From contig CARNVA010000008.1 in the NCBI GenBank assembly GCA_949031345.1, positions 7,661-71,660 on the forward strand: 64,000 nucleotides of DNA. Reading direction: 5' to 3'. The position numbers were made by a program, and so were the translations under genes. Source of the DNA: an uncultured Eubacteriales bacterium. GTDB taxonomy: Bacteria > Bacillota > Clostridia > Christensenellales > UBA1242. Below, one piece after another: positions 1 through 64,000 of this stretch. The stretch's first letter is position 1; each line of letters opens with the position of its first letter. The notes below the pieces were generated by a model. That model was given only the letters and a program-made list of their open reading frames with translations. It was not told the DNA's origin and ran no database searches.

Positions 1-22
1 CACAAGGCGTATAAGAGAATCA

Positions 23-439
23 ATGAAAAAAGCAATTGTCTTTGCAACTATTGATTTTGAAGTTTTAATTCAAAAAATGTTGGAAAGTCCATATTTGCAT
101 GAAGTTGAAGACAACAACACTCAATTTGTATTGACACTTGAACAAATAGACTTTATATACAAAATCAAAAACATGTGTAACAAACAAATTGACTGTCAAA
201 TTGCCTGTTACCCTAACATCAATTTACCTCATCTATACAACAAGATAAGAGAGAGTGAGTTTTTGCTTACAAACAGCAACCTCAATCTTAAATGGCTTTT
301 AGAACACGCAAGCGAAATAATGAAAGATAAGTACAAGCAATACTACCCAAGACAGGAAGAACACAAAAAGGGTTTCCAAGGGCGGAATAATACACCCGAT
401 TATTGGAACTCACTATTCAACAATCCAAATGATATTTAA
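23..439 (+). CDS. hypothetical protein (element-borne)
   Basis: 138-aa ORF on the module strand. No motif recognised. Confidence 0.5.
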   Translation: MKKAIVFATIDFEVLIQKMLESPYLHEVEDNNTQFVLTLEQIDFIYKIKNMCNKQIDCQIACYPNINLPHLYNKIRESEFLLTNSNLNLKWLLEHASEIMKDKYKQYYPRQEEHKKGFQGRNNTPDYWNSLFNNPNDI

Positions 440-442
440 CTT

Positions 443-559
443 ATGAAAGCAATACAACAATCAATCATTCCTGGCATGGAAGCTTCTGTGGAAGCAATAG
501 AAAAACAATTTAAAAAGTCGAAAGCACAAAAAGAAAAACAAAAAAGGAGGAAATCGTGA
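443..559 (+). CDS. small basic K/Q-rich peptide (38 aa), hypothetical
   Basis: ORF below the track cutoff, with ATG at 443 and TGA at 557-559. Its stop overlaps the GTG start of the next gene (GTGA). Confidence 0.3.
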   Translation: MKAIQQSIIPGMEASVEAIEKQFKKSKAQKEKQKRRKS

Positions 560-753
560 AAGTTTTTAAAGGAATAATTACATTTTTGTTTATCGTTAGC
601 GTTTCATTTATGATTACAACCCTGACTTTTGCAGTAGAACATAAACATACTTTTACAGAAGAAATTCAATCTTGGAGTCCTGCAAAAGAAAGCCCAGCTG
701 ACTCAACCAATGAAAAAATTGAAATTGAAAACAACGAAATTATTATTAAATAA
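556..753 (+). CDS. small secreted or membrane protein (65 aa)
   Basis: GTG start 6 nt after AAGGAGG. An N-terminal hydrophobic signal-like segment (IITFLFIVSVSFMITTLTFA) is followed by an acidic tail. Confidence 0.5.
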   Translation: MKVFKGIITFLFIVSVSFMITTLTFAVEHKHTFTEEIQSWSPAKESPADSTNEKIEIENNEIIIK

Positions 754-769
754 AAGTCGAGGTAAAAAA

Positions 770-862
770 ATGAAGGCTGTAAGAATTATAAAATACATTT
801 TTATTTTCTGCATATTAGTCGGCAGCTCAGCACTAGCAGGCTATCTTACACTATTGAATTGA
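770..862 (+). CDS. 30-aa hydrophobic peptide, candidate coat or assembly peptide
   Basis: ORF below the track cutoff with a GAGG RBS. Translation is MKAVRIIKYIFIFCILVGSSALAGYLTLLN. Its size and hydrophobicity resemble filamentous-phage minor or major coat peptides. Confidence 0.35.
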   Translation: MKAVRIIKYIFIFCILVGSSALAGYLTLLN

Positions 863-868
863 GGTTTT

Positions 869-2158
869 ATGGAAAAATTAAAAACTGGAACAAAAGTTAT
901 TAGCATAATTTTAGCCGTTATTATTGGACTTGCCTGCTTAATTATTGATGCCTGGTTTCTGTACATAAAACTGCATGGCGAAACAAAAATGACTTCGGTC
1001 ACTGTAAATATGAATGAATTAAAACTGGCAGACGGCAGTACAAAAGAGATAATACAAATAAAACATAAGCGAAATAAAAATCGCAGCGGCATTGAACTTT
1101 TTGAAATCAAATTAAATTATTTAACCAACGAAAATAAGGATGCCTTTTTCAGTCAAGGCCTTCAATATGCCGGCAATAGCTTAAACAGTGCTATAGTATG
1201 GAAAGACTTTGATTACATTTCAAAAACAGCAGGAAATTGGGATTATAAATTTAACCAATACAAATTGCAAGAAGTCTCAAGGTTTCTTTGGAAGGGCAAC
1301 TACTACGCAAGCTACTTTTCCCCTTTTACAGACACTAAAAAATATGAATATCAATCATTCAATGACTTTGCAACAATAGGATCAACTAACCCTATAACTC
1401 CAAGTTCATACTTTACCCTTCAACTTGGCGGTACTAATGAAATCATATATATGCAATTGAAAGGCGATAATTATGCGACGATAAATAAAGCAACACATTT
1501 GATTACTGCCGACCAAGAGGAAAGTATAGGCTATAAAAGCCGTGAAGGCACCTTTGAATCCGACTATATAACTATCTTCAACGACTATAACATGGACTAT
1601 TTTGCTTACACCCTCTATCAAAGCATTTCTACTTTGCCTTCAGGCACGAAAGGAAAGTTTGTTTTTGAATTTGGGAATATTTTTAAATATTTTCTTGCAG
1701 AAAATGGCTTTGTTGGAAATGAAATTCAAACTGAAGATTCTACAAAAGTCATAAACAATATTAAGTCCTACTATACAATTTCTGTTGAAGTCTATGATGA
1801 CGGAGCAAAAAATGCAAACGATAGTATGTTTGGCGTTATTAAAAACGACCCTACCTTCTCAATTAAACCTTCTTATGGCGACTCGGGAAATTACTTTGCA
1901 GGAACGTCAATATTAGACTGCGACATTTACGATTTTGATTTAGTAAGGATTGATGAAATTTATTGTGCATTAAAACTTAAAAAAGAATTTTTAAGTGCAT
2001 ATGAAAAATATGCAAAGGATATAAAGCTGAATATTGTCATAGATACTTCTATTTTAAAAGCTCAAGGACTTGATTATGCTGGCTTTGCAACCGATAGCGG
2101 ACTTGACAATTTTACTATTTTAAACACCACCATTCTACAGGAGGTGCAAAATGCTTAA
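869..2158 (+). CDS. membrane-anchored protein (429 aa), function unknown
   Basis: Long ORF with an N-terminal TM helix (VISIILAVIIGLACLIIDAWFLYI). No catalytic motif recognised. Confidence 0.7.
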   Translation: MEKLKTGTKVISIILAVIIGLACLIIDAWFLYIKLHGETKMTSVTVNMNELKLADGSTKEIIQIKHKRNKNRSGIELFEIKLNYLTNENKDAFFSQGLQYAGNSLNSAIVWKDFDYISKTAGNWDYKFNQYKLQEVSRFLWKGNYYASYFSPFTDTKKYEYQSFNDFATIGSTNPITPSSYFTLQLGGTNEIIYMQLKGDNYATINKATHLITADQEESIGYKSREGTFESDYITIFNDYNMDYFAYTLYQSISTLPSGTKGKFVFEFGNIFKYFLAENGFVGNEIQTEDSTKVINNIKSYYTISVEVYDDGAKNANDSMFGVIKNDPTFSIKPSYGDSGNYFAGTSILDCDIYDFDLVRIDEIYCALKLKKEFLSAYEKYAKDIKLNIVIDTSILKAQGLDYAGFATDSGLDNFTILNTTILQEVQNA

Positions 2159-3458
2159 TTTATTTTTCAACATAACGCCCATTTATGACGTCATAATTCT
2201 TATCTTAATGATCCTACTCATCATTGCTGTAATAAAAGAACCAAAATGTAGAGTGTATGTATTTACCCTATTTATTGCTGCCTTTCTTGCACTGACAGCT
2301 TATAGCGGAATAGAACTCAACTATTATTACCAGGCAAAAGGTGGAATATTTGGTCACATAAAAGATATTGCTCATTCAAATAAAGTTAATATCGAAAACA
2401 CAAAATTTGAGTTTGAAAACATTGTATTAGTGAAGGATGTTGACAGCAATTTCTCTGCAGAGATTACTATTGATGACATTGTTACGCTTGACAAAAATAG
2501 CAACTATACGATTTATATCAACAACACGCCCTGCACTAATTCAGCGTTTAAAAGCAATTATTTAATGGCTGATTTTAGATACCAGTTTATAAACGATAAT
2601 GAAAAAGTATTGAAAGATGATACTTTGAAATTTCGTTTTTCGTTTAACAAAAACAATACTTACATAAAAATTTACACATCTGGTGGACAGCTTGCTGCTG
2701 ATTATTGGCTTCAGTTTTTTGACCGAAATGGCTTAATTATTGAGTTGAAAAAAGTACAACTAGATGACGAATTATCTTTTGTCGATGGTGAAATTTCTGA
2801 TTTTGTAAAAATTGAATATTATGTCGATGACGAAATTTTTACTTATCAATCAATTAAAAAAGGCGAGAAATTAAAACTCGCAAATGCACCAGAAAAAGAA
2901 AATCATATCTTCTTAGGTTGGCTTTCTGAAAGCAACGATTGCATTTTGGAAGATTATGTTGTTGTTGAGAATATGAAACTTCACGCTTCTTATAAAGAAG
3001 CAAGGATTTATTCCGATTTTGTTTTTAATGGCGGATATTTTGAAAAATATGTCGGTGTTGAGGAAAATGTTGTTGTTCCTGCGTCTTATTCGCTGACCCC
3101 CGACGGCCGTGCTTATGAGGGAGACGAACATATTGTTTTTGGCATTTCAATGTTTGCCTTTGAAAATAACGATTACATAAAGTCAATAACCTTCCCTTCT
3201 ACAATAACAATTTTAGAGTCACATTCAATTTACAACTGTAATTCACTGCAATATGTAGTTTTAAATTCTACCATTCCGCCTTTAATTGGGCCAGAGCACT
3301 TCTGTATAACAGAAGTTGAAGAATTAAATGTTTATGTTCCTGATAAAGCATTTTTAGATTACCAAAATTATTGCTATGACCCCGAAGGCTGGGGCACAAC
3401 ATATGAAACACCTTATGTAAAACTTTGTAAATTATCAACTTTGATAATTACTCATTAA
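2151..3458 (+). CDS. membrane protein with Listeria-Bacteroides-type repeat and BspA-like leucine-rich repeats (435 aa)
   Basis: The ATG overlaps the upstream stop (ATGCTTAA) behind a GGAGG RBS. It has two N-terminal TM helices, an 'HIFLGWLSE' repeat signature, and C-terminal LRRs (ITFPSTITILESHSIYNCNSLQYVVL). Confidence 0.75.
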   Translation: MLNLFFNITPIYDVIILILMILLIIAVIKEPKCRVYVFTLFIAAFLALTAYSGIELNYYYQAKGGIFGHIKDIAHSNKVNIENTKFEFENIVLVKDVDSNFSAEITIDDIVTLDKNSNYTIYINNTPCTNSAFKSNYLMADFRYQFINDNEKVLKDDTLKFRFSFNKNNTYIKIYTSGGQLAADYWLQFFDRNGLIIELKKVQLDDELSFVDGEISDFVKIEYYVDDEIFTYQSIKKGEKLKLANAPEKENHIFLGWLSESNDCILEDYVVVENMKLHASYKEARIYSDFVFNGGYFEKYVGVEENVVVPASYSLTPDGRAYEGDEHIVFGISMFAFENNDYIKSITFPSTITILESHSIYNCNSLQYVVLNSTIPPLIGPEHFCITEVEELNVYVPDKAFLDYQNYCYDPEGWGTTYETPYVKLCKLSTLIITH

Positions 3459-3472
3459 AATGGAGGAAATAT

Positions 3473-5414
3473 ATGAAAAAAAACAACAAAATGGATAATT
3501 GGCGGTGCTGTAGTATTATTACTAAGCACTGGCTTGACTTTAGGTCATGTTTTTAGACACGAAATAAAAGATTGGGTTAAAGGTTTTCAATCGTCCAAGC
3601 CAAACCCAAGCCCTGTAGATCCTAAGCCACCTATTCAACTTACTTGCTTGGTTTCAGTTGAAATTCACCGCCCTGACGGTGTTGAAAAAGAAAGTCAAGA
3701 GGTAGAAACTGGATATGAGCTGGAACTTCCTGATACTAATGCCATGGATGAAATTGAAGGTTATATTGCACGCTACTTTTATGTTACTGGATCGGGCTAT
3801 AACAACAGAAAATTACTTGGCGGACAAACTATCACCATTACAAGCGACACAAAAATTACTGTAGCTTATGAAAAAATTATCACAATTGCCTTTGACGTTG
3901 ACGGCAATATAGAATTTCAAGAAGTGATTGAAGGAGACTCCCCTTTTTGGAGAACACCTTCAAAAGTCGGCATGAACTTTGATGGCTGGACTTTGGACGG
4001 AGAAAATGTAATTGACTTATCAAAATATAAAGTAACAGAGTTTGTTACGTTTATCGCAAAATTTTCTTATAAATATTACACTGTTGAATTTGTTCTTAGT
4101 GACACAATGAGATTAAGCTGTAATTATCGCAGCGATAATCAAGTTTATGTTCCAGCGCCTCTTCAAATTGAAGGCAAAGATTGCCTGGGCTGGACTAAAG
4201 ATGGTGAGAATGTCTTTGATTTTAATAAAGTTATTACTGAAGATACCGTCTTCCACCCTTTATATGCCGATCAATCATTTGATGAAACGCTCCCTTTTGC
4301 AATAGAAAATGGTGAAATTACTGGTTATTCTGGGAACGAATCAAATGTTGTAATTCCATCCTCCTATTCTGTCGACAGTCGCGGCAATATAATCGAAGGA
4401 AATGATTATCAAATTGTTAAAATAAGAGATTTTGCGTTTAGAGATTCAAACATGGTTTCTGTTGAAATTATGCCTGGCGTAATTTCAATTGGTGACCAAG
4501 CTTTCTATAATTGCCTTAATCTTGAAAGAGTTATAATCCATGAAGGTTTGACTAGTCTTGGAGATTTAGCATTTGCTGAGTGTGATAATTTAATTTCTAT
4601 AGAACTACCATCTACTATCAATGAATTAAATGGATTTACTTTTTCTGAAATCGACAATTTGCAAAATATTCAAATTTCCGAAGATAACCCTTCTTATAAA
4701 AGTGAAGGCTCAGTTATTCTTACAAAAGATGGCTCACATTTAGTTTTTGCAACAAAAGATGCAGTCATTCCAGAGTCAGTCATTGTAATTGACAATTATG
4801 CTTATGTCTATTCTAAAGTTAAAGAACTAGTTTTGCCGGATTGTGTAACGACAATTGAAGAAAATGCTTTTATGGGATGCAGCGAGCTTACTTCATTAAC
4901 CTTGTCTGCAAACTTACAATTTGATTGGCAATCACAATGCTTTTTGCAAAACTTGGATAAATTTGAAAAACTTGTGATTAAAAATAAAATAGAGAATGCC
5001 TCAAATTTAATCCATGTTCAGTCATTTCAACCTAGAACAAGCTTAATCAATGTCTACGTTCCAGATGAATATTTAGAAGATTATATCAATGCATTCATGT
5101 ATTCTTCACCAATTGTTGTCAATACACTCTCTTCTTTAGAAACTGGCGAAACTCCAACAAAACATGCCGTTTTGTTTAGATATCCTTCAACAGCTGAATA
5201 TTTAGACAATTACAATTGTGCTGATGGTAAAATTTGTGAAACAGGCGACAAGGTTGGCTATAACCACACCGCTCAACTTGAAGGTTATAGATTCTTGCAT
5301 TGGGTAAAGCAAGACCCATTGACAATGGAAGAGGTTGAAGTTGTTGAAGATATTGAGAATTATTTAATTACAGAAAATACTATTTTTAAAGCAATATTTA
5401 GCCCAATTATATAA
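3473..5414 (+). CDS. LRR / Listeria-Bacteroides-repeat protein, candidate adsorption protein; reading frame broken at an A8 tract after the start codon
   Basis: GGAGG lies 8 nt before ATG 3473. In the sequence as given, ATG plus A8 (3476..3483) runs into a stop after 27 codons. With A7 it reads MKKTTKWIIGGAVVLLLSTGLTLGHVF..., a classic signal anchor continuous with ORF 3534..5414. The body has 'FDGWTLDGENV' and 'CLGWTKDGENVF' repeats and BspA-type LRRs. Confidence 0.7.
3476..3483 (+). repeat. A8 homopolymer at codons 2-4 of the LRR protein gene
   Basis: Counted directly as eight consecutive A. Tract length decides whether ATG 3473 is in frame with the 626-aa ORF. Confidence 0.9.
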
Positions 5415-5431
5415 AAAAAGGAGAAAAACTC

Positions 5432-5659
5432 ATGAAAAAAGTAAAAAAAACAACAAAAACACCCAAAAACAAAGAAAGACGCCCTCTAAAAGGCTCTAAA
5501 ACGCCCATTAAGTCTTCTTCAACCAAATCTTCAAGTAAAGGCTCTAAAACCTCACCTAGACCAACCAGCAAAGCCAAATTAAAATCAACTGCTCTAAAAC
5601 CATCAAATATAAGCAAAACTAAGCGTAAAGTTAAAGCTGTAACTATCTATTACGCATAA
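5432..5659 (+). CDS. small strongly basic K/S/T/P-rich protein (75 aa)
   Basis: GGAG RBS. The composition suggests a nucleic-acid-binding or disordered protein. Confidence 0.5.
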   Translation: MKKVKKTTKTPKNKERRPLKGSKTPIKSSSTKSSSKGSKTSPRPTSKAKLKSTALKPSNISKTKRKVKAVTIYYA

Positions 5660-5668
5660 AGGCAAATA

Positions 5669-6589
5669 ATGAAAATCTATGACGATATTATAAAAATATT
5701 TGAAGATGGAATATTTGGTCCCACTGATATTGTTATTATTTGGGGCAAACGACGACGGGGTAAAAGTTCCCTTGCAGGAATGTTTATGGACCAATTCATG
5801 CGACCTAAAATTGCCAAAAATGATGTGCAAACATCAAAGGCAATTTGCAATCAAATAAGAGAAGCAGGTTATAACATACACCCACCAACTGACCATACTG
5901 TTTTTTGTGATACTTTCTTTGAAAGTAAAGGGTTTGGTAGAAAAAGAAACTCTCCATATAAATTTAATGGAATAGATTTTGGACTTCCAAATGAAACTCA
6001 TAATACTGAACTATTATGTCCATGCGGTAGATACTTTCTTGACGAAACACAGGACCTTTTTGATAGTCACAGACCCTCTCTCTCCACTTTTGTTACTAAA
6101 TCAATTGAATTGTCAGGGCAAATGAAAATATTCTTATGCCTTATTGCTCAGCGTCCAAAAAGAATACATATTGACATAAGAGAACTTGCCGTATTTATTG
6201 AGGTTGTTAAAATGAAAAAAGTTTACAACAAATATGGTCGAATAATTGAATGTTTTTGGGAATGTAATATCATTTATGAAAATGCGGATTTAGAGCAATA
6301 TTTAAACACTCATGATAGGAAGTATATTGATAAGCGTGTTATGTTTAAATATAAAGGTAATATTTTCAATTGCTATGATACCAACTATTTTTTACCAATG
6401 TTTTTTAGAAACATGGAGAATCGAGATTTAATACTTGAAAAAACAAAAAGGACTGAATTCTCAACATCATTTTTTGATGAATATTTTAAAAATCGTGTTA
6501 TTGATATACCTGATTCGTATTTTGGCAAAAAACCAAAAAGTCCTAAAAAGGAGGAAGTTTTAAGTGCAGACGGAAAAACAGTGGCGTGA
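5669..6589 (+). CDS. Zot / pI-like P-loop NTPase (filamentous-phage assembly ATPase family)
   Basis: Walker A is IIIWGKRRRGKSS and Walker B is GRYFLDETQDLF. These are followed by the Zot-like segment SGQMKIFLCLIAQRPKRIHIDIRELAVFIE. No C-terminal TM helix was seen, which is atypical for pI. Confidence 0.6.
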   Translation: MKIYDDIIKIFEDGIFGPTDIVIIWGKRRRGKSSLAGMFMDQFMRPKIAKNDVQTSKAICNQIREAGYNIHPPTDHTVFCDTFFESKGFGRKRNSPYKFNGIDFGLPNETHNTELLCPCGRYFLDETQDLFDSHRPSLSTFVTKSIELSGQMKIFLCLIAQRPKRIHIDIRELAVFIEVVKMKKVYNKYGRIIECFWECNIIYENADLEQYLNTHDRKYIDKRVMFKYKGNIFNCYDTNYFLPMFFRNMENRDLILEKTKRTEFSTSFFDEYFKNRVIDIPDSYFGKKPKSPKKEEVLSADGKTVA

Positions 6590-7004
6590 ACATGAAGAAT
6601 TAAAAACCATGGCTGATTATATGGATGAATTAACAAATATGATTGAACTTTCCCAAGGCTTAGATGGCTCTCAATCTGCGGAAGAACTTGATAAAATTAT
6701 TTCATTGCTACTTAGAGCAATTAAAGAGAAAGAAAAATATGTTATTAAGCGTTCAAGGAAATGGCGAAAAAAGCAAGGCTTTTTATCAAGATTTAAAGAT
6801 ACTATTGAAGAACGACGTGCTTTAAAGGCTTTAAAACATGCTGAGAATGATGAGTACGATGAACAAGATGAAACAGACGAAACAGACGAAGAAAAAGAAG
6901 AAGAGCCTATCAATACAACTTGTACAAATCAAACGCAACAATTGATTACAAATTCACCTTCGCCAGCCCTTGAAGAAGGTCAACAAGAATTGTTGGAATT
7001 TTAA
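6564..7004 (+). CDS. acidic coiled-coil protein (146 aa)
   Basis: GTG start after AGGAGG, overlapping the upstream gene. Contains a D/E run (DEYDEQDETDETDEEKEEE). Confidence 0.5.
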   Translation: MQTEKQWREHEELKTMADYMDELTNMIELSQGLDGSQSAEELDKIISLLLRAIKEKEKYVIKRSRKWRKKQGFLSRFKDTIEERRALKALKHAENDEYDEQDETDETDEEKEEEPINTTCTNQTQQLITNSPSPALEEGQQELLEF

Positions 7005-7090
7005 AAAATCTTGAAAAAAATCAAAAGCCGGCAAAAGAAACACTATGAGCGTAGCCAAGTGTTCTTGCCGCTTTGATTTTCAAGATTTTT
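7005..7090. repeat. long imperfect inverted repeat (about 32 paired positions) in the intergenic region
   Basis: The left arm is AAAATCTTGAAAAAAATCAAAAGCCGGCAAAAGAAACACT and the right arm is AGTGTTCTTGCCGCTTTGATTTTCAAGATTTT. Small bulges lie only on the left arm, and the loop is about 13 nt. Confidence 0.8.
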
Positions 7091-7104
7091 AAAGTCCAAA
7101 TTTA

Positions 7105-7129
7105 CCAAACGCAAAATTTTTGCGTTTGG
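7105..7129. promoter_or_regulatory. perfect 12+1+12 palindrome upstream of the XRE regulator gene (operator or origin candidate)
   Basis: The sequence is CCAAACGCAAAA-T-TTTTGCGTTTGG. A further GCGTTTGCG half-site follows at about 7134-7145. Confidence 0.6.
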
Positions 7130-7216
7130 GCAATTGCGTTTGCGAAATTTTACACAAAAAAATTAAAAATTTCAATTTCAAAAACTTTCAAAATCAAAAA
7201 TTTAACGGAGGAAAAT

Positions 7217-7396
7217 ATGGCTGAAATCAAAAAAATGATAAATGCAATACTCACAAAAGGCAACATGAACCAAAAGGAACTTGCTGCCAAACTTAAAGTT
7301 TCGCCTGCTCAAATCACCCGCTGGCGTGATGACGCAGAACCACGCCTTAAAAATTACCAGGAACTTGAAAAAATTTACAACGATTTGCCAGCTTAA
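7217..7396 (+). CDS. XRE-type helix-turn-helix regulator (59 aa)
   Basis: ATG lies 6 nt after GGAGG. The HTH signature is NQKELAAKLKVSPAQITRWR. The track ORF 7073..7396 is a spurious 5' extension. Confidence 0.75.
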   Translation: MAEIKKMINAILTKGNMNQKELAAKLKVSPAQITRWRDDAEPRLKNYQELEKIYNDLPA

Positions 7397-7411
7397 AAAA
7401 AAGGAGAAAAT

Positions 7412-7819
7412 ATGAAAAGAAAATATATAAGCTATATTGAATTAGTAGAAGAATTACATAAATGCGAAAGCTTAATAACATCACTTGAAGATGATGTTTT
7501 ATATGAAAAGAAAAGGCAAGATAATTTAAACCTTTTAACTAACTATATGTTTAAAGAAGATATCAACTTCATAGAAAGAAAACATATAAAGGACAAACAA
7601 AGCCTACAACATTACATATTGCCCATCAAAGCCCTAGAAGTTGCTAGGCAAAACTGCCCTGAAATAATAATGTGCGGGAAAAGAAAAAGACTAAACGCCT
7701 TCAATGTAGGAGAAGTGCTTGAAGACTTTGTTTCTTTTATTTGTCAAGAAAAAGGTCATAAAATAGGAGTTGGTGACTATCTTATACAAAAATATTTAGA
7801 TGAAAGAGAGTTTTATTAA
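7412..7819 (+). CDS. hypothetical protein (135 aa)
   Basis: GGAG RBS and a long ORF. No motif recognised. Confidence 0.55.
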   Translation: MKRKYISYIELVEELHKCESLITSLEDDVLYEKKRQDNLNLLTNYMFKEDINFIERKHIKDKQSLQHYILPIKALEVARQNCPEIIMCGKRKRLNAFNVGEVLEDFVSFICQEKGHKIGVGDYLIQKYLDEREFY

Positions 7820-8429
7820 AATGGTTTCAAATGATTTGATTAGGTCAATTGGTTATGACCAACAAGAAATAATAAACAACATCTTAAAGCTCTACAACGA
7901 CTCACAACCTATTGATTTTGACCCTTGCTACAATTTAGGAATGTTTTATAAAAATAATAAAGTATGTGCTCCAAGAGTGAAAAGTGATATAAAACCTCTT
8001 CTACAGGGAGTCGAAAAACTAGATGTGCAATATTTACCATTCATAGATGAATTTAATTGCATTATCTTTGACCCGCCTTTTTTAGCTGGCGGTGGATCGG
8101 GCTCAAAAATGGCTCAGCGTTATGGTTCTTTTAAAAACGTTGAAGAACTTCAGCAATTTTTTGTAAATTCTTTTTTCTCTCTGCAGAGAGCTTTAAAAAA
8201 GAAAGGGCTACTTATTGTAAAATGCCAAGACTTTGTAAGTGGCCGGAGAAATTATTTCATGATTGATTTTGTATTAAACTTGGCCAGAGATTTTAATTTC
8301 AAAGTATTAGATTTGTTTATTCTTTTGTCAAAGACAAGACCAACAAAAATTCAACATCAGCAACATGCTAGAAAATATCACTCATACTTCATTGTACTAA
8401 AAAATAAAGGAGGTAAATATGGGACTTAG
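7800..8429 (+). CDS. small DNA methyltransferase (N6-adenine or N4-cytosine class)
   Basis: Catalytic-type motif CIIFDPPFLAGGG (a DPPF/Y variant) in a roughly 200-aa protein. The start codon is uncertain (7800 or 7821). Confidence 0.6.
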   Translation: MKESFIKMVSNDLIRSIGYDQQEIINNILKLYNDSQPIDFDPCYNLGMFYKNNKVCAPRVKSDIKPLLQGVEKLDVQYLPFIDEFNCIIFDPPFLAGGGSGSKMAQRYGSFKNVEELQQFFVNSFFSLQRALKKKGLLIVKCQDFVSGRRNYFMIDFVLNLARDFNFKVLDLFILLSKTRPTKIQHQQHARKYHSYFIVLKNKGGKYGT

Positions 8430-8658
8430 TATTTGGAATCAAGTCAACACGGATAAATTTTTCTGCATATCAAAGATTGACAAAAAGACATTAGAAAAGC
8501 ATGGGATAAATATACCAGTAACACAATTCAAAGATATTGTAAAGAAAACTCCACCGCACAACCAAATACCAACAGGAAGCACCAATTCGCATGGTCATTT
8601 ACGTATGACCAATATTTATCGTTTTGAGGACTTTGACTATCTAAAATCAACCAATTAA
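8419..8658 (+). CDS. hypothetical protein (79 aa)
   Basis: AGGAGG RBS. The start overlaps the end of the upstream gene. Confidence 0.5.
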   Translation: MGLSIWNQVNTDKFFCISKIDKKTLEKHGINIPVTQFKDIVKKTPPHNQIPTGSTNSHGHLRMTNIYRFEDFDYLKSTN

Positions 8659-8672
8659 AAGGAAATAATCAA

Positions 8673-9008
8673 ATGAAAAATAATAAAATTGACAAAGAAA
8701 CGAAAATTTACAAACCAAAAAAATGGAGCTTTAGAAAAAATAAAGCAAGAGAGAACCACCCTTCACTTGTTATAGGTGAAAATGGAAACAATTATGCTAA
8801 TTTAGGACTAACTCACTCTCCCAAAAGAGGACATCACAAAAATACAGAACTGTCAAAAAATCCAAATACAAAAGACAAAAAAACATCTTATATTAGAGAC
8901 GATTTAAAATATGATAAAAAAGAAAACTTAAAGGTAATTCTAAAAGATTACAAATTGTCCTCAAAAGACGTAGATAAAATATTAAAAATAATCAATAAAA
9001 AAAGATAG
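8673..9008 (+). CDS. basic hypothetical protein (111 aa)
   Basis: K-rich ORF and the last gene of the co-oriented block. Ends with TAG. Confidence 0.5.
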   Translation: MKNNKIDKETKIYKPKKWSFRKNKARENHPSLVIGENGNNYANLGLTHSPKRGHHKNTELSKNPNTKDKKTSYIRDDLKYDKKENLKVILKDYKLSSKDVDKILKIINKKR

Positions 9009-9559
9009 CCACTAGGCGGTAGTCATTAGCTACCACGGGTCTATCCTTACAGCTACAATCTCTTGTAACTATTATTAGTATATACTACTTTTTCATAAAT
9101 TGCAACAATTTAACCAAATTTTATGAAAAATTTAGGAGGTAGCCAATGTAAAATGAAAAATATTTTTGCTTAAAATCACGAAAACATATTAAAAATTGAG
9201 TAAAAAAGGCATTTTTAGTTGATATGCCTTTTTTTTGACGTCAAAAGTGCTACTAAAATCTTACTATTCACCCCGCCAAAAACTTCCAGGACTAAAAGAA
9301 AGTAGCAAAGAAAATTTACCATTATATTTTATTTCTATTATATATTTTCTTTCATAGAGAAAAACTAATACTTAATATATGCTAAATAAAAATACTTATA
9401 TTATATACTTAATATATATATTATATATAATTTATATATATAGTGTGAAAAGCGGACTTATTTCAAAAGACAGCTTCCGCTGTCGGCTAACAAGTAAGGA
9501 AAGTCTATTGACCTCATTTCCCTATTCCGCCAAGCCTGATTGAAATTAAAAACAAAAAA

Positions 9560-9583
9560 AGTTTAGTCAAAAGTTTAGTCAAA
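9560..9583 (+). repeat. tandem 12-mer AGTTTAGTCAAA x2 next to the att site
   Basis: Two exact adjacent copies, 48 nt upstream of the tRNA fragment. Confidence 0.85.
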
Positions 9584-9630
9584 AAAGTCTACTTGCCTTT
9601 GTTTATAACACTTATAGCGTTTTAATTTAG

Positions 9631-9678
9631 TGCCTTACAAGCAGAGGGTCATAGGTTCGAGCCCTATAACTCCCACCA
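9631..9678 (+). other. 3' half of a tRNA-Val(UAC)-like gene (anticodon loop to CCA), putative attR
   Basis: The fragment reads tgc-CTTACAA-GCAGA-GGGTC-ATAGG-TTCGAGC-CCTAT-AACTCCC-A-CCA. No matching 5' acceptor strand (GGGAGTT), D-arm or 5' anticodon stem lies upstream. A native-looking terminator follows. Confidence 0.6.
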
Positions 9679-9685
9679 AAACAGA

Positions 9686-9719
9686 ATACGCACACTTTAA
9701 ATTGGTGTGCGTATTTTTT
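9686..9719 (+). terminator. rho-independent terminator after the tRNA fragment
   Basis: A 10-bp stem (ATACGCACAC / GTGTGCGTAT) followed by T5. Confidence 0.8.
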
Positions 9720-9980
9720 ATAACTCCAGCAGTATATGCTTTGTTGGAACACTGAAGCAAATATTTTGGCTGCTATTAAATCGCTCACCATAAAAAGTCT
9801 GACGCGAGTTTTCGGTATAGACTTTTTTCAAAAATTAGCTAAAATACTTTTTTCATTTTAAAGTATTGAAAACTTAATTAGAAAAGCAATAATCAAAAAT
9901 GCAAAAAACATAGACGATTTAGTCTATGTTTTTATTTATTCCGCTCTTTTATAAATTAAGTGAATAAGTTGTCTTTTTTT

Positions 9981-10604
9981 CTATCTTGAAGAGAAAGGCT
10001 CTTCTTCATAAATAATAGATGCCTCATTTATTGCCTTTTCACTTGGAAATCTCAATTCTGGCATGACATTATCTATAGTTTTATTTGCCTGCGTATATTC
10101 CATTTGCTCATTATCTAAAATCTTTTCAACTGGCACTCTAAAAAAGTTTTGCTCTTCATTTTCAAACTCACTGCCTTCAATTGTGTATGAAAGCACCTTT
10201 TCAAAACCCAAACTGCTGTATAATTTCATTGCCTTTTCATTACTTGTAAACGCTTCAAGTGAAACAGTGCTATGCCCAATTGAATGGTGAAGGGCATATT
10301 CAATAATAGCCTTTCCTATCCCCTGCATTCTATGTCCTTTTTCTACCGCCAATATTGCTATATACAAACTGTTTGGAACATAAGCATCAGTAAGCTGAGC
10401 AAACCCGACAACTTTGTCATCCTTAATTGCGCAAATAATATAAATGTTTTTTCGATAATCTCTTGCCAATTTGTTGATATCTTTGATTATACACCTATCA
10501 TTAAATATTCCTCCATGAGCCTTGTCATTCTGATGATAAATTTCTTCAATATCACCCGAATAAACACTCTCTCCACGCACCACTTCAAACTTTAAATCTT
10601 TCAT
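9981..10604 (-). CDS. GNAT-family N-acetyltransferase
   Basis: Acetyl-CoA motif A is ILAVEKGHRMQGIGKAIIEYAL. 207 aa. Confidence 0.8.
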   Translation of the reverse strand: MKDLKFEVVRGESVYSGDIEEIYHQNDKAHGGIFNDRCIIKDINKLARDYRKNIYIICAIKDDKVVGFAQLTDAYVPNSLYIAILAVEKGHRMQGIGKAIIEYALHHSIGHSTVSLEAFTSNEKAMKLYSSLGFEKVLSYTIEGSEFENEEQNFFRVPVEKILDNEQMEYTQANKTIDNVMPELRFPSEKAINEASIIYEEEPFSSR

Positions 10605-10829
10605 ATTACACCTGTTTATTTTGTAATTATTCTATCATATTCTCAGCAAAATGTCAATAATGAGTATTTCTTTTTATTTATGCATAATTTAAGATAATTG
10701 CGCGAAATTTAGCAAAAAACGCAGAAAAAACACTAAAAAACCATGAATTTGTCACAATTTAGCAAATTCATGGCCTTATTTATTGATGAAATGTAAAAGA
10801 TAAATTTGGTTTTAAATTATTATTTTTTA

Positions 10830-11963
10830 TTATAAACCAACAGGAATTTTATTTTCAATTAAAATCAGTGGAACAAATACTTCTTCCGTCAGTGAACAAT
10901 GATGTCCTTTAAATCTGTGCGATTTTTCATAAATTACAAATTGCTTATAACCTTTGCAGATAGCAATAAAATCACCAAGATATTTAACATTCTCATCCTT
11001 GACGCTTCCGCCAAAATAGCCCTGATTTACCAGCTCTTCTGAGGTATAAAGCTCAAAATCTTCGCTATATTTTTCTTTAAACAGCCTTTCAAATTCTTGC
11101 TTTTTGCCCTCTTTTACTTTAAACGCAGTTGCTCGCGACTCAAGATATGGAGGAGTTTGCAACAATGAATAAAGTTGCTCATCCTTATACAATTCGACAT
11201 AACCATCAACATCAATCTGACCATGGTCAGCAGTGATGACAAATATCGTGTCATTGCACTTAGAGCATAACTCTTTCATCTTGTCATTTATATGATTTAT
11301 CAGTCTAAATGCCTGCTCAGAAGAAACGCCATAGTCGTGCATAGTCGCATCAGGCTCTGGGCAATACATATACACAAATTGCTTGCCATCTTTTTTGCAA
11401 ACTTTTTCAAGCGCTTCAAAATAGTCATTCAATTCAAGACAATCAATTCGATTTTCTGTGCAACCATCCTTCCAATAAGGAGGCACCACGCGATTTATTT
11501 CATAATCGGTCTTGGCAGAAAGATAATAAGGTTTCAACTTAAGCGTTTTATCCACAAAATCAGGGTCTATAGCCTCGCCTGTCTTTGAATCTTTTGAAAG
11601 ATAGATATCTACATTTCGCCCAAGCTCTTCAAAATACATTGCCCACCCAAATCTTCCGTGTTGCATTGGATAGCTGTTTGTATGAATGGTTGTGGTCGCA
11701 TTTGTCGTGGTGGCAGGAAATACAGAAGTGAGCGTCTGCTTGACACACCTTCTTAAAATTGCCTCCTCTCTCAAATTGACATTTATTGGGTTTATGCCAA
11801 GTCCGTCAAAGATGATAAACACAACATTTTTAAAGCCATGCTCAAGCTCTCTTTTTAAAACAGGCAAAGTTGGATTATGATTTTCACATCCAAGAAACTC
11901 CGCCAAAGTCGCTGATACATTTAAGATATTATTATTGAAATCAGGTTTAGTCAAACTAGCCAT
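10830..11963 (-). CDS. alkaline-phosphatase-superfamily phosphodiesterase / nucleotide pyrophosphatase-like protein
   Basis: Motifs seen are IIFDGLG (metal Asp), FPATTTNATTT (nucleophile Thr region), ITADHGQ and GHHCS. Confidence 0.7.
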   Translation of the reverse strand: MASLTKPDFNNNILNVSATLAEFLGCENHNPTLPVLKRELEHGFKNVVFIIFDGLGINPINVNLREEAILRRCVKQTLTSVFPATTTNATTTIHTNSYPMQHGRFGWAMYFEELGRNVDIYLSKDSKTGEAIDPDFVDKTLKLKPYYLSAKTDYEINRVVPPYWKDGCTENRIDCLELNDYFEALEKVCKKDGKQFVYMYCPEPDATMHDYGVSSEQAFRLINHINDKMKELCSKCNDTIFVITADHGQIDVDGYVELYKDEQLYSLLQTPPYLESRATAFKVKEGKKQEFERLFKEKYSEDFELYTSEELVNQGYFGGSVKDENVKYLGDFIAICKGYKQFVIYEKSHRFKGHHCSLTEEVFVPLILIENKIPVGL

Positions 11964-12108
11964 TTTATCGCCTCCTATCCATTTATTATTATTCTATCTT
12001 ATTTCCCCTTAAAAATCAAACATATTTAAAGTAATAAAATATTGTGAAAAAATCAATTAAGCAAATTATAAAATTAACTAATCATGCAACAAAAAAAATA
12101 TAAATCAA

Positions 12109-12193
12109 AATAGTATTCCAAAATCGTTCTCTATAATAAAATGTAATTCAGAATAGTATTATAAAATCGTACTGCTATAATAAATAAAATTCA
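12109..12193. repeat. tandem duplication of a 43-bp unit upstream of the phosphodiesterase-like gene
   Basis: The units are AATAGTATTCCAAAATCGTTCTCTATAATAAAATGTAATTCA and AATAGTATTATAAAATCGTACTGCTATAATAAATAAAATTCA, about 80% identical. One copy carries TATAAT on the minus strand. Confidence 0.7.
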
Positions 12194-12251
12194 TCATAAA
12201 AAAGCATAATTATAATAAAAAAAGCAAGTCATATTTTGACCTGCTTTAGCT

Positions 12252-13061
12252 TTAATTTTCTACTGAGTTATCCTTATTTTGAATTTCATTATTGTCGTTT
12301 TCTTCTGCTATTTTCTCATCTTCAGCCTTCAATTCGATATCTGTTTCTTTCAATTCCTCGTTTTCATTATTTTCATCATTTTCATTATTTTCAATCAAAT
12401 CATCTGATTTTTTGACAGAATTATCGTTTTTTGCATGTTTTTTCGCTTTTTTATCGTCTTTTTTCGCTTTTTTGTCTAAATTATCCTTATTTTTCTTTTG
12501 CGGATGAAACAGACTTAAAAACTTTCCAAGAAGGATTATGACCTTTTCTGAGTGCAGCATTGCATACTTTTTAAAATATGCCTTACCAAAAATTGTAAGC
12601 GCCGCAATAACTGCTGAAACAAGTGATGCAATGAAGACCATAAGAAAATTGTTTGATACATGAAGTATAACTGCTGCCGTGATTGTCGCACCAGCTGCAC
12701 CTGACAAAATTCCACAAATGTCACCAATAACATCGGCTGCAACACTTGCAACTTTTTCTTTGTTTTCAAGAAGTCTGATTGACTCTTTTGCCCCCCTTAC
12801 CTTTCTTGCCGCCATAGCTCTAAAAGGCTCAAAATTCGCAGCAGTAATTGCAACACCAATCATATCTGCAAAGATTGAAATCAAAATAAACACCAAAATG
12901 ACAACCACACTGACAGCTATGCCTGCACCTGAAAGTGCAATCTCACTCGCAATACCGAAAGCAAGCGATAAGAAGAAAGATAGTGCCAAAACAATAAGCG
13001 GCCATTTCCACCACACTGCAAACTTCGACGGTTTGGGTTTTCGTTCTTTTTTAATTTTCAT
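12252..13061 (-). CDS. four-TM membrane protein with paired ADMIGV / ADVIGD motifs and a K/D/E/N-rich tail (OapA-like or DUF21-like)
   Basis: Four hydrophobic helices. An inter-helix segment (FEPFRAMAARKVRGAKESIRLLENKEKV) resembles the DUF21/CNNM-type loop. A DxxxD motif (DVIGD) is present. The C-terminal roughly 75 aa are low complexity. Confidence 0.75.
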   Translation of the reverse strand: MKIKKERKPKPSKFAVWWKWPLIVLALSFFLSLAFGIASEIALSGAGIAVSVVVILVFILISIFADMIGVAITAANFEPFRAMAARKVRGAKESIRLLENKEKVASVAADVIGDICGILSGAAGATITAAVILHVSNNFLMVFIASLVSAVIAALTIFGKAYFKKYAMLHSEKVIILLGKFLSLFHPQKKNKDNLDKKAKKDDKKAKKHAKNDNSVKKSDDLIENNENDENNENEELKETDIELKAEDEKIAEENDNNEIQNKDNSVEN

Positions 13062-13398
13062 TTTTTTATTACCTCTTTTAATTTATCCTCTTTTAATGAA
13101 AGGTATTATATCATATTTTTATGTTTTTTGCAAATAATTTTATTTTTTATCTAAAATCTATAATTCACATAATATTTTACATATATCTTGTATCCTTTAT
13201 AAATAGCTAAACTTTCTATATAAAAAGCATGGTGCTCTTCCTGCATAAAATATTATGACAAAATTACTATATGAAATAATAAAGCAGCTATACCCACACT
13301 TTATATAAATATAATTGTGCTTACTGAATAAATATGACAGCATTGTCAATATAAATATAACTGCATTTTTTATCAAGATATAATTACATTTTCTGCAT

Positions 13399-13429
13399 AA
13401 AAAAAGTATAACAGCAAATGCTGTTATAC
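13399..13429 (-). terminator. rho-independent terminator of the large ncRNA
   Basis: A 10-bp stem (GTATAACAGC / GCTGTTATAC) with a 4-nt loop, followed by U7 on the minus strand. Confidence 0.85.
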
Positions 13430-13991
13430 TTAGAAGGCAGCTGGTTAAGTAAACCTTGCGCCATAGGTTCGGTCGGATTTCCCATTCTCGCACTCAAGCG
13501 TCACCGCTTCGAGCAGTTTCCTATTAAGCAAGACATTACACCGAATCGCCACTTAGGTCGCACTATAATCCCTATCCAGCCAGCACTTAGCAACAGTCTA
13601 GAAGTTTTCCTTGACAGAAAACAATTTTATTAGCCTATTTTGCAAATGCCATTTCATAAGCAGCAGTTTTCAAATTATTGGCCGATAATATGAAAACGCT
13701 TTTGCTTAATCCCAAGCCATTCACTCAAGGCAGGCTACGCTGCACACAACTTTTATCGCAATGCAGGTTCTTCCTCAATAGTAGAAGAGTTGACTTCCAC
13801 CCATTAAGGTCTCCACGAAAATTGGGTCGTGGACTGTATGCCATTACAATTCGCCCAAAATTCTTAACTCCCAGCACCAGCCCCAGTTTGGGCAACCAAA
13901 GCCAGCACCAGAAACTTCACAGATATGCCCGTCGACGCTATTACTTCGCCTTCCTAAAAAAGCCTTCTGACTAGAATACTGCACCTTCTAT
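13399..13991 (-). ncRNA. large (about 590 nt) structured non-coding RNA, class unresolved (OLE-like candidate)
   Basis: G+C-enriched block with no credible ORF. It has a consensus sigma-70 promoter upstream and a perfect terminator downstream on the minus strand. 5' AGAAGGC (13962-13968) can pair with 3' GCCTTCT (13432-13438). Several local hairpins are visible, such as CCACGA/TCGTGG and GTTTTC/GAAAAC. Confidence 0.65.
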
Positions 13992-13997
13992 TATTAG

Positions 13998-14026
13998 ATT
14001 ATATCATAAATGCAATAAAAATGCAA
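13998..14026 (-). promoter_or_regulatory. sigma-70-type promoter of the large ncRNA
   Basis: Minus strand reads TTGCAT (14026-14021), a 17-nt spacer, then TATAAT (14003-13998). Confidence 0.7.
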
Positions 14027-14228
14027 CTATTTTTTAATTTCGCTGCTTTTTGTAAAATAATTAAATAAATTAAAAAATTTTGATTTTTGTAGAAATTTAT
14101 AAAAAAGTGCAAAAAAAGTCTTTTTTTATTGTTTTTTTGACAAAAAATGATGTAATTATTTAAAATTGTGATATTTGACATCTTTTTGTTTTATTGTAAA
14201 AGTTTTTAAAAATTAAGTAAACATAATT

Positions 14229-14263
14229 AAAAAAAGCGTTGAAATAAGATGTATTCCAACGCT
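14229..14263 (-). terminator. terminator downstream of the interrupted AAA+ gene
   Basis: A 7-bp stem (AGCGTTG / CAACGCT) flanked by A and T runs. Confidence 0.65.
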
Positions 14264-14270
14264 TTTAAAA

Positions 14271-16415
14271 TTATAAATTCTTATCGTTATCGTTAAAATA
14301 TGATTGAAACATTTTCGCAATCGTATCTTTCGAATAACCAAATTTCTTTTCTCTGTCTTTTTCAAGTTTTCTTTCTTCTTCTAAAAAGGTCGTGGTATTT
14401 TTAAATCTTTCCATCATCTGAGAAGCCTTGTCATCATAATTTTTCTTTTCCTCTTCATCAATCTGATTGATTAAGATAGCACGCTCATCATCATTTTCTA
14501 TCCATAAGCTGTCAAATACTTCTAGGTTTTCTCTTCCTAAATGCACCTTTACAAATTCGCGTACCTTCTTTACTCCCTTCTCGTCCACGCACTTAAAGCT
14601 GCATGTAAGAGCATATTTCTCGGTCTGTTTGCTTGGCAGCGCTTTCAAATCCACTTGGTCTGACAATATATCTTCTATTGTTATTCGTGGTAGTGATGCA
14701 AATTTGATAAGGGCTATCGCGTTTGACTCGCCTATCTTATCTGCCAGCATCTTTATTCGAAGCTCTCCTTTATTTGCATATATGATATTCGAAACCTGTT
14801 CCCAGCCGCGTGGGTCGATTGCAAATTTTGGTGGGTTTTCTGTGTCATACTTTGTATAGAACGCATTCTTATCATTTGCTGCTACAAAGGCTGCTACTAG
14901 TGGGTGTATCTTAGTTTTACCGTCTGGTCTTTTCTCGCTTCCCCACTCCAAGAAGTCTTTTATATCTGGTTTAAGCTCGATATGTGCTTCAAAGCGGCGG
15001 AATAGTGGCTCTGGCATATTGTAGGCAGCTTCGCTCTCTTCTGGGCTATTTCCTGCTGCAATCACCACACAATTGTCTGGCAGTTTGCCTATATTTCCGT
15101 CTATCGACCTTGACAATACCAGGTGAAACACCAGTGACTGCTCGTTTGGTCTGACATTTGTAAGCTCATCTATGAATAACACATGATTGTGCTCTGGGTC
15201 TTTTTGGCAGACCTCTTTTATTCTTGTATACCAAGTTGGCTCTATCCAAAATGATTGTCTACCTTCTGTGCCCGTCTTTCCTGTTATCTCTTCTGGCAGC
15301 ATTCCATTTCTTAGTTGCAAGCATACGCAGTCTGGGTCAAGCTCTTGCACTCTCCTTGTCTTTCCTACTCCGCTTGGCCCATGCAGCATGAAGCTTATAC
15401 CTTCATCTATGTAAAACCTCATCTGCTCTTTTACTGACAGTGGCGTGTTGTTGATGCTTACGCCATAAGGGTTTGGGCGAGGCTTTGTTTCTTGCTTTTC
15501 CTCTTCTTCATCATCTTCATCTGAATAGTTAAGCTCTGCGTTCATGTCTGCCTCTTCCAAAAATCCACAACCTTTAGAATTATAAAGACGAGTTGGGGCA
15601 TCAGCCTCATTTCCATTACCCTTATTAAGTTCTTCCTCTAAATCATAGCCATTAAGATAAATACGAGGCAATGAATTTTGCCATTGCACTTCATTGTTGC
15701 GATGATAAAAAGGAACGCCTGATAAAATTCCCTTTTTGCTTCTTACTAACATCGTTTCATTTTCATCTTTTTCTATTAAAAACTCAATAGGCTCTACCTT
15801 AAACCAGTAATGTTCACCTTTATTAAAGTCGATATCACCCTCAAACGTCACCTTGCCTTTACATGTGCTTGATTTGTCCGCTCTGACCCTTACATATTTG
15901 TTGCCTTTGTATTCATACTCAAAGTTGTCTTGCAAAACGCTATCAAGTCCAGCTATATATCTTCCGCTGTAAACCCTGCCTGTAGCATTCAGCTTTCCAT
16001 CTTGATAAGCATCTTCGATTTCAGCCGAGTTTAATGCGTAAGACTGCGGGAAAACAAAATCATCAAAGGAAATGGTCTAATAATTGCCATAATTTATCAC
16101 ATTGTGATTTTTTGGAAGCTTCTTTTTGTCAAGCAACATGCTTGGAAAAATAGCATTTCTTTTGCAGGTAGATTCACAACAATATTCATTTCCTTCACTG
16201 AAACATAAGGCATCGTCATATTTTATATTTCTGATTGCAGCGTCGCATTCATTGCTGGCATTGATATCTGCACCGCAGGCGATTGCATAGTCGGTTGGCT
16301 TAAGCGGCATGAATGAATATTTCTCAAAATATTGAAAAGTATCAAAAAAAACAAGGTCTTTTGTACCACATTCAAGTTCCATCGGAATAATACAATTTTT
16401 AAAAAGTTGTGCCAT
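14271..16415 (-). pseudogene. DUF6273-like / MoxR-type AAA+ fusion, paralogue 1, interrupted by one in-frame TAG (16077-16079)
   Basis: ORFs 16077..16415 and 14271..15935 share a frame and are separated only by a TAG. The 47 codons between them have no stop. They read TISFDDFVFPQS..., homologous to paralogue 3 (TISFSKLTFPQR). The reconstructed length of about 714 aa matches the paralogues (714 and 692 aa). Confidence 0.7.
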
Positions 16416-16612
16416 TTAAACCTTCTTTCAATAAAATCTTACCTTCTTATTTTAGCACAATATCAACAGCTTTTCAATATTAAAAATAAATTTATTTAAA
16501 ACAACTTTAAAAAAAGACTTCCCTAAAACACGGAAAATCTTTTAATTTTTCTGTTTTTATTTAAAATTTCAGCTTTTTTCGCATTTTTTTTGCAAAATTA
16601 CTAAAATTTTTG

Positions 16613-17968
16613 TTAATTATCTCTATCAAACATGATTTTATAAATGATTTTAGAGTTTTCGTCAACTTTGACTTTTTCTGAAATTTCAATTCCGCCAACA
16701 ACAAAAATTTCATTTTCATTTGCAAGCACAGGCAGAAAATCTCTTATTCTTGCTGGCACCTTTTTATCAATCAAAAAGCTCTTCAGTTTTTTGCTTCCAC
16801 CACCAAATTTAGTATAGACATCCCCCTCTTTTCTCGTTCTCCACTTGGCACCTTTGGGAAGTTTGTCACCGTCTATGAAAAAAATATTTTCGCTTTTTAG
16901 TGAATCCACCAACTCTCCTTTATCTTTCACTTTCTTTATTGTGATTGTGCCAAAATTTTCAACATTGACTTTGCCGCATTTAAAGGTTGCTTCAAAGTTT
17001 GACTTTTCTTTTTGATTATTGTGAAATACAATATAGTCATATTCTTTGACCGCTTTGACATTAAATGGCAGGCTGAGCTTGCTTCCATTTTCGCCATTTT
17101 TAGCAAGGTCGATTATAAGAGAAATATGTTTTCTTTCAATATCTTTGTTTACACCAATACTCTTTAATGCTTTAAAAATTATACGCGATACAACTGCATT
17201 ATGAAAGACGAAATAACTCGTCGGCACTTTAACCAGTTTTTCTGCATGCAAAATTGCATCTTCATAAACCTGCGAATTTATATAATCGTCATCTTCACTT
17301 GCAGACCTGCCAAAATTGACAATTGCATCAACTGCATTTGGCCAGCGTGAGCAAATTTCCTTTAAAACGACATTTCGCACAAAGTTTCTATTGTAAGCAA
17401 TATCTTCATTGGTGTAATCATTGACATATTCAAGTTTGTTTCGTTTTAAATATACAAGAATATCCTCTTTAGAGCAATCAAGCAGCGGTCTGATAAAAAT
17501 TTTTTCACTTGTCGGCTCCATGCCCTTAGCCCCGCTCACGCCCGATCCTCTGAAAATATGCATGAGAATTGTCTCTGCCTGGTCATTTTTATGATGGGCA
17601 AGAGCCACTTTGTTTATTATTCCCTTTTTTACAAGTGACCTGAAAACCTCATAGCGAGCCTCCCTGGCCGCAGTCTCCAAGCTCTGTCCTCGCGTTTTAG
17701 CAAGTGCCGGCACATCTATTTTGAATTTGCAAAATCTTACCCCAAGCTCTTTTGCCAATTTTTCCACAAACTTGCAGTCTTGCCCGCTGTTTTCTCTTAT
17801 TTGGTGGTCAACATGAATGGCAACCAGATCAATTTTCAACGCGTCTTTATTCGTCGCCAGATAATGCAAAAGTGCAACAGAGTCACTGCCGCCGCTGACG
17901 CCCACACCAAGCTTATCACCACTTTTTAAAAGCTGATTATTTTGAATAAATTGTCCGCATAAATTCAT
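16613..17968 (-). CDS. tilS: tRNA(Ile)-lysidine synthase
   Basis: PP-loop motif GVGVSGGSDSVALL and a length of about 451 aa. ATG 17968 lies behind GAGGTG. The track start at 17986 is a TTG extension. Confidence 0.85.
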   Translation of the reverse strand: MNLCGQFIQNNQLLKSGDKLGVGVSGGSDSVALLHYLATNKDALKIDLVAIHVDHQIRENSGQDCKFVEKLAKELGVRFCKFKIDVPALAKTRGQSLETAAREARYEVFRSLVKKGIINKVALAHHKNDQAETILMHIFRGSGVSGAKGMEPTSEKIFIRPLLDCSKEDILVYLKRNKLEYVNDYTNEDIAYNRNFVRNVVLKEICSRWPNAVDAIVNFGRSASEDDDYINSQVYEDAILHAEKLVKVPTSYFVFHNAVVSRIIFKALKSIGVNKDIERKHISLIIDLAKNGENGSKLSLPFNVKAVKEYDYIVFHNNQKEKSNFEATFKCGKVNVENFGTITIKKVKDKGELVDSLKSENIFFIDGDKLPKGAKWRTRKEGDVYTKFGGGSKKLKSFLIDKKVPARIRDFLPVLANENEIFVVGGIEISEKVKVDENSKIIYKIMFDRDN

Positions 17969-18150
17969 GCATACACCTCTTATCAATAAAGATTTTTACA
18001 GTTTAGTATAACTTATTTTTCTTCTCAAACCAACATTTATCAACCTTTTTTCACATAAATTGCTGAAAAAAGTGTCAAAATTTGACAAAAAAGTCAGAAT
18101 TTTTCATCATTTTCAAAAAAATGATAAAAAAAAGAGCCTTCATAAGCCCC

Positions 18151-18318
18151 TTAATCTTCATCTGTTCCAAAAAGATATTTTGCATTTAAAACGCTGTGGC
18201 TGAAAAGCTTTAAACTTTCAAGAACGCGTATGCAATCATACTCTTTCTTTTTAAGTATAAGACTTATTGCCTCATCTATATATTTATTGATTATATCATA
18301 TTCGGTTTCTCTTGCCAT
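18151..18318 (-). CDS. small hypothetical protein (55 aa)
   Basis: AGGAG RBS 8 nt before ATG 18318. No motif recognised. Confidence 0.4.
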   Translation of the reverse strand: MARETEYDIINKYIDEAISLILKKKEYDCIRVLESLKLFSHSVLNAKYLFGTDED

Positions 18319-18552
18319 ATTTTTACTCCTGTTCACACTTTACTTATTTATGATTATCAACCTGTTTATTGTTTTTAAACTAAATTTAACAAAAATTTCG
18401 TCCACCAAATCAGTCTATGAAGATTTCTATTTTTCAGACACAATTTTTGCCATAAAAAACTTTAGTGCATATATTTTTATTTTTGCTCAGAAAAATCTAA
18501 GCAAAATTGCAGCATAAATTTTTCATTATTTTAAAGCTTTTACAACCTTTGT

Positions 18553-19074
18553 TTATTCAAGACCAGCTTCAGCATCATGCTCTTGAGCATACTTTCTTGT
18601 ATATTCTTTTTGGCGTTGAAGCTCTTTAAGTGCATATTTGATTGAATCTTTATTTGCTGTCAATGTTGTATAGCGAATAAGATTGTCAATTCCTGGCACA
18701 TCAATAGACTCTTGAAGCACTTTATCAAGCCCTTTAACCGCTCTGTCAAAATTAACTGCTGTTTCTTCCACCACCTCAAGCATTTTCTCATAGTCATTAT
18801 TGTCAATGATTTCTTCAAGTTTTGCCATTCTGCCTGTATGATTTTTTTCGACGTTTGCCTTAAAGGCATCAAAAAGTTTTAGGCAGTTTTGTGTAACTTC
18901 ATCATTTTCACCACTCGTGTCCATTCTAAACTCGCTGATTATGCTTTTGTATAGCCCCTGCATGCCAGCAAGGTCATTTATCATGTTTTGAAGCGTTTTG
19001 TCTACCTCTGCAGCGACCTCTTCCAAATTATATTCTTCGCCAAGAAATTTATAAACTTTTTCCATAGCATTCAC
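18553..19074 (-). CDS. helical hypothetical protein (173 aa)
   Basis: Long ORF with coding-like composition. No motif recognised. Confidence 0.6.
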   Translation of the reverse strand: MNAMEKVYKFLGEEYNLEEVAAEVDKTLQNMINDLAGMQGLYKSIISEFRMDTSGENDEVTQNCLKLFDAFKANVEKNHTGRMAKLEEIIDNNDYEKMLEVVEETAVNFDRAVKGLDKVLQESIDVPGIDNLIRYTTLTANKDSIKYALKELQRQKEYTRKYAQEHDAEAGLE

Positions 19075-19144
19075 CTCACTTATAATTTATCATATTTTGT
19101 CGATACTTGTGTGATATTTTTTCACAATAAAATATCACACAGGC

Positions 19145-19173
19145 TTGACAGTCCGCTTTTATATTATTATAAT
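19145..19173 (+). promoter_or_regulatory. perfect consensus promoter giving a leaderless or near-leaderless AraC mRNA
   Basis: TTGACA (19145-19150), a 17-nt spacer, then TATAAT (19168-19173). The ATG at 19181 is 7 nt after the -10 box and no RBS is present. Confidence 0.7.
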
Positions 19174-19180
19174 ATATTTT

Positions 19181-19888
19181 ATGATAAATATTTATAAACG
19201 GCTAAACAGTGCCATTGATTATATAGAGCAACACATATTTGAAGAGCCCGACATGAGAAAGATTTGCAGGCTCTTAGAGCTGAGTGGAAATCTTGCGTCC
19301 CCTCTTTTTGAGCTGCTCACTGGCTTTACCATAAAGGATTATATCAGAAAAAGACGGCTCAGCGAAGCTGCCCTTTTGCTTGCAAAGGACCGCGTGATTG
19401 ATGTGGCTGTTGCATGTGGATATGAGACTAGAGAGGGCTTTTCAAGAGCCTTTAAGGCCTTTCATGGAATTTCACCTTCAAAATGTCCTTCTGGCTTCAA
19501 TTATTTAAGCAAAATTCACTTTGATGAGCAGCTTTTATCTCATAGCCCTAGCCATCTTGAAATTATCACCCTTTCTTCGCGCAAACTTTATAGCCAATCT
19601 TGCACCTTCCCAGCAAAAACTTTTAATGAAGAGCTTTCATTTTTGCTGTCAAAACTAAAAATAAAAAATGAGGAAATTTTCATTTTTTCTCAAATCATTG
19701 AAGATGAAGCTCATTGCATAATCGCAAGCGAAGCCTGTTTTGAAGGCTTTAATAGCGAAAAAACTCTATGCGGCGGCAAATATATCATCAGCAAATCTCA
19801 ACAAGACAGCCTTCTTTCCTCAGCACAACCACAGACTATCCAATTGCGTAAAAATGGGGAAATTAAATATTTATATTTAATAGCTTAG
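19181..19888 (+). CDS. AraC-family transcriptional regulator with a C-terminal effector-type domain
   Basis: The HTH_18 region is LSEAALLLAKDRVIDVAVACGYETREGFSRAFKAFHGISPS. The track start at 19145 is actually the -35 box. Confidence 0.8.
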   Translation: MINIYKRLNSAIDYIEQHIFEEPDMRKICRLLELSGNLASPLFELLTGFTIKDYIRKRRLSEAALLLAKDRVIDVAVACGYETREGFSRAFKAFHGISPSKCPSGFNYLSKIHFDEQLLSHSPSHLEIITLSSRKLYSQSCTFPAKTFNEELSFLLSKLKIKNEEIFIFSQIIEDEAHCIIASEACFEGFNSEKTLCGGKYIISKSQQDSLLSSAQPQTIQLRKNGEIKYLYLIA

Positions 19889-19956
19889 TCTATTTCAATT
19901 TTTACTCTTGAAATTACAACCAATATATGTTACACTTTTTAAAGAGAGGTTTTTAA

Positions 19957-22101
19957 ATGAAACTTGAAGATATTTTAATTAAACAGACTGTTTCAAATCG
20001 AGGAATTATAACCAACGACTATGTCACGATTGACACCCATCAAAGCATTAAAGAATTAGGCCCAAATGAATCATATCGCTATATTACACCTTCCGATTTT
20101 GTTTTTGATAGTGGGTATGCAGAAGCAGCTCAGTTAAGCAACAACAGACATTGCAAAGTCTGGCTTATGCCAAACCAAAAACCCACTTTCAATTGCAGTA
20201 AAGGCGAATTTTCTAACACAACAAACTGCATAGAACAACATGGCGTACGCCCTAAAATAGATATTAAAATCGACGCTGTTCTTGAAGAATTTAGCCCGCT
20301 TGGCGTATATATATTGAATAAAATCAAAGGCGAAATTATATTTAATAATTTAGTTTATCCGCAAGAACAATGCTCAAGCTCTTTATGTGAACAACTTAAT
20401 AGAGCGAAAAAAGATAATCAAATAATTTTTACTGGAAGAAGTTTTCTTATAGATTCAGAATCAAAAGTAAATATTGCTGAAGTTTTATACAACAATGCTA
20501 GGTATGTTGAATTTGCAAATAAGTGGTATCATGTAAGTCCAATTGTATGGAAGATTGAAAATTGGAAGGATATGCCTTCTTCTTTAAATCCTATAAAAGA
20601 CCGATGGTGGAAGGAAGAAAATGCAGCAAAAGTTATGGAGCTGCGCTGCGTAAATGGGTTAATATTCCTGCCTTTCAACAACGAATATAACCTTATGCAT
20701 TCAGCCAATATTTATGAATGGCAAAATTCAAACGTCCGTGCATATTTAAACAGTCTCAACCTTCACAAAGATATTCAAGCTGGCAATGGCGACCCTACAA
20801 AACTTTGCACCAAGAATATAAACTTTGAGGGTAATGGATTTTTAGAGCAAATGTTTATTCAAGACAAAGTCCTGATCAGTGGGAAGAAAACAGAGAAGAA
20901 AATTTTAATAAACAAACAAATGAAAAAGCTTGCAGAAAAAGAAGATTCTCCTTATTCAGTAACCGTTGACAATACCCCGCTCACAGCGACCGAGCAAATG
21001 AAATTCTATCTTGAAACAGGCAAAAACTTTATGCTTCATGGCCCAAGCGGCGTGGGCAAATCTAGACGCGTCAAAGAGCTTGACCCAGACTGCGTCTGCC
21101 TGCAACTAAGAAATGGAATACTTCCAGAAGAAATTATTGGTAAGACTGGCTCTGAAGGAAAAGAAACTTTTTGGATTGAGCCAACTTGGTATACCCGCTT
21201 AAAAGAGCTTTGCGAAAACGACCCAAAGCACAACCATATTCTCTTTATTGACGAAATAACAAATGTAAGACCAAGCGAACAATCTTTGGTTTTCCATATT
21301 GTGCTTGAGCATTCTATCGATGGAAATATTGGCAAACTGCCAAAAAACTGCATAGTGGTCGCAGCTGGAAACAGCCCTGAAGAGAGTGAAGCTGCCTATA
21401 ATATGCCAGAGCCACTGTTCAGACGCTTTGCAGGGCATATATATCTTGACATTGATATTGAAAGTTTCATTGAATGGGGAAGTGAAAAACGAGCTGACGG
21501 ATTGACTAAAATTCACCCACTTGTTTCACTTTTTATTGCCGAAAAAGGAAAGAAGGTGTTCTATTCAAAATACGACCCTGAAAATCCGCCTAAATTCACC
21601 CTTGACCCTCGTGGCTGGGAGCAGGTTTCAAGCATAATCTATGCAAACAATAATACATTAAGCATCAAACTGCTTTCAGACAAGCTTGGGACAAAGGTGG
21701 CAAATGAGCTTATTTCTTTTGCCAAAAGAGCAAATTTCTTAACACTGAAAGATATTTTAAGTGGCAATTATATTGGAAAAATTCCTTTTTCAACAGAAGG
21801 CAAAGACTTTCTCGTCTGCAATCTGCGTTATACTGATAAAAAAGATGTAGGCTCAGTGCGTCAATTTATCAAAAAGCATCTTGGTCAAGACAGACTTGAA
21901 AAATTTGATAGACTTTGGATTGATGGCCAGCAAGACAAAAAAGATTATCTTGACAAACTTGATGCCGAGCAAGAAGAACAAAGACTTAGAGAAGAAGAGA
22001 GAAGGCTTAAAGAAGAAGAGCTTGAAAGAGAAAGAAGAGAAAAAGAAGAACAAGAGAAAATTAAAAATAAACAAAAAGAAGAGGATTTTTTAACCTTTTA
22101 G
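19957..22101 (+). CDS. DUF6273-like / MoxR-type AAA+ fusion, paralogue 2 (714 aa)
   Basis: AAA+ motifs are Walker A LHGPSGVGKS, LPEEIIGKT, Walker B LFIDEITN, sensor AAGN, MPEPLFRRF and DPRGWEQVS. The N-terminal module has GVRPKIDI, WYHVSPIVWKI and WQNSNVRAYLNSLN. The tail is E/K/R-rich coiled coil. Confidence 0.85.
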   Translation: MKLEDILIKQTVSNRGIITNDYVTIDTHQSIKELGPNESYRYITPSDFVFDSGYAEAAQLSNNRHCKVWLMPNQKPTFNCSKGEFSNTTNCIEQHGVRPKIDIKIDAVLEEFSPLGVYILNKIKGEIIFNNLVYPQEQCSSSLCEQLNRAKKDNQIIFTGRSFLIDSESKVNIAEVLYNNARYVEFANKWYHVSPIVWKIENWKDMPSSLNPIKDRWWKEENAAKVMELRCVNGLIFLPFNNEYNLMHSANIYEWQNSNVRAYLNSLNLHKDIQAGNGDPTKLCTKNINFEGNGFLEQMFIQDKVLISGKKTEKKILINKQMKKLAEKEDSPYSVTVDNTPLTATEQMKFYLETGKNFMLHGPSGVGKSRRVKELDPDCVCLQLRNGILPEEIIGKTGSEGKETFWIEPTWYTRLKELCENDPKHNHILFIDEITNVRPSEQSLVFHIVLEHSIDGNIGKLPKNCIVVAAGNSPEESEAAYNMPEPLFRRFAGHIYLDIDIESFIEWGSEKRADGLTKIHPLVSLFIAEKGKKVFYSKYDPENPPKFTLDPRGWEQVSSIIYANNNTLSIKLLSDKLGTKVANELISFAKRANFLTLKDILSGNYIGKIPFSTEGKDFLVCNLRYTDKKDVGSVRQFIKKHLGQDRLEKFDRLWIDGQQDKKDYLDKLDAEQEEQRLREEERRLKEEELERERREKEEQEKIKNKQKEEDFLTF

Positions 22102-22124
22102 AAGACACTTTTTCAACGGACTAT

Positions 22125-22430
22125 TTGAAAAAAGTCCAAAAAATAATCGACAAATACAAAAATGCCCCAAATCTGCCTGAAAAATTTATATTTGATTTTC
22201 TGGATACAGCAGAATCCACTGTTTTAACAAATGACCAACTTAGCAGATTTGTCATGTTATTTGATTTCATTTCACATTATAAAAATAGGATTTCTGACGA
22301 ACAATTTACGACTATACTCGATGCTTTCAATGACACAAGCTTGTCATCTAAAGAATTTTATGATTATTTAAGAAACATCATATTTAAAATTCACCGTAAA
22401 GGAGACGACTGCAACGAAATGGAGATGTAG
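22125..22430 (+). CDS. hypothetical protein (101 aa) between the two AAA+ paralogues
   Basis: TTG start with helical composition. No motif recognised. Confidence 0.5.
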   Translation: MKKVQKIIDKYKNAPNLPEKFIFDFLDTAESTVLTNDQLSRFVMLFDFISHYKNRISDEQFTTILDAFNDTSLSSKEFYDYLRNIIFKIHRKGDDCNEMEM

Positions 22431-22496
22431 TACACAATCTGTTTTCATTTAATATTCAAATTTCACAAAAAAAATATAACAGGAGATAAAAAAGTC

Positions 22497-24575
22497 ATGG
22501 ATTTAAAAACCGAGCTTTACAACTTAATAATTAAAAATGACTTTGACGACTATTTTTCTATTCCCAAAATAGCTTCTTTAAAGGCTGTTTCCGCAAAAGA
22601 GAGAAAATTGGTCCTTTCTGACTATGCACAAGCTTGTGGAGGGTTTGTCGACAATTTCAATCCTGGTCGATACACCATTTATGTTTTTAATGAAGGGCGC
22701 AGCTTTTATGCCTCACATATTGTTCCAATAGTTTGTTCAAACGGTAAATTTAATTATAATGAAGTTACTTCAAAAGATGCATGCATTGCGCCAAGAATGA
22801 TTTTAGACATTGACAAACTGAAAAACTCAAGGCTTGGCGAGGAATATAAGATTGACCCAATTGAAAAGACAATTTCTTTTTCAAAACTCACCTTTCCACA
22901 GCGTATATCACCAAATAGTGACCAACTTGAAATGCAATTTAAGAAAAATCCAGCTTCTTTTAAGACAAGCGGAAAAACTTTCAGCGGCAAGTTTATCAAC
23001 GCCCACTCTTTCGACTGCCTTGAGCACAACAACGAATATCTGATTGAGGGCAAACTTTATGCCAGAGTGAAAGTTTTAAACAACCAATCTGTAATAAACA
23101 CTCAACCCTTCTCAGACGGCAAAGTTTATGAGAATGGCAGATACATTTGGTGCATGGTCGAGCCTATCGTGTGGAAGATAGACAATTTTGGCGACATTGC
23201 AACGCTTATTGACGAAAATTCAATTATGCTTCAAAAGACAAGCCATAGAATGTATTTACATGCCCGAGATGGCATAATCAGCGGCATGCCATTTTATCCT
23301 GCTTATGAGAAAATCAACAATTACTGTGAGCTTTATCAAAACTCGCTTATACGGGCATATCTCAACAGCTTAAACACCTATGCTAACATTGAGAAAAACC
23401 CAGAAAAATTTAAACTCAAAGCCCCTCAAAATTTTAATTTTGTAGACAACGGCTTTATTGATGAAATAATTGCCAGCGACATAGAAAATCTTAAGGAAGA
23501 CTATGTCAATGGAGAATACAACCTCGTTTTTGACAATACTCCACTTTCCGTAAAAGAGCAAATGCGGTTTTATCTTAATACTGGCAAAAGTTTCATGCTT
23601 CACGGCCCAAGCGGTGTGGGCAAAACAAGGCGAGTGCAAGAGCTTGACCCAGACTGCGTCTGCATCCAGCTTCGTGACGGAATGCTTCCAGAAGAGATTA
23701 TTGGCAAGACCTCTTTTGATGGCAATGCTACAGGCTGGATAGAACCAACTTGGTATACAAGGCTTAAATTCCTCTGCAACAAAGAGCCAGAAAAAAAGCA
23801 TATTCTATTCATTGACGAGCTTACAAATGTTCATGAAAACGAACAATCTCTAGTCTATCATATTGTGCTTGAGCATTCCATTGACGGAAATCTTGGTGCT
23901 CTGCCTAAAAACTGCGTGGTAGTTGCGGCAGGAAACAATCCTGATGAAAGTGAAGCTGCCTACAACATGCCAGAGCCACTCTTTCGCCGATTTGAAGGGC
24001 ATATCTATCTTCAGCCAAACCTTTCAAGCTTTCTTGAATGGGGAAGCGGTTTGGACGAAAATGGAAATCCAAAAATTCATCCGCTTATTGCTGAGTTTTT
24101 AGCAAGCAACAAGGGAAATGCCTTCTATTCAAAATATGATTCAATCTCTCCACCAAAGTTTGCAATTGACCCTCGCGGCTGGGAGCAAGTTTCAAAGATC
24201 ATCTATGACAACAAAGGTGTTTTGCGGTTTGAGCTTTTGGCAAGCAAGCTTGGTGAGGATATTGCCAGCGACCTTATGGCATTTGCAAAGCTTCCAAAAA
24301 TTTCCATTTCAGATATTATGAACGACAAAATAAAAACCTCAATTATTCCTCCCGACAAAGACTCTAAGTTTGCCCTCACCTGCGCGTTGCGCTCTGCAAA
24401 CGAGAAGCAAGTGGAAAAAGTGCGCCAGTTTATAAAAATTTATCTTGGCGAAGAAAACCTTGCCTTCTTTGACTCTATGTGGTGCGAAGATAATGAAGAA
24501 CGGGCAATTTTGATTGGACAAATTGACTCACAATACCACCTTGAAGCTTTAAGCAATCCAAAAGAGGACTTATGA
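22497..24575 (+). CDS. DUF6273-like / MoxR-type AAA+ fusion, paralogue 3 (692 aa)
   Basis: Same AAA+ motif set (LHGPSGVGKT, LFIDELTN, AAGN, MPEPLFRRF, DPRGWEQVS). The N-terminal module has SDYAQACGG, TFPQ, WCMVEPIVWKI and YQNSLIRAYLNSLN. Confidence 0.85.
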   Translation: MDLKTELYNLIIKNDFDDYFSIPKIASLKAVSAKERKLVLSDYAQACGGFVDNFNPGRYTIYVFNEGRSFYASHIVPIVCSNGKFNYNEVTSKDACIAPRMILDIDKLKNSRLGEEYKIDPIEKTISFSKLTFPQRISPNSDQLEMQFKKNPASFKTSGKTFSGKFINAHSFDCLEHNNEYLIEGKLYARVKVLNNQSVINTQPFSDGKVYENGRYIWCMVEPIVWKIDNFGDIATLIDENSIMLQKTSHRMYLHARDGIISGMPFYPAYEKINNYCELYQNSLIRAYLNSLNTYANIEKNPEKFKLKAPQNFNFVDNGFIDEIIASDIENLKEDYVNGEYNLVFDNTPLSVKEQMRFYLNTGKSFMLHGPSGVGKTRRVQELDPDCVCIQLRDGMLPEEIIGKTSFDGNATGWIEPTWYTRLKFLCNKEPEKKHILFIDELTNVHENEQSLVYHIVLEHSIDGNLGALPKNCVVVAAGNNPDESEAAYNMPEPLFRRFEGHIYLQPNLSSFLEWGSGLDENGNPKIHPLIAEFLASNKGNAFYSKYDSISPPKFAIDPRGWEQVSKIIYDNKGVLRFELLASKLGEDIASDLMAFAKLPKISISDIMNDKIKTSIIPPDKDSKFALTCALRSANEKQVEKVRQFIKIYLGEENLAFFDSMWCEDNEERAILIGQIDSQYHLEALSNPKEDL

Positions 24576-25408
24576 TTGTAAATGAAATAAAAGTCAAGGA
24601 CTACTTGACAAAATCAAAACTTGACGATTACACAATAAACCCATATGTTGGTTGCTCTCACGCCTGCAAATATTGTTATGCCTGTTTTATGAAACGCTTC
24701 ACCGCTCACAAAGATAAATGGGGCGAATTTGTTGATGTAAAGCTTTGCGATAAGCCAATTGATATAAAGAAACTAGCTGGCAAGACCCTCTTTCTTTCAA
24801 GTGTAACAGATTGTTATAACCATCTTGAAAGCAAATATGAAGTGACCAGAAAGATTTTAACGCAGCTTATTGCCGCCGACGCAAAAATTCAAATTTCAAC
24901 CAAAAACAAACTTATCCTGCGCGACCTTGACATATTGAAACAACTTAAAAATGTCACAGTTGCCCTTTCAGTAAACACCCTCGACGAAACTTTCAGAAAG
25001 GATATGGACAGAGCAAGCACCATTGACGAGCGTCTTTTCACCTTAAAGACTCTTCATGAAAATGGCATAAAAACTGTGCTTTTCATGTCTCCAATTTTTA
25101 TGGGACTTACAGATTATAAGGGAATAATCGAGCGAACAAAGACTTTCATTGATGAATATTGGTTTGAAGACCTAAATCTCAGAGGCGAATATAAGTATGA
25201 AATTCTTGACTACATAAAAACAAAACATCCTCAGCTTTTTCCCTATTATCAAAGTGTTTATGTCGAAGGCAACAGGCGTTATCTTGAAATATTAAACAGA
25301 AAAATTGTCAAGTGCGCCCAAGCAAATGGTGTAAAATATCAAGATTACTTTCACCATACTGATGTAATCAAGCGTGAAATGCTGAAATCGAAAAACTTAA
25401 ATCAATAG
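24572..25408 (+). CDS. radical SAM protein, SplB-like (COG1533-type 'DNA repair photolyase' family)
   Basis: Cluster motif is NPYVGCSHACKYCYACF. The ATG overlaps the upstream TGA (ATGA). Confidence 0.8.
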   Translation: MIVNEIKVKDYLTKSKLDDYTINPYVGCSHACKYCYACFMKRFTAHKDKWGEFVDVKLCDKPIDIKKLAGKTLFLSSVTDCYNHLESKYEVTRKILTQLIAADAKIQISTKNKLILRDLDILKQLKNVTVALSVNTLDETFRKDMDRASTIDERLFTLKTLHENGIKTVLFMSPIFMGLTDYKGIIERTKTFIDEYWFEDLNLRGEYKYEILDYIKTKHPQLFPYYQSVYVEGNRRYLEILNRKIVKCAQANGVKYQDYFHHTDVIKREMLKSKNLNQ

Positions 25409-25410
25409 TC

Positions 25411-25433
25411 GGGGCAAAAAGCCCCTCTTTTTT
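25411..25433 (+). terminator. rho-independent terminator of the AAA+/radical-SAM operon
   Basis: GGGGC-AAAAA-GCCCC followed by TCTTTTTT. Confidence 0.75.
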
Positions 25434-25758
25434 ATCTCCAATTTGACTTAAAACCTTTTTCCAATTATAAACGCTTATATCAGCAAACTTTAATTTATAA
25501 AAAACTTTTGATAAATAAGAAAATATTATTTAAATTATTTAAAATTAAATAAAAAAAATAAATAGTAAAAATAATATAAAAAAAACATTAAATATTTAAA
25601 ATAAAGAAAAAAGATGGAAATAAAACAAAATAAATAGAGAAAAATTATTTTTTTGCATTTTTCTCTATTTTTTTTATAATTAAAATTGCTTTTTATTTAT
25701 TTAATTATTTATTTAAAAAATGTCTTATTTTTAATTATTTTTATTTAATTTATTTATT

Positions 25759-26343
25759 TTAATTATATTTATTTTTCAAGAATTTGTCTTCATCCATCAT
25801 CATATCAAAAAACTTGATAAGCTCTTCTTTTTTATATTCATTATTTTGAAGCCAATCCAAAACAATGAAAGCGAGACCGCCCATATAGAAATCAATGATA
25901 ATGTCAAGAGGGACAATATAATCTTGACTGTAATGATTTTTGCTGATGAAATATCTCACACTTCTTCGCATAGTGGTGGCAATAAGCATAATCAGTCTGT
26001 CTGAATTGTTGTTGATAATCAGCTTAAATCTTTTTCTGTTTGCTTCAATAAAATCAAAGACCCTTGTGATGATGCTGAGATACATTTCTTTTGAAGTTGA
26101 AAAGTTTCCCTTCTCAATTGTGCTTAAAAGCATCTCCTCTTCAATCTCATCAAGAGCATAATTAAAAAGGTCATTTTTATCTCCAAAATGATTGTAAAAA
26201 GTCGCCCTATGCACCATTGCCCTTTCGCACAAATCATTGACGCTTATCTTTTCAAAAGCACGCTCTTGCATGAGATCCATAAGTGCCTCAATCAAAAGCT
26301 TCTTTGTCCTTCTCACTCTCAAATCTTCTTCATTATCCTGCAT
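25759..26343 (-). CDS. TetR-family transcriptional regulator
   Basis: The N-terminal HTH is RRTKKLLIEALMDLMQERAFEKISVNDLCERAMVHRATFYNHF. It is divergent from the ABC operon. Confidence 0.85.
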   Translation of the reverse strand: MQDNEEDLRVRRTKKLLIEALMDLMQERAFEKISVNDLCERAMVHRATFYNHFGDKNDLFNYALDEIEEEMLLSTIEKGNFSTSKEMYLSIITRVFDFIEANRKRFKLIINNNSDRLIMLIATTMRRSVRYFISKNHYSQDYIVPLDIIIDFYMGGLAFIVLDWLQNNEYKKEELIKFFDMMMDEDKFLKNKYN

Positions 26344-26509
26344 AACCCCTCCTCAATAATAGACACATTTATCAAAACTGTAAACTATTTTACAAATCTG
26401 AAAATCCGTATAAAAATCTTTGTTGAATTTTTAAAAATTCTATCATAAAATTATACTGATGTCAAAAATATATACAGTTGTCTAATTAAGTATTTACAAA
26501 GGAGGGCTT

Positions 26510-27430
26510 ATGAAAAAGATAATCGTTGAAAATCTCACCAAAGATTATGGACACGGCCGAGGCGTTTTTGATGTCTCATTCGAAATTGGCAAAGGCGAAG
26601 TGTTTGGTTTTCTTGGCCCAAATGGAGCTGGCAAAAGCACCACCATTCGTCATTTAATGGGTTTCAGCAAGCCTGACAATGGAAGCACCAAGATACTTGG
26701 CCATGAAAGTTTTAATGGCTATGCAAAATTTATGGACAAAGTAGGTTATCTTCCTGGTGAGATCGCCCTGCCTAGCGGGCTTACTGGCTGGCAATTCATA
26801 GACATGATGAAAAAGCTTAAAGGCAATATAGACGAGGCTTGGCTTAAACATCTTATTGAATATTTTCAGCTTGACCCAAGTGGAGACACAAAAAGGATGA
26901 GTCTTGGCATTAAACGAAAGCTTGCCGTTGTCACAGCTTTTATGAATGACCCTGATATACTTATTCTTGACGAGCCAACAAGCGGGCTTGACCTTGAAAT
27001 GCAAGAAAAGTTTATAAAATTCATCAAGGAAGAAAAGGCTCGAGGCAAGACAATCCTTCTTTCCAGCCATATATTCAGCGAGGTTGATGCCACCTGTGAC
27101 CGCATTGCCATCATAAAAGATGGAAAAGTGGTATCTGAATTTAAGGCCAGCGACCTTAAACACAACAACAATAAAATATATAAAATAAGTTTCACCTCCC
27201 CTTCCGACAAAGAAAGTTTTTTAAGCGTAGTTTGTGCCAGTGAAACCATGGTGCTGCTTGACCAAACGGAAGAAACACTCACATTAAGCATCAACGACAC
27301 ACATATCAACGAGCTTATCAAAAAACTTGCAAGTTTCAACATGATTGACTTTAGACATTTGAAAGAAAGCCTTGAAGACTACTTCATGAAATTCTATAAA
27401 GAAGACAAGGATTTTGGAGGTGCATTATGA
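26510..27430 (+). CDS. ABC transporter ATP-binding protein
   Basis: Walker A GPNGAGKST, signature region MSLGIKRKL, Walker B ILILDEPTSGLD. Confidence 0.9.
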   Translation: MKKIIVENLTKDYGHGRGVFDVSFEIGKGEVFGFLGPNGAGKSTTIRHLMGFSKPDNGSTKILGHESFNGYAKFMDKVGYLPGEIALPSGLTGWQFIDMMKKLKGNIDEAWLKHLIEYFQLDPSGDTKRMSLGIKRKLAVVTAFMNDPDILILDEPTSGLDLEMQEKFIKFIKEEKARGKTILLSSHIFSEVDATCDRIAIIKDGKVVSEFKASDLKHNNNKIYKISFTSPSDKESFLSVVCASETMVLLDQTEETLTLSINDTHINELIKKLASFNMIDFRHLKESLEDYFMKFYKEDKDFGGAL

Positions 27431-28338
27431 GCGATAATGTTATAACCGTCAAAAATCTCACCAAAGATTATGGCAAAGGCCGAGGGATATTCGAGATATC
27501 CTTTGAGCTGAGACGAGGAGAAACGCTTGGCTTTATTGGCGCAAATGGAGCAGGCAAGACCACCACATTAAGAAATATAATGGGCTTTTTAAAATGTGAC
27601 AGCGGCGAAATCGAAGTCGAAGGAATGAACGCTTGGCAAGATGCTGAGAAAATTAAAAAATATATCGGATATGTTCCGGGCGAGATTGCCTTCCCCGACC
27701 TAAAAACTGGCACCGCGTTTATCAAATCGCAGGCAGAGCTTTTAGCTCTTAAAGATATGACCTATGCAAATCAGCTTGCCTGCAAGCTTCAGCTTGACCT
27801 TTCGGCTGGGCTTAAGCGTATGAGCAAGGGCATGAAACAAAAAACAGCCTTGGTAGCCGCGCTTATGAACGATCCTGAAATATTGATTTTAGACGAGGCA
27901 ACGACAGGACTTGACCCACTTATGCGACTTGCCTTTCTCGAAATTATGGAGGAGGAAAAGCGAAAAGGTAAATCAATCATCATCACTTCTCATCTCTATG
28001 AAGAGCTGGAAAAGATTTGTGACCGCGTTGCACTTATTGACAAAGGACATATCATCAATATCATCGACATGAAAAAATTTTGCAGTCGCACCTTGAGAGA
28101 ATTTAAAATTGAATTTAAAAATAAAAACGACTATAAAGATTTTTGCAAACTTGACTATCAAATCATTCGCAAGCAGCCAAACTTCAATCAAGTGACAATC
28201 TCAATTGAAAAGAATGCTCTTTCCCAACTTTTTAAAGAGCTTTCAATGTTTGATGTGAAATTTATCTCAGAAGTAAAATACACACTTGAAAATGCACTTT
28301 TGGCCAATTTAAAAAACGACAAAGTGGACGAAAAATGA
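27427..28338 (+). CDS. ABC transporter ATP-binding protein (second subunit)
   Basis: Walker A GANGAGKTT, signature MSKGMKQK, Walker B ILILDEATTGLD. There is a 4-nt start/stop overlap. Confidence 0.9.
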   Translation: MSDNVITVKNLTKDYGKGRGIFEISFELRRGETLGFIGANGAGKTTTLRNIMGFLKCDSGEIEVEGMNAWQDAEKIKKYIGYVPGEIAFPDLKTGTAFIKSQAELLALKDMTYANQLACKLQLDLSAGLKRMSKGMKQKTALVAALMNDPEILILDEATTGLDPLMRLAFLEIMEEEKRKGKSIIITSHLYEELEKICDRVALIDKGHIINIIDMKKFCSRTLREFKIEFKNKNDYKDFCKLDYQIIRKQPNFNQVTISIEKNALSQLFKELSMFDVKFISEVKYTLENALLANLKNDKVDEK

Positions 28339-28413
28339 TTTAAATTATACACCAAATATATAAAAGACAGGCAAAAATAACCTGTCAATAAAAAACAAAA
28401 GGAGGATAAAAAT

Positions 28414-30027
28414 ATGCTAAGCAAACCACTTTTCAAACAATCATGTAAAGCAAACATGGGTTTATGGTCATTCGTAACTGGCATAACTTGCGTAATTCTT
28501 GCCGTGCTGATTTTGGTTATTGGAAATCTAAGTGTAGGCACAGTTTCAAGCTCTATGATTGACATGTTTATTTCCAACTCGATTGAAGCTTCAGTCAAAA
28601 GGCAGGCAACAACCTACTACGACATGACCGAAACCGCACTTACAAACTTTGATGAAAACACAACTTCGTTGGACTATCTGTTAAACACCTCCCTTGACGA
28701 ACAGCAAAAGTCGCAAATAATTAGCACCTACAACTTGCTTATCGCAAGCGGAAAAACTGACGAGGAAGTACGAAAATTGATGTCGTCTTACCTTCCTGAA
28801 GAGCAAGCATTGGCTGTTGGCACTCTGCTTGACTACTATCTTGCAATGAAAGCTGAAGACGGCACAATTGACTATTCCCAAAACACCATAAACGAATATA
28901 TTTTAAGGATAATCGAAGAGGAGATATATCAGCAGCTTGAAGCAGAAACAGGCGTTGAAGCAGCCACCTACGCCCGTCAATTTATTCACCAAGCTGTAAC
29001 AGACTTTGTCGCGTCAAACTCTGACAATCCCGGCGAATATGCCACCTATTACATACCTTCCGTTCTCGAAGAAGTATTCTATTCGCAAAGCATTGAAACT
29101 GACGGAGAAACTGTTGCCGTCGCCGACTATTTCACCAAGGAAGAAATAAATTCAACTGCTCTTTCGGCAATTCTATCTTTCCGAGCTGAGTTGACATATA
29201 AAACAAACCAGCTTCGCCAGGAAATTTTATCCGAACACCCAGAATATTCACAGCAGCAAGTTGAGCAGCTTATTGCTGCTGAAATAACCTCATTTAAGAC
29301 AACACTAATCACCAAAATTTCAAAAAGTCTGCTTGACGACCTTTCAGAAGATGTATCAACCTCTCTAAAAGAGCTTGGCCAAATGGACATGGGCGAGCTT
29401 GTAATCGGCTCTATGTTTTTCAAAATGGCAGGTATACTTCTTCCAATCGTATATATAATCATGGCGTCAAACAACCTCATTTCTGCTCAAGTTGACAGTG
29501 GCTCAATGGCTTATGTGCTTTCAACGCCAACAAAAAGAAACACTGTCTCTATCACTCAAATGGCATATCTGGTACTTTCGCTTTTTGCCATGTTTGCCTG
29601 CACTACAGTCGTCGGTATGATTTGTCTGGCAATTGCAGGAAGCTCGATAACCATCACCTATGGCCAACTTGCCCTGCTAAACCTGGGCGCTTTCATAACC
29701 ATGTTTGCAATATCTGGAATATGCTTTCTCACTTCAAGCTGGTTTAACAGAAGCAAACTTTCAATGTCAATTGGTGGAGGACTTTCAATGTTCTTCTTTG
29801 TGGCAACCATTCTTGGCTTATTTGGCTCGACAAGCATTCCAAACATGATGAGAGTTGACGCGATGAATTTCTTTAACTATCTCTCAATAATAAGCCTATT
29901 TGACTGCCTGTCAATACTAGAAGGCAGTTTGACATTCTTATGGAAACTGGCAATTCTACTTGGCATAGGAATTGTCACCTATATCATCTCAATAGTCAAA
30001 TTTAAGAAAAAAGACCTTCCTCTTTGA
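28414..30027 (+). CDS. ABC-2-type permease with a large extracytoplasmic loop (537 aa)
   Basis: An N-terminal TM helix and a roughly 300-aa soluble loop are followed by a cluster of C-terminal TM helices. It lies downstream of the two ATPase genes. Confidence 0.75.
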   Translation: MLSKPLFKQSCKANMGLWSFVTGITCVILAVLILVIGNLSVGTVSSSMIDMFISNSIEASVKRQATTYYDMTETALTNFDENTTSLDYLLNTSLDEQQKSQIISTYNLLIASGKTDEEVRKLMSSYLPEEQALAVGTLLDYYLAMKAEDGTIDYSQNTINEYILRIIEEEIYQQLEAETGVEAATYARQFIHQAVTDFVASNSDNPGEYATYYIPSVLEEVFYSQSIETDGETVAVADYFTKEEINSTALSAILSFRAELTYKTNQLRQEILSEHPEYSQQQVEQLIAAEITSFKTTLITKISKSLLDDLSEDVSTSLKELGQMDMGELVIGSMFFKMAGILLPIVYIIMASNNLISAQVDSGSMAYVLSTPTKRNTVSITQMAYLVLSLFAMFACTTVVGMICLAIAGSSITITYGQLALLNLGAFITMFAISGICFLTSSWFNRSKLSMSIGGGLSMFFFVATILGLFGSTSIPNMMRVDAMNFFNYLSIISLFDCLSILEGSLTFLWKLAILLGIGIVTYIISIVKFKKKDLPL

Positions 30028-30157
30028 CGCAATTAAAACTATTAAGCACTTTGACATTTCGCAGTTTTTCTTCACCTTTCTCGTTGCTTTGCACACCAAC
30101 TATTTACATATTCTTCATTTTTATTCCTATACTTCCTTGTTCAATAATTTACTCAAA

Positions 30158-30195
30158 ACAAAAAGCAGAGCCTTATTTAAAGCTCTGCTTTTTTA
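30158..30195. terminator. bidirectional terminator between convergent genes
   Basis: An 8-bp stem (AGCAGAGC / GCTCTGCT) flanked by A and T runs. Track ORF 30024..30251 spans it and is spurious. Confidence 0.75.
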
Positions 30196-30310
30196 TATCA
30201 TTCTCAACTTCTTTTGTGTTCGAAAGCATTTCTATTTATAGTTATTTTTAACTATATATTTTTCTTTGAAAATTGTTATTTAAAAAATTAAATTTTAAAG
30301 CAACACAAGC

Positions 30311-31843
30311 TTAATCAGCTTTTAAGTTTTCTTTTACTTGTTTCTTAAAAAGTTTGTCAGCAACAACTTTAAAATATTTTGTTGTAAGTGGCAATGCAAG
30401 CACCAAATAGGTAGCCATTCCAAGAATTACTGCCAGCAAAAGACCAAATATTCCACCCATAACCGAGAGCGAAATTCTGACAATCATAAACATTATCGCA
30501 ACAGAAAGAAGAGGAAGCATGATGTCAAAGAATGGAAATTTGATAAGCGAGCCCAGTTTAATTAAAACGCACACAGATACGATAAGGGCAAGCACAATGT
30601 TGGAAATGGCTATTGCGAATATTGAAATAGTCTTCATTGGCGCGAAGATAAACAAAAATGCAAGTTTACCAACTCCGCCAAGTGCGCTGAAGACAAGAGA
30701 ATAAGAATAATATCCGTTTGCCTGCAATAGTGCAAGCAAAAATTGCATTATCGCAGTCAAGATGATGGAAATTCCAGTCAAGAGCGTCAACTGCATTGCA
30801 ATTTTCATCAGTCCTGTCATCAATTTTGGATAGATTATCGGATACAGTCCTCCACTTATTGACATTATGCCCACAACAAGCGGAAGTAAAATAAACCACA
30901 TTGCCAAGAAAGATTTTTCAATGAGTTTACGCTGTCCAGCGACATCTCCTTGTGCAGCCAAAAATGAAAGGTTTGGCAAAAGCGAAACAGCAACCGCAAC
31001 CGAGATAATAAGTGGAAAATTCATAATTGCCCCAACAACCCCCGTTTGCAGACCATAAAGTGAGGTGGCAACATCACGACTTAAGCCCGCTTTAAGCAAG
31101 AGCGTTATAATAAAAAGACCCTCGATTGCATGCGTAAGTGGCACAATTACACCGCCAAAAGAAAGGGGCAAAGAAGCCTTGAAAAATTCATTTTTCCCTT
31201 CCTTCCCAAAATTAAACTTTTCAACATGCGCTCCTCGCCAGCCCAGATAAAACGCTGCCAAAACTTCACTCACAAGAATGCCCAAAAACGCACCAAAAAC
31301 CCCTCTTGTGATATTGTTCTCACCCAGCAAATAGGCAAAAACAAGACCAAAACCAAACTTTGAAACCTGTTCTATAATCTGACTAACAGCTGTTGGCGTC
31401 ATGTTGTTATAGCCCTGCAAAAGCCCTCTCATAACCCCAACAAATGCCCCTAGTGGAAGAATTAAGGCAACCACATAATAGCAGCTTGCACCCCCACTCA
31501 GTCCCTGCAAAGAAGATATCGGACTTGCAAAAGTCAAAAATATAAGAGCAAACAACAGACTTACGCCGCAAGAAAAGAGAAAGCCATATCTTAAATAAGA
31601 GCCTATTACTCGATGGTCACCTCTTGCCCTTGCACTTGAGGTAAGTTTTGAAAGGGCATTGGTTACGCCGCCTGAGACAAACACCAGTGCAAGCGAATAG
31701 ATTGACATAATCATCTGAAACATGCCAATGCCCTCCATTCCAACAATATTTGTAAGAGGCAGGCGAAAAAGTCCGCCAAAAAACTTGCAGATAATTCCGC
31801 TTATAATGAGAATAAAAGCACCCTTTTCTACATTACTTTTCAT
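30311..31843 (-). CDS. MOP-superfamily flippase (MurJ/SpoVB-like polysaccharide biosynthesis protein)
   Basis: 510 aa with about 14 TM helices. The N-terminal pattern is FGGLFRLPLTNIVGMEGIGMFQMIMSIY. Confidence 0.75.
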   Translation of the reverse strand: MKSNVEKGAFILIISGIICKFFGGLFRLPLTNIVGMEGIGMFQMIMSIYSLALVFVSGGVTNALSKLTSSARARGDHRVIGSYLRYGFLFSCGVSLLFALIFLTFASPISSLQGLSGGASCYYVVALILPLGAFVGVMRGLLQGYNNMTPTAVSQIIEQVSKFGFGLVFAYLLGENNITRGVFGAFLGILVSEVLAAFYLGWRGAHVEKFNFGKEGKNEFFKASLPLSFGGVIVPLTHAIEGLFIITLLLKAGLSRDVATSLYGLQTGVVGAIMNFPLIISVAVAVSLLPNLSFLAAQGDVAGQRKLIEKSFLAMWFILLPLVVGIMSISGGLYPIIYPKLMTGLMKIAMQLTLLTGISIILTAIMQFLLALLQANGYYSYSLVFSALGGVGKLAFLFIFAPMKTISIFAIAISNIVLALIVSVCVLIKLGSLIKFPFFDIMLPLLSVAIMFMIVRISLSVMGGIFGLLLAVILGMATYLVLALPLTTKYFKVVADKLFKKQVKENLKAD

Positions 31844-31989
31844 GCTTTTATATTGCTTTAATTGTCTTAAAAGTATGCAAAAAATATTTTAAAATTAAAA
31901 TACGCTTGACATAAAAGCCACTCATGACTAGAATTAAAAAGGCAGTTTAATAATCGGCCACAAATAATGCAAAACTTTAGAGGTAAAAA

Positions 31990-33114
31990 ATGCAAGAGAC
32001 AAAAACTAAAAAAGCACTATTGTCCATTAAAAATTTCTTTATAAAACTTTGGAATTATTACACACTCTACGAAAAGATTTGGTTTTTAAGCATAACCATT
32101 CTCGCTTTCGTTTTCGCCTTTGTTTTCCCAGAAGAAGATATTGGCGGCGTAAACGGAAAGGTGATAATGGCACTTTACCTTCTCAACATATTTACAAACA
32201 TCCTTTGCGAGCTTTTGATTTCAAAGCAGTCAAAATGGAATTTCCTCGTTTCGCTTATTGTTGAAGCTTCAGAAATCGCGATTTTAATCATCTGCTCTTT
32301 CCGCTTCGCCACAATGGCAGCAACGATATTCTTCTGGATTCCAATCGACATAATCTCCTTCTTTGTATGGCACAAACACCCTGACAAAAAAGAGACCGAG
32401 CTTACCGAGGTGCGAAAGCTAAGCGGCTGGCAACGCGTTGCTGTAATAATTGGCATAATCGTGTGGACTGTTGGAATTGGCTATCTTCTCACACTGATTG
32501 ATACAGAAAATGGCATACTCTCATCTCAGCCTACCCTTGAAAAAGTATGCTGCTATCTCGATGCATGTTGCAGCGCAGTGGGAATTGCAAATGGGCTTTT
32601 CATATTGTTTCGCTATCAAGAACAATGGATTGCTTGGTATATGGTCACCTTCCTCGAAATTGCCCTGAACATTATCTCTGGAATGTGGGTGCTGCTTGTG
32701 CTTAAAGCGGGCTATCTGACAAACACCACTTATGGATATATTAAATGGAACAAATACATAAAAGCTCATCAAAAAACTGATGCTCAAATTGATGACGGCT
32801 CAAACGACTTATCTGACGAAAATTCCAGCACAAAGCCTGAAACCATAACTGATGTCATAAACAACGCTCACGCTGAAGCTCAAACTGACGAAAAAATCGA
32901 CACTCAAACTGATGTTATACTTGACGCCAACAATGACAACGGCTTGAATGTTCAAACTGATGTAGAGGCTGTCGACGCAACTGCAAATGCTCAATTAGGC
33001 GAAATCAGCACCAAAAGTGAGACAAACTTAGCAGGCACACCTCAGCAAGAAAATGCTCCAGCTATATTAAATGGCGTTCCACAAAACTCGCCTAAAGATA
33101 ACCCAGCTACTTAA
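31990..33114 (+). CDS. pnuC: nicotinamide riboside transporter PnuC with a roughly 115-aa low-complexity C-terminal extension
   Basis: PnuC-like helices and motifs (LISKQSKWNF, WIAWYMV, GYIKW). The D/T/Q/N-rich tail has repeated QTD. Confidence 0.7.
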   Translation: MQETKTKKALLSIKNFFIKLWNYYTLYEKIWFLSITILAFVFAFVFPEEDIGGVNGKVIMALYLLNIFTNILCELLISKQSKWNFLVSLIVEASEIAILIICSFRFATMAATIFFWIPIDIISFFVWHKHPDKKETELTEVRKLSGWQRVAVIIGIIVWTVGIGYLLTLIDTENGILSSQPTLEKVCCYLDACCSAVGIANGLFILFRYQEQWIAWYMVTFLEIALNIISGMWVLLVLKAGYLTNTTYGYIKWNKYIKAHQKTDAQIDDGSNDLSDENSSTKPETITDVINNAHAEAQTDEKIDTQTDVILDANNDNGLNVQTDVEAVDATANAQLGEISTKSETNLAGTPQQENAPAILNGVPQNSPKDNPAT

Positions 33115-33299
33115 AAGATTTATTTAACAATATGGTATGCGAATAAGACACTAATAACGAAAAAAACTATAAAAATTTACTCAATCATTAAAAACAAAAG
33201 ATAAAATTAAAACAATAAATTATGACAAAAGAATAAAATAAAATTTAAGCTAAGCTTACAAACAAAAAAGCTCCCTGTTATAAGGGAGTTTTTTAATTA

Positions 33300-34106
33300 T
33301 TATAAATCAGTGTTTTTCTCTTCTTCAACAAGCTTAACATTCTTTTTGTCAAGCAAAATTCTTTTGCCATCCAAAAGACACTTTTTGCCGTCATCACAAA
33401 TTCTTTCAAGACTTCCATCTTTGATTTTATAAGCAAGGCCATAAAGCTCTGCCTTATTTTCATCAAGTAATATATAACTTCCTTGAGGAAGGGCGATAAA
33501 TTCGCGACCCTTGCTGTCTGGAATATAGCATTCTTCAAGCAAGTTGAAACTGCAAAAATTAAATTCATTTCCATTGTCAAGATTGAAATGCGGAATAATT
33601 ACAAGCTCATAAAGCCCAATTCCATCAAGCCATCTTTCAAGCTTAACTTCTGTGTCATCTTCTGGATATTGATAGACCTCTTTACCAAGATTCATTGCCC
33701 CAGCGCTCTTTCCAACCACTACAGCAGATGAATTTTCTAAAAGCTTTGAAAACTTAATATCTTTCAAAAACTCAAGTTGGTCGCCAAGTTTTCCGCCCTG
33801 CAAATATATCAAATCGGCCTTTTCAATCAATGTTTTTGCCTGACTTTTATTTTTATTATTCAAAAGAGACATTTTCTTGAAAGGCATACCGCTTTTTTGC
33901 AGCCCTTCAAAGATAAATCTGGCACTTTCAAAATCATATAAACTCTCGTTTGGTGTATTGCAAATAAAAACAAAATTATCGCATTTTGACAAGCTGTTTT
34001 TTAAGTTTTTCGCAAAGCTGTTGTGCCTGTCCACCTTGCAACCAATTTTCACACCTTCTTTATTTCTTAAACTGATTAAGCTTTCACTAAGTAAAAATAA
34101 TTTCAT
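33300..34106 (-). CDS. S51 peptidase family protein (dipeptidase E-like)
   Basis: Motifs are IYLQGG and the nucleophile motif VVGKSAGAM. Confidence 0.7.
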   Translation of the reverse strand: MKLFLLSESLISLRNKEGVKIGCKVDRHNSFAKNLKNSLSKCDNFVFICNTPNESLYDFESARFIFEGLQKSGMPFKKMSLLNNKNKSQAKTLIEKADLIYLQGGKLGDQLEFLKDIKFSKLLENSSAVVVGKSAGAMNLGKEVYQYPEDDTEVKLERWLDGIGLYELVIIPHFNLDNGNEFNFCSFNLLEECYIPDSKGREFIALPQGSYILLDENKAELYGLAYKIKDGSLERICDDGKKCLLDGKRILLDKKNVKLVEEEKNTDL

Positions 34107-34120
34107 TCTTTCTCCTAATT

Positions 34121-35233
34121 TTAAACCATATCATCTGGCAATTTTTTTGCAAATGAATAGTTTGAATAAGCTTTGTCGTCAGTGACCTCTCTTATCACCT
34201 TAATAAAGCTTGGCATTTCAATTTTTTCGTCCTCACTTGCAAGCTCGATTTCCATAATCGCATTTTTTTCTGCAAAAGGATAGATATCAATCTCAAAATA
34301 TTTTCCATCTTGCATGAGACAATATCTGTCTTTGCGAACGGGTTTCAAATTGGTATCTGCACTTTCAAGGTAGGTAAGATATTGCTTTTGTGTAATTCTC
34401 TTTTCAAACTCCACCCTCTTAATAGGCGAAATTTTTCTTTTTGTCGTATGTGTGTAAATATAATTCCCATCAAGCCCGCGTTGTCTAACCCTAGTCTCAT
34501 CACCCTTAGGTGAAATCAAATAGGTCTGAATAATGCTTACTTTCTTGCAGTTTGGAAGAGCTTCAAGCTTTTCAAGGTCAGGCTTTTCAATTAAAAATTT
34601 CCTTTCAATTTCAAAAGGTGTAGGCTCGCCAAGCAATGCACATATTTCCTTTATAAGCCTGTTTATCTTGCCTTCAAAATCGGTTGAGTTGTCAATAACT
34701 CTAAAATGCGGATGTCCTGTCCAACAAGCAATTGTGCGGTCATCAATTTCGATTGCCTCTTGCGCAGTCTCTCTTCTTGCCGCGTTGTTTGCAAGGCTGT
34801 AACTTTCTTCAGCACCCTTAGCGCAAGTTACAAGGTGGAAAACTCCGTCATAATCATCTCTTAAAGGAATAAATTCCTTGCCTTCATCCTTTAAAATCTT
34901 ATGAAAAGATGCTTCGTCCAAATATGCAAGCCCATCCATCAATCCTCGATCGCAAACGATTAAAACCTTCTCATCAGGAAGACTTTTGCAACTTTCTTCA
35001 TAGAGTTTTTCTTTGAGAAGCTGAAGCTTGACAATAGGCTTTTGAAATAAACAAGCGTCATAGTTGAACGCTGGCAGTGAAAGCCCATTAAGCGAAAGCT
35101 CTGTTGCAGATTCATTTATGATAACAACTTTATATCCAAGTTTGCTCATCTCGCGCTCAATACAACTAAGCCCTGTTGACTTTCCACCACAAGAGCCTCC
35201 TGTAAGCACAATTTTGTATATTTTCTGGCTCAT
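34121..35233 (-). CDS. P-loop kinase-like (AAA_28/NadR-type) domain fused to a CYTH domain
   Basis: Walker A is LTGGSCGGKST. The CYTH signature EIERKFLI (ExExK) lies at about residue 207. Confidence 0.75.
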   Translation of the reverse strand: MSQKIYKIVLTGGSCGGKSTGLSCIEREMSKLGYKVVIINESATELSLNGLSLPAFNYDACLFQKPIVKLQLLKEKLYEESCKSLPDEKVLIVCDRGLMDGLAYLDEASFHKILKDEGKEFIPLRDDYDGVFHLVTCAKGAEESYSLANNAARRETAQEAIEIDDRTIACWTGHPHFRVIDNSTDFEGKINRLIKEICALLGEPTPFEIERKFLIEKPDLEKLEALPNCKKVSIIQTYLISPKGDETRVRQRGLDGNYIYTHTTKRKISPIKRVEFEKRITQKQYLTYLESADTNLKPVRKDRYCLMQDGKYFEIDIYPFAEKNAIMEIELASEDEKIEMPSFIKVIREVTDDKAYSNYSFAKKLPDDMV

Positions 35234-35555
35234 ATTTTCCTCTTTAATTATATTTATCTTTATTTTTATTGTTTAACTTGATTTTTCTGTCTTTATTTTA
35301 TTTTTAATTTCTCTTATTAAACTTTATTTGTAAGTTTATTTAATTTCTTTATTTATTCTTTCTTATTAAAATTTGATTTTTTATCTTATAAATTTTCTTT
35401 AAACTTTCAGTTTTGATATTGCAAAGCCGTCTTTTTCAGCCTAATTTTTTCAATTTAATCAAATTTTAGAAATTGCTTGAGTCAAATTCTACTCAAGCAA
35501 TCTCACATTAAAAAGTTAGTTTGACTTTTTCTTGCACGAAAACTAAGTTTTTCGC

Positions 35556-37814
35556 TTACATTTCATAGTCATCTTCATATTCATCAAACAAATTTTGCTG
35601 AGGTTTAACAGGTCTGCTTTGATTGCCATTTCCTGCAGTTTTTTGTTGAGAGCTTAAAGTTTGACTTGAAGCTTTATCAGTAAGCATACTCAATTGTCCG
35701 CCTTTTCGCACCTCGGCACTCTTGACATGAATGACTTTTCCGTCGCTGTATCTAAAGTTTGGATTGTCAAAAACTACGAAAATTATTTTCAGATTTTTAT
35801 AGTCACCATTTGGAAAACCATATCCGTCATAACCATCAGTGAAAACAATTCTGTTCACCTTTTTATCTTTTGAGAAAGCACGACAAGCACTATCAATACA
35901 TGTTCCACCACGGCCAACAAATCTGTAAGAGTCAATGTCTTTTGTCTTTTTAATCTCGGTAAAACCATGAAAAGTGTTATCAAAGCAGCCGATTTTAAGT
36001 TTTATATCTCTCGACTCACTGTCTTTGTATGCGTCTTTCAAAAGAGCTTTAACCTGTCTTAAGAAGCCTCTTAAAAGCTCATCATCAATACTTCCGCTGG
36101 TGTCAAGAATGACTTCAGTGGCTGGCTGATCATAATTTTGACGACTTTCAATTCTTGGCATATAGTAGTTGTCGCGACTAGAACGACGATAACTCCACAC
36201 AGAATCAACTTTTTCAAACTCATTTTTCAAGAGTTTCTTCCATGAAACTGCTGCCTTTGCTTCGCCAACTTCTCCAAACGCACCTTCGCCGCTGTCGCTT
36301 CCTTGCCCTCCAGCTTTGACTCTGTCACCAATTCTTTTGCGAATTTCTTCAGCAAGCTTTCTTTTCATATCCTTGTTCATGCTTTGAAATTCTTTTTCAA
36401 GCGCATCATAATCTACATCTTCATCAGCGTTATTTTGATTTTGCTGAGGGCTGTTGCCCTTATCATGTTTTTGTTGCTCGTTTGCTTTTTTATCTTTTTC
36501 AAACTCTTCTTTCTTTTCTTTTCGACTTTGATCAAGTTCTTTTCTGAATTTATCTTCAGCACTTTCCTCGCCGTTTTCATCATTTTCATCTTGGTCTTGA
36601 TTGTCTTGATCTTTGTCTTTATCTTTATTCTTTTCTTTCTTCTTTTGTTCTTCTTCCTTCTTCTTCTCGTATTTCTCTAAAGCCTTTTTCCATCCGTCGT
36701 GGTTTTGAGGTTGTTGTGGAAGAGGTTGATCTTGCTGTCTTTGGTCGCCTTGTCCCTGATTGTAATCTTCCTGTTGTTGCTGTTGACCATTGGCACCGCC
36801 ACCTTGACCTTGTTGGTTATTTTGTCCTTGCTGTTGCTGGTTTTGACCGTTTTGACCACTGCCGCCCTGTCCATGCTGTTGTTGTCCATTCTTCTGGTCG
36901 CTTTGTCCACCATTCTGTCCGCCTTGTGATTTTTGATTGCCATTTTGTCCACTTTGACCGCCGCCTTGACCACCGCCAGATTGACCTTGTTGTGAATTTC
37001 CATCGCTTTGCTGTTGACCTTGCTGGCCATGGCCACCGCCTTGACCTTGCTGATTTTGTTGTTGTCCCTGTTGTCCTTGACCGCTAGACTGTTGTTGCTG
37101 TTGTTTTCCACTGTTGAGGTCTTGCTCGCCTTTTCCATCTTTACTAGATGGGCCATTTTGTTGATTTTGGCCACCTTGACCGCCAGACTGTTGTTGATTT
37201 TGGCCGCCTTGGCTTCCACCTTGACCTTGTTGGTTTTGCTGAGATTGACCTTGCCCGCTTTGTTGTTGCTGGTTTTGACCATTTTGTTGTTGATTATGCT
37301 GAGGGTTTCCCTGTTGACCTTGACCACCAGACTGTTGCTGTTGTTGCCCATTTCTTGCTTGTTGTTGCTGAGCCTGTTGCTGCATTTTGTCATAAACAAC
37401 TTTATACATATCTTCTGCAGATTTGTCTTTCGCTTCTGGCATATCTACCAAACCGTCAGGAAGTTTCAAACCTTCACTGCGTATGATTTCATTGATTACG
37501 GCGTCGGTCGCTATGTTCCAAGCACCCATATCTCTTTCAGTGCCGTCTTTGGCTCTAAGTCTTGGAATATGATTGAAGGCAACATGCATGACTTCATGTG
37601 TCATAATTCCCACTTTTTCATCAAATGAAAGAGAATCCATAAATTGAGGTTCGAAATAAACATTTTCATGGTCTGTCATAGCAGTGCCAACGCCTTTTGC
37701 ATATTTCATATCAAGACCTGACACAGTTGTTCCGAGAGAAGGAAACTTTCTAAGCATTGCCTTTTTTAAATCTTCAAGTTCTTTCTTTCTGTCGTTTTTG
37801 TCAAAGAGTCCCAT
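35556..37814 (-). CDS. HExxH metallopeptidase-domain / VWA-domain protein (DUF2201-type) with a roughly 330-aa disordered insert
   Basis: HEVMHVAFNH lies at residues 73-82. The MIDAS motif is VILDTSGS at about residues 568-575, and RIVFTDGY lies near the C-terminus. Residues about 144-371 are almost only Q/G/N/S. Residues about 375-470 are K/E/D-rich. Confidence 0.85.
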   Translation of the reverse strand: MGLFDKNDRKKELEDLKKAMLRKFPSLGTTVSGLDMKYAKGVGTAMTDHENVYFEPQFMDSLSFDEKVGIMTHEVMHVAFNHIPRLRAKDGTERDMGAWNIATDAVINEIIRSEGLKLPDGLVDMPEAKDKSAEDMYKVVYDKMQQQAQQQQARNGQQQQQSGGQGQQGNPQHNQQQNGQNQQQQSGQGQSQQNQQGQGGSQGGQNQQQSGGQGGQNQQNGPSSKDGKGEQDLNSGKQQQQQSSGQGQQGQQQNQQGQGGGHGQQGQQQSDGNSQQGQSGGGQGGGQSGQNGNQKSQGGQNGGQSDQKNGQQQHGQGGSGQNGQNQQQQGQNNQQGQGGGANGQQQQQEDYNQGQGDQRQQDQPLPQQPQNHDGWKKALEKYEKKKEEEQKKKEKNKDKDKDQDNQDQDENDENGEESAEDKFRKELDQSRKEKKEEFEKDKKANEQQKHDKGNSPQQNQNNADEDVDYDALEKEFQSMNKDMKRKLAEEIRKRIGDRVKAGGQGSDSGEGAFGEVGEAKAAVSWKKLLKNEFEKVDSVWSYRRSSRDNYYMPRIESRQNYDQPATEVILDTSGSIDDELLRGFLRQVKALLKDAYKDSESRDIKLKIGCFDNTFHGFTEIKKTKDIDSYRFVGRGGTCIDSACRAFSKDKKVNRIVFTDGYDGYGFPNGDYKNLKIIFVVFDNPNFRYSDGKVIHVKSAEVRKGGQLSMLTDKASSQTLSSQQKTAGNGNQSRPVKPQQNLFDEYEDDYEM
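36702..37385 (-). repeat. low-complexity Q/G/N/S-coding region (about 230 codons) inside the peptidase-VWA gene
   Basis: Runs such as QQQQQSGGQGQQG and GQGGGHGQQGQQQ. The DNA is a degenerate CAA/CAG/GGN repeat, which creates long spurious ORFs on both strands. Confidence 0.9.
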
Positions 37815-37862
37815 AATTATACCACCTTTAAGTCATGCACACAAAAGTGCCTGCATGATGAT

Positions 37863-38282
37863 TTATTCTTCCACTTTGTAATAAAGTGAAAGAGAAAGTA
37901 TTTCTCTATTTATTTTAGCACGATTTCCATCATTTATCAAGATGGCAATTTGCATATTTTCAGGTAATTTAAAGCCATTCAACGATTTTCCGTCCAAAAT
38001 GCCCTTAAATTTCAACTGCTCATCCTCCGAAATAGTGTCAAGCCCTTCAATAAGCAATAAATTAGCCTTAGCATTTTTTCGTGCTTCAACTGATTTAACC
38101 CAGTCTGGCATTTTAAGACCACCGATGTCATTGATTACTCCAAGACTTGCAGAAGGCACTGTCGCAGGAAGCACTGTCGCACTTAAGAAGTCCTCCTTTT
38201 TCACGCCGCCTTCAATGATGACCGGCCAGCTTTTATTATTTTTTAAAAGTTCGTTGAGTTTTCTCTTCATATTATTATCCAC
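37863..38282 (-). CDS. degenerate (catalytically dead) mini-AAA+ paralogue (139 aa)
   Basis: It aligns with the core of the three AAA+ paralogues. PVIIEGGVKKEDF replaces LHGPSGVGKTRRV, LLLIEGLDTISEDEQ replaces LFIDELTNVxxNEQ, and KLPENMQIAILIN matches KLPxNCVVxAAGN. The arginine-finger RRF is lost. Confidence 0.7.
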   Translation of the reverse strand: MDNNMKRKLNELLKNNKSWPVIIEGGVKKEDFLSATVLPATVPSASLGVINDIGGLKMPDWVKSVEARKNAKANLLLIEGLDTISEDEQLKFKGILDGKSLNGFKLPENMQIAILINDGNRAKINREILSLSLYYKVEE

Positions 38283-38442
38283 AATTGCCTCCCTAAAATA
38301 AATATCTTAAAAGATATTTCATCATAAAAATGATAACATAAAAAAAGCAAAATGTCAAAATATATTCAAAACATTCTGCTCTTGTAAAAAATCAAAATTT
38401 AAGTGGTATTTCTTTTTGTCCACTGCTGTAAAAAATCAAAAG

Positions 38443-39723
38443 TTATGGGGTGATTCTTTCAGGGCCGCGGAAGATAAACATTGCTTCTTTGATGTTTGCA
38501 AGCTCTAAAAGATTCATAAGCATGCGGTCAAGACCGATTGCAAATCCGCCGTGTGGAGGGCAGCCATATTTGAAGAATTGGAGATAAAATTCAACATCCT
38601 TTTCAAGCCCTTTTTCAGCCGCTTGTGCCTTAAGCACATCATATCTGTGCTCTCTTTGCGCGCCAGTAGTGATTTCTACGCCCTTCCAAATAAGGTCATA
38701 ACCCTGTGGAACGCCATCTTTTCTGAGGTGATAGAATGCACGCTTGCTTGCGCCATAATCAGTTACGAACAAAAATTCATGGCCATAAACTTCTTGCGCA
38801 AACTGTCTGCAAAGCCTTTCAGCTTCTGTTGCAAGATCGTCTTTTTCTTCTTCTGTGGTGAAGCCATAACGCTGTTCAAGCTGCTTATAAAGCTCAGCAA
38901 GTTTAATTCTTGGGAATGGTAAACTTGGCACAACCACCTCTACGCCAAAAGTTTCTTTAATTTCTTCACCATATTTTTCTTTAACCTGCCCAAGCGCATA
39001 GGCAAGCATTTCCTCTTCAAGCTTCATCACATCTTCATAGCTTTCAATCCAAGAAAATTCAAGGTCAAAGCTGGTAAATTCAGTCGCATGCTTTTTTGAA
39101 TGAGACTTTTCTGCGCGGAACACAGGCGCAACTTCATAAACTCTTCCAAAACCACTTGAATTTGCCATCTGCTTGTAAAATTGAGGACTTTGTGCAAGAT
39201 AAGCAAGCCCATCAAAATATTTCACCTCAAAGACCTCAGAGCCACTTTCAGAAGCGGTTGCAATAAGTTTTGGTGAGTGAATTTCAACAAAGTCACGCTC
39301 GTTTAAATACTCTCTCATTGCATTGTTTAAAAGAGTTTGCACCTTAAAAGCAAGCAAGTTTTTATCTTGCCTAAGGTCAAGCCAGCGATAGTCAAGCCTC
39401 TGGTCAATGTTGCTTTCTGGTCCAATAGGATAAGCCTCTGCTGTGCTGGTAACTTCCACCTTGTCAGCCAAGACCTCCCTTCCGCCAAGCTTAACATATT
39501 CGCTTTTTACAAGCTGACCTTCCACCAAAACAGTAGAGCCAGCAAGAAGATGAGAAAACACCTCTCCCACCTCAGGATAAGCCACCTTATCAACTGTGAC
39601 TTGAATTTTTCCAGAAAAGTCCTTAAGCACGATAAACTGAATGTTTTTCTTGTCTCTTACCACTTCAATCATGCCTTGAAAACGCACTCTTCCTTCCTGT
39701 AATTTTGAAATTTGTGTTGTCAT
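38443..39723 (-). CDS. aspS: aspartyl-tRNA synthetase, archaeal/eukaryote-like type 2
   Basis: About 426 aa. Class II motifs with LAQSPQFYKQM and VAPVFRAE, and GGFAIGLDRMLM at the C-terminus. ATG 39723 lies behind GAGGAGG. The track start at 39774 reads through the T-box terminator. Confidence 0.85.
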   Translation of the reverse strand: MTTQISKLQEGRVRFQGMIEVVRDKKNIQFIVLKDFSGKIQVTVDKVAYPEVGEVFSHLLAGSTVLVEGQLVKSEYVKLGGREVLADKVEVTSTAEAYPIGPESNIDQRLDYRWLDLRQDKNLLAFKVQTLLNNAMREYLNERDFVEIHSPKLIATASESGSEVFEVKYFDGLAYLAQSPQFYKQMANSSGFGRVYEVAPVFRAEKSHSKKHATEFTSFDLEFSWIESYEDVMKLEEEMLAYALGQVKEKYGEEIKETFGVEVVVPSLPFPRIKLAELYKQLEQRYGFTTEEEKDDLATEAERLCRQFAQEVYGHEFLFVTDYGASKRAFYHLRKDGVPQGYDLIWKGVEITTGAQREHRYDVLKAQAAEKGLEKDVEFYLQFFKYGCPPHGGFAIGLDRMLMNLLELANIKEAMFIFRGPERITP

Positions 39724-39759
39724 AAATTCCTCCTCAACCTCGGGGCAGACACAGCACAT

Positions 39760-39960
39760 AAAAAATCGCCCCAATGTAAAATTTCTACATTAGGACGAAA
39801 TAATTTCCGCGGTGCCACCTAACTTGCTCCAAAAAAGAGCCTCTTTTCTTAAATTGTCAAACTCCAAAGTGTCCTTCATAATATCACAGTTTGGCAATTT
39901 TCACCCTCATGCCTCTCTGAAAAACTGTCGATAAAACTACTCTCTTTTTCATAGTTTTCA
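39760..39960 (-). promoter_or_regulatory. T-box riboswitch leader of aspS
   Basis: The minus strand has AGAGAG and AGTAG in Stem I and a distal GGTGAAA. The T-box sequence is AGTTAGGTGGCACCGCGG (39807-39824). The terminator TCGTCCTAATGTA / TACATTGGGGCGA plus U6 lies at 39798-39760. The candidate specifier GAC is at 39873-39871. Confidence 0.85.
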
Positions 39961-39965
39961 TCAAA

Positions 39966-39994
39966 AGTTTACTCTAGTTTAATCAGTTTGTCAA
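39966..39994 (-). promoter_or_regulatory. promoter of the aspS T-box leader
   Basis: Minus strand reads TTGACA (39994-39989), a 17-nt spacer, then TAAACT (39971-39966). Confidence 0.6.
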
Positions 39995-40016
39995 GAAATT
40001 TTGCAAAATTAAAACT

Positions 40017-42995
40017 TTATTTGCTAAAGCCAAGCTCCTGAAGCTTTTCTTCTGTCAAAGTTTCTCCACCTTCTGCAAGCCAGGTCAAACCTTTGGGCAA
40101 TGGACATCCATCAGCCATAACAATCCAATTTGAAAAATCTTCACCTACATATTTCTTTGTGCCATTGTCATAAATGCAGTTTTCAACTGTGCAAGATACT
40201 GGGCAAAAAACCTCAATTAAAGAGGAAACAATTGCCATACAATCGGTGATTTTTCCTCCCAGCATATAGCCTGAAATTAAGCCCTGATTTGATGATACAA
40301 CAAAGCCTCCTTTAAATACGCACGCTTTTATCTCAGTTTCGCGCACACCAGTCTGTCCAATAATCCCACCACTGCCAGAGCCTTTTATATTGCACCTTGT
40401 CACACAGTTTGATATGGTGATTTTGTTGTAATGATTGCTACCCAAAATGCCGCCCGCGCATGAAGTGGCAATAATATCTCCATAGTTGAAACAATAAGAT
40501 ATATCACACCCATTACTTGTTCCCACCATGCCGCAATTATCCGTGGCCCTAACAACCACGCCGCTTCGACAACCTTCAATGCTGCCCGTTTTGTCCTCGC
40601 CCGCATAAATTGCCTCAACGCGACCTGCAATTGAGCCAACATACGATTTCCCATAAACATTTCCAGATATAATATTGATATTTTTTAAAGTCGCCCCAAT
40701 GCAACAGCCAAACAAGCCAACATTTGAATAAATGTATCCCCCTGCCTCGCTTCCCTCTTTTGCACTCGAGGTGGAAAGATTTTTGATTAAATAACCGTTT
40801 CCGTCATAATGCCCTTTAAACCCATTATCACTGTCACTTCCTATCGGCAACCATAACCTGCTAACCTCAGCACCTTCTTTATCTGTTGCCAAATCTATCG
40901 TCCTTGTCTGTTTGAAATAAACGGCAGAAAAACTCGTCGAATTTTCAACCGATTTTGAAATAAACGCCAAATCTTCAGCACTTGAAACAAGATATGGGTC
41001 ATCTTTAACACCGCCACCAGCTAAACTGCTTGAAGCATATAGATTCCAAGTCTCTTCCCACTGGGCATATAATGTAAAATCACTTGTTATGTTTGAGACA
41101 AATTGATTTTCATAATAAATGGTGCCACTTCCGTCACGCTGCGTGTTCCAACTTTTGAAAATATAACCTGCCTTAACAAAGTCATTGCTTGGAAGTTTCA
41201 CGCTGCCCGCAGCATATTTGACACCTGCAGCAGACATATTTCCACTTCCACCATTTGCATTGAAAGAAATATAGAAAGTCTTGGCTTCCCACCGGGCAAA
41301 TATAGTAAAGGCTGTTTCCACATTCATTATACTTTCACTTTCAAACTTGTTTCCACCACTATCAAACCAGCCTCTAAAATCATAGCCCGTTCTCTCATTC
41401 AGCGATGGTAGCGTCCCAAAGGACGAATCGAAATCGATGTCTTTCACCGCATTGTCGCCACTCTTTGTCCATCCATTAAGAGCATTGAAATTCAAACTTC
41501 CACCATTCGGATTTGCCGTGACTTTAATTTTTTTTACTGTCCACTGCGCTTCAAAAGTGGCTTCTGGCCTAGTCAACATTGGAAATCTATCTACATATAG
41601 ATAACCATTTGAATCAAGTCTGTAAGTATATCTATTCTCAAGACATTTCCATCCAGTCAAAGTATAACCTGTTTTTACAGGCTTTAAATGTGGTCTGAAT
41701 ACCGAATTGGCAGCTACATCTTGAAAACTATGACTGCCTGTATTGCCATTTATATTTCCACCATTAAGCAACAACTTAACAGTATACTTCTGTAAAGAAG
41801 CAGCTGCCGCTGTCAAATTCAAATGAAAAGCAGGTCTTACACCTCTGCGGTGCCAAACGTCAATTGTACTTATTTGATTGCCTGTTGCACTAATAGAATA
41901 TGCTTTATTGGCATACCAAGGGTCTGCCGTTCTCAGCCATGTATCGCTGTATAAATATTCTCTATATGGCGTTTGGACTGAGCCAACGAAGCCTGACTCA
42001 TACTCATTTTTTCCTGTATAAGATTTGTTCTGCTCAACTGATGTTTGCCACATACCTTTAATTTCTGTATAACTTGGAAGCCAAATATAATCTTCTGACC
42101 AATCATTCGAAGCCTTGGTAGCATAGTTGAATGAGCCGCCAGGATAACTGTTAAAATTATAATCTTGACCATAATAATTACCATAATCTGGAATACGATT
42201 TGACCAATTCTCGTTTGATAAAGAATAATCACCCAGCCCAAAGAATGGTGCGCTCTGCCCATGTTCTTGCCATATTACATTAAACGGCTTTACAATATAA
42301 TTGGTAATACTTCCCTCGATACCAGGCATTGTGAATTTTGCAAAGGCACTATTTGTACTAGGTTGAATTGGCCCAACCATTTGACTTCCACTGCTAGCAA
42401 AATCATAACCATTATTTAAAACGACAGCACGAATGTAGTTTGCACCATACATATTTGATGGCAAATTGACTGAAGGGTCACTATTACTAAATGCCGCCCA
42501 AGAAGAATATAAGATTCCCCCTGCCGTCCCACTGAGATAACCATGCAACTGCCCTTCAGTCTGACTTCTATTTGCAAAAGCTTCTTGAAGATTGTTTGAA
42601 AGCCATAAAGTCAAAATCCAGTTTTGATTTTTGTCTGGTGTCAAACACACAGCTTGCCAGTCAAGCCCAGCAACTCTCACCATCACATCATGATTGGGTG
42701 ATTTATTATAATTTTTCGCTTTTATTGCAGATGCATCGGCAAAAGCAAGCTTATTCATATTGTACACATTGGTCTCACCACTGCCTGAAATAAGTTGCAT
42801 CAGATTGTTCAAATTGCCTTCATTAAAAGCATTTCCATTCCAAATTTCATTTACTTTTACATAACTTGAAGTGTCAGTGACTGCCACTGCATCCGCTTTT
42901 TTGATTATGCCTTCAAAACTAAGCCCCATAAGAAGAGAACAAACAGCAAAAAGAAAGCAACATATCATCACTGAAATTTCGCCAAGCTTTTTCAT
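40017..42995 (-). CDS. large secreted surface protein (992 aa) with a DUF6273-like module, Listeria-Bacteroides repeats and a GLUG-type C-terminal region
   Basis: The signal anchor is MKKLGEISVMICCFLFAVCSLLMG. Motifs include WLRTADPW...RGVRPAFHLNL, and the repeats GYTLTGWKC, GYDFRGWFD and GYIFKSWNT. GGILGSN and GGIIGQT motifs are also present. Confidence 0.85.
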   Translation of the reverse strand: MKKLGEISVMICCFLFAVCSLLMGLSFEGIIKKADAVAVTDTSSYVKVNEIWNGNAFNEGNLNNLMQLISGSGETNVYNMNKLAFADASAIKAKNYNKSPNHDVMVRVAGLDWQAVCLTPDKNQNWILTLWLSNNLQEAFANRSQTEGQLHGYLSGTAGGILYSSWAAFSNSDPSVNLPSNMYGANYIRAVVLNNGYDFASSGSQMVGPIQPSTNSAFAKFTMPGIEGSITNYIVKPFNVIWQEHGQSAPFFGLGDYSLSNENWSNRIPDYGNYYGQDYNFNSYPGGSFNYATKASNDWSEDYIWLPSYTEIKGMWQTSVEQNKSYTGKNEYESGFVGSVQTPYREYLYSDTWLRTADPWYANKAYSISATGNQISTIDVWHRRGVRPAFHLNLTAAAASLQKYTVKLLLNGGNINGNTGSHSFQDVAANSVFRPHLKPVKTGYTLTGWKCLENRYTYRLDSNGYLYVDRFPMLTRPEATFEAQWTVKKIKVTANPNGGSLNFNALNGWTKSGDNAVKDIDFDSSFGTLPSLNERTGYDFRGWFDSGGNKFESESIMNVETAFTIFARWEAKTFYISFNANGGSGNMSAAGVKYAAGSVKLPSNDFVKAGYIFKSWNTQRDGSGTIYYENQFVSNITSDFTLYAQWEETWNLYASSSLAGGGVKDDPYLVSSAEDLAFISKSVENSTSFSAVYFKQTRTIDLATDKEGAEVSRLWLPIGSDSDNGFKGHYDGNGYLIKNLSTSSAKEGSEAGGYIYSNVGLFGCCIGATLKNINIISGNVYGKSYVGSIAGRVEAIYAGEDKTGSIEGCRSGVVVRATDNCGMVGTSNGCDISYCFNYGDIIATSCAGGILGSNHYNKITISNCVTRCNIKGSGSGGIIGQTGVRETEIKACVFKGGFVVSSNQGLISGYMLGGKITDCMAIVSSLIEVFCPVSCTVENCIYDNGTKKYVGEDFSNWIVMADGCPLPKGLTWLAEGGETLTEEKLQELGFSK

Positions 42996-43159
42996 TTATC
43001 CCTCCTTTTAATGCTTAATCGTTTTTTATTATTCATATTTTTCTCTTGTAACTTAAAAAAACTTTTTATTGCGCTTTTATTTCAATCGTTTTTGAAACCA
43101 CAAATTTTTCTTAAATCACATCAAAAGAAATTATATTCCTGCAAATTAACTTCGCTTTT

Positions 43160-43187
43160 ATTTTACCCCCCCCCGATTAAATGTCAA
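43160..43187 (-). promoter_or_regulatory. promoter of the 992-aa surface-protein gene with a G9 tract in the spacer
   Basis: Minus strand reads TTGACA (43187-43182), then the 16-nt spacer TTTAATCGGGGGGGGG, then TAAAAT (43165-43160). Confidence 0.7.
43166..43174. repeat. C9/G9 homopolymer
   Basis: Nine consecutive C on the plus strand. It is the only long G/C homopolymer noticed in this AT-rich window. Confidence 0.95.
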
Positions 43188-43447
43188 GTGATTAAATATT
43201 TATTATGTGGTTTTATTATATCCATTTTTTAATAATTTTGTCTGTTTATTCAATAATAATAAACAACGAAAATAGGTTTTTTGTCTTACGGCATCGGCTA
43301 TGACAAGGCTGAAAATAAACCTGTTTAAACTTAAACTAAAGATGCACAACAAAAATTTAACAACTTTCTTTTGCAATCAAAACAAATCATTTTCATACGC
43401 TTTACGAGAAAGGAGATTTGTGCTAATATATTTGAAGGAGGTTTGCT

Positions 43448-43786
43448 TTGCTTAAGACTGTCAATTTAAAGGAAGATAATTTTAATGTTGAGCTGGCGCT
43501 TGCAGTGGTTGAGATTGAAATCGAATGTGCAAAGCGTGAAGGCAGAGCTGCACTTAAGCTATTGCATGGCTATGGCTCACACGGAAGAGGGGGCGTGATT
43601 GCCATTGAAGTAAGAAAAGCTTTATTCCACTGGAAAAAGAGCGGTTTTATTACTGATTATTTTGGCGGCGATAGATGGAATATGTTTGAAAAATGCAGTC
43701 AGCGGATATTATTAAAAGATAAAGATATCTATGCTGACGAAGACATGGGCAAAGCAAATCCAGGAATTACAATTGTCGAAATATAA
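43448..43786 (+). CDS. Smr-domain protein (112 aa)
   Basis: TTG start behind GAAGGAGG. The Smr signature is LKLLHGYGSHGRGGV. Confidence 0.7.
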   Translation: MLKTVNLKEDNFNVELALAVVEIEIECAKREGRAALKLLHGYGSHGRGGVIAIEVRKALFHWKKSGFITDYFGGDRWNMFEKCSQRILLKDKDIYADEDMGKANPGITIVEI

Positions 43787-43855
43787 CCTAAATTGAAGAT
43801 AATTTTCAAAAAAATTGTGAAAATTTAAGAAAAAATGCTAAAAAATGGAGAAATT

Positions 43856-44557
43856 ATGCTTAAATTGCAAAATTTAAAATATCAAATTGAAGAAAACGGA
43901 GAAGTTATTCAAATAATCAAAGGCGTCGATTTGCAGTTTGAAGACGGAAAAATTTATGTCATCACTGGGCCAAACGGCAGCGGAAAATCAACCCTTGTCA
44001 AACTTATAATGGGCGTGCTTGAGGCAAGTGAAGGTCAGATTTCGTTGGATGAACAAGAAATCACAAATCTTGCTGTTGACCAGCGGGCGCGACTTGGTCT
44101 TAGTTTTGCCTTTCAAAAACCAGTCACATTTAAAGGGCTGAAAGTAAAAGATTTGCTTGACATTGCAAGCGGCAAGAAAAATAATGTGGGCGAGCTTTGT
44201 GAATATCTTTCAATGGTCGGGCTTTGCGCAAAAGACTATCTTGACCGCCCTCTTGACGACAAACTTTCGGGTGGTGAGCAAAAGCGAATTGAGCTTGCCA
44301 TGGTGCTTGCCAAAGGCGGAAAGGTGAACATTTTTGATGAGCCAGAAGCTGGAATTGACCTGTGGAGTTTTGAAAACTTGGCAAAGATATTTACCTCTCT
44401 TCAAAATTCAATCAACATAATTGTCAGCCATCAAAGCAAAATTTTGCAGCTTGCTGACAAGGTAATTATGCTTAAAGAGGGCAAAATAGAAAGCATAAGC
44501 TCTTATAATGAAATTGAAAATAGTTTGCACCAAAATAAATGCGGCAAGCTTAATTAA
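43856..44557 (+). CDS. sufC: Fe-S cluster assembly ATPase SufC
   Basis: Walker A GPNGSGKST, signature LSGGEQKR, Walker B IFDEPEAGID. It is followed by a SufB/D-family gene. Confidence 0.8.
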   Translation: MLKLQNLKYQIEENGEVIQIIKGVDLQFEDGKIYVITGPNGSGKSTLVKLIMGVLEASEGQISLDEQEITNLAVDQRARLGLSFAFQKPVTFKGLKVKDLLDIASGKKNNVGELCEYLSMVGLCAKDYLDRPLDDKLSGGEQKRIELAMVLAKGGKVNIFDEPEAGIDLWSFENLAKIFTSLQNSINIIVSHQSKILQLADKVIMLKEGKIESISSYNEIENSLHQNKCGKLN

Positions 44558-44568
44558 ATGAGGTAAGA

Positions 44569-45489
44569 ATGAATAATTTAGAACAAAAACTTTTTGAAAA
44601 ATTGACCGATTTACATAAAGTGCCAAGTGGCGCTTTTAATCTCCGAAAAAATGGTCAAGCGCAGGCACGGGTGTCCACCAAAGAAATTGATATTGTTCCT
44701 AAACAAGACAAAAGCGGAATTGACATCATTGTCAAGCCAAATGTGGTGGGGAAAAGCATTCACATCCCCGTCATAATTACGGTAGGCGGACTAAGTGACC
44801 TTGTCTATAACGATTTCTATATCGGCGAAAATTCTGATGTGGTAATTGTCGCTGGCTGTGGCATACATAATGCCACCTGCAAGACAAGCATGCACAACGG
44901 CATACACAGCTTTCATCTTGGAAAAAACAGCAAAGTCAAATATATTGAAAGGCACATTGGCGAGGGCGAAGGAAGCGGCGGCAAGATTTTAAATCCTGTC
45001 ACTGATATCACCTTAAAAGAAGGCTCTGAAATGGTTATGGAGACCACTCAGCTTGGCGGAGTAACTTCAACTGTAAGAAAAACTAAGGCAAAGATATATG
45101 ACAGAGCTAAGCTTACTGTTCAAGAGAATGTTTTGACAACTGACGAACAAACGGCAAAAACTGAGTTTAAGGTCACCCTGCTTGGAAAAGGAAGCGGCGT
45201 TGAGGTAGTCAGCCACAGCGTTGCACGAGACAACTCTGTCCAAGAATTTAAATCTGATGTAATTGGCAAAAACGAATGTTTCGGCCATGTTGAATGTGAT
45301 GGAATACTTCTTGACAATGCAAGAATAATTTCTCAGCCAAAAGTGGATGCCATCTGCAAAGATGCCGCACTTGTACACGAAGCTGCGATTGGAAAGATTG
45401 CCGGAGATGAGCTTGTCAAACTTATGACGCTTGGCCTTAGTCAAAAAGAGGCAGAAGAGGTGATAATACAAGGCTTCTTACTTGGCTGA
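44569..45489 (+). CDS. SufB/SufD-family Fe-S assembly protein (short, 306 aa)
   Basis: The C-terminal signature is VHEAAIGKIAGDELVKLMTLGLSQKEAEEVIIQGFL. Confidence 0.75.
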   Translation: MNNLEQKLFEKLTDLHKVPSGAFNLRKNGQAQARVSTKEIDIVPKQDKSGIDIIVKPNVVGKSIHIPVIITVGGLSDLVYNDFYIGENSDVVIVAGCGIHNATCKTSMHNGIHSFHLGKNSKVKYIERHIGEGEGSGGKILNPVTDITLKEGSEMVMETTQLGGVTSTVRKTKAKIYDRAKLTVQENVLTTDEQTAKTEFKVTLLGKGSGVEVVSHSVARDNSVQEFKSDVIGKNECFGHVECDGILLDNARIISQPKVDAICKDAALVHEAAIGKIAGDELVKLMTLGLSQKEAEEVIIQGFLLG

Positions 45490-45631
45490 AACTCTTGACT
45501 TCTACGCTGAAAGACTTATTTTCTTACCATTAAAATATTTTTCTTAATGGATTTAAATAATTTTAATTGCGTTTAAATCTTGTTTTTTAAATTATAAAAC
45601 TTAATTTTTATATGGCTGAAATATCAAAAAC

Positions 45632-45663
45632 AAAAAAAGCATGAAATCAATCATGCTTTTTTT
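45632..45663. terminator. bidirectional terminator
   Basis: A 7-bp stem (AGCATGA / TCATGCT) flanked by A7 and T6. Confidence 0.7.
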
Positions 45664-46489
45664 AGTCCATGTATAAATCATCCAAATTGATGTAGTCATC
45701 ACCGTCTATTGACTGGTCGTTTTTAAGCTTTTGCTCATCGTCAACACTTGTTTGTTTGTCATCAATGCTTGAAAGCTCTTCTTCGTCATCGTCATCGTCA
45801 AAGACTTTAATTCCGCCCTCAGCACAAAGGCCTGCCCTATGTTTTGCAAGCATATTTAATGTCCTTGCTGCCATTTCATAATTATTTTTTTCTATTTCTA
45901 TCTGTCTATCAATGTTTGCAATGGCATTTTTTATATAATAATCTCGAATTTCATTTGCATATCCAGCGCCAAAAATGCATTTAAATATCTTTCTCATGCC
46001 ACCAACAAGCCCTTTATCCTGATAACAACACTGTAAAACTTCATCCGCTGTTGGAATTTCATCCGCTTCATAATAGTCATTTTGATAATAAATATTAAAG
46101 CTGTCATTATCACTTCTTACATACCAGTCAAAATCTGCTCCTTTCTCATCTGCCTTTCTATAACTCTTACTATTTTCCGAAGATCTCAGCAATGGATTAT
46201 AGATATACATATTGGCAAATCTCACACGCCAAATATTGTTATCGTCCTCATTGAAATTGGTGTTACCTTTTTCCAGCTGCAGCTTAAGATTTGAAAGACC
46301 AAGCTCATGCAGCTCATCTTTTTTAGCATCTTTTTCATTAGCGAAAAAGATTTCAAGCCCAGCTTCCTTATGCTTATAGCCCTTATTGTGAAATTTGGCA
46401 TAAATTATGACATATTCTTCGCCTATATCAGAATAAATCTTTCTGCCAAGCAATTCATCTGGATTTAATTTGCTAAAATATTTATTCAT
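45662..46489 (-). CDS. hypothetical protein (275 aa) with an acidic C-terminal tail
   Basis: Long ORF ending in a D/E-rich stretch (FDDDDDEEELSSIDD...). No motif recognised. Confidence 0.6.
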   Translation of the reverse strand: MNKYFSKLNPDELLGRKIYSDIGEEYVIIYAKFHNKGYKHKEAGLEIFFANEKDAKKDELHELGLSNLKLQLEKGNTNFNEDDNNIWRVRFANMYIYNPLLRSSENSKSYRKADEKGADFDWYVRSDNDSFNIYYQNDYYEADEIPTADEVLQCCYQDKGLVGGMRKIFKCIFGAGYANEIRDYYIKNAIANIDRQIEIEKNNYEMAARTLNMLAKHRAGLCAEGGIKVFDDDDDEEELSSIDDKQTSVDDEQKLKNDQSIDGDDYINLDDLYMD

Positions 46490-46572
46490 ATTTTCTCCCT
46501 GCCAACTTAATCAAAGCTGGAATAATTTCAAATTAAATATATCATAATTCTCTCATTTTGTCAATAACGCCG

Positions 46573-47808
46573 TCATTTGCGTTCTAAAATCACCACCGTC
46601 TCATATTCGCCCGTACAGGCAAACATATCAAACAAAACAACCTCTTTAATCTTATATTCAACAAGCCGACCTAAATCTCGTACCAGCGTTGCACTGTTGC
46701 AAGAAATATAGATAAGTTGATTGCAATTTTTATAATTCAAAGCCTGACAAACTTTCGCATCCAGCCCGGCTCTTGGCGGGTCAACAATGATTGCATCGCC
46801 CTCAACCCTTGGAAGCACCTCACTGCAATCACCCTGCATATTGGTGAGAAAAAACAAACTATTCTCTTCTTTAAGCCTCTCGGCATCCTTATGTTCACTT
46901 TCTCCAAGCTCAATTCCAATCACACGATATCCCAAATTTGAAAGAAAACCGCTAAGCACGCCCGCGCCGCTATAACAATTTAAAACAACCTTACCTTGTA
47001 ATTTTTTTGCCACAAATTGATAAAGCTTGCCCCCAACAAATTTATTCACCTGATGAAAACTATTTGGCAAAAACTTGCATTTAAGGCCATGCTCTTCGCT
47101 TTCAAGATACTCCTGCCCCATGCAATAAAAAAGCTTCCCTTTGAAACTTTCATAAATGACACACTTTGCGCCAAGCATCAAGAAAACACCTTGATAATTT
47201 ATCTTTCCCTGCTCTTTCTTGCAATAAAAGATTATGCCCAGACTTTCGCCCTCTTGTCGCAAAACAACTTCGCTGTAAAAATTGAAAAGCTTTTGCGCGG
47301 AAATAAAGCGGTTTAAAGTTTCAATTGCCGCGTTCATCTCCTCACTTACAAGCAAACACTTTTCTATGCCAATTGCCTCATGACTGCACCTTTCTCTTAA
47401 AGCCAAGCCATTTCTACCTACAATCAGCCTTATCTTGTTTCGATAGCCATATCGCTCATCACTTGGCTCTATTGCAATTTCACCATCATAGCCCACCTTT
47501 TTCAACTGGTTTGCCAAAAGCTCTTTTTTAATATCCAGCTCATTTTGATAGCTTGTATGTTGATAGCTGCAGCCCCCGCATCTTCCAAAATAACGACAAG
47601 GCGCAACCTCTCGTTTATCACTTGCTTTAAGCACTTTTTTAAGCTTTCCTCGATAAAAAGAAGAATGCTCATCTACAAACTCAATCTCCACCCTCTCGCC
47701 GCGAAGAGCGTAAGGCACAAACACTACCTTTCCGTCAAGCCTGCCAACTCCTTCGCCATCATAACCATATCCTTCAATAGCACAATCAAACTTGCCTCTC
47801 TTATCCAT
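46573..47808 (-). CDS. rlmD: 23S rRNA (uracil-C5)-methyltransferase, RumA/RlmD family
   Basis: N-terminal TRAM-like region, the Fe-S cysteine cluster CRYFGRCGGCSYQH, and a C-terminal SAM-MTase fold (VDPPRAGL). Confidence 0.8.
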   Translation of the reverse strand: MDKRGKFDCAIEGYGYDGEGVGRLDGKVVFVPYALRGERVEIEFVDEHSSFYRGKLKKVLKASDKREVAPCRYFGRCGGCSYQHTSYQNELDIKKELLANQLKKVGYDGEIAIEPSDERYGYRNKIRLIVGRNGLALRERCSHEAIGIEKCLLVSEEMNAAIETLNRFISAQKLFNFYSEVVLRQEGESLGIIFYCKKEQGKINYQGVFLMLGAKCVIYESFKGKLFYCMGQEYLESEEHGLKCKFLPNSFHQVNKFVGGKLYQFVAKKLQGKVVLNCYSGAGVLSGFLSNLGYRVIGIELGESEHKDAERLKEENSLFFLTNMQGDCSEVLPRVEGDAIIVDPPRAGLDAKVCQALNYKNCNQLIYISCNSATLVRDLGRLVEYKIKEVVLFDMFACTGEYETVVILERK

Positions 47809-47967
47809 ACAAAAACTGCCTCTCCCAAATATTTCAAATAGTTTTTTTAAAAGGAAGCTTTTCTGCTTAGTTAAACACGAAAACCTTCACCACTATATAA
47901 ATATTAAATGCTTGAAATCTTAAGTTTCAAAATTTAAAACATTCATAATTTAAGCTTGGCTTAATTT

Positions 47968-48573
47968 TTAGTCCTGTCTATTCGCACTAAAATACTCAAG
48001 TTTGTTTTCAATCACTCGCAAGATTTCCTCTCTGCCAAGCCCATTTTCAGAGCTGCTTGCAAGAAAAATTTCCTCTCTTAAAGAAAGCTCTTTCGCAATC
48101 GCACTTACACTTTGCTTAATCTTGCTCTTTGCAAGCTTGTCAGCCTTAGTGACAATAATTGAAAAGGGAATGTTGTAATAAATCAAAAACTTAATCATCT
48201 GCCTATCTTGCTCTGTTGGCTTATGCCTTATATCAAGCAAAACAAAAACATTGACAAGTGATTTCGACTCTGTAAGGTAATCACCTAAAATTGACGACCA
48301 AACATCAAGCTGCCCCTTGCCAACTTTTGCAAAGCCATAGCCTGGCAGGTCAACAATTCTGAAATTGTCATTTATGTCAAAATAATTTATCATCTTTGTC
48401 TTGCCCGGCGTAGCCGAGGTTTTTGCCAAACCTTTAACCTTAACTATGCTGTTGATAAGCGAAGACTTGCCAACATTACTGCGACCAACAAACGCAAACT
48501 CTGGCACTCCATCATCAATAATGTTGTTTTTATTTACAACACTTGTTTTATACACTGCTTTTTTAATAATCAT
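47968..48573 (-). CDS. engB: ribosome-biogenesis GTPase EngB/YsxC
   Basis: G1 is GRSNVGKSSLIN, G3 is DLPGYG and G4 is TKADK. Confidence 0.85.
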   Translation of the reverse strand: MIIKKAVYKTSVVNKNNIIDDGVPEFAFVGRSNVGKSSLINSIVKVKGLAKTSATPGKTKMINYFDINDNFRIVDLPGYGFAKVGKGQLDVWSSILGDYLTESKSLVNVFVLLDIRHKPTEQDRQMIKFLIYYNIPFSIIVTKADKLAKSKIKQSVSAIAKELSLREEIFLASSSENGLGREEILRVIENKLEYFSANRQD

Positions 48574-48710
48574 GATTTAATAATAACATAACTAAAACAA
48601 AAGTGCAAACTAAAGCACACTAAAAGCGCCGATTGCTTTAATTTTATTCCGATTGCTTATTATAAAACAAAAAAACTCCATACAAATCGTATAGAGTTTT
48701 TTTATTATTT

Positions 48711-50030
48711 TTATTCATAGATAAATGTTATAACAATATCTAAATGCGTTGTAATATCTTGGCCATGGCTTCCTTGAAGGAAATCAAGAAGATATTTGAA
48801 AGTAAATCCTTCTCCAATGCCTCGACTTTCTTCCATTATAAATCCAGTATTGCCAACAGCAAGTTTAACCTCATTTTTGAATGTAACTTTGTTGCCATTT
48901 TCATCTTCGAAATCAGAGTATCCTAAACTGTTGTATACATCAAGCACCTCAGCGTTAAGATCGAAAGTATCTTCAGCTTCAGTATCTTCAAAAGTAACAT
49001 TTTCAATTGTTTGTTCAACTACAATTCTCTGGCCATTTCTTAATGCAGTCACTGATAAGTCTACCATGCCACCCGCTTCTTCTACATACTCTGGTTTTAC
49101 AGCAGCGAAAGTGAATGTGTGACCTCTATACAAGCTCTTCCAAACAGCAACAGCATCAACAGTAGTTTCTTCGCCAGCAGCGATTGCATTGCCAAGACCT
49201 ATAAATGTATCGTTTGATTTGTCATAGTTGTAAACTTTGCCATTGAATTCAATTCCTGCAAGCTCATAACCTTCTCTTTCAACTTGACCCATATAGCTTG
49301 TAAAGCCAGTCTTTGTGTTGTATTCGATTGTCTTGATATTGTTTGGTTGAAGTTTGTTGAACGCAACATTTACTGTATAAGTAACATATTCTTGAGCGCC
49401 CCAAGCAGCTTCAAGCACAATATTTGCCTCGTTTTCAACATCGTCGAAAGTTGCATAGTAATATTTCTTACCAGCAAGCTCACCTTCAGCACCTTTAATC
49501 TTCCAACCTAAGAAATATAAATCTTCAGTGTTTGAAGCAGGTCTTTCAAGTTTTTCTCCATATTCAACAGTTTGAGTTGGGAAGTTGATATCAGTTACGC
49601 CATCTGCACCCTTGCCTGAATAATTTACAGTAAATTTCTTAAGGTCAGCAACGGCAGAGATTTTTGTATCTCCCTTGATGTCAAATGTGTAAGTGATTTT
49701 TGTTTCAACAGCTTTGTCAGTTTCAACATTATAGTTTCCAACATACCAGCCTTTAAACTCATAGCCAGTTGCTTGATATTCAAGTGTAACTTCAGAATAT
49801 TTGCCAATTTGCAAAACATTCTTGTCTTGAACTTTGCCATTAACTTTGACAACGACTTTGTGATTTACATTTTCATTTTCTTTTTCTGCTTCACTTTCCC
49901 TGCTTGCATCAGCGATAGTAAGTGTGCAGCCAACAGCTTCAGTCACGCCAATAGCAGCACCAACAACGCTGACCATAAGCAAAACAACTAAAGCACAAAC
50001 AGATAATATTTTTACTAAATGTTTAGACAT
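48711..50030 (-). CDS. secreted protein with Listeria-Bacteroides-type repeats (about 439 aa)
   Basis: ATG 50030 lies behind GGAGGG. The signal anchor is MSKHLVKILSVCALVVLLMVSVVGA. Repeats are GYEFKGWYV and LYFLGWKI. A TTGAAA-17-TATAAT promoter lies about 50 nt upstream. Confidence 0.75.
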   Translation of the reverse strand: MSKHLVKILSVCALVVLLMVSVVGAAIGVTEAVGCTLTIADASRESEAEKENENVNHKVVVKVNGKVQDKNVLQIGKYSEVTLEYQATGYEFKGWYVGNYNVETDKAVETKITYTFDIKGDTKISAVADLKKFTVNYSGKGADGVTDINFPTQTVEYGEKLERPASNTEDLYFLGWKIKGAEGELAGKKYYYATFDDVENEANIVLEAAWGAQEYVTYTVNVAFNKLQPNNIKTIEYNTKTGFTSYMGQVEREGYELAGIEFNGKVYNYDKSNDTFIGLGNAIAAGEETTVDAVAVWKSLYRGHTFTFAAVKPEYVEEAGGMVDLSVTALRNGQRIVVEQTIENVTFEDTEAEDTFDLNAEVLDVYNSLGYSDFEDENGNKVTFKNEVKLAVGNTGFIMEESRGIGEGFTFKYLLDFLQGSHGQDITTHLDIVITFIYE

Positions 50031-50399
50031 AATCCCTCCATGTAAACTCATTATAACACAATCGAAATATTTTTTCAATAGCTTAAGTAAAACTTTTTTA
50101 AATTTATCAAAACTATTGTGGCATTTTTTGGACGATGCTTAAAAATTTTTCCACTTTTAGTCTATTTAGTCTATGCAATTTAAACTTTTCGTATACTTTT
50201 GCAATAGCTTTGTCCCCTTTTATAAGCCAGACTATCGCGTAAAATAGAAAAACTCACTCATATTTATAATGATTATATATAATTTATATTATTTATATAT
50301 AATATATACTTGCTTTCAGAAACAAAAACCATTAAAAATTCCAGTTTTTCTTTTTAAAATATCACACCAAAAAGCAAAAAGATTTTTAAGCATTTCGAT

Positions 50400-51071
50400 T
50401 TATTTCTCCACCAAAACAAAACTCTCATCAATCATCGAAAACAACTTTTCATTTTTTAAGTTTCCATTAAGCCAAATAGACACCCAGTGCTTCTTGTTCA
50501 TGTGATAACCTTTAAAAATGTTTTCATTGTCAACAAGTCCGTCAAGTGCATCTGGCTTAACCCTTACATTTATAACCTCAATAAGCTCATTTCCGTCAAG
50601 GCCAAGCTTGCATTTGGGCAGCTTTAAAAGAGCGACAAACCATTTTCTATTGTCAGCCCTGCGAAAGACTGAATATTCCGGAAATTTTTTCCAAAGAAAC
50701 TCTGGCTTGCATTTATATCTTTCGTCAATATAATCAACAATCGCCCTCGCCTGACTTGACTTATAAATATTATCGCAAAAACATTCTTCTGCCAAATTTT
50801 TCAAAAGCTGTATATAATGCTCTCTTACCATATTTGAAAAACTGCCGCCACCTTCACTTAAAAAAAGCGTGTAAGGCTCTCCAGTTGATAGATCCACAAC
50901 TTCAGTAAAGATGTTTTCCTCTTGGTCTATGGTTATTCCCAGCTGAAACTGGTCATCAAAAAATTTAACAAAATATCTATACTTGCCTTCCTTGTAAATA
51001 AAGCCAAAAGCCCTCAACTTGTCAAAATCGACCTTCTTATTTTTAAAAATCTGCAATAAAATGCTGTTCAT
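50400..51071 (-). CDS. MmcQ/YjbR-family protein with an extra N-terminal domain
   Basis: The C-terminal signature is KGYHMNKKHWVSIWLNG. PEFLWKKFPEYSVFRR is also present. Confidence 0.7.
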   Translation of the reverse strand: MNSILLQIFKNKKVDFDKLRAFGFIYKEGKYRYFVKFFDDQFQLGITIDQEENIFTEVVDLSTGEPYTLFLSEGGGSFSNMVREHYIQLLKNLAEECFCDNIYKSSQARAIVDYIDERYKCKPEFLWKKFPEYSVFRRADNRKWFVALLKLPKCKLGLDGNELIEVINVRVKPDALDGLVDNENIFKGYHMNKKHWVSIWLNGNLKNEKLFSMIDESFVLVEK

Positions 51072-51428
51072 TAAAACACCTCTTTAACACGCTTCAGCAT
51101 ACACTCAATAAAATTGAACGATATCTGCTATTGCCCCAGTATTTAAAATCATAATTTCTCATCTGTAGCGCAACTTGTTAAACCTAAAAAATCTTTCTCA
51201 ATTAAAATCTTTCAGTCATTTTTTAATTAAAACTTCAAGAATTTAAATCACACAGTCCTTTAAAAATCGGTTTAATTTTACCGCTTTAATTTTATCACCA
51301 ACCAACAATAATAGGCAAATAAAATTGTCAAAGCAATCAAATACAACAGCAAAAAGCTTAAAAAATAAATAAAACTGCAAAACTGAAAGGAAGAAAAGGA
51401 AGAATTTAAAAATTTTTCAATAAAAATG

Positions 51429-51457
51429 TTGACAAAAAAAAAGAAATATGCTAATAT
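51429..51457 (+). promoter_or_regulatory. promoter of tRNA-Ala
   Basis: TTGACA (51429-51434), a 17-nt spacer, then TAATAT (51452-51457). Confidence 0.65.
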
Positions 51458-51468
51458 TTAAGAGCATT

Positions 51469-51545
51469 GGGGGATTAGCTCAGCTGGCTAGAGCGCCTGC
51501 CTTGCAAGCAGGAGGTCATCGGTTCGATTCCGATATTCTCCACCA
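51469..51545 (+). tRNA. tRNA-Ala (anticodon UGC), CCA encoded
   Basis: The cloverleaf was read by eye. The acceptor is GGGGGAT / ATTCTCC with G3:U70. Other elements are the D-arm GCTC..GAGC, the anticodon loop CTTGCAA and the T-arm ATCGG-TTCGATT-CCGAT. Confidence 0.9.
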
Positions 51546-51550
51546 TAGTT

Positions 51551-51585
51551 AGTCTAAACTGAATTTTCGGTTTAGACCTTTTTTA
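51551..51585 (+). terminator. terminator after tRNA-Ala
   Basis: Stem GTCTAAAC / GTTTAGAC followed by CTTTTTT. Confidence 0.75.
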
Positions 51586-51742
51586 TTCTATTTTGTTGCT
51601 TATAAGCATTCTAAAGTCTTAATTCATTAAAAGGCTTTAATTACAACTTTTTCTTATATGATATGCTTGAATAAAGTGATATGTTGCTATATAATTATTC
51701 TAGATTTTTGATTGTGATATTTTCAAGATAAGAGGTATTTAA

Positions 51743-52498
51743 ATGAAAAAATTTGATTATAAAAAATTTTTGACAGTGACAAATATTTTAATGTTGCTAA
51801 TTGTTATATTTTATATCTTTGACCATTATTTGCCATTACCTCAAAATTATACGGGATTTACTTGGGCAAGCAAAGACATAACGGCAGTCGACTATTTGCT
51901 TGGAAATTGCGGCGGTTTGCTGACCAATTATTTGGGTGTCGGCAAAGTCTTGAATTATAACAGCGGCGAAGTATATAGATATGTAACTCAGATGTTTCTT
52001 CATGGCCACCTGTTTCATTTAATTGGAAATTTAGTAGGGTTATATTTTATTGGCCATTATACTGAAAAGCGTTTCGGCTGGTGGCTGACCTGCATTATCT
52101 TCTTCACCGTTGGAATAACTGAGGCATTCATCACCGACCCCCTTTATCTAGCTATGGCACCATCAAAAGCGGAAGAATTGGCAAAATCTGTTTCTGTCGG
52201 TGCATCAGGCGGAATTTTCGGACTTGCAGGCGCTTCTCTTGCCGCACTGTTTTTCGACATAAAAAGTTTTAAACAAATCGATAAGCCCACTTTGATTGTC
52301 TCAATAATTTACGGAGTGCTGACAACCTATTTGGTAAGTTTTGGTTGGACGACCGTTTGTCACAATGTATCCTTAATTTTAGGCTTAACTGTGGGCGTAA
52401 TAATCATATTGCCATTTTACTTATTAAAAAAAGGCAAATTCTCCCGAACAAACAATTCGATCACTCAAAATGATAACGATAAAAATTCATCCCTATAA
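51743..52498 (+). CDS. rhomboid-family intramembrane serine protease
   Basis: Motifs are HGHLFHLIGN and the catalytic GASGGIFG. It has six or seven TM helices. Confidence 0.85.
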   Translation: MKKFDYKKFLTVTNILMLLIVIFYIFDHYLPLPQNYTGFTWASKDITAVDYLLGNCGGLLTNYLGVGKVLNYNSGEVYRYVTQMFLHGHLFHLIGNLVGLYFIGHYTEKRFGWWLTCIIFFTVGITEAFITDPLYLAMAPSKAEELAKSVSVGASGGIFGLAGASLAALFFDIKSFKQIDKPTLIVSIIYGVLTTYLVSFGWTTVCHNVSLILGLTVGVIIILPFYLLKKGKFSRTNNSITQNDNDKNSSL

Positions 52499-52628
52499 TC
52501 ATCCGCTCTACTAAATAATACCAAACTATCATACCTTTATATTACACAAGCGTGCTTCAATATAGTTGAAACAAATGAATTATATAAATAAAAAAAGAGG
52601 ATAAACATCCTCTCTTTTTTTAATTTAT

Positions 52629-54749
52629 TTAGTTAAGCTCAGAAACTTCTTCAGCTTCAAGTGTAACATCCATTCCCAATTGTTTTCCAATTTCCTTTGC
52701 AAGAAGTGCTTTCATATCCTCTTCGCTTTCTGCAACAGTCATTTTACCAAAATATGATTTTGATTTATTAACAATCTTTGTGCCGACAACTTTTCCGTCT
52801 TCGTTTCTAATAGCAACAAGTGCACTAGCTGTAATTGTTGTAGTCTTGCTTTTTTCATCATATCTTGAAGTGCAAGAATATTTAATTGAAGTAGCACCTT
52901 CAACAGTCTCGCCCTTCTCGTTGCTCATTTCACTGGTTTGACCGTCCATGTTTGTAACAAGGTCTTTATCAAAAGCAGTAGCAGAAATTTGCCCTGGCAC
53001 TAAGCCGTCCATCATTTGAGAAGTTGTAAGAACACTTACATTTTTTTGCATTGTATAGTTTATAAGGTTGAAATATGGCTTTCTGTTACGGCCAACGCAT
53101 TCAACTAGAATAGAAACTTCACCAGTATTCTTAACATATTCGTTTGAAACTACGCCTACAGCATAACCGCCCTTACCAGCATTGGCAAGTTTAGAGTTGT
53201 ATTCCTTAATATCTTCTTTAGTAAACTCAACAGTAGATGTAGGAGCTTTCAAAATGTCTACAATTTCGCCGATTTCGCCCATAGAAACACCAGCACCATC
53301 AAGCATTGTAGAATAACCCTTTGAAGCATCATTCTTGTAAGAAACAAGTTGATCTTTCAGTTCTGTTATAAGCCCTTTAGTTTCCTCGGCTTTAGTGATG
53401 TTCATATCTGCTTTTGCCTGTTTAAAGTCATTTACAAGCCTAGCATAGTGACAGTCATTAGTAATGTTGCCATTGTTGTCATATTTAATGAAGTCTTCAG
53501 CATTAAGTCTTGCCTCTTGAACAGCTTTGTGACCTTCAGTCATTTCATTTTTGTCTACTTCTTTGTTGTTTTTAGAAGCGAAGTGTGCAAAAACCTCTTC
53601 TCCGCCAGCTTCGAAAATTCCACTAAGTCTTGAAGCATTTGTCTCAGTTTCAAGAATTGAATCATAACTTGTTTCAATAACTGAAGTGTCAGATTCCATA
53701 ACTTGAACAATTCCAGACATAACTTCTGTATTTTCTTTGGCACCTTTTTCATTGATATATCCAGGAAGGAAAATCCCTGTAAGAGTTGCACCAATCATAA
53801 TAAGTGATGCAGTAGTTGCAAGAACAGCTCTTCCAACTTTTGTGCTGATGAAGAATTCTTTTACATTTGATTTTGATTGCTCTTTCAAAATTTGTTCGAT
53901 TTCTTGTTGTGGAGTTGCAAGGTCGCCTTTTTTAACACCTACTTTTGAAGCAAGTTTTTGTCTGTATTGCCCTACAAGCTCTTTTCCACTTGGAGTTTTT
54001 GAAAATTCATTAAGGAAATCATTGTATTCATTAAGAATATTGACCATGATAGTAGAATAAGCACTCTCATTCTTTTGAGGAGCAACAACCTGCTTGCCCT
54101 TGGCTTTTTCTTTTTCATATCTTTGCTTAGCAGTGTCATATCTCTTGTCAAAGCTCTTTGCCTTGTCAACAGCTCTTCTAAGTTTTACGCCGTTTACATC
54201 GTTTGCAGTTTCGTTTGAAAGCATAGCGAAACGAGTTGCAAGCTTAGGGAAAACAATGTTGTTGAATACATGAGTGTAAACATCAACTTTTGTCATAAGC
54301 TCTCTCATTTCAAATTCTGACTTTTCAACTTCAACTTTTGCAGCAGCAATCTCTTTTGAAAGAGCAGCTTTCTCTTCTTCAGATTTAGCTTGCACCTGCT
54401 TAACTTCAGCCTTAGCAAGTTTAACTTCCTTTTGAAGATGTTCTTTTTGCTTTTGAGCAAGTCTGTATGCTTCTTTGTTATATTTATAGTCTTCTGCTTT
54501 TTGAGCAGCTTCAAGTTTACTACTTACTTCAACATAACGCTTTTCAAGCTCGCGTGCCTTTGCTTCCATTTCTTGCTTAATAAGAGCGGCTTCTTCCAAA
54601 AGTTTTTGCTTAGCAGAAGCATCTTCTTGTGCTAGAGCAATAAGTTCTTCAGCTTCTTCGCCCCTCTTAAGAAGTTCTTCTTTTTCTCTTTCAAGGTCTT
54701 GAATTTGACCTGCCAAAAACTCTAAGTTTGCGTCCATATTGTTTGCCAT
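52629..54749 (-). CDS. bitopic membrane protein (706 aa) with an N-terminal coiled coil, a central TM helix and a C-terminal extracytoplasmic domain
   Basis: The first roughly 230 aa are an A/E/K-rich coiled coil. The TM helix is AVLATTASLIMIGATLTGIFLPGYI. A TTGACA-17-TATAAT promoter lies about 30 nt upstream. Confidence 0.75.
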   Translation of the reverse strand: MANNMDANLEFLAGQIQDLEREKEELLKRGEEAEELIALAQEDASAKQKLLEEAALIKQEMEAKARELEKRYVEVSSKLEAAQKAEDYKYNKEAYRLAQKQKEHLQKEVKLAKAEVKQVQAKSEEEKAALSKEIAAAKVEVEKSEFEMRELMTKVDVYTHVFNNIVFPKLATRFAMLSNETANDVNGVKLRRAVDKAKSFDKRYDTAKQRYEKEKAKGKQVVAPQKNESAYSTIMVNILNEYNDFLNEFSKTPSGKELVGQYRQKLASKVGVKKGDLATPQQEIEQILKEQSKSNVKEFFISTKVGRAVLATTASLIMIGATLTGIFLPGYINEKGAKENTEVMSGIVQVMESDTSVIETSYDSILETETNASRLSGIFEAGGEEVFAHFASKNNKEVDKNEMTEGHKAVQEARLNAEDFIKYDNNGNITNDCHYARLVNDFKQAKADMNITKAEETKGLITELKDQLVSYKNDASKGYSTMLDGAGVSMGEIGEIVDILKAPTSTVEFTKEDIKEYNSKLANAGKGGYAVGVVSNEYVKNTGEVSILVECVGRNRKPYFNLINYTMQKNVSVLTTSQMMDGLVPGQISATAFDKDLVTNMDGQTSEMSNEKGETVEGATSIKYSCTSRYDEKSKTTTITASALVAIRNEDGKVVGTKIVNKSKSYFGKMTVAESEEDMKALLAKEIGKQLGMDVTLEAEEVSELN

Positions 54750-55200
54750 GAGTGTAATCCTCCTTTATCTTACTTATATTATACTCTAGAAAAAAAGAGA
54801 TGTCAATAGTGAATTTAAAAAAAATTGCCAAAAGCAGCAAAATAAGGCTCGAAAAATGGAGCTGATATTTTTGCGGAATTAAATTCTCATCAGCAAAAAC
54901 AACTATATTTGGTCAAAATCACTATATCCCTTATAAAATCAAGGCATATATAGTATTTATTATATAATATTATTTTAATTTTAGTCATATTATAATAATT
55001 AAAAATATTTTTTTCTATTTTAATAAAATCCTGCATTATTTCACTCTTCGATCTATCTCATGCTCACTTTTGCCCATTTGTGTTTTGATAAATTTAAACA
55101 GCGCAAAATAAGCGCTGCTTTCAAGCTATTTTGAAATTTAATGTTAATTATACTAAATATAAAAAGGAATTATAAAAATAAAAAAAGGGGTTTCCCTTTC

Positions 55201-55785
55201 TTAATTTTCGCATTTCTCATCAAGATAAGTCGCTGTCAAATCTGCCACATGAAGCAGAAAGCAGATTGGATATTTATAATAAACATCAGCCATCATGAAA
55301 CTTCCATTTTTTGCCCTTATGTCATATTCGCCCATGTGCCAATTGATAGCCAGGGCTTCTTCGCGAGTAAGTTTAATAAAGGCAGACAAAATATAAACCG
55401 ACTTTTCACCATGCCCATAAGGCAGACTGTCTTCATAGCGGAAATATGGACGCTGCTCCCATTTTCCATCAACTTTGACATTCTTAAAGTCTTCGATATA
55501 GGTGTTCACCTTGCAAACATCATGCAAAAGCCCCATGATAGCCACACTCTCTGGCGAAACTTTCTTGCCCCAGTCGTCACCGTATTCAGCTTGCAAAAGT
55601 TTGACAAATCTTTTGTAAACATTGATGGAATGTTGGCATAAGCCCCCTCTATAATTTGAATGCCTTCTTCCACTTGCTGGCGCAACAAAAAAGTCAGACT
55701 TTTCAAGCCAGTCCACCAACTTGTCGGCGCCATCTCTGTCAACATTGTCATAAAAAATCTCTAAAAATTCATCTCTTGAATCCAT
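55201..55785 (-). CDS. HD-domain phosphohydrolase (YhaM-type HD signature)
   Basis: Motifs are PASGRRHSNYRGGLCQHSINV and MGLLHDVCK. The preferred start is ATG 55785 behind GAGGTG. The track start at 55860 is TTG. Confidence 0.7.
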   Translation of the reverse strand: MDSRDEFLEIFYDNVDRDGADKLVDWLEKSDFFVAPASGRRHSNYRGGLCQHSINVYKRFVKLLQAEYGDDWGKKVSPESVAIMGLLHDVCKVNTYIEDFKNVKVDGKWEQRPYFRYEDSLPYGHGEKSVYILSAFIKLTREEALAINWHMGEYDIRAKNGSFMMADVYYKYPICFLLHVADLTATYLDEKCEN

Positions 55786-56134
55786 AACCACCTCATAAAA
55801 AAAGCCATTTTGTTTTGAAGAAAGATTTTTATACTTAGTGTAATACTCTCCCCTTCTCAAAACACTTTCTATATGGAGTATACAATAATTATTTCTTTAT
55901 TCCAAACAAAATGCCTAATATGTGATTTTTTATTATTAAAATATTTTTTAAATCCATCCTCTTCTTATGCAAACTATGCAAATTTTTCACCATGCGTATT
56001 ATCCGCCTTTTGTTATTACTTTAAATCCCAAAAAACTGCAGGCTAGCAAATTATCTACTTGCCATGATAAATATTTAAATTGCACATATTTTGCTCACCA
56101 AAATGCTTGCATATTAAATCAACAAACAGCTAAG

Positions 56135-56452
56135 TTAAACAATGCTTCTGAAAGACTGCTCTCTTTCAATCTGGCTTTTCGCTTTCAAATATTTTTCCAT
56201 GGTTTCAAGCAGATATTTTTCTCTTCCCTTTTCATCAAGCATAAGAATTTTCTTGTCATCCATCAAAAGCTTAAGAGGGTTTCTGCTCGCCTTCTCATCA
56301 GCCAAAATATTGCGCACTTTTCCCACAAACTCAGTGTCGTCATCACTTATCACCTTAATTCTTGCGTCATAATAAGACTGACCAAGCCCCTTGTTTATCA
56401 TTCTATTTTTTGCCTTCATAGCCAAAACTTTAAGCATATTGTTTTTCATCAT
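56135..56452 (-). CDS. small protein family A, copy 1 (about 105 aa), function unknown
   Basis: AGGAGG RBS. It shares DDDTEFVGKVR...LKLLMDDKKILMLDEKGREKYLLETMEKYLKAKS with 60898..61198 and, more distantly, with 58293..58544. Confidence 0.7.
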   Translation of the reverse strand: MMKNNMLKVLAMKAKNRMINKGLGQSYYDARIKVISDDDTEFVGKVRNILADEKASRNPLKLLMDDKKILMLDEKGREKYLLETMEKYLKAKSQIEREQSFRSIV

Positions 56453-56582
56453 AACCTCCTTCTTAAATACACTTATAATCTTGTTTTTACTTTGCCATAT
56501 CTTACAACAGTTTCTCCAATCATTCTCCTATTACAACAAATTCCTGGAAGCAAGTTTGCGCTATTTGTAAAAATACTTATAT

Positions 56583-56611
56583 ATTATACAAGATTAAAAA
56601 TGATAAGTAAA
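56583..56611 (-). promoter_or_regulatory. promoter of family-A copy 1, with a roughly 120-nt leader
   Basis: Minus strand reads TTTACT, a 17-nt spacer, then TATAAT preceded by TG. The homologous block upstream of copy 2 has its -10 at 61321-61326. Confidence 0.55.
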
Positions 56612-57009
56612 CAATATAAATGTTGAAATTTGTGTAAAAGTGTCGAATTTTGTTGGACTATGTTGCAATTTGTAGAATAAATCAATATATTGAGACAAAA
56701 CAGCCTCAATGATGCCATATCTAGTTAAACAAAATCTATAAATCAGATAAAAGATTTAATTCTTCAACAAAATTTCAAAAAATCGCCTCTTTTAAAAAGC
56801 CATTTTTCACAAATAATTATAAAATTAAATTTCACTTTTGCCAATGCAAAAAAATGAAGATTTTGCGTGATTTGCGTCGAAAAAAACAAAAAAAAGTTGA
56901 AAATAACATCAACCTTTTTTAATCACTTTTTATTACTTTAAAAAAATCTAAAAAATATCAAACGCCCAAATTTAAATATCTCTTTCTTCAGGCTCAAAAT
57001 CTTCTTTTT

Positions 57010-57300
57010 CTATTTGTGTATATTTTCACTGCAGGCAAACAGCTTTCCAAACTCTTTTTTATAAAGCAAATCCAAAAGCTTATATTCTTGATAGCTTACA
57101 CTTTCCTCTATGCCTTCATTTGTTTAATATTCATCAATCTTAAACTCAATCTTGTTTCCTTCCAAAAGGTCTTATTTTATATCCTCACCGCTCTTTTTTG
57201 CAAGCGTTTCTCTTACAGCCTTCAGAATAAATCTAAGCTGATTTAAGGTACTTTCTTTTAAAACATACCGCAAGCATTTTCCCCACAACCACTCTTGATC
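57010..57300 (-). pseudogene. gene remnant with two in-frame TAA codons and no start codon
   Basis: One minus-strand frame reads ...WLWGKCLRYVLKESTLNQLRFILKAVRETLAKKSGEDIK*DLLEGNKIEFKIDEY*TNEGIEESVSYQEYKLLDLLYKKEFGKLFACSENIHK*. The composition is protein-like, with stops at 57174-57172 and 57126-57124. Confidence 0.3.
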
Positions 57301-57402
57301 TTTAATTAAAAATTAAACTTTAAGATGAATTATTAAAACCACTTCAAAAGACAGTATAATCTTCAATCTTAAAGTTTAATCGATTTTATTTATTAAATTT
57401 TT

Positions 57403-64000: not shown

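Follow-up and report, generated by a model that had tools for sequence, protein, structure and literature searches.

A length-variable poly-G tract in the promoter spacer of a surface-protein gene from an uncultured gut Clostridia bacterium: a candidate phase-variation switch

Introduction

In Mycoplasma hyorhinis, the lipoprotein genes of the vlp system each carry a poly-A tract of about 17-20 nt in the spacer between the -35 and -10 elements, and these genes are turned on and off independently and in combination. To our knowledge, nearly all characterised slippage contingency loci are from pathogens, i.e., from Neisseria, Haemophilus, Campylobacter, Helicobacter, Treponema, and Mycoplasma. 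Whether only pathogens have genomes rich in phase-variable loci, or whether database bias creates this impression, is listed among the open questions in a 2025 review (PMC11868660).

Poly-G tracts in promoters are the closest described parallels to the locus reported here. A poly-G tract has been described in the spacer of the porA promoter of Neisseria meningitidis, where the gain or loss of one G relative to the 17-nt spacing grades expression into high, medium, and none (PMC7864442). In Treponema pallidum, the promoter of tp0126 contains a poly-G tract between the -35 and -10 elements with an optimum of 17 nt, and poly-G tracts of 7-11 nt are present in the promoters of the tpr genes, which encode paralogous outer-surface proteins; the lengths of the poly-G tracts vary both within and between isolates, and G9 is the most common length at tprL (range 7-11) (PMC7864442). 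At the Spy1336/R28-Spy1337 locus of Streptococcus pyogenes M28, an intergenic homopolymer tunes the surface protein R28 (PMC7098570). In the literature that we searched, phase variation in Clostridia is by DNA inversion, and neither for Clostridia nor for InlB-B-repeat proteins did this literature describe a switch based on a homopolymer spacer.

We analysed a 64-kb stretch of DNA (hereafter, the window) in which a run of nine G lies upstream of a gene that encodes a 992-aa protein. A first-pass annotation of the window had proposed this run as a candidate phase-variation switch, and the comparative evidence, namely the polymorphism of the tract and the conservation of the module to which it belongs, supports this proposal. 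On the strength of these sequence comparisons, we consider it likely that the G9 tract is a slippage-variable spacer that tunes a sigma-A/sigma-70 promoter of a surface protein with InlB-B repeats.

The locus shares features with each of the systems above and differs from each of them. As in porA, a G homopolymer lies within the sigma-70-type spacer of a surface-protein gene; however, porA is a single locus of a Gram-negative pathogen, whereas here the module recurs across a paralogous gene family and the host is an uncultured Gram-positive-type gut commensal. T. pallidum likewise has several paralogous surface-protein genes with poly-G promoters, and the lengths at tprL are much as those reported here. 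In contrast to our host, T. pallidum is a spirochaete pathogen that is GC-rich and in which poly-G is common, while the window has a G+C content of 35% and contains one long run in 64 kb; furthermore, the tract lies outside the spacer in tprE, tprG, tprJ, and tprL. The R28 locus resembles ours in that an intergenic homopolymer tunes a surface protein in a Firmicute, but the R28 homopolymer consists of T, lies between divergent genes, acts partly via a regulator gene, and is not described as the spacer of a gene family. The vlp system, too, equips each member of a surface-protein gene family with its own spacer homopolymer; it differs in that the homopolymer is poly-A, the host belongs to the Mollicutes, and the encoded lipoproteins vary in repeat size, whereas here the tracts are poly-G of 8-10 nt and the products are large InlB-B-repeat proteins. 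The cwpV and flagellar switches of Clostridioides difficile are related to our case through phase-variable surface proteins in the class Clostridia, but they operate by recombinase-driven site-specific inversion and not by slippage. The proposed mechanism itself is known (it is of the porA, tp0126, or vlp type) and is not new; what is new here is the commensal gut Clostridia host, the family-wide module, and a motif that appears to single out exported proteins in metagenomes.

Results and Discussion

The 992-aa gene and its host

The open reading frame of the 992-aa protein was confirmed on the minus strand at positions 40017-42995. The N-terminus of the protein is hydrophobic, as in a signal or anchor, and the protein also contains a DUF6273 domain and Listeria-Bacteroides (InlB B) repeats. 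Its C-terminal part of about 550 aa is 38-50% identical to paralogs that have different N-terminal regions; no other paralog was found within the window. The homologs in the databases are either unnamed or annotated as 'InlB B-repeat-containing protein', and many of them have SLH domains. The N-terminus, the domains, and the homologs support the description of the product as a secreted or surface repeat protein, with the surface as its probable location. The first-pass annotation had called it an adhesin-like surface protein; this description stands apart from the term adhesin, which is a guess.

MAGs with the label 'Clostridia bacterium', as well as mouse-gut metagenomes, contain proteins identical to those encoded in the window, and the host was therefore taken to be an uncultured mouse-gut Clostridia bacterium.

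Two repeats inside the coding sequence also differ in length between assemblies. An A8 tract at 41528-41535 (minus strand, codons ~487-490) has an A9 variant that shifts the frame and splits the protein into pieces of 490 and 492 aa; this variant was found on contigs common to at least 10 samples. A (TG)3 repeat at 42646-42651 (minus strand) has a frameshift variant, (TG)2, in one assembly. These two slippage alleles could provide a second, frameshift-type route by which the gene is turned off.

The candidate promoter and its G9 tract

The window provides its own reference promoters. An Rfam scan of the window identified an OLE RNA at 13418-14003 and a T-box leader at 39788-39961. The promoter of the T-box leader (TTGACA-17-TAAACT) ends 5 nt ahead of the Rfam match, and that of a tRNA-Ala gene (TTGACA-17-TAATAT) ends 12 nt ahead of the tRNA. 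Judged by their sequences and by the Shine-Dalgarno element described below, these promoters show that canonical sigma-A promoters with a spacing of 17 nt are in use in this organism.

Upstream of the 992-aa gene, the minus strand reads cacTTGACAtttaatcGGGGGGGGGTAAAATaaaagc at the candidate promoter. A perfect consensus -35 hexamer, TTGACA (43182-43187), is followed by seven non-repetitive nucleotides, tttaatc, the last of which is C (43175-43181), and then by the G9 homopolymer (43166-43174), which forms the length-variable part of the spacer. The tract directly adjoins the -10 hexamer TAAAAT (43160-43165), which matches the consensus at 5/6 positions. The spacer is thus 16 nt long (7 nt plus G9), and the ATG at 42995 lies 165 nt downstream of the end of the -10 element. 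The placement of a G9 tract between the -35 and -10 elements, about 165 nt upstream of 42995, had already been claimed in the first-pass annotation, and its coordinates were confirmed on the minus strand. In a scan for sigma-70-type consensus promoters between 42800 and 43900, which covers the 1.1-kb intergenic region, TTGACA-16-TAAAAT ranked first, with matches at 11 of the 12 hexamer positions. We infer that it is the active promoter of the 992-aa gene.

A scan for runs across the 64 kb agreed with the earlier claim that the tract is the single long G/C homopolymer in an AT-rich window: G9 is the only G/C run of at least 7 nt, followed by two C6 runs. The full pattern of promoter plus tract was recovered in none of 100 dinucleotide-preserving shuffles, while a bare G9 was present in about 6 of 100. 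The G9 run by itself is only mildly unusual; the striking part is its place within a near-consensus promoter.

The position of the -10 element places the predicted transcription start near 43152-43154, and the predicted 5' leader of about 158 nt would extend over 42996-43153 (minus strand). The leader contains a T7 tract (43055-43061, minus strand), which is T6, T7, or T8 depending on the strain lineage, and a strong Shine-Dalgarno element, AGGAGGG, located 4 nt ahead of the ATG (43000-43006, minus strand). By eye, a 14-codon uORF overlaps the start codon of the 992-aa gene; the ATG of this uORF is absent in L017, an ortholog of the gene.

A riboswitch or other leader RNA was considered as well, and was rejected for lack of Rfam support in the leaders of the 992-aa gene and of a paralog. 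The scan of the whole window at gathering scores returned no match in the promoter and leader region, and permissive Rfam scans returned nothing credible in the leader of the 992-aa gene or in the 670-nt leader of the paralog. The sole sub-threshold match, to SAM-II at 43347-43396, is located upstream of the promoter (18.6 bits, compared to a gathering score of 44; E = 0.58).

A weaker promoter-like site, CAGACA-18-TATAAT (43215-43244, minus strand), was found 30-60 nt farther upstream in the consensus scan, with matches at 10 of 12 positions. Activity of this site would place the G tract within the transcript, and the tract could then act as a modulator of expression and not as an on/off gate.

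The module in paralogs and homologs

An ortholog and several paralogs of the 992-aa gene were retrieved from the species-representative MAG CASLXJ01. The ortholog (L017, 90% identity) has the identical module with G9 and a spacer of 16 nt. A paralog of 1320 aa (L019) has TTGACA-tttttc-G9-TAAAAT, and one of 1179 aa (L020) has TTGACA-aaatatc-G8-TAAAAT; both spacers are 15 nt. The contig of a third paralog stops 90 nt before its ATG. Within this one MAG, the spacers of the tract modules thus differ (16, 15, and 15 nt). Two homologs with 37% identity were found in other samples and in unrelated gene neighbourhoods; they carry TTGACT-ttatttc-G9-TAGAAT (L157, 16 nt) and TTGACA-ttcattc-G8-aa-TAGAAT (L158, 17 nt). 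A further homolog, L154, has no G tract.

Across loci and alleles, the family module consists of a -35 element, 6-7 nt, a run of G8-10, and a -10 element, with spacings of 15, 16, and 17 nt. In an alignment of eight of these promoters, invariance is limited to TTGAC, the G run, and the core of the -10 element, whereas the flanks diverge. All G/C runs of at least 7 nt in about 94 kb from the species pair fall within a -35/poly-G/-10 module. The conservation of the module between divergent flanks speaks for a working promoter whose tract has been maintained. A contingency locus under maintenance would be predicted to show this pattern, which is hard to reconcile with chance.

The same conservation could, however, be read in another way. 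The G tract might be a fixed cis-element of the family, either bound by a family-specific regulator or acting as a rigid G:C block beside the -10 element that tunes promoter melting, with indels that are nearly neutral. Both the tract and its preceding C are retained in the paralogs and in the homologs with 37% identity, as a protein-binding site would be, and there is a precedent in T. pallidum, where the poly-G near the -10 element of tprL acts without a change in spacing and a CRP-like regulator co-operates (PMC7864442). The composition of the module speaks against this explanation: the 6-7 nt ahead of the G run and the tract of 8-10 nt add up to exactly 15-17 nt, a range that straddles the presumed functional optimum. 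Moreover, runs of 8-10 G are inherently prone to changes in length, and selection would disfavour them where a fixed spacing is needed. No candidate gene for a regulator adjoins the 992-aa gene, and no family match was obtained for the 112-aa ORF beside it. The strain comparisons described next also bear on this explanation.

Tract length among strains

Contigs that contain the 992-aa locus were gathered through exact-protein look-up of the gene and its neighbours. Every tract length given here is the consensus call of a short-read assembly, as distinct from a per-read count. The tract is G9 in the window and in 13 independent samples, and G8 in three samples (L011/L168, L015, and L016). Both states occur within a single lineage whose members encode an identical 992-aa protein (P0064), with G9 in L167, L169, and L170 and G8 in L168; over about 3.4 kb, the sole further difference among these four independent assemblies is one synonymous SNP. 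At the paralog locus (P0003, 1320 aa), G9 is present in four assemblies and G10 in two, each from a different sample. These six are otherwise identical over 5.3 kb, barring a scaffold N-gap and a compensating end offset in L148. Look-ups with two further proteins, P0001 and P0002, yielded no new tract alleles; one returned a duplicate of L010, and the contig returned by the other breaks off 143 nt ahead of the ATG.

The length of the repeat differs between near-identical strains, while the flanks remain constant. The first-pass annotation had named an invariant tract as the observation that would count against a switch; G8 and G9 alleles were found at the 992-aa locus, and G9 and G10 alleles at the paralog locus. 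In its position, its variability between strains, and its surface-protein product, the tract has the characteristics of the spacer-type SSR promoter class.

These comparisons return us to the fixed element. Stretches of 3-5 kb that are otherwise near-identical differ by indels in the tract (plus the one SNP at the 992-aa locus), which would not be expected of a fixed spacing. The leader T6-8 tract, which is unrelated to the promoter, also differs between lineages, which indicates that homopolymer indels are not peculiar to the G tract and to this extent favours a fixed element with near-neutral indels. Weighing both sides, we consider the fixed element unlikely and prefer the length-variable spacer.

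The G8 allele of the 992-aa locus is confined to the lineage that has an A at alignment column 73 (L011, L015, and L016); this lineage also contains assemblies with G9. A few mutation events are therefore sufficient to account for the distribution of G8, and the rate of switching may be modest.

Another possibility is that the differences in length are artefacts of Illumina sequencing and assembly, and that the true tract is stable and part of a G-rich spacer of 16 nt. All of the evidence comes from short-read assemblies, and an error of this type is plausible for single contigs; poly-G is error-prone, and one of the retrieved contigs, L171, begins with adapter sequence. Yet three independent samples of a single lineage share the G8 allele, and two independent assemblies of the paralog locus share G10, which is not how random miscalls would be distributed; moreover, each consensus call draws on many reads. 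The conservation of the tract across paralogs does not depend on the length calls at all. We regard it as improbable, even more so than a fixed element, that artefacts account for the observed lengths.

Some contigs end at or near the tract. Contig L004 starts with GGTAAAAT and thus ends inside the G tract, as does contig L161 on the opposite side, which starts with CCCCCCCC. Four further contigs stop 44-143 nt upstream of the ATG of the 992-aa gene. Contigs of the paralog, however, also stop beside the ATG, 670 nt away from the tract of that gene, and breaks outside the tract are therefore weak evidence; we rejected contig ends near the gene start as an indication of heterogeneity, save for L004 and L161. 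The two ends inside the tract are suggestive of length heterogeneity, although drops in coverage at poly-G could alone explain contig ends in or near the tract.

A promoter on an invertible segment, whose inversion switches the gene and whose two orientations break the contigs, was rejected as unsupported and is very improbable: although known phase variation in Clostridia uses invertons (C. difficile cwpV and flagella), a 15-nt inverted repeat with one mismatch (43019-43033 and 43255-43269, 221 nt apart) brackets the promoter, such a repeat was found in only 3% of shuffles, and contig L006 begins 6 nt from one of its arms, the flipped orientation is present in none of the more than 20 contigs that span the region, the arm on the ATG side is not conserved in the ortholog with 90% identity, no recombinase gene is located nearby, and the repeats around the paralog promoters are weak and inconsistent.

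The proposed switch

Under the preferred reading, i.e., a slippage-variable spacer, slipped-strand mispairing at replication would add a G to the tract or remove one from it. A change of one G would shift the spacing of the -35 and -10 elements among 15, 16, and 17 nt, and transcription would be highest for G10 (17 nt), intermediate for G9 (16 nt), and low or off for G8 (15 nt). The spacer arithmetic of the first-pass annotation, from G8, G9, and G10 to 15, 16, and 17 nt, is correct, and the two anchored promoters of the window use the 17-nt spacing. The commonest state, G9 with a spacer of 16 nt, is not the optimum. The change in spacing presumably alters the expression of the 992-aa gene, and the resulting state would be heritable, reversible, and stochastic, either as volume control or as an on/off switch. 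Switching probably takes place within populations, and host antibody, phage, or niche would be the selective agent.

Because several of the paralogs are preceded by tracts that differ in state, a combinatorial display of the family could occur: if each tract varies on its own, lineages would display different combinations of surface proteins.

If this reading is true, a commensal gut Clostridia bacterium represented by MAGs only uses a porA-type spacer switch across an entire family of large surface proteins. It would also explain the recurrent assembly breaks and the fragmentation of MAGs at poly-G sites.

The motif across metagenomes

One collection of metagenomes was scanned with the pattern CTTGACA-N6-7-G7-N0-5-TAAAAT. 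The motif CTTGACA-N-polyG-TAAAAT was found on at least 120 metagenome contigs. Among the matches listed, the G+C content of the contigs ranges from 26% to 68%, and the G run is 7-16 nt long and in most cases directly abuts TAAAAT.

An ORF begins within 400 nt downstream in 90 matches. Using a crude hydrophobicity rule to judge the N-termini, a signal-peptide or lipoprotein-like N-terminus is present in 53 of these 90 downstream ORFs (59%) among the matches listed, versus 130 of 801 control ORFs (16%) from the same contigs (Fisher p = 2e-17); the scan covered this one pattern, and the enrichment is therefore indirect. It is consistent with poly-G spacers being, in many bacteria, a mark of exported proteins that vary.

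A broader interpretation can be put forward tentatively: commensal Clostridia may possess a multi-locus phasome, and TTGACA-polyG-TAAAAT may be a signature of phase-variable exported proteins that crosses phyla. In such a phasome, the proteins would combine conserved C-terminal halves with swapped N-terminal domains, each gene would have its own promoter with a poly-G spacer, and intragenic homopolymer frameshift sites would back up some of these promoters. Slippage contingency loci would then extend well beyond the pathogens that defined them. If the slippage reading of the 992-aa locus holds, the motif flags surface proteins under fluctuating selection (by IgA, phage, or niche), and provides a simple pattern for surveys of phase variation in uncultured bacteria.

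A BLASTP search found no homolog of the 992-aa protein among the downstream ORFs of the matches listed. One of these ORFs, downstream of the match on L027, contains a DUF6273 domain (Pfam).

Predicted poly-G promoters and the leaders behind them

The pattern CTTGACA-N-polyG(7-16)-TAAAAT was found in at least 120 metagenome contigs (loci L025-L144), which are very different from one another in G+C content. Among the matches listed, 59% of the ORFs downstream of the motif looked exported, versus 16% of control ORFs. Several related groups of lipoproteins (e.g., MKIRNFIFGIAL...CFTSCSDGSSSSD) recur behind the motif in these listed matches; the recurring groups carry G8 or G9 alleles.

In MAG CASLXJ01, the start codon of the 1320-aa paralog lies about 670 nt downstream of its poly-G promoter. 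The AT-rich leader in between (L019 2316-2982) contains no ORF of at least 100 aa, and a search of these ~670 nt against Rfam returned no match. A similar leader, 527 nt in length, precedes a DUF6273 protein in L027, one of the metagenome contigs that match the promoter pattern.

The 5' leader of the 992-aa gene includes a T7 tract (window 43055-43061, minus strand), whose length is T6, T7, or T8 depending on the strain lineage; these differences show that ordinary A/T homopolymers at this locus also gather indels. The promoter region lies between the two arms of an inverted repeat, 15 nt long with a single mismatch (window 43019-43033 and 43255-43269). Such a repeat was present in 3% of shuffles, and it is not conserved in the ortholog with 90% identity (L017). 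No contigs in the inverted orientation at the promoter region were found among those retrieved. In Logan contig L171, positions 1-22 are Illumina adapter sequence (CAGACGTGTGCTCTTCCGATCT) joined to the leader; this fusion is an assembly artefact.

Intragenic repeat alleles, and a reverse transcriptase gene beside a homolog

Comparison of the contigs revealed two repeat alleles that disrupt the 992-aa gene. In L012, the contig of one strain, reported as common to 10 samples, the A8 tract at codons ~487-490 (window 41528-41535, minus strand) is replaced by A9; the resulting frameshift splits the gene into ORFs of 490 aa and 492 aa. Apart from A9, this contig is the same as L009 and L014, two others carrying the locus, across 1.5 kb. 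A9 may either reflect pseudogenisation or act as a second off-switch, one that works at the level of translation. In one ENA assembly (L163), (TG)2 takes the place of (TG)3 (window 42646-42651, minus strand), which leaves two ORFs, of 141 aa and 865 aa, in place of the intact gene.

The 37%-identical homolog in L157 (985 aa) is immediately followed by a reverse transcriptase gene (Pfam RVT_1; L157 4493-5358), which could belong to a group II intron or to a diversity-generating retroelement that targets this surface protein.

Other features of the window

At window 13418-14003 (minus strand), this mouse-gut Clostridia MAG carries an OLE (ornate large extremophilic) RNA that is full-length and scores 407.9 bits. 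Upstream of a class II aminoacyl-tRNA synthetase gene of the Asp/Lys/Asn type is a T-box leader (window 39788-39961, minus strand) with its own promoter, TTGACA-17-TAAACT (window 39966-39994); no terminator-like site was found between the stop codon of the 992-aa gene and this promoter. Neither the 275-aa ORF (window 45662-46489, minus strand) nor the 112-aa ORF ahead of the sufC/sufD-like genes (window 43448-43786, plus strand) had a match in Pfam or NCBIfam. The product of the 112-aa ORF shows wide conservation, with listings in 80 index blocks.
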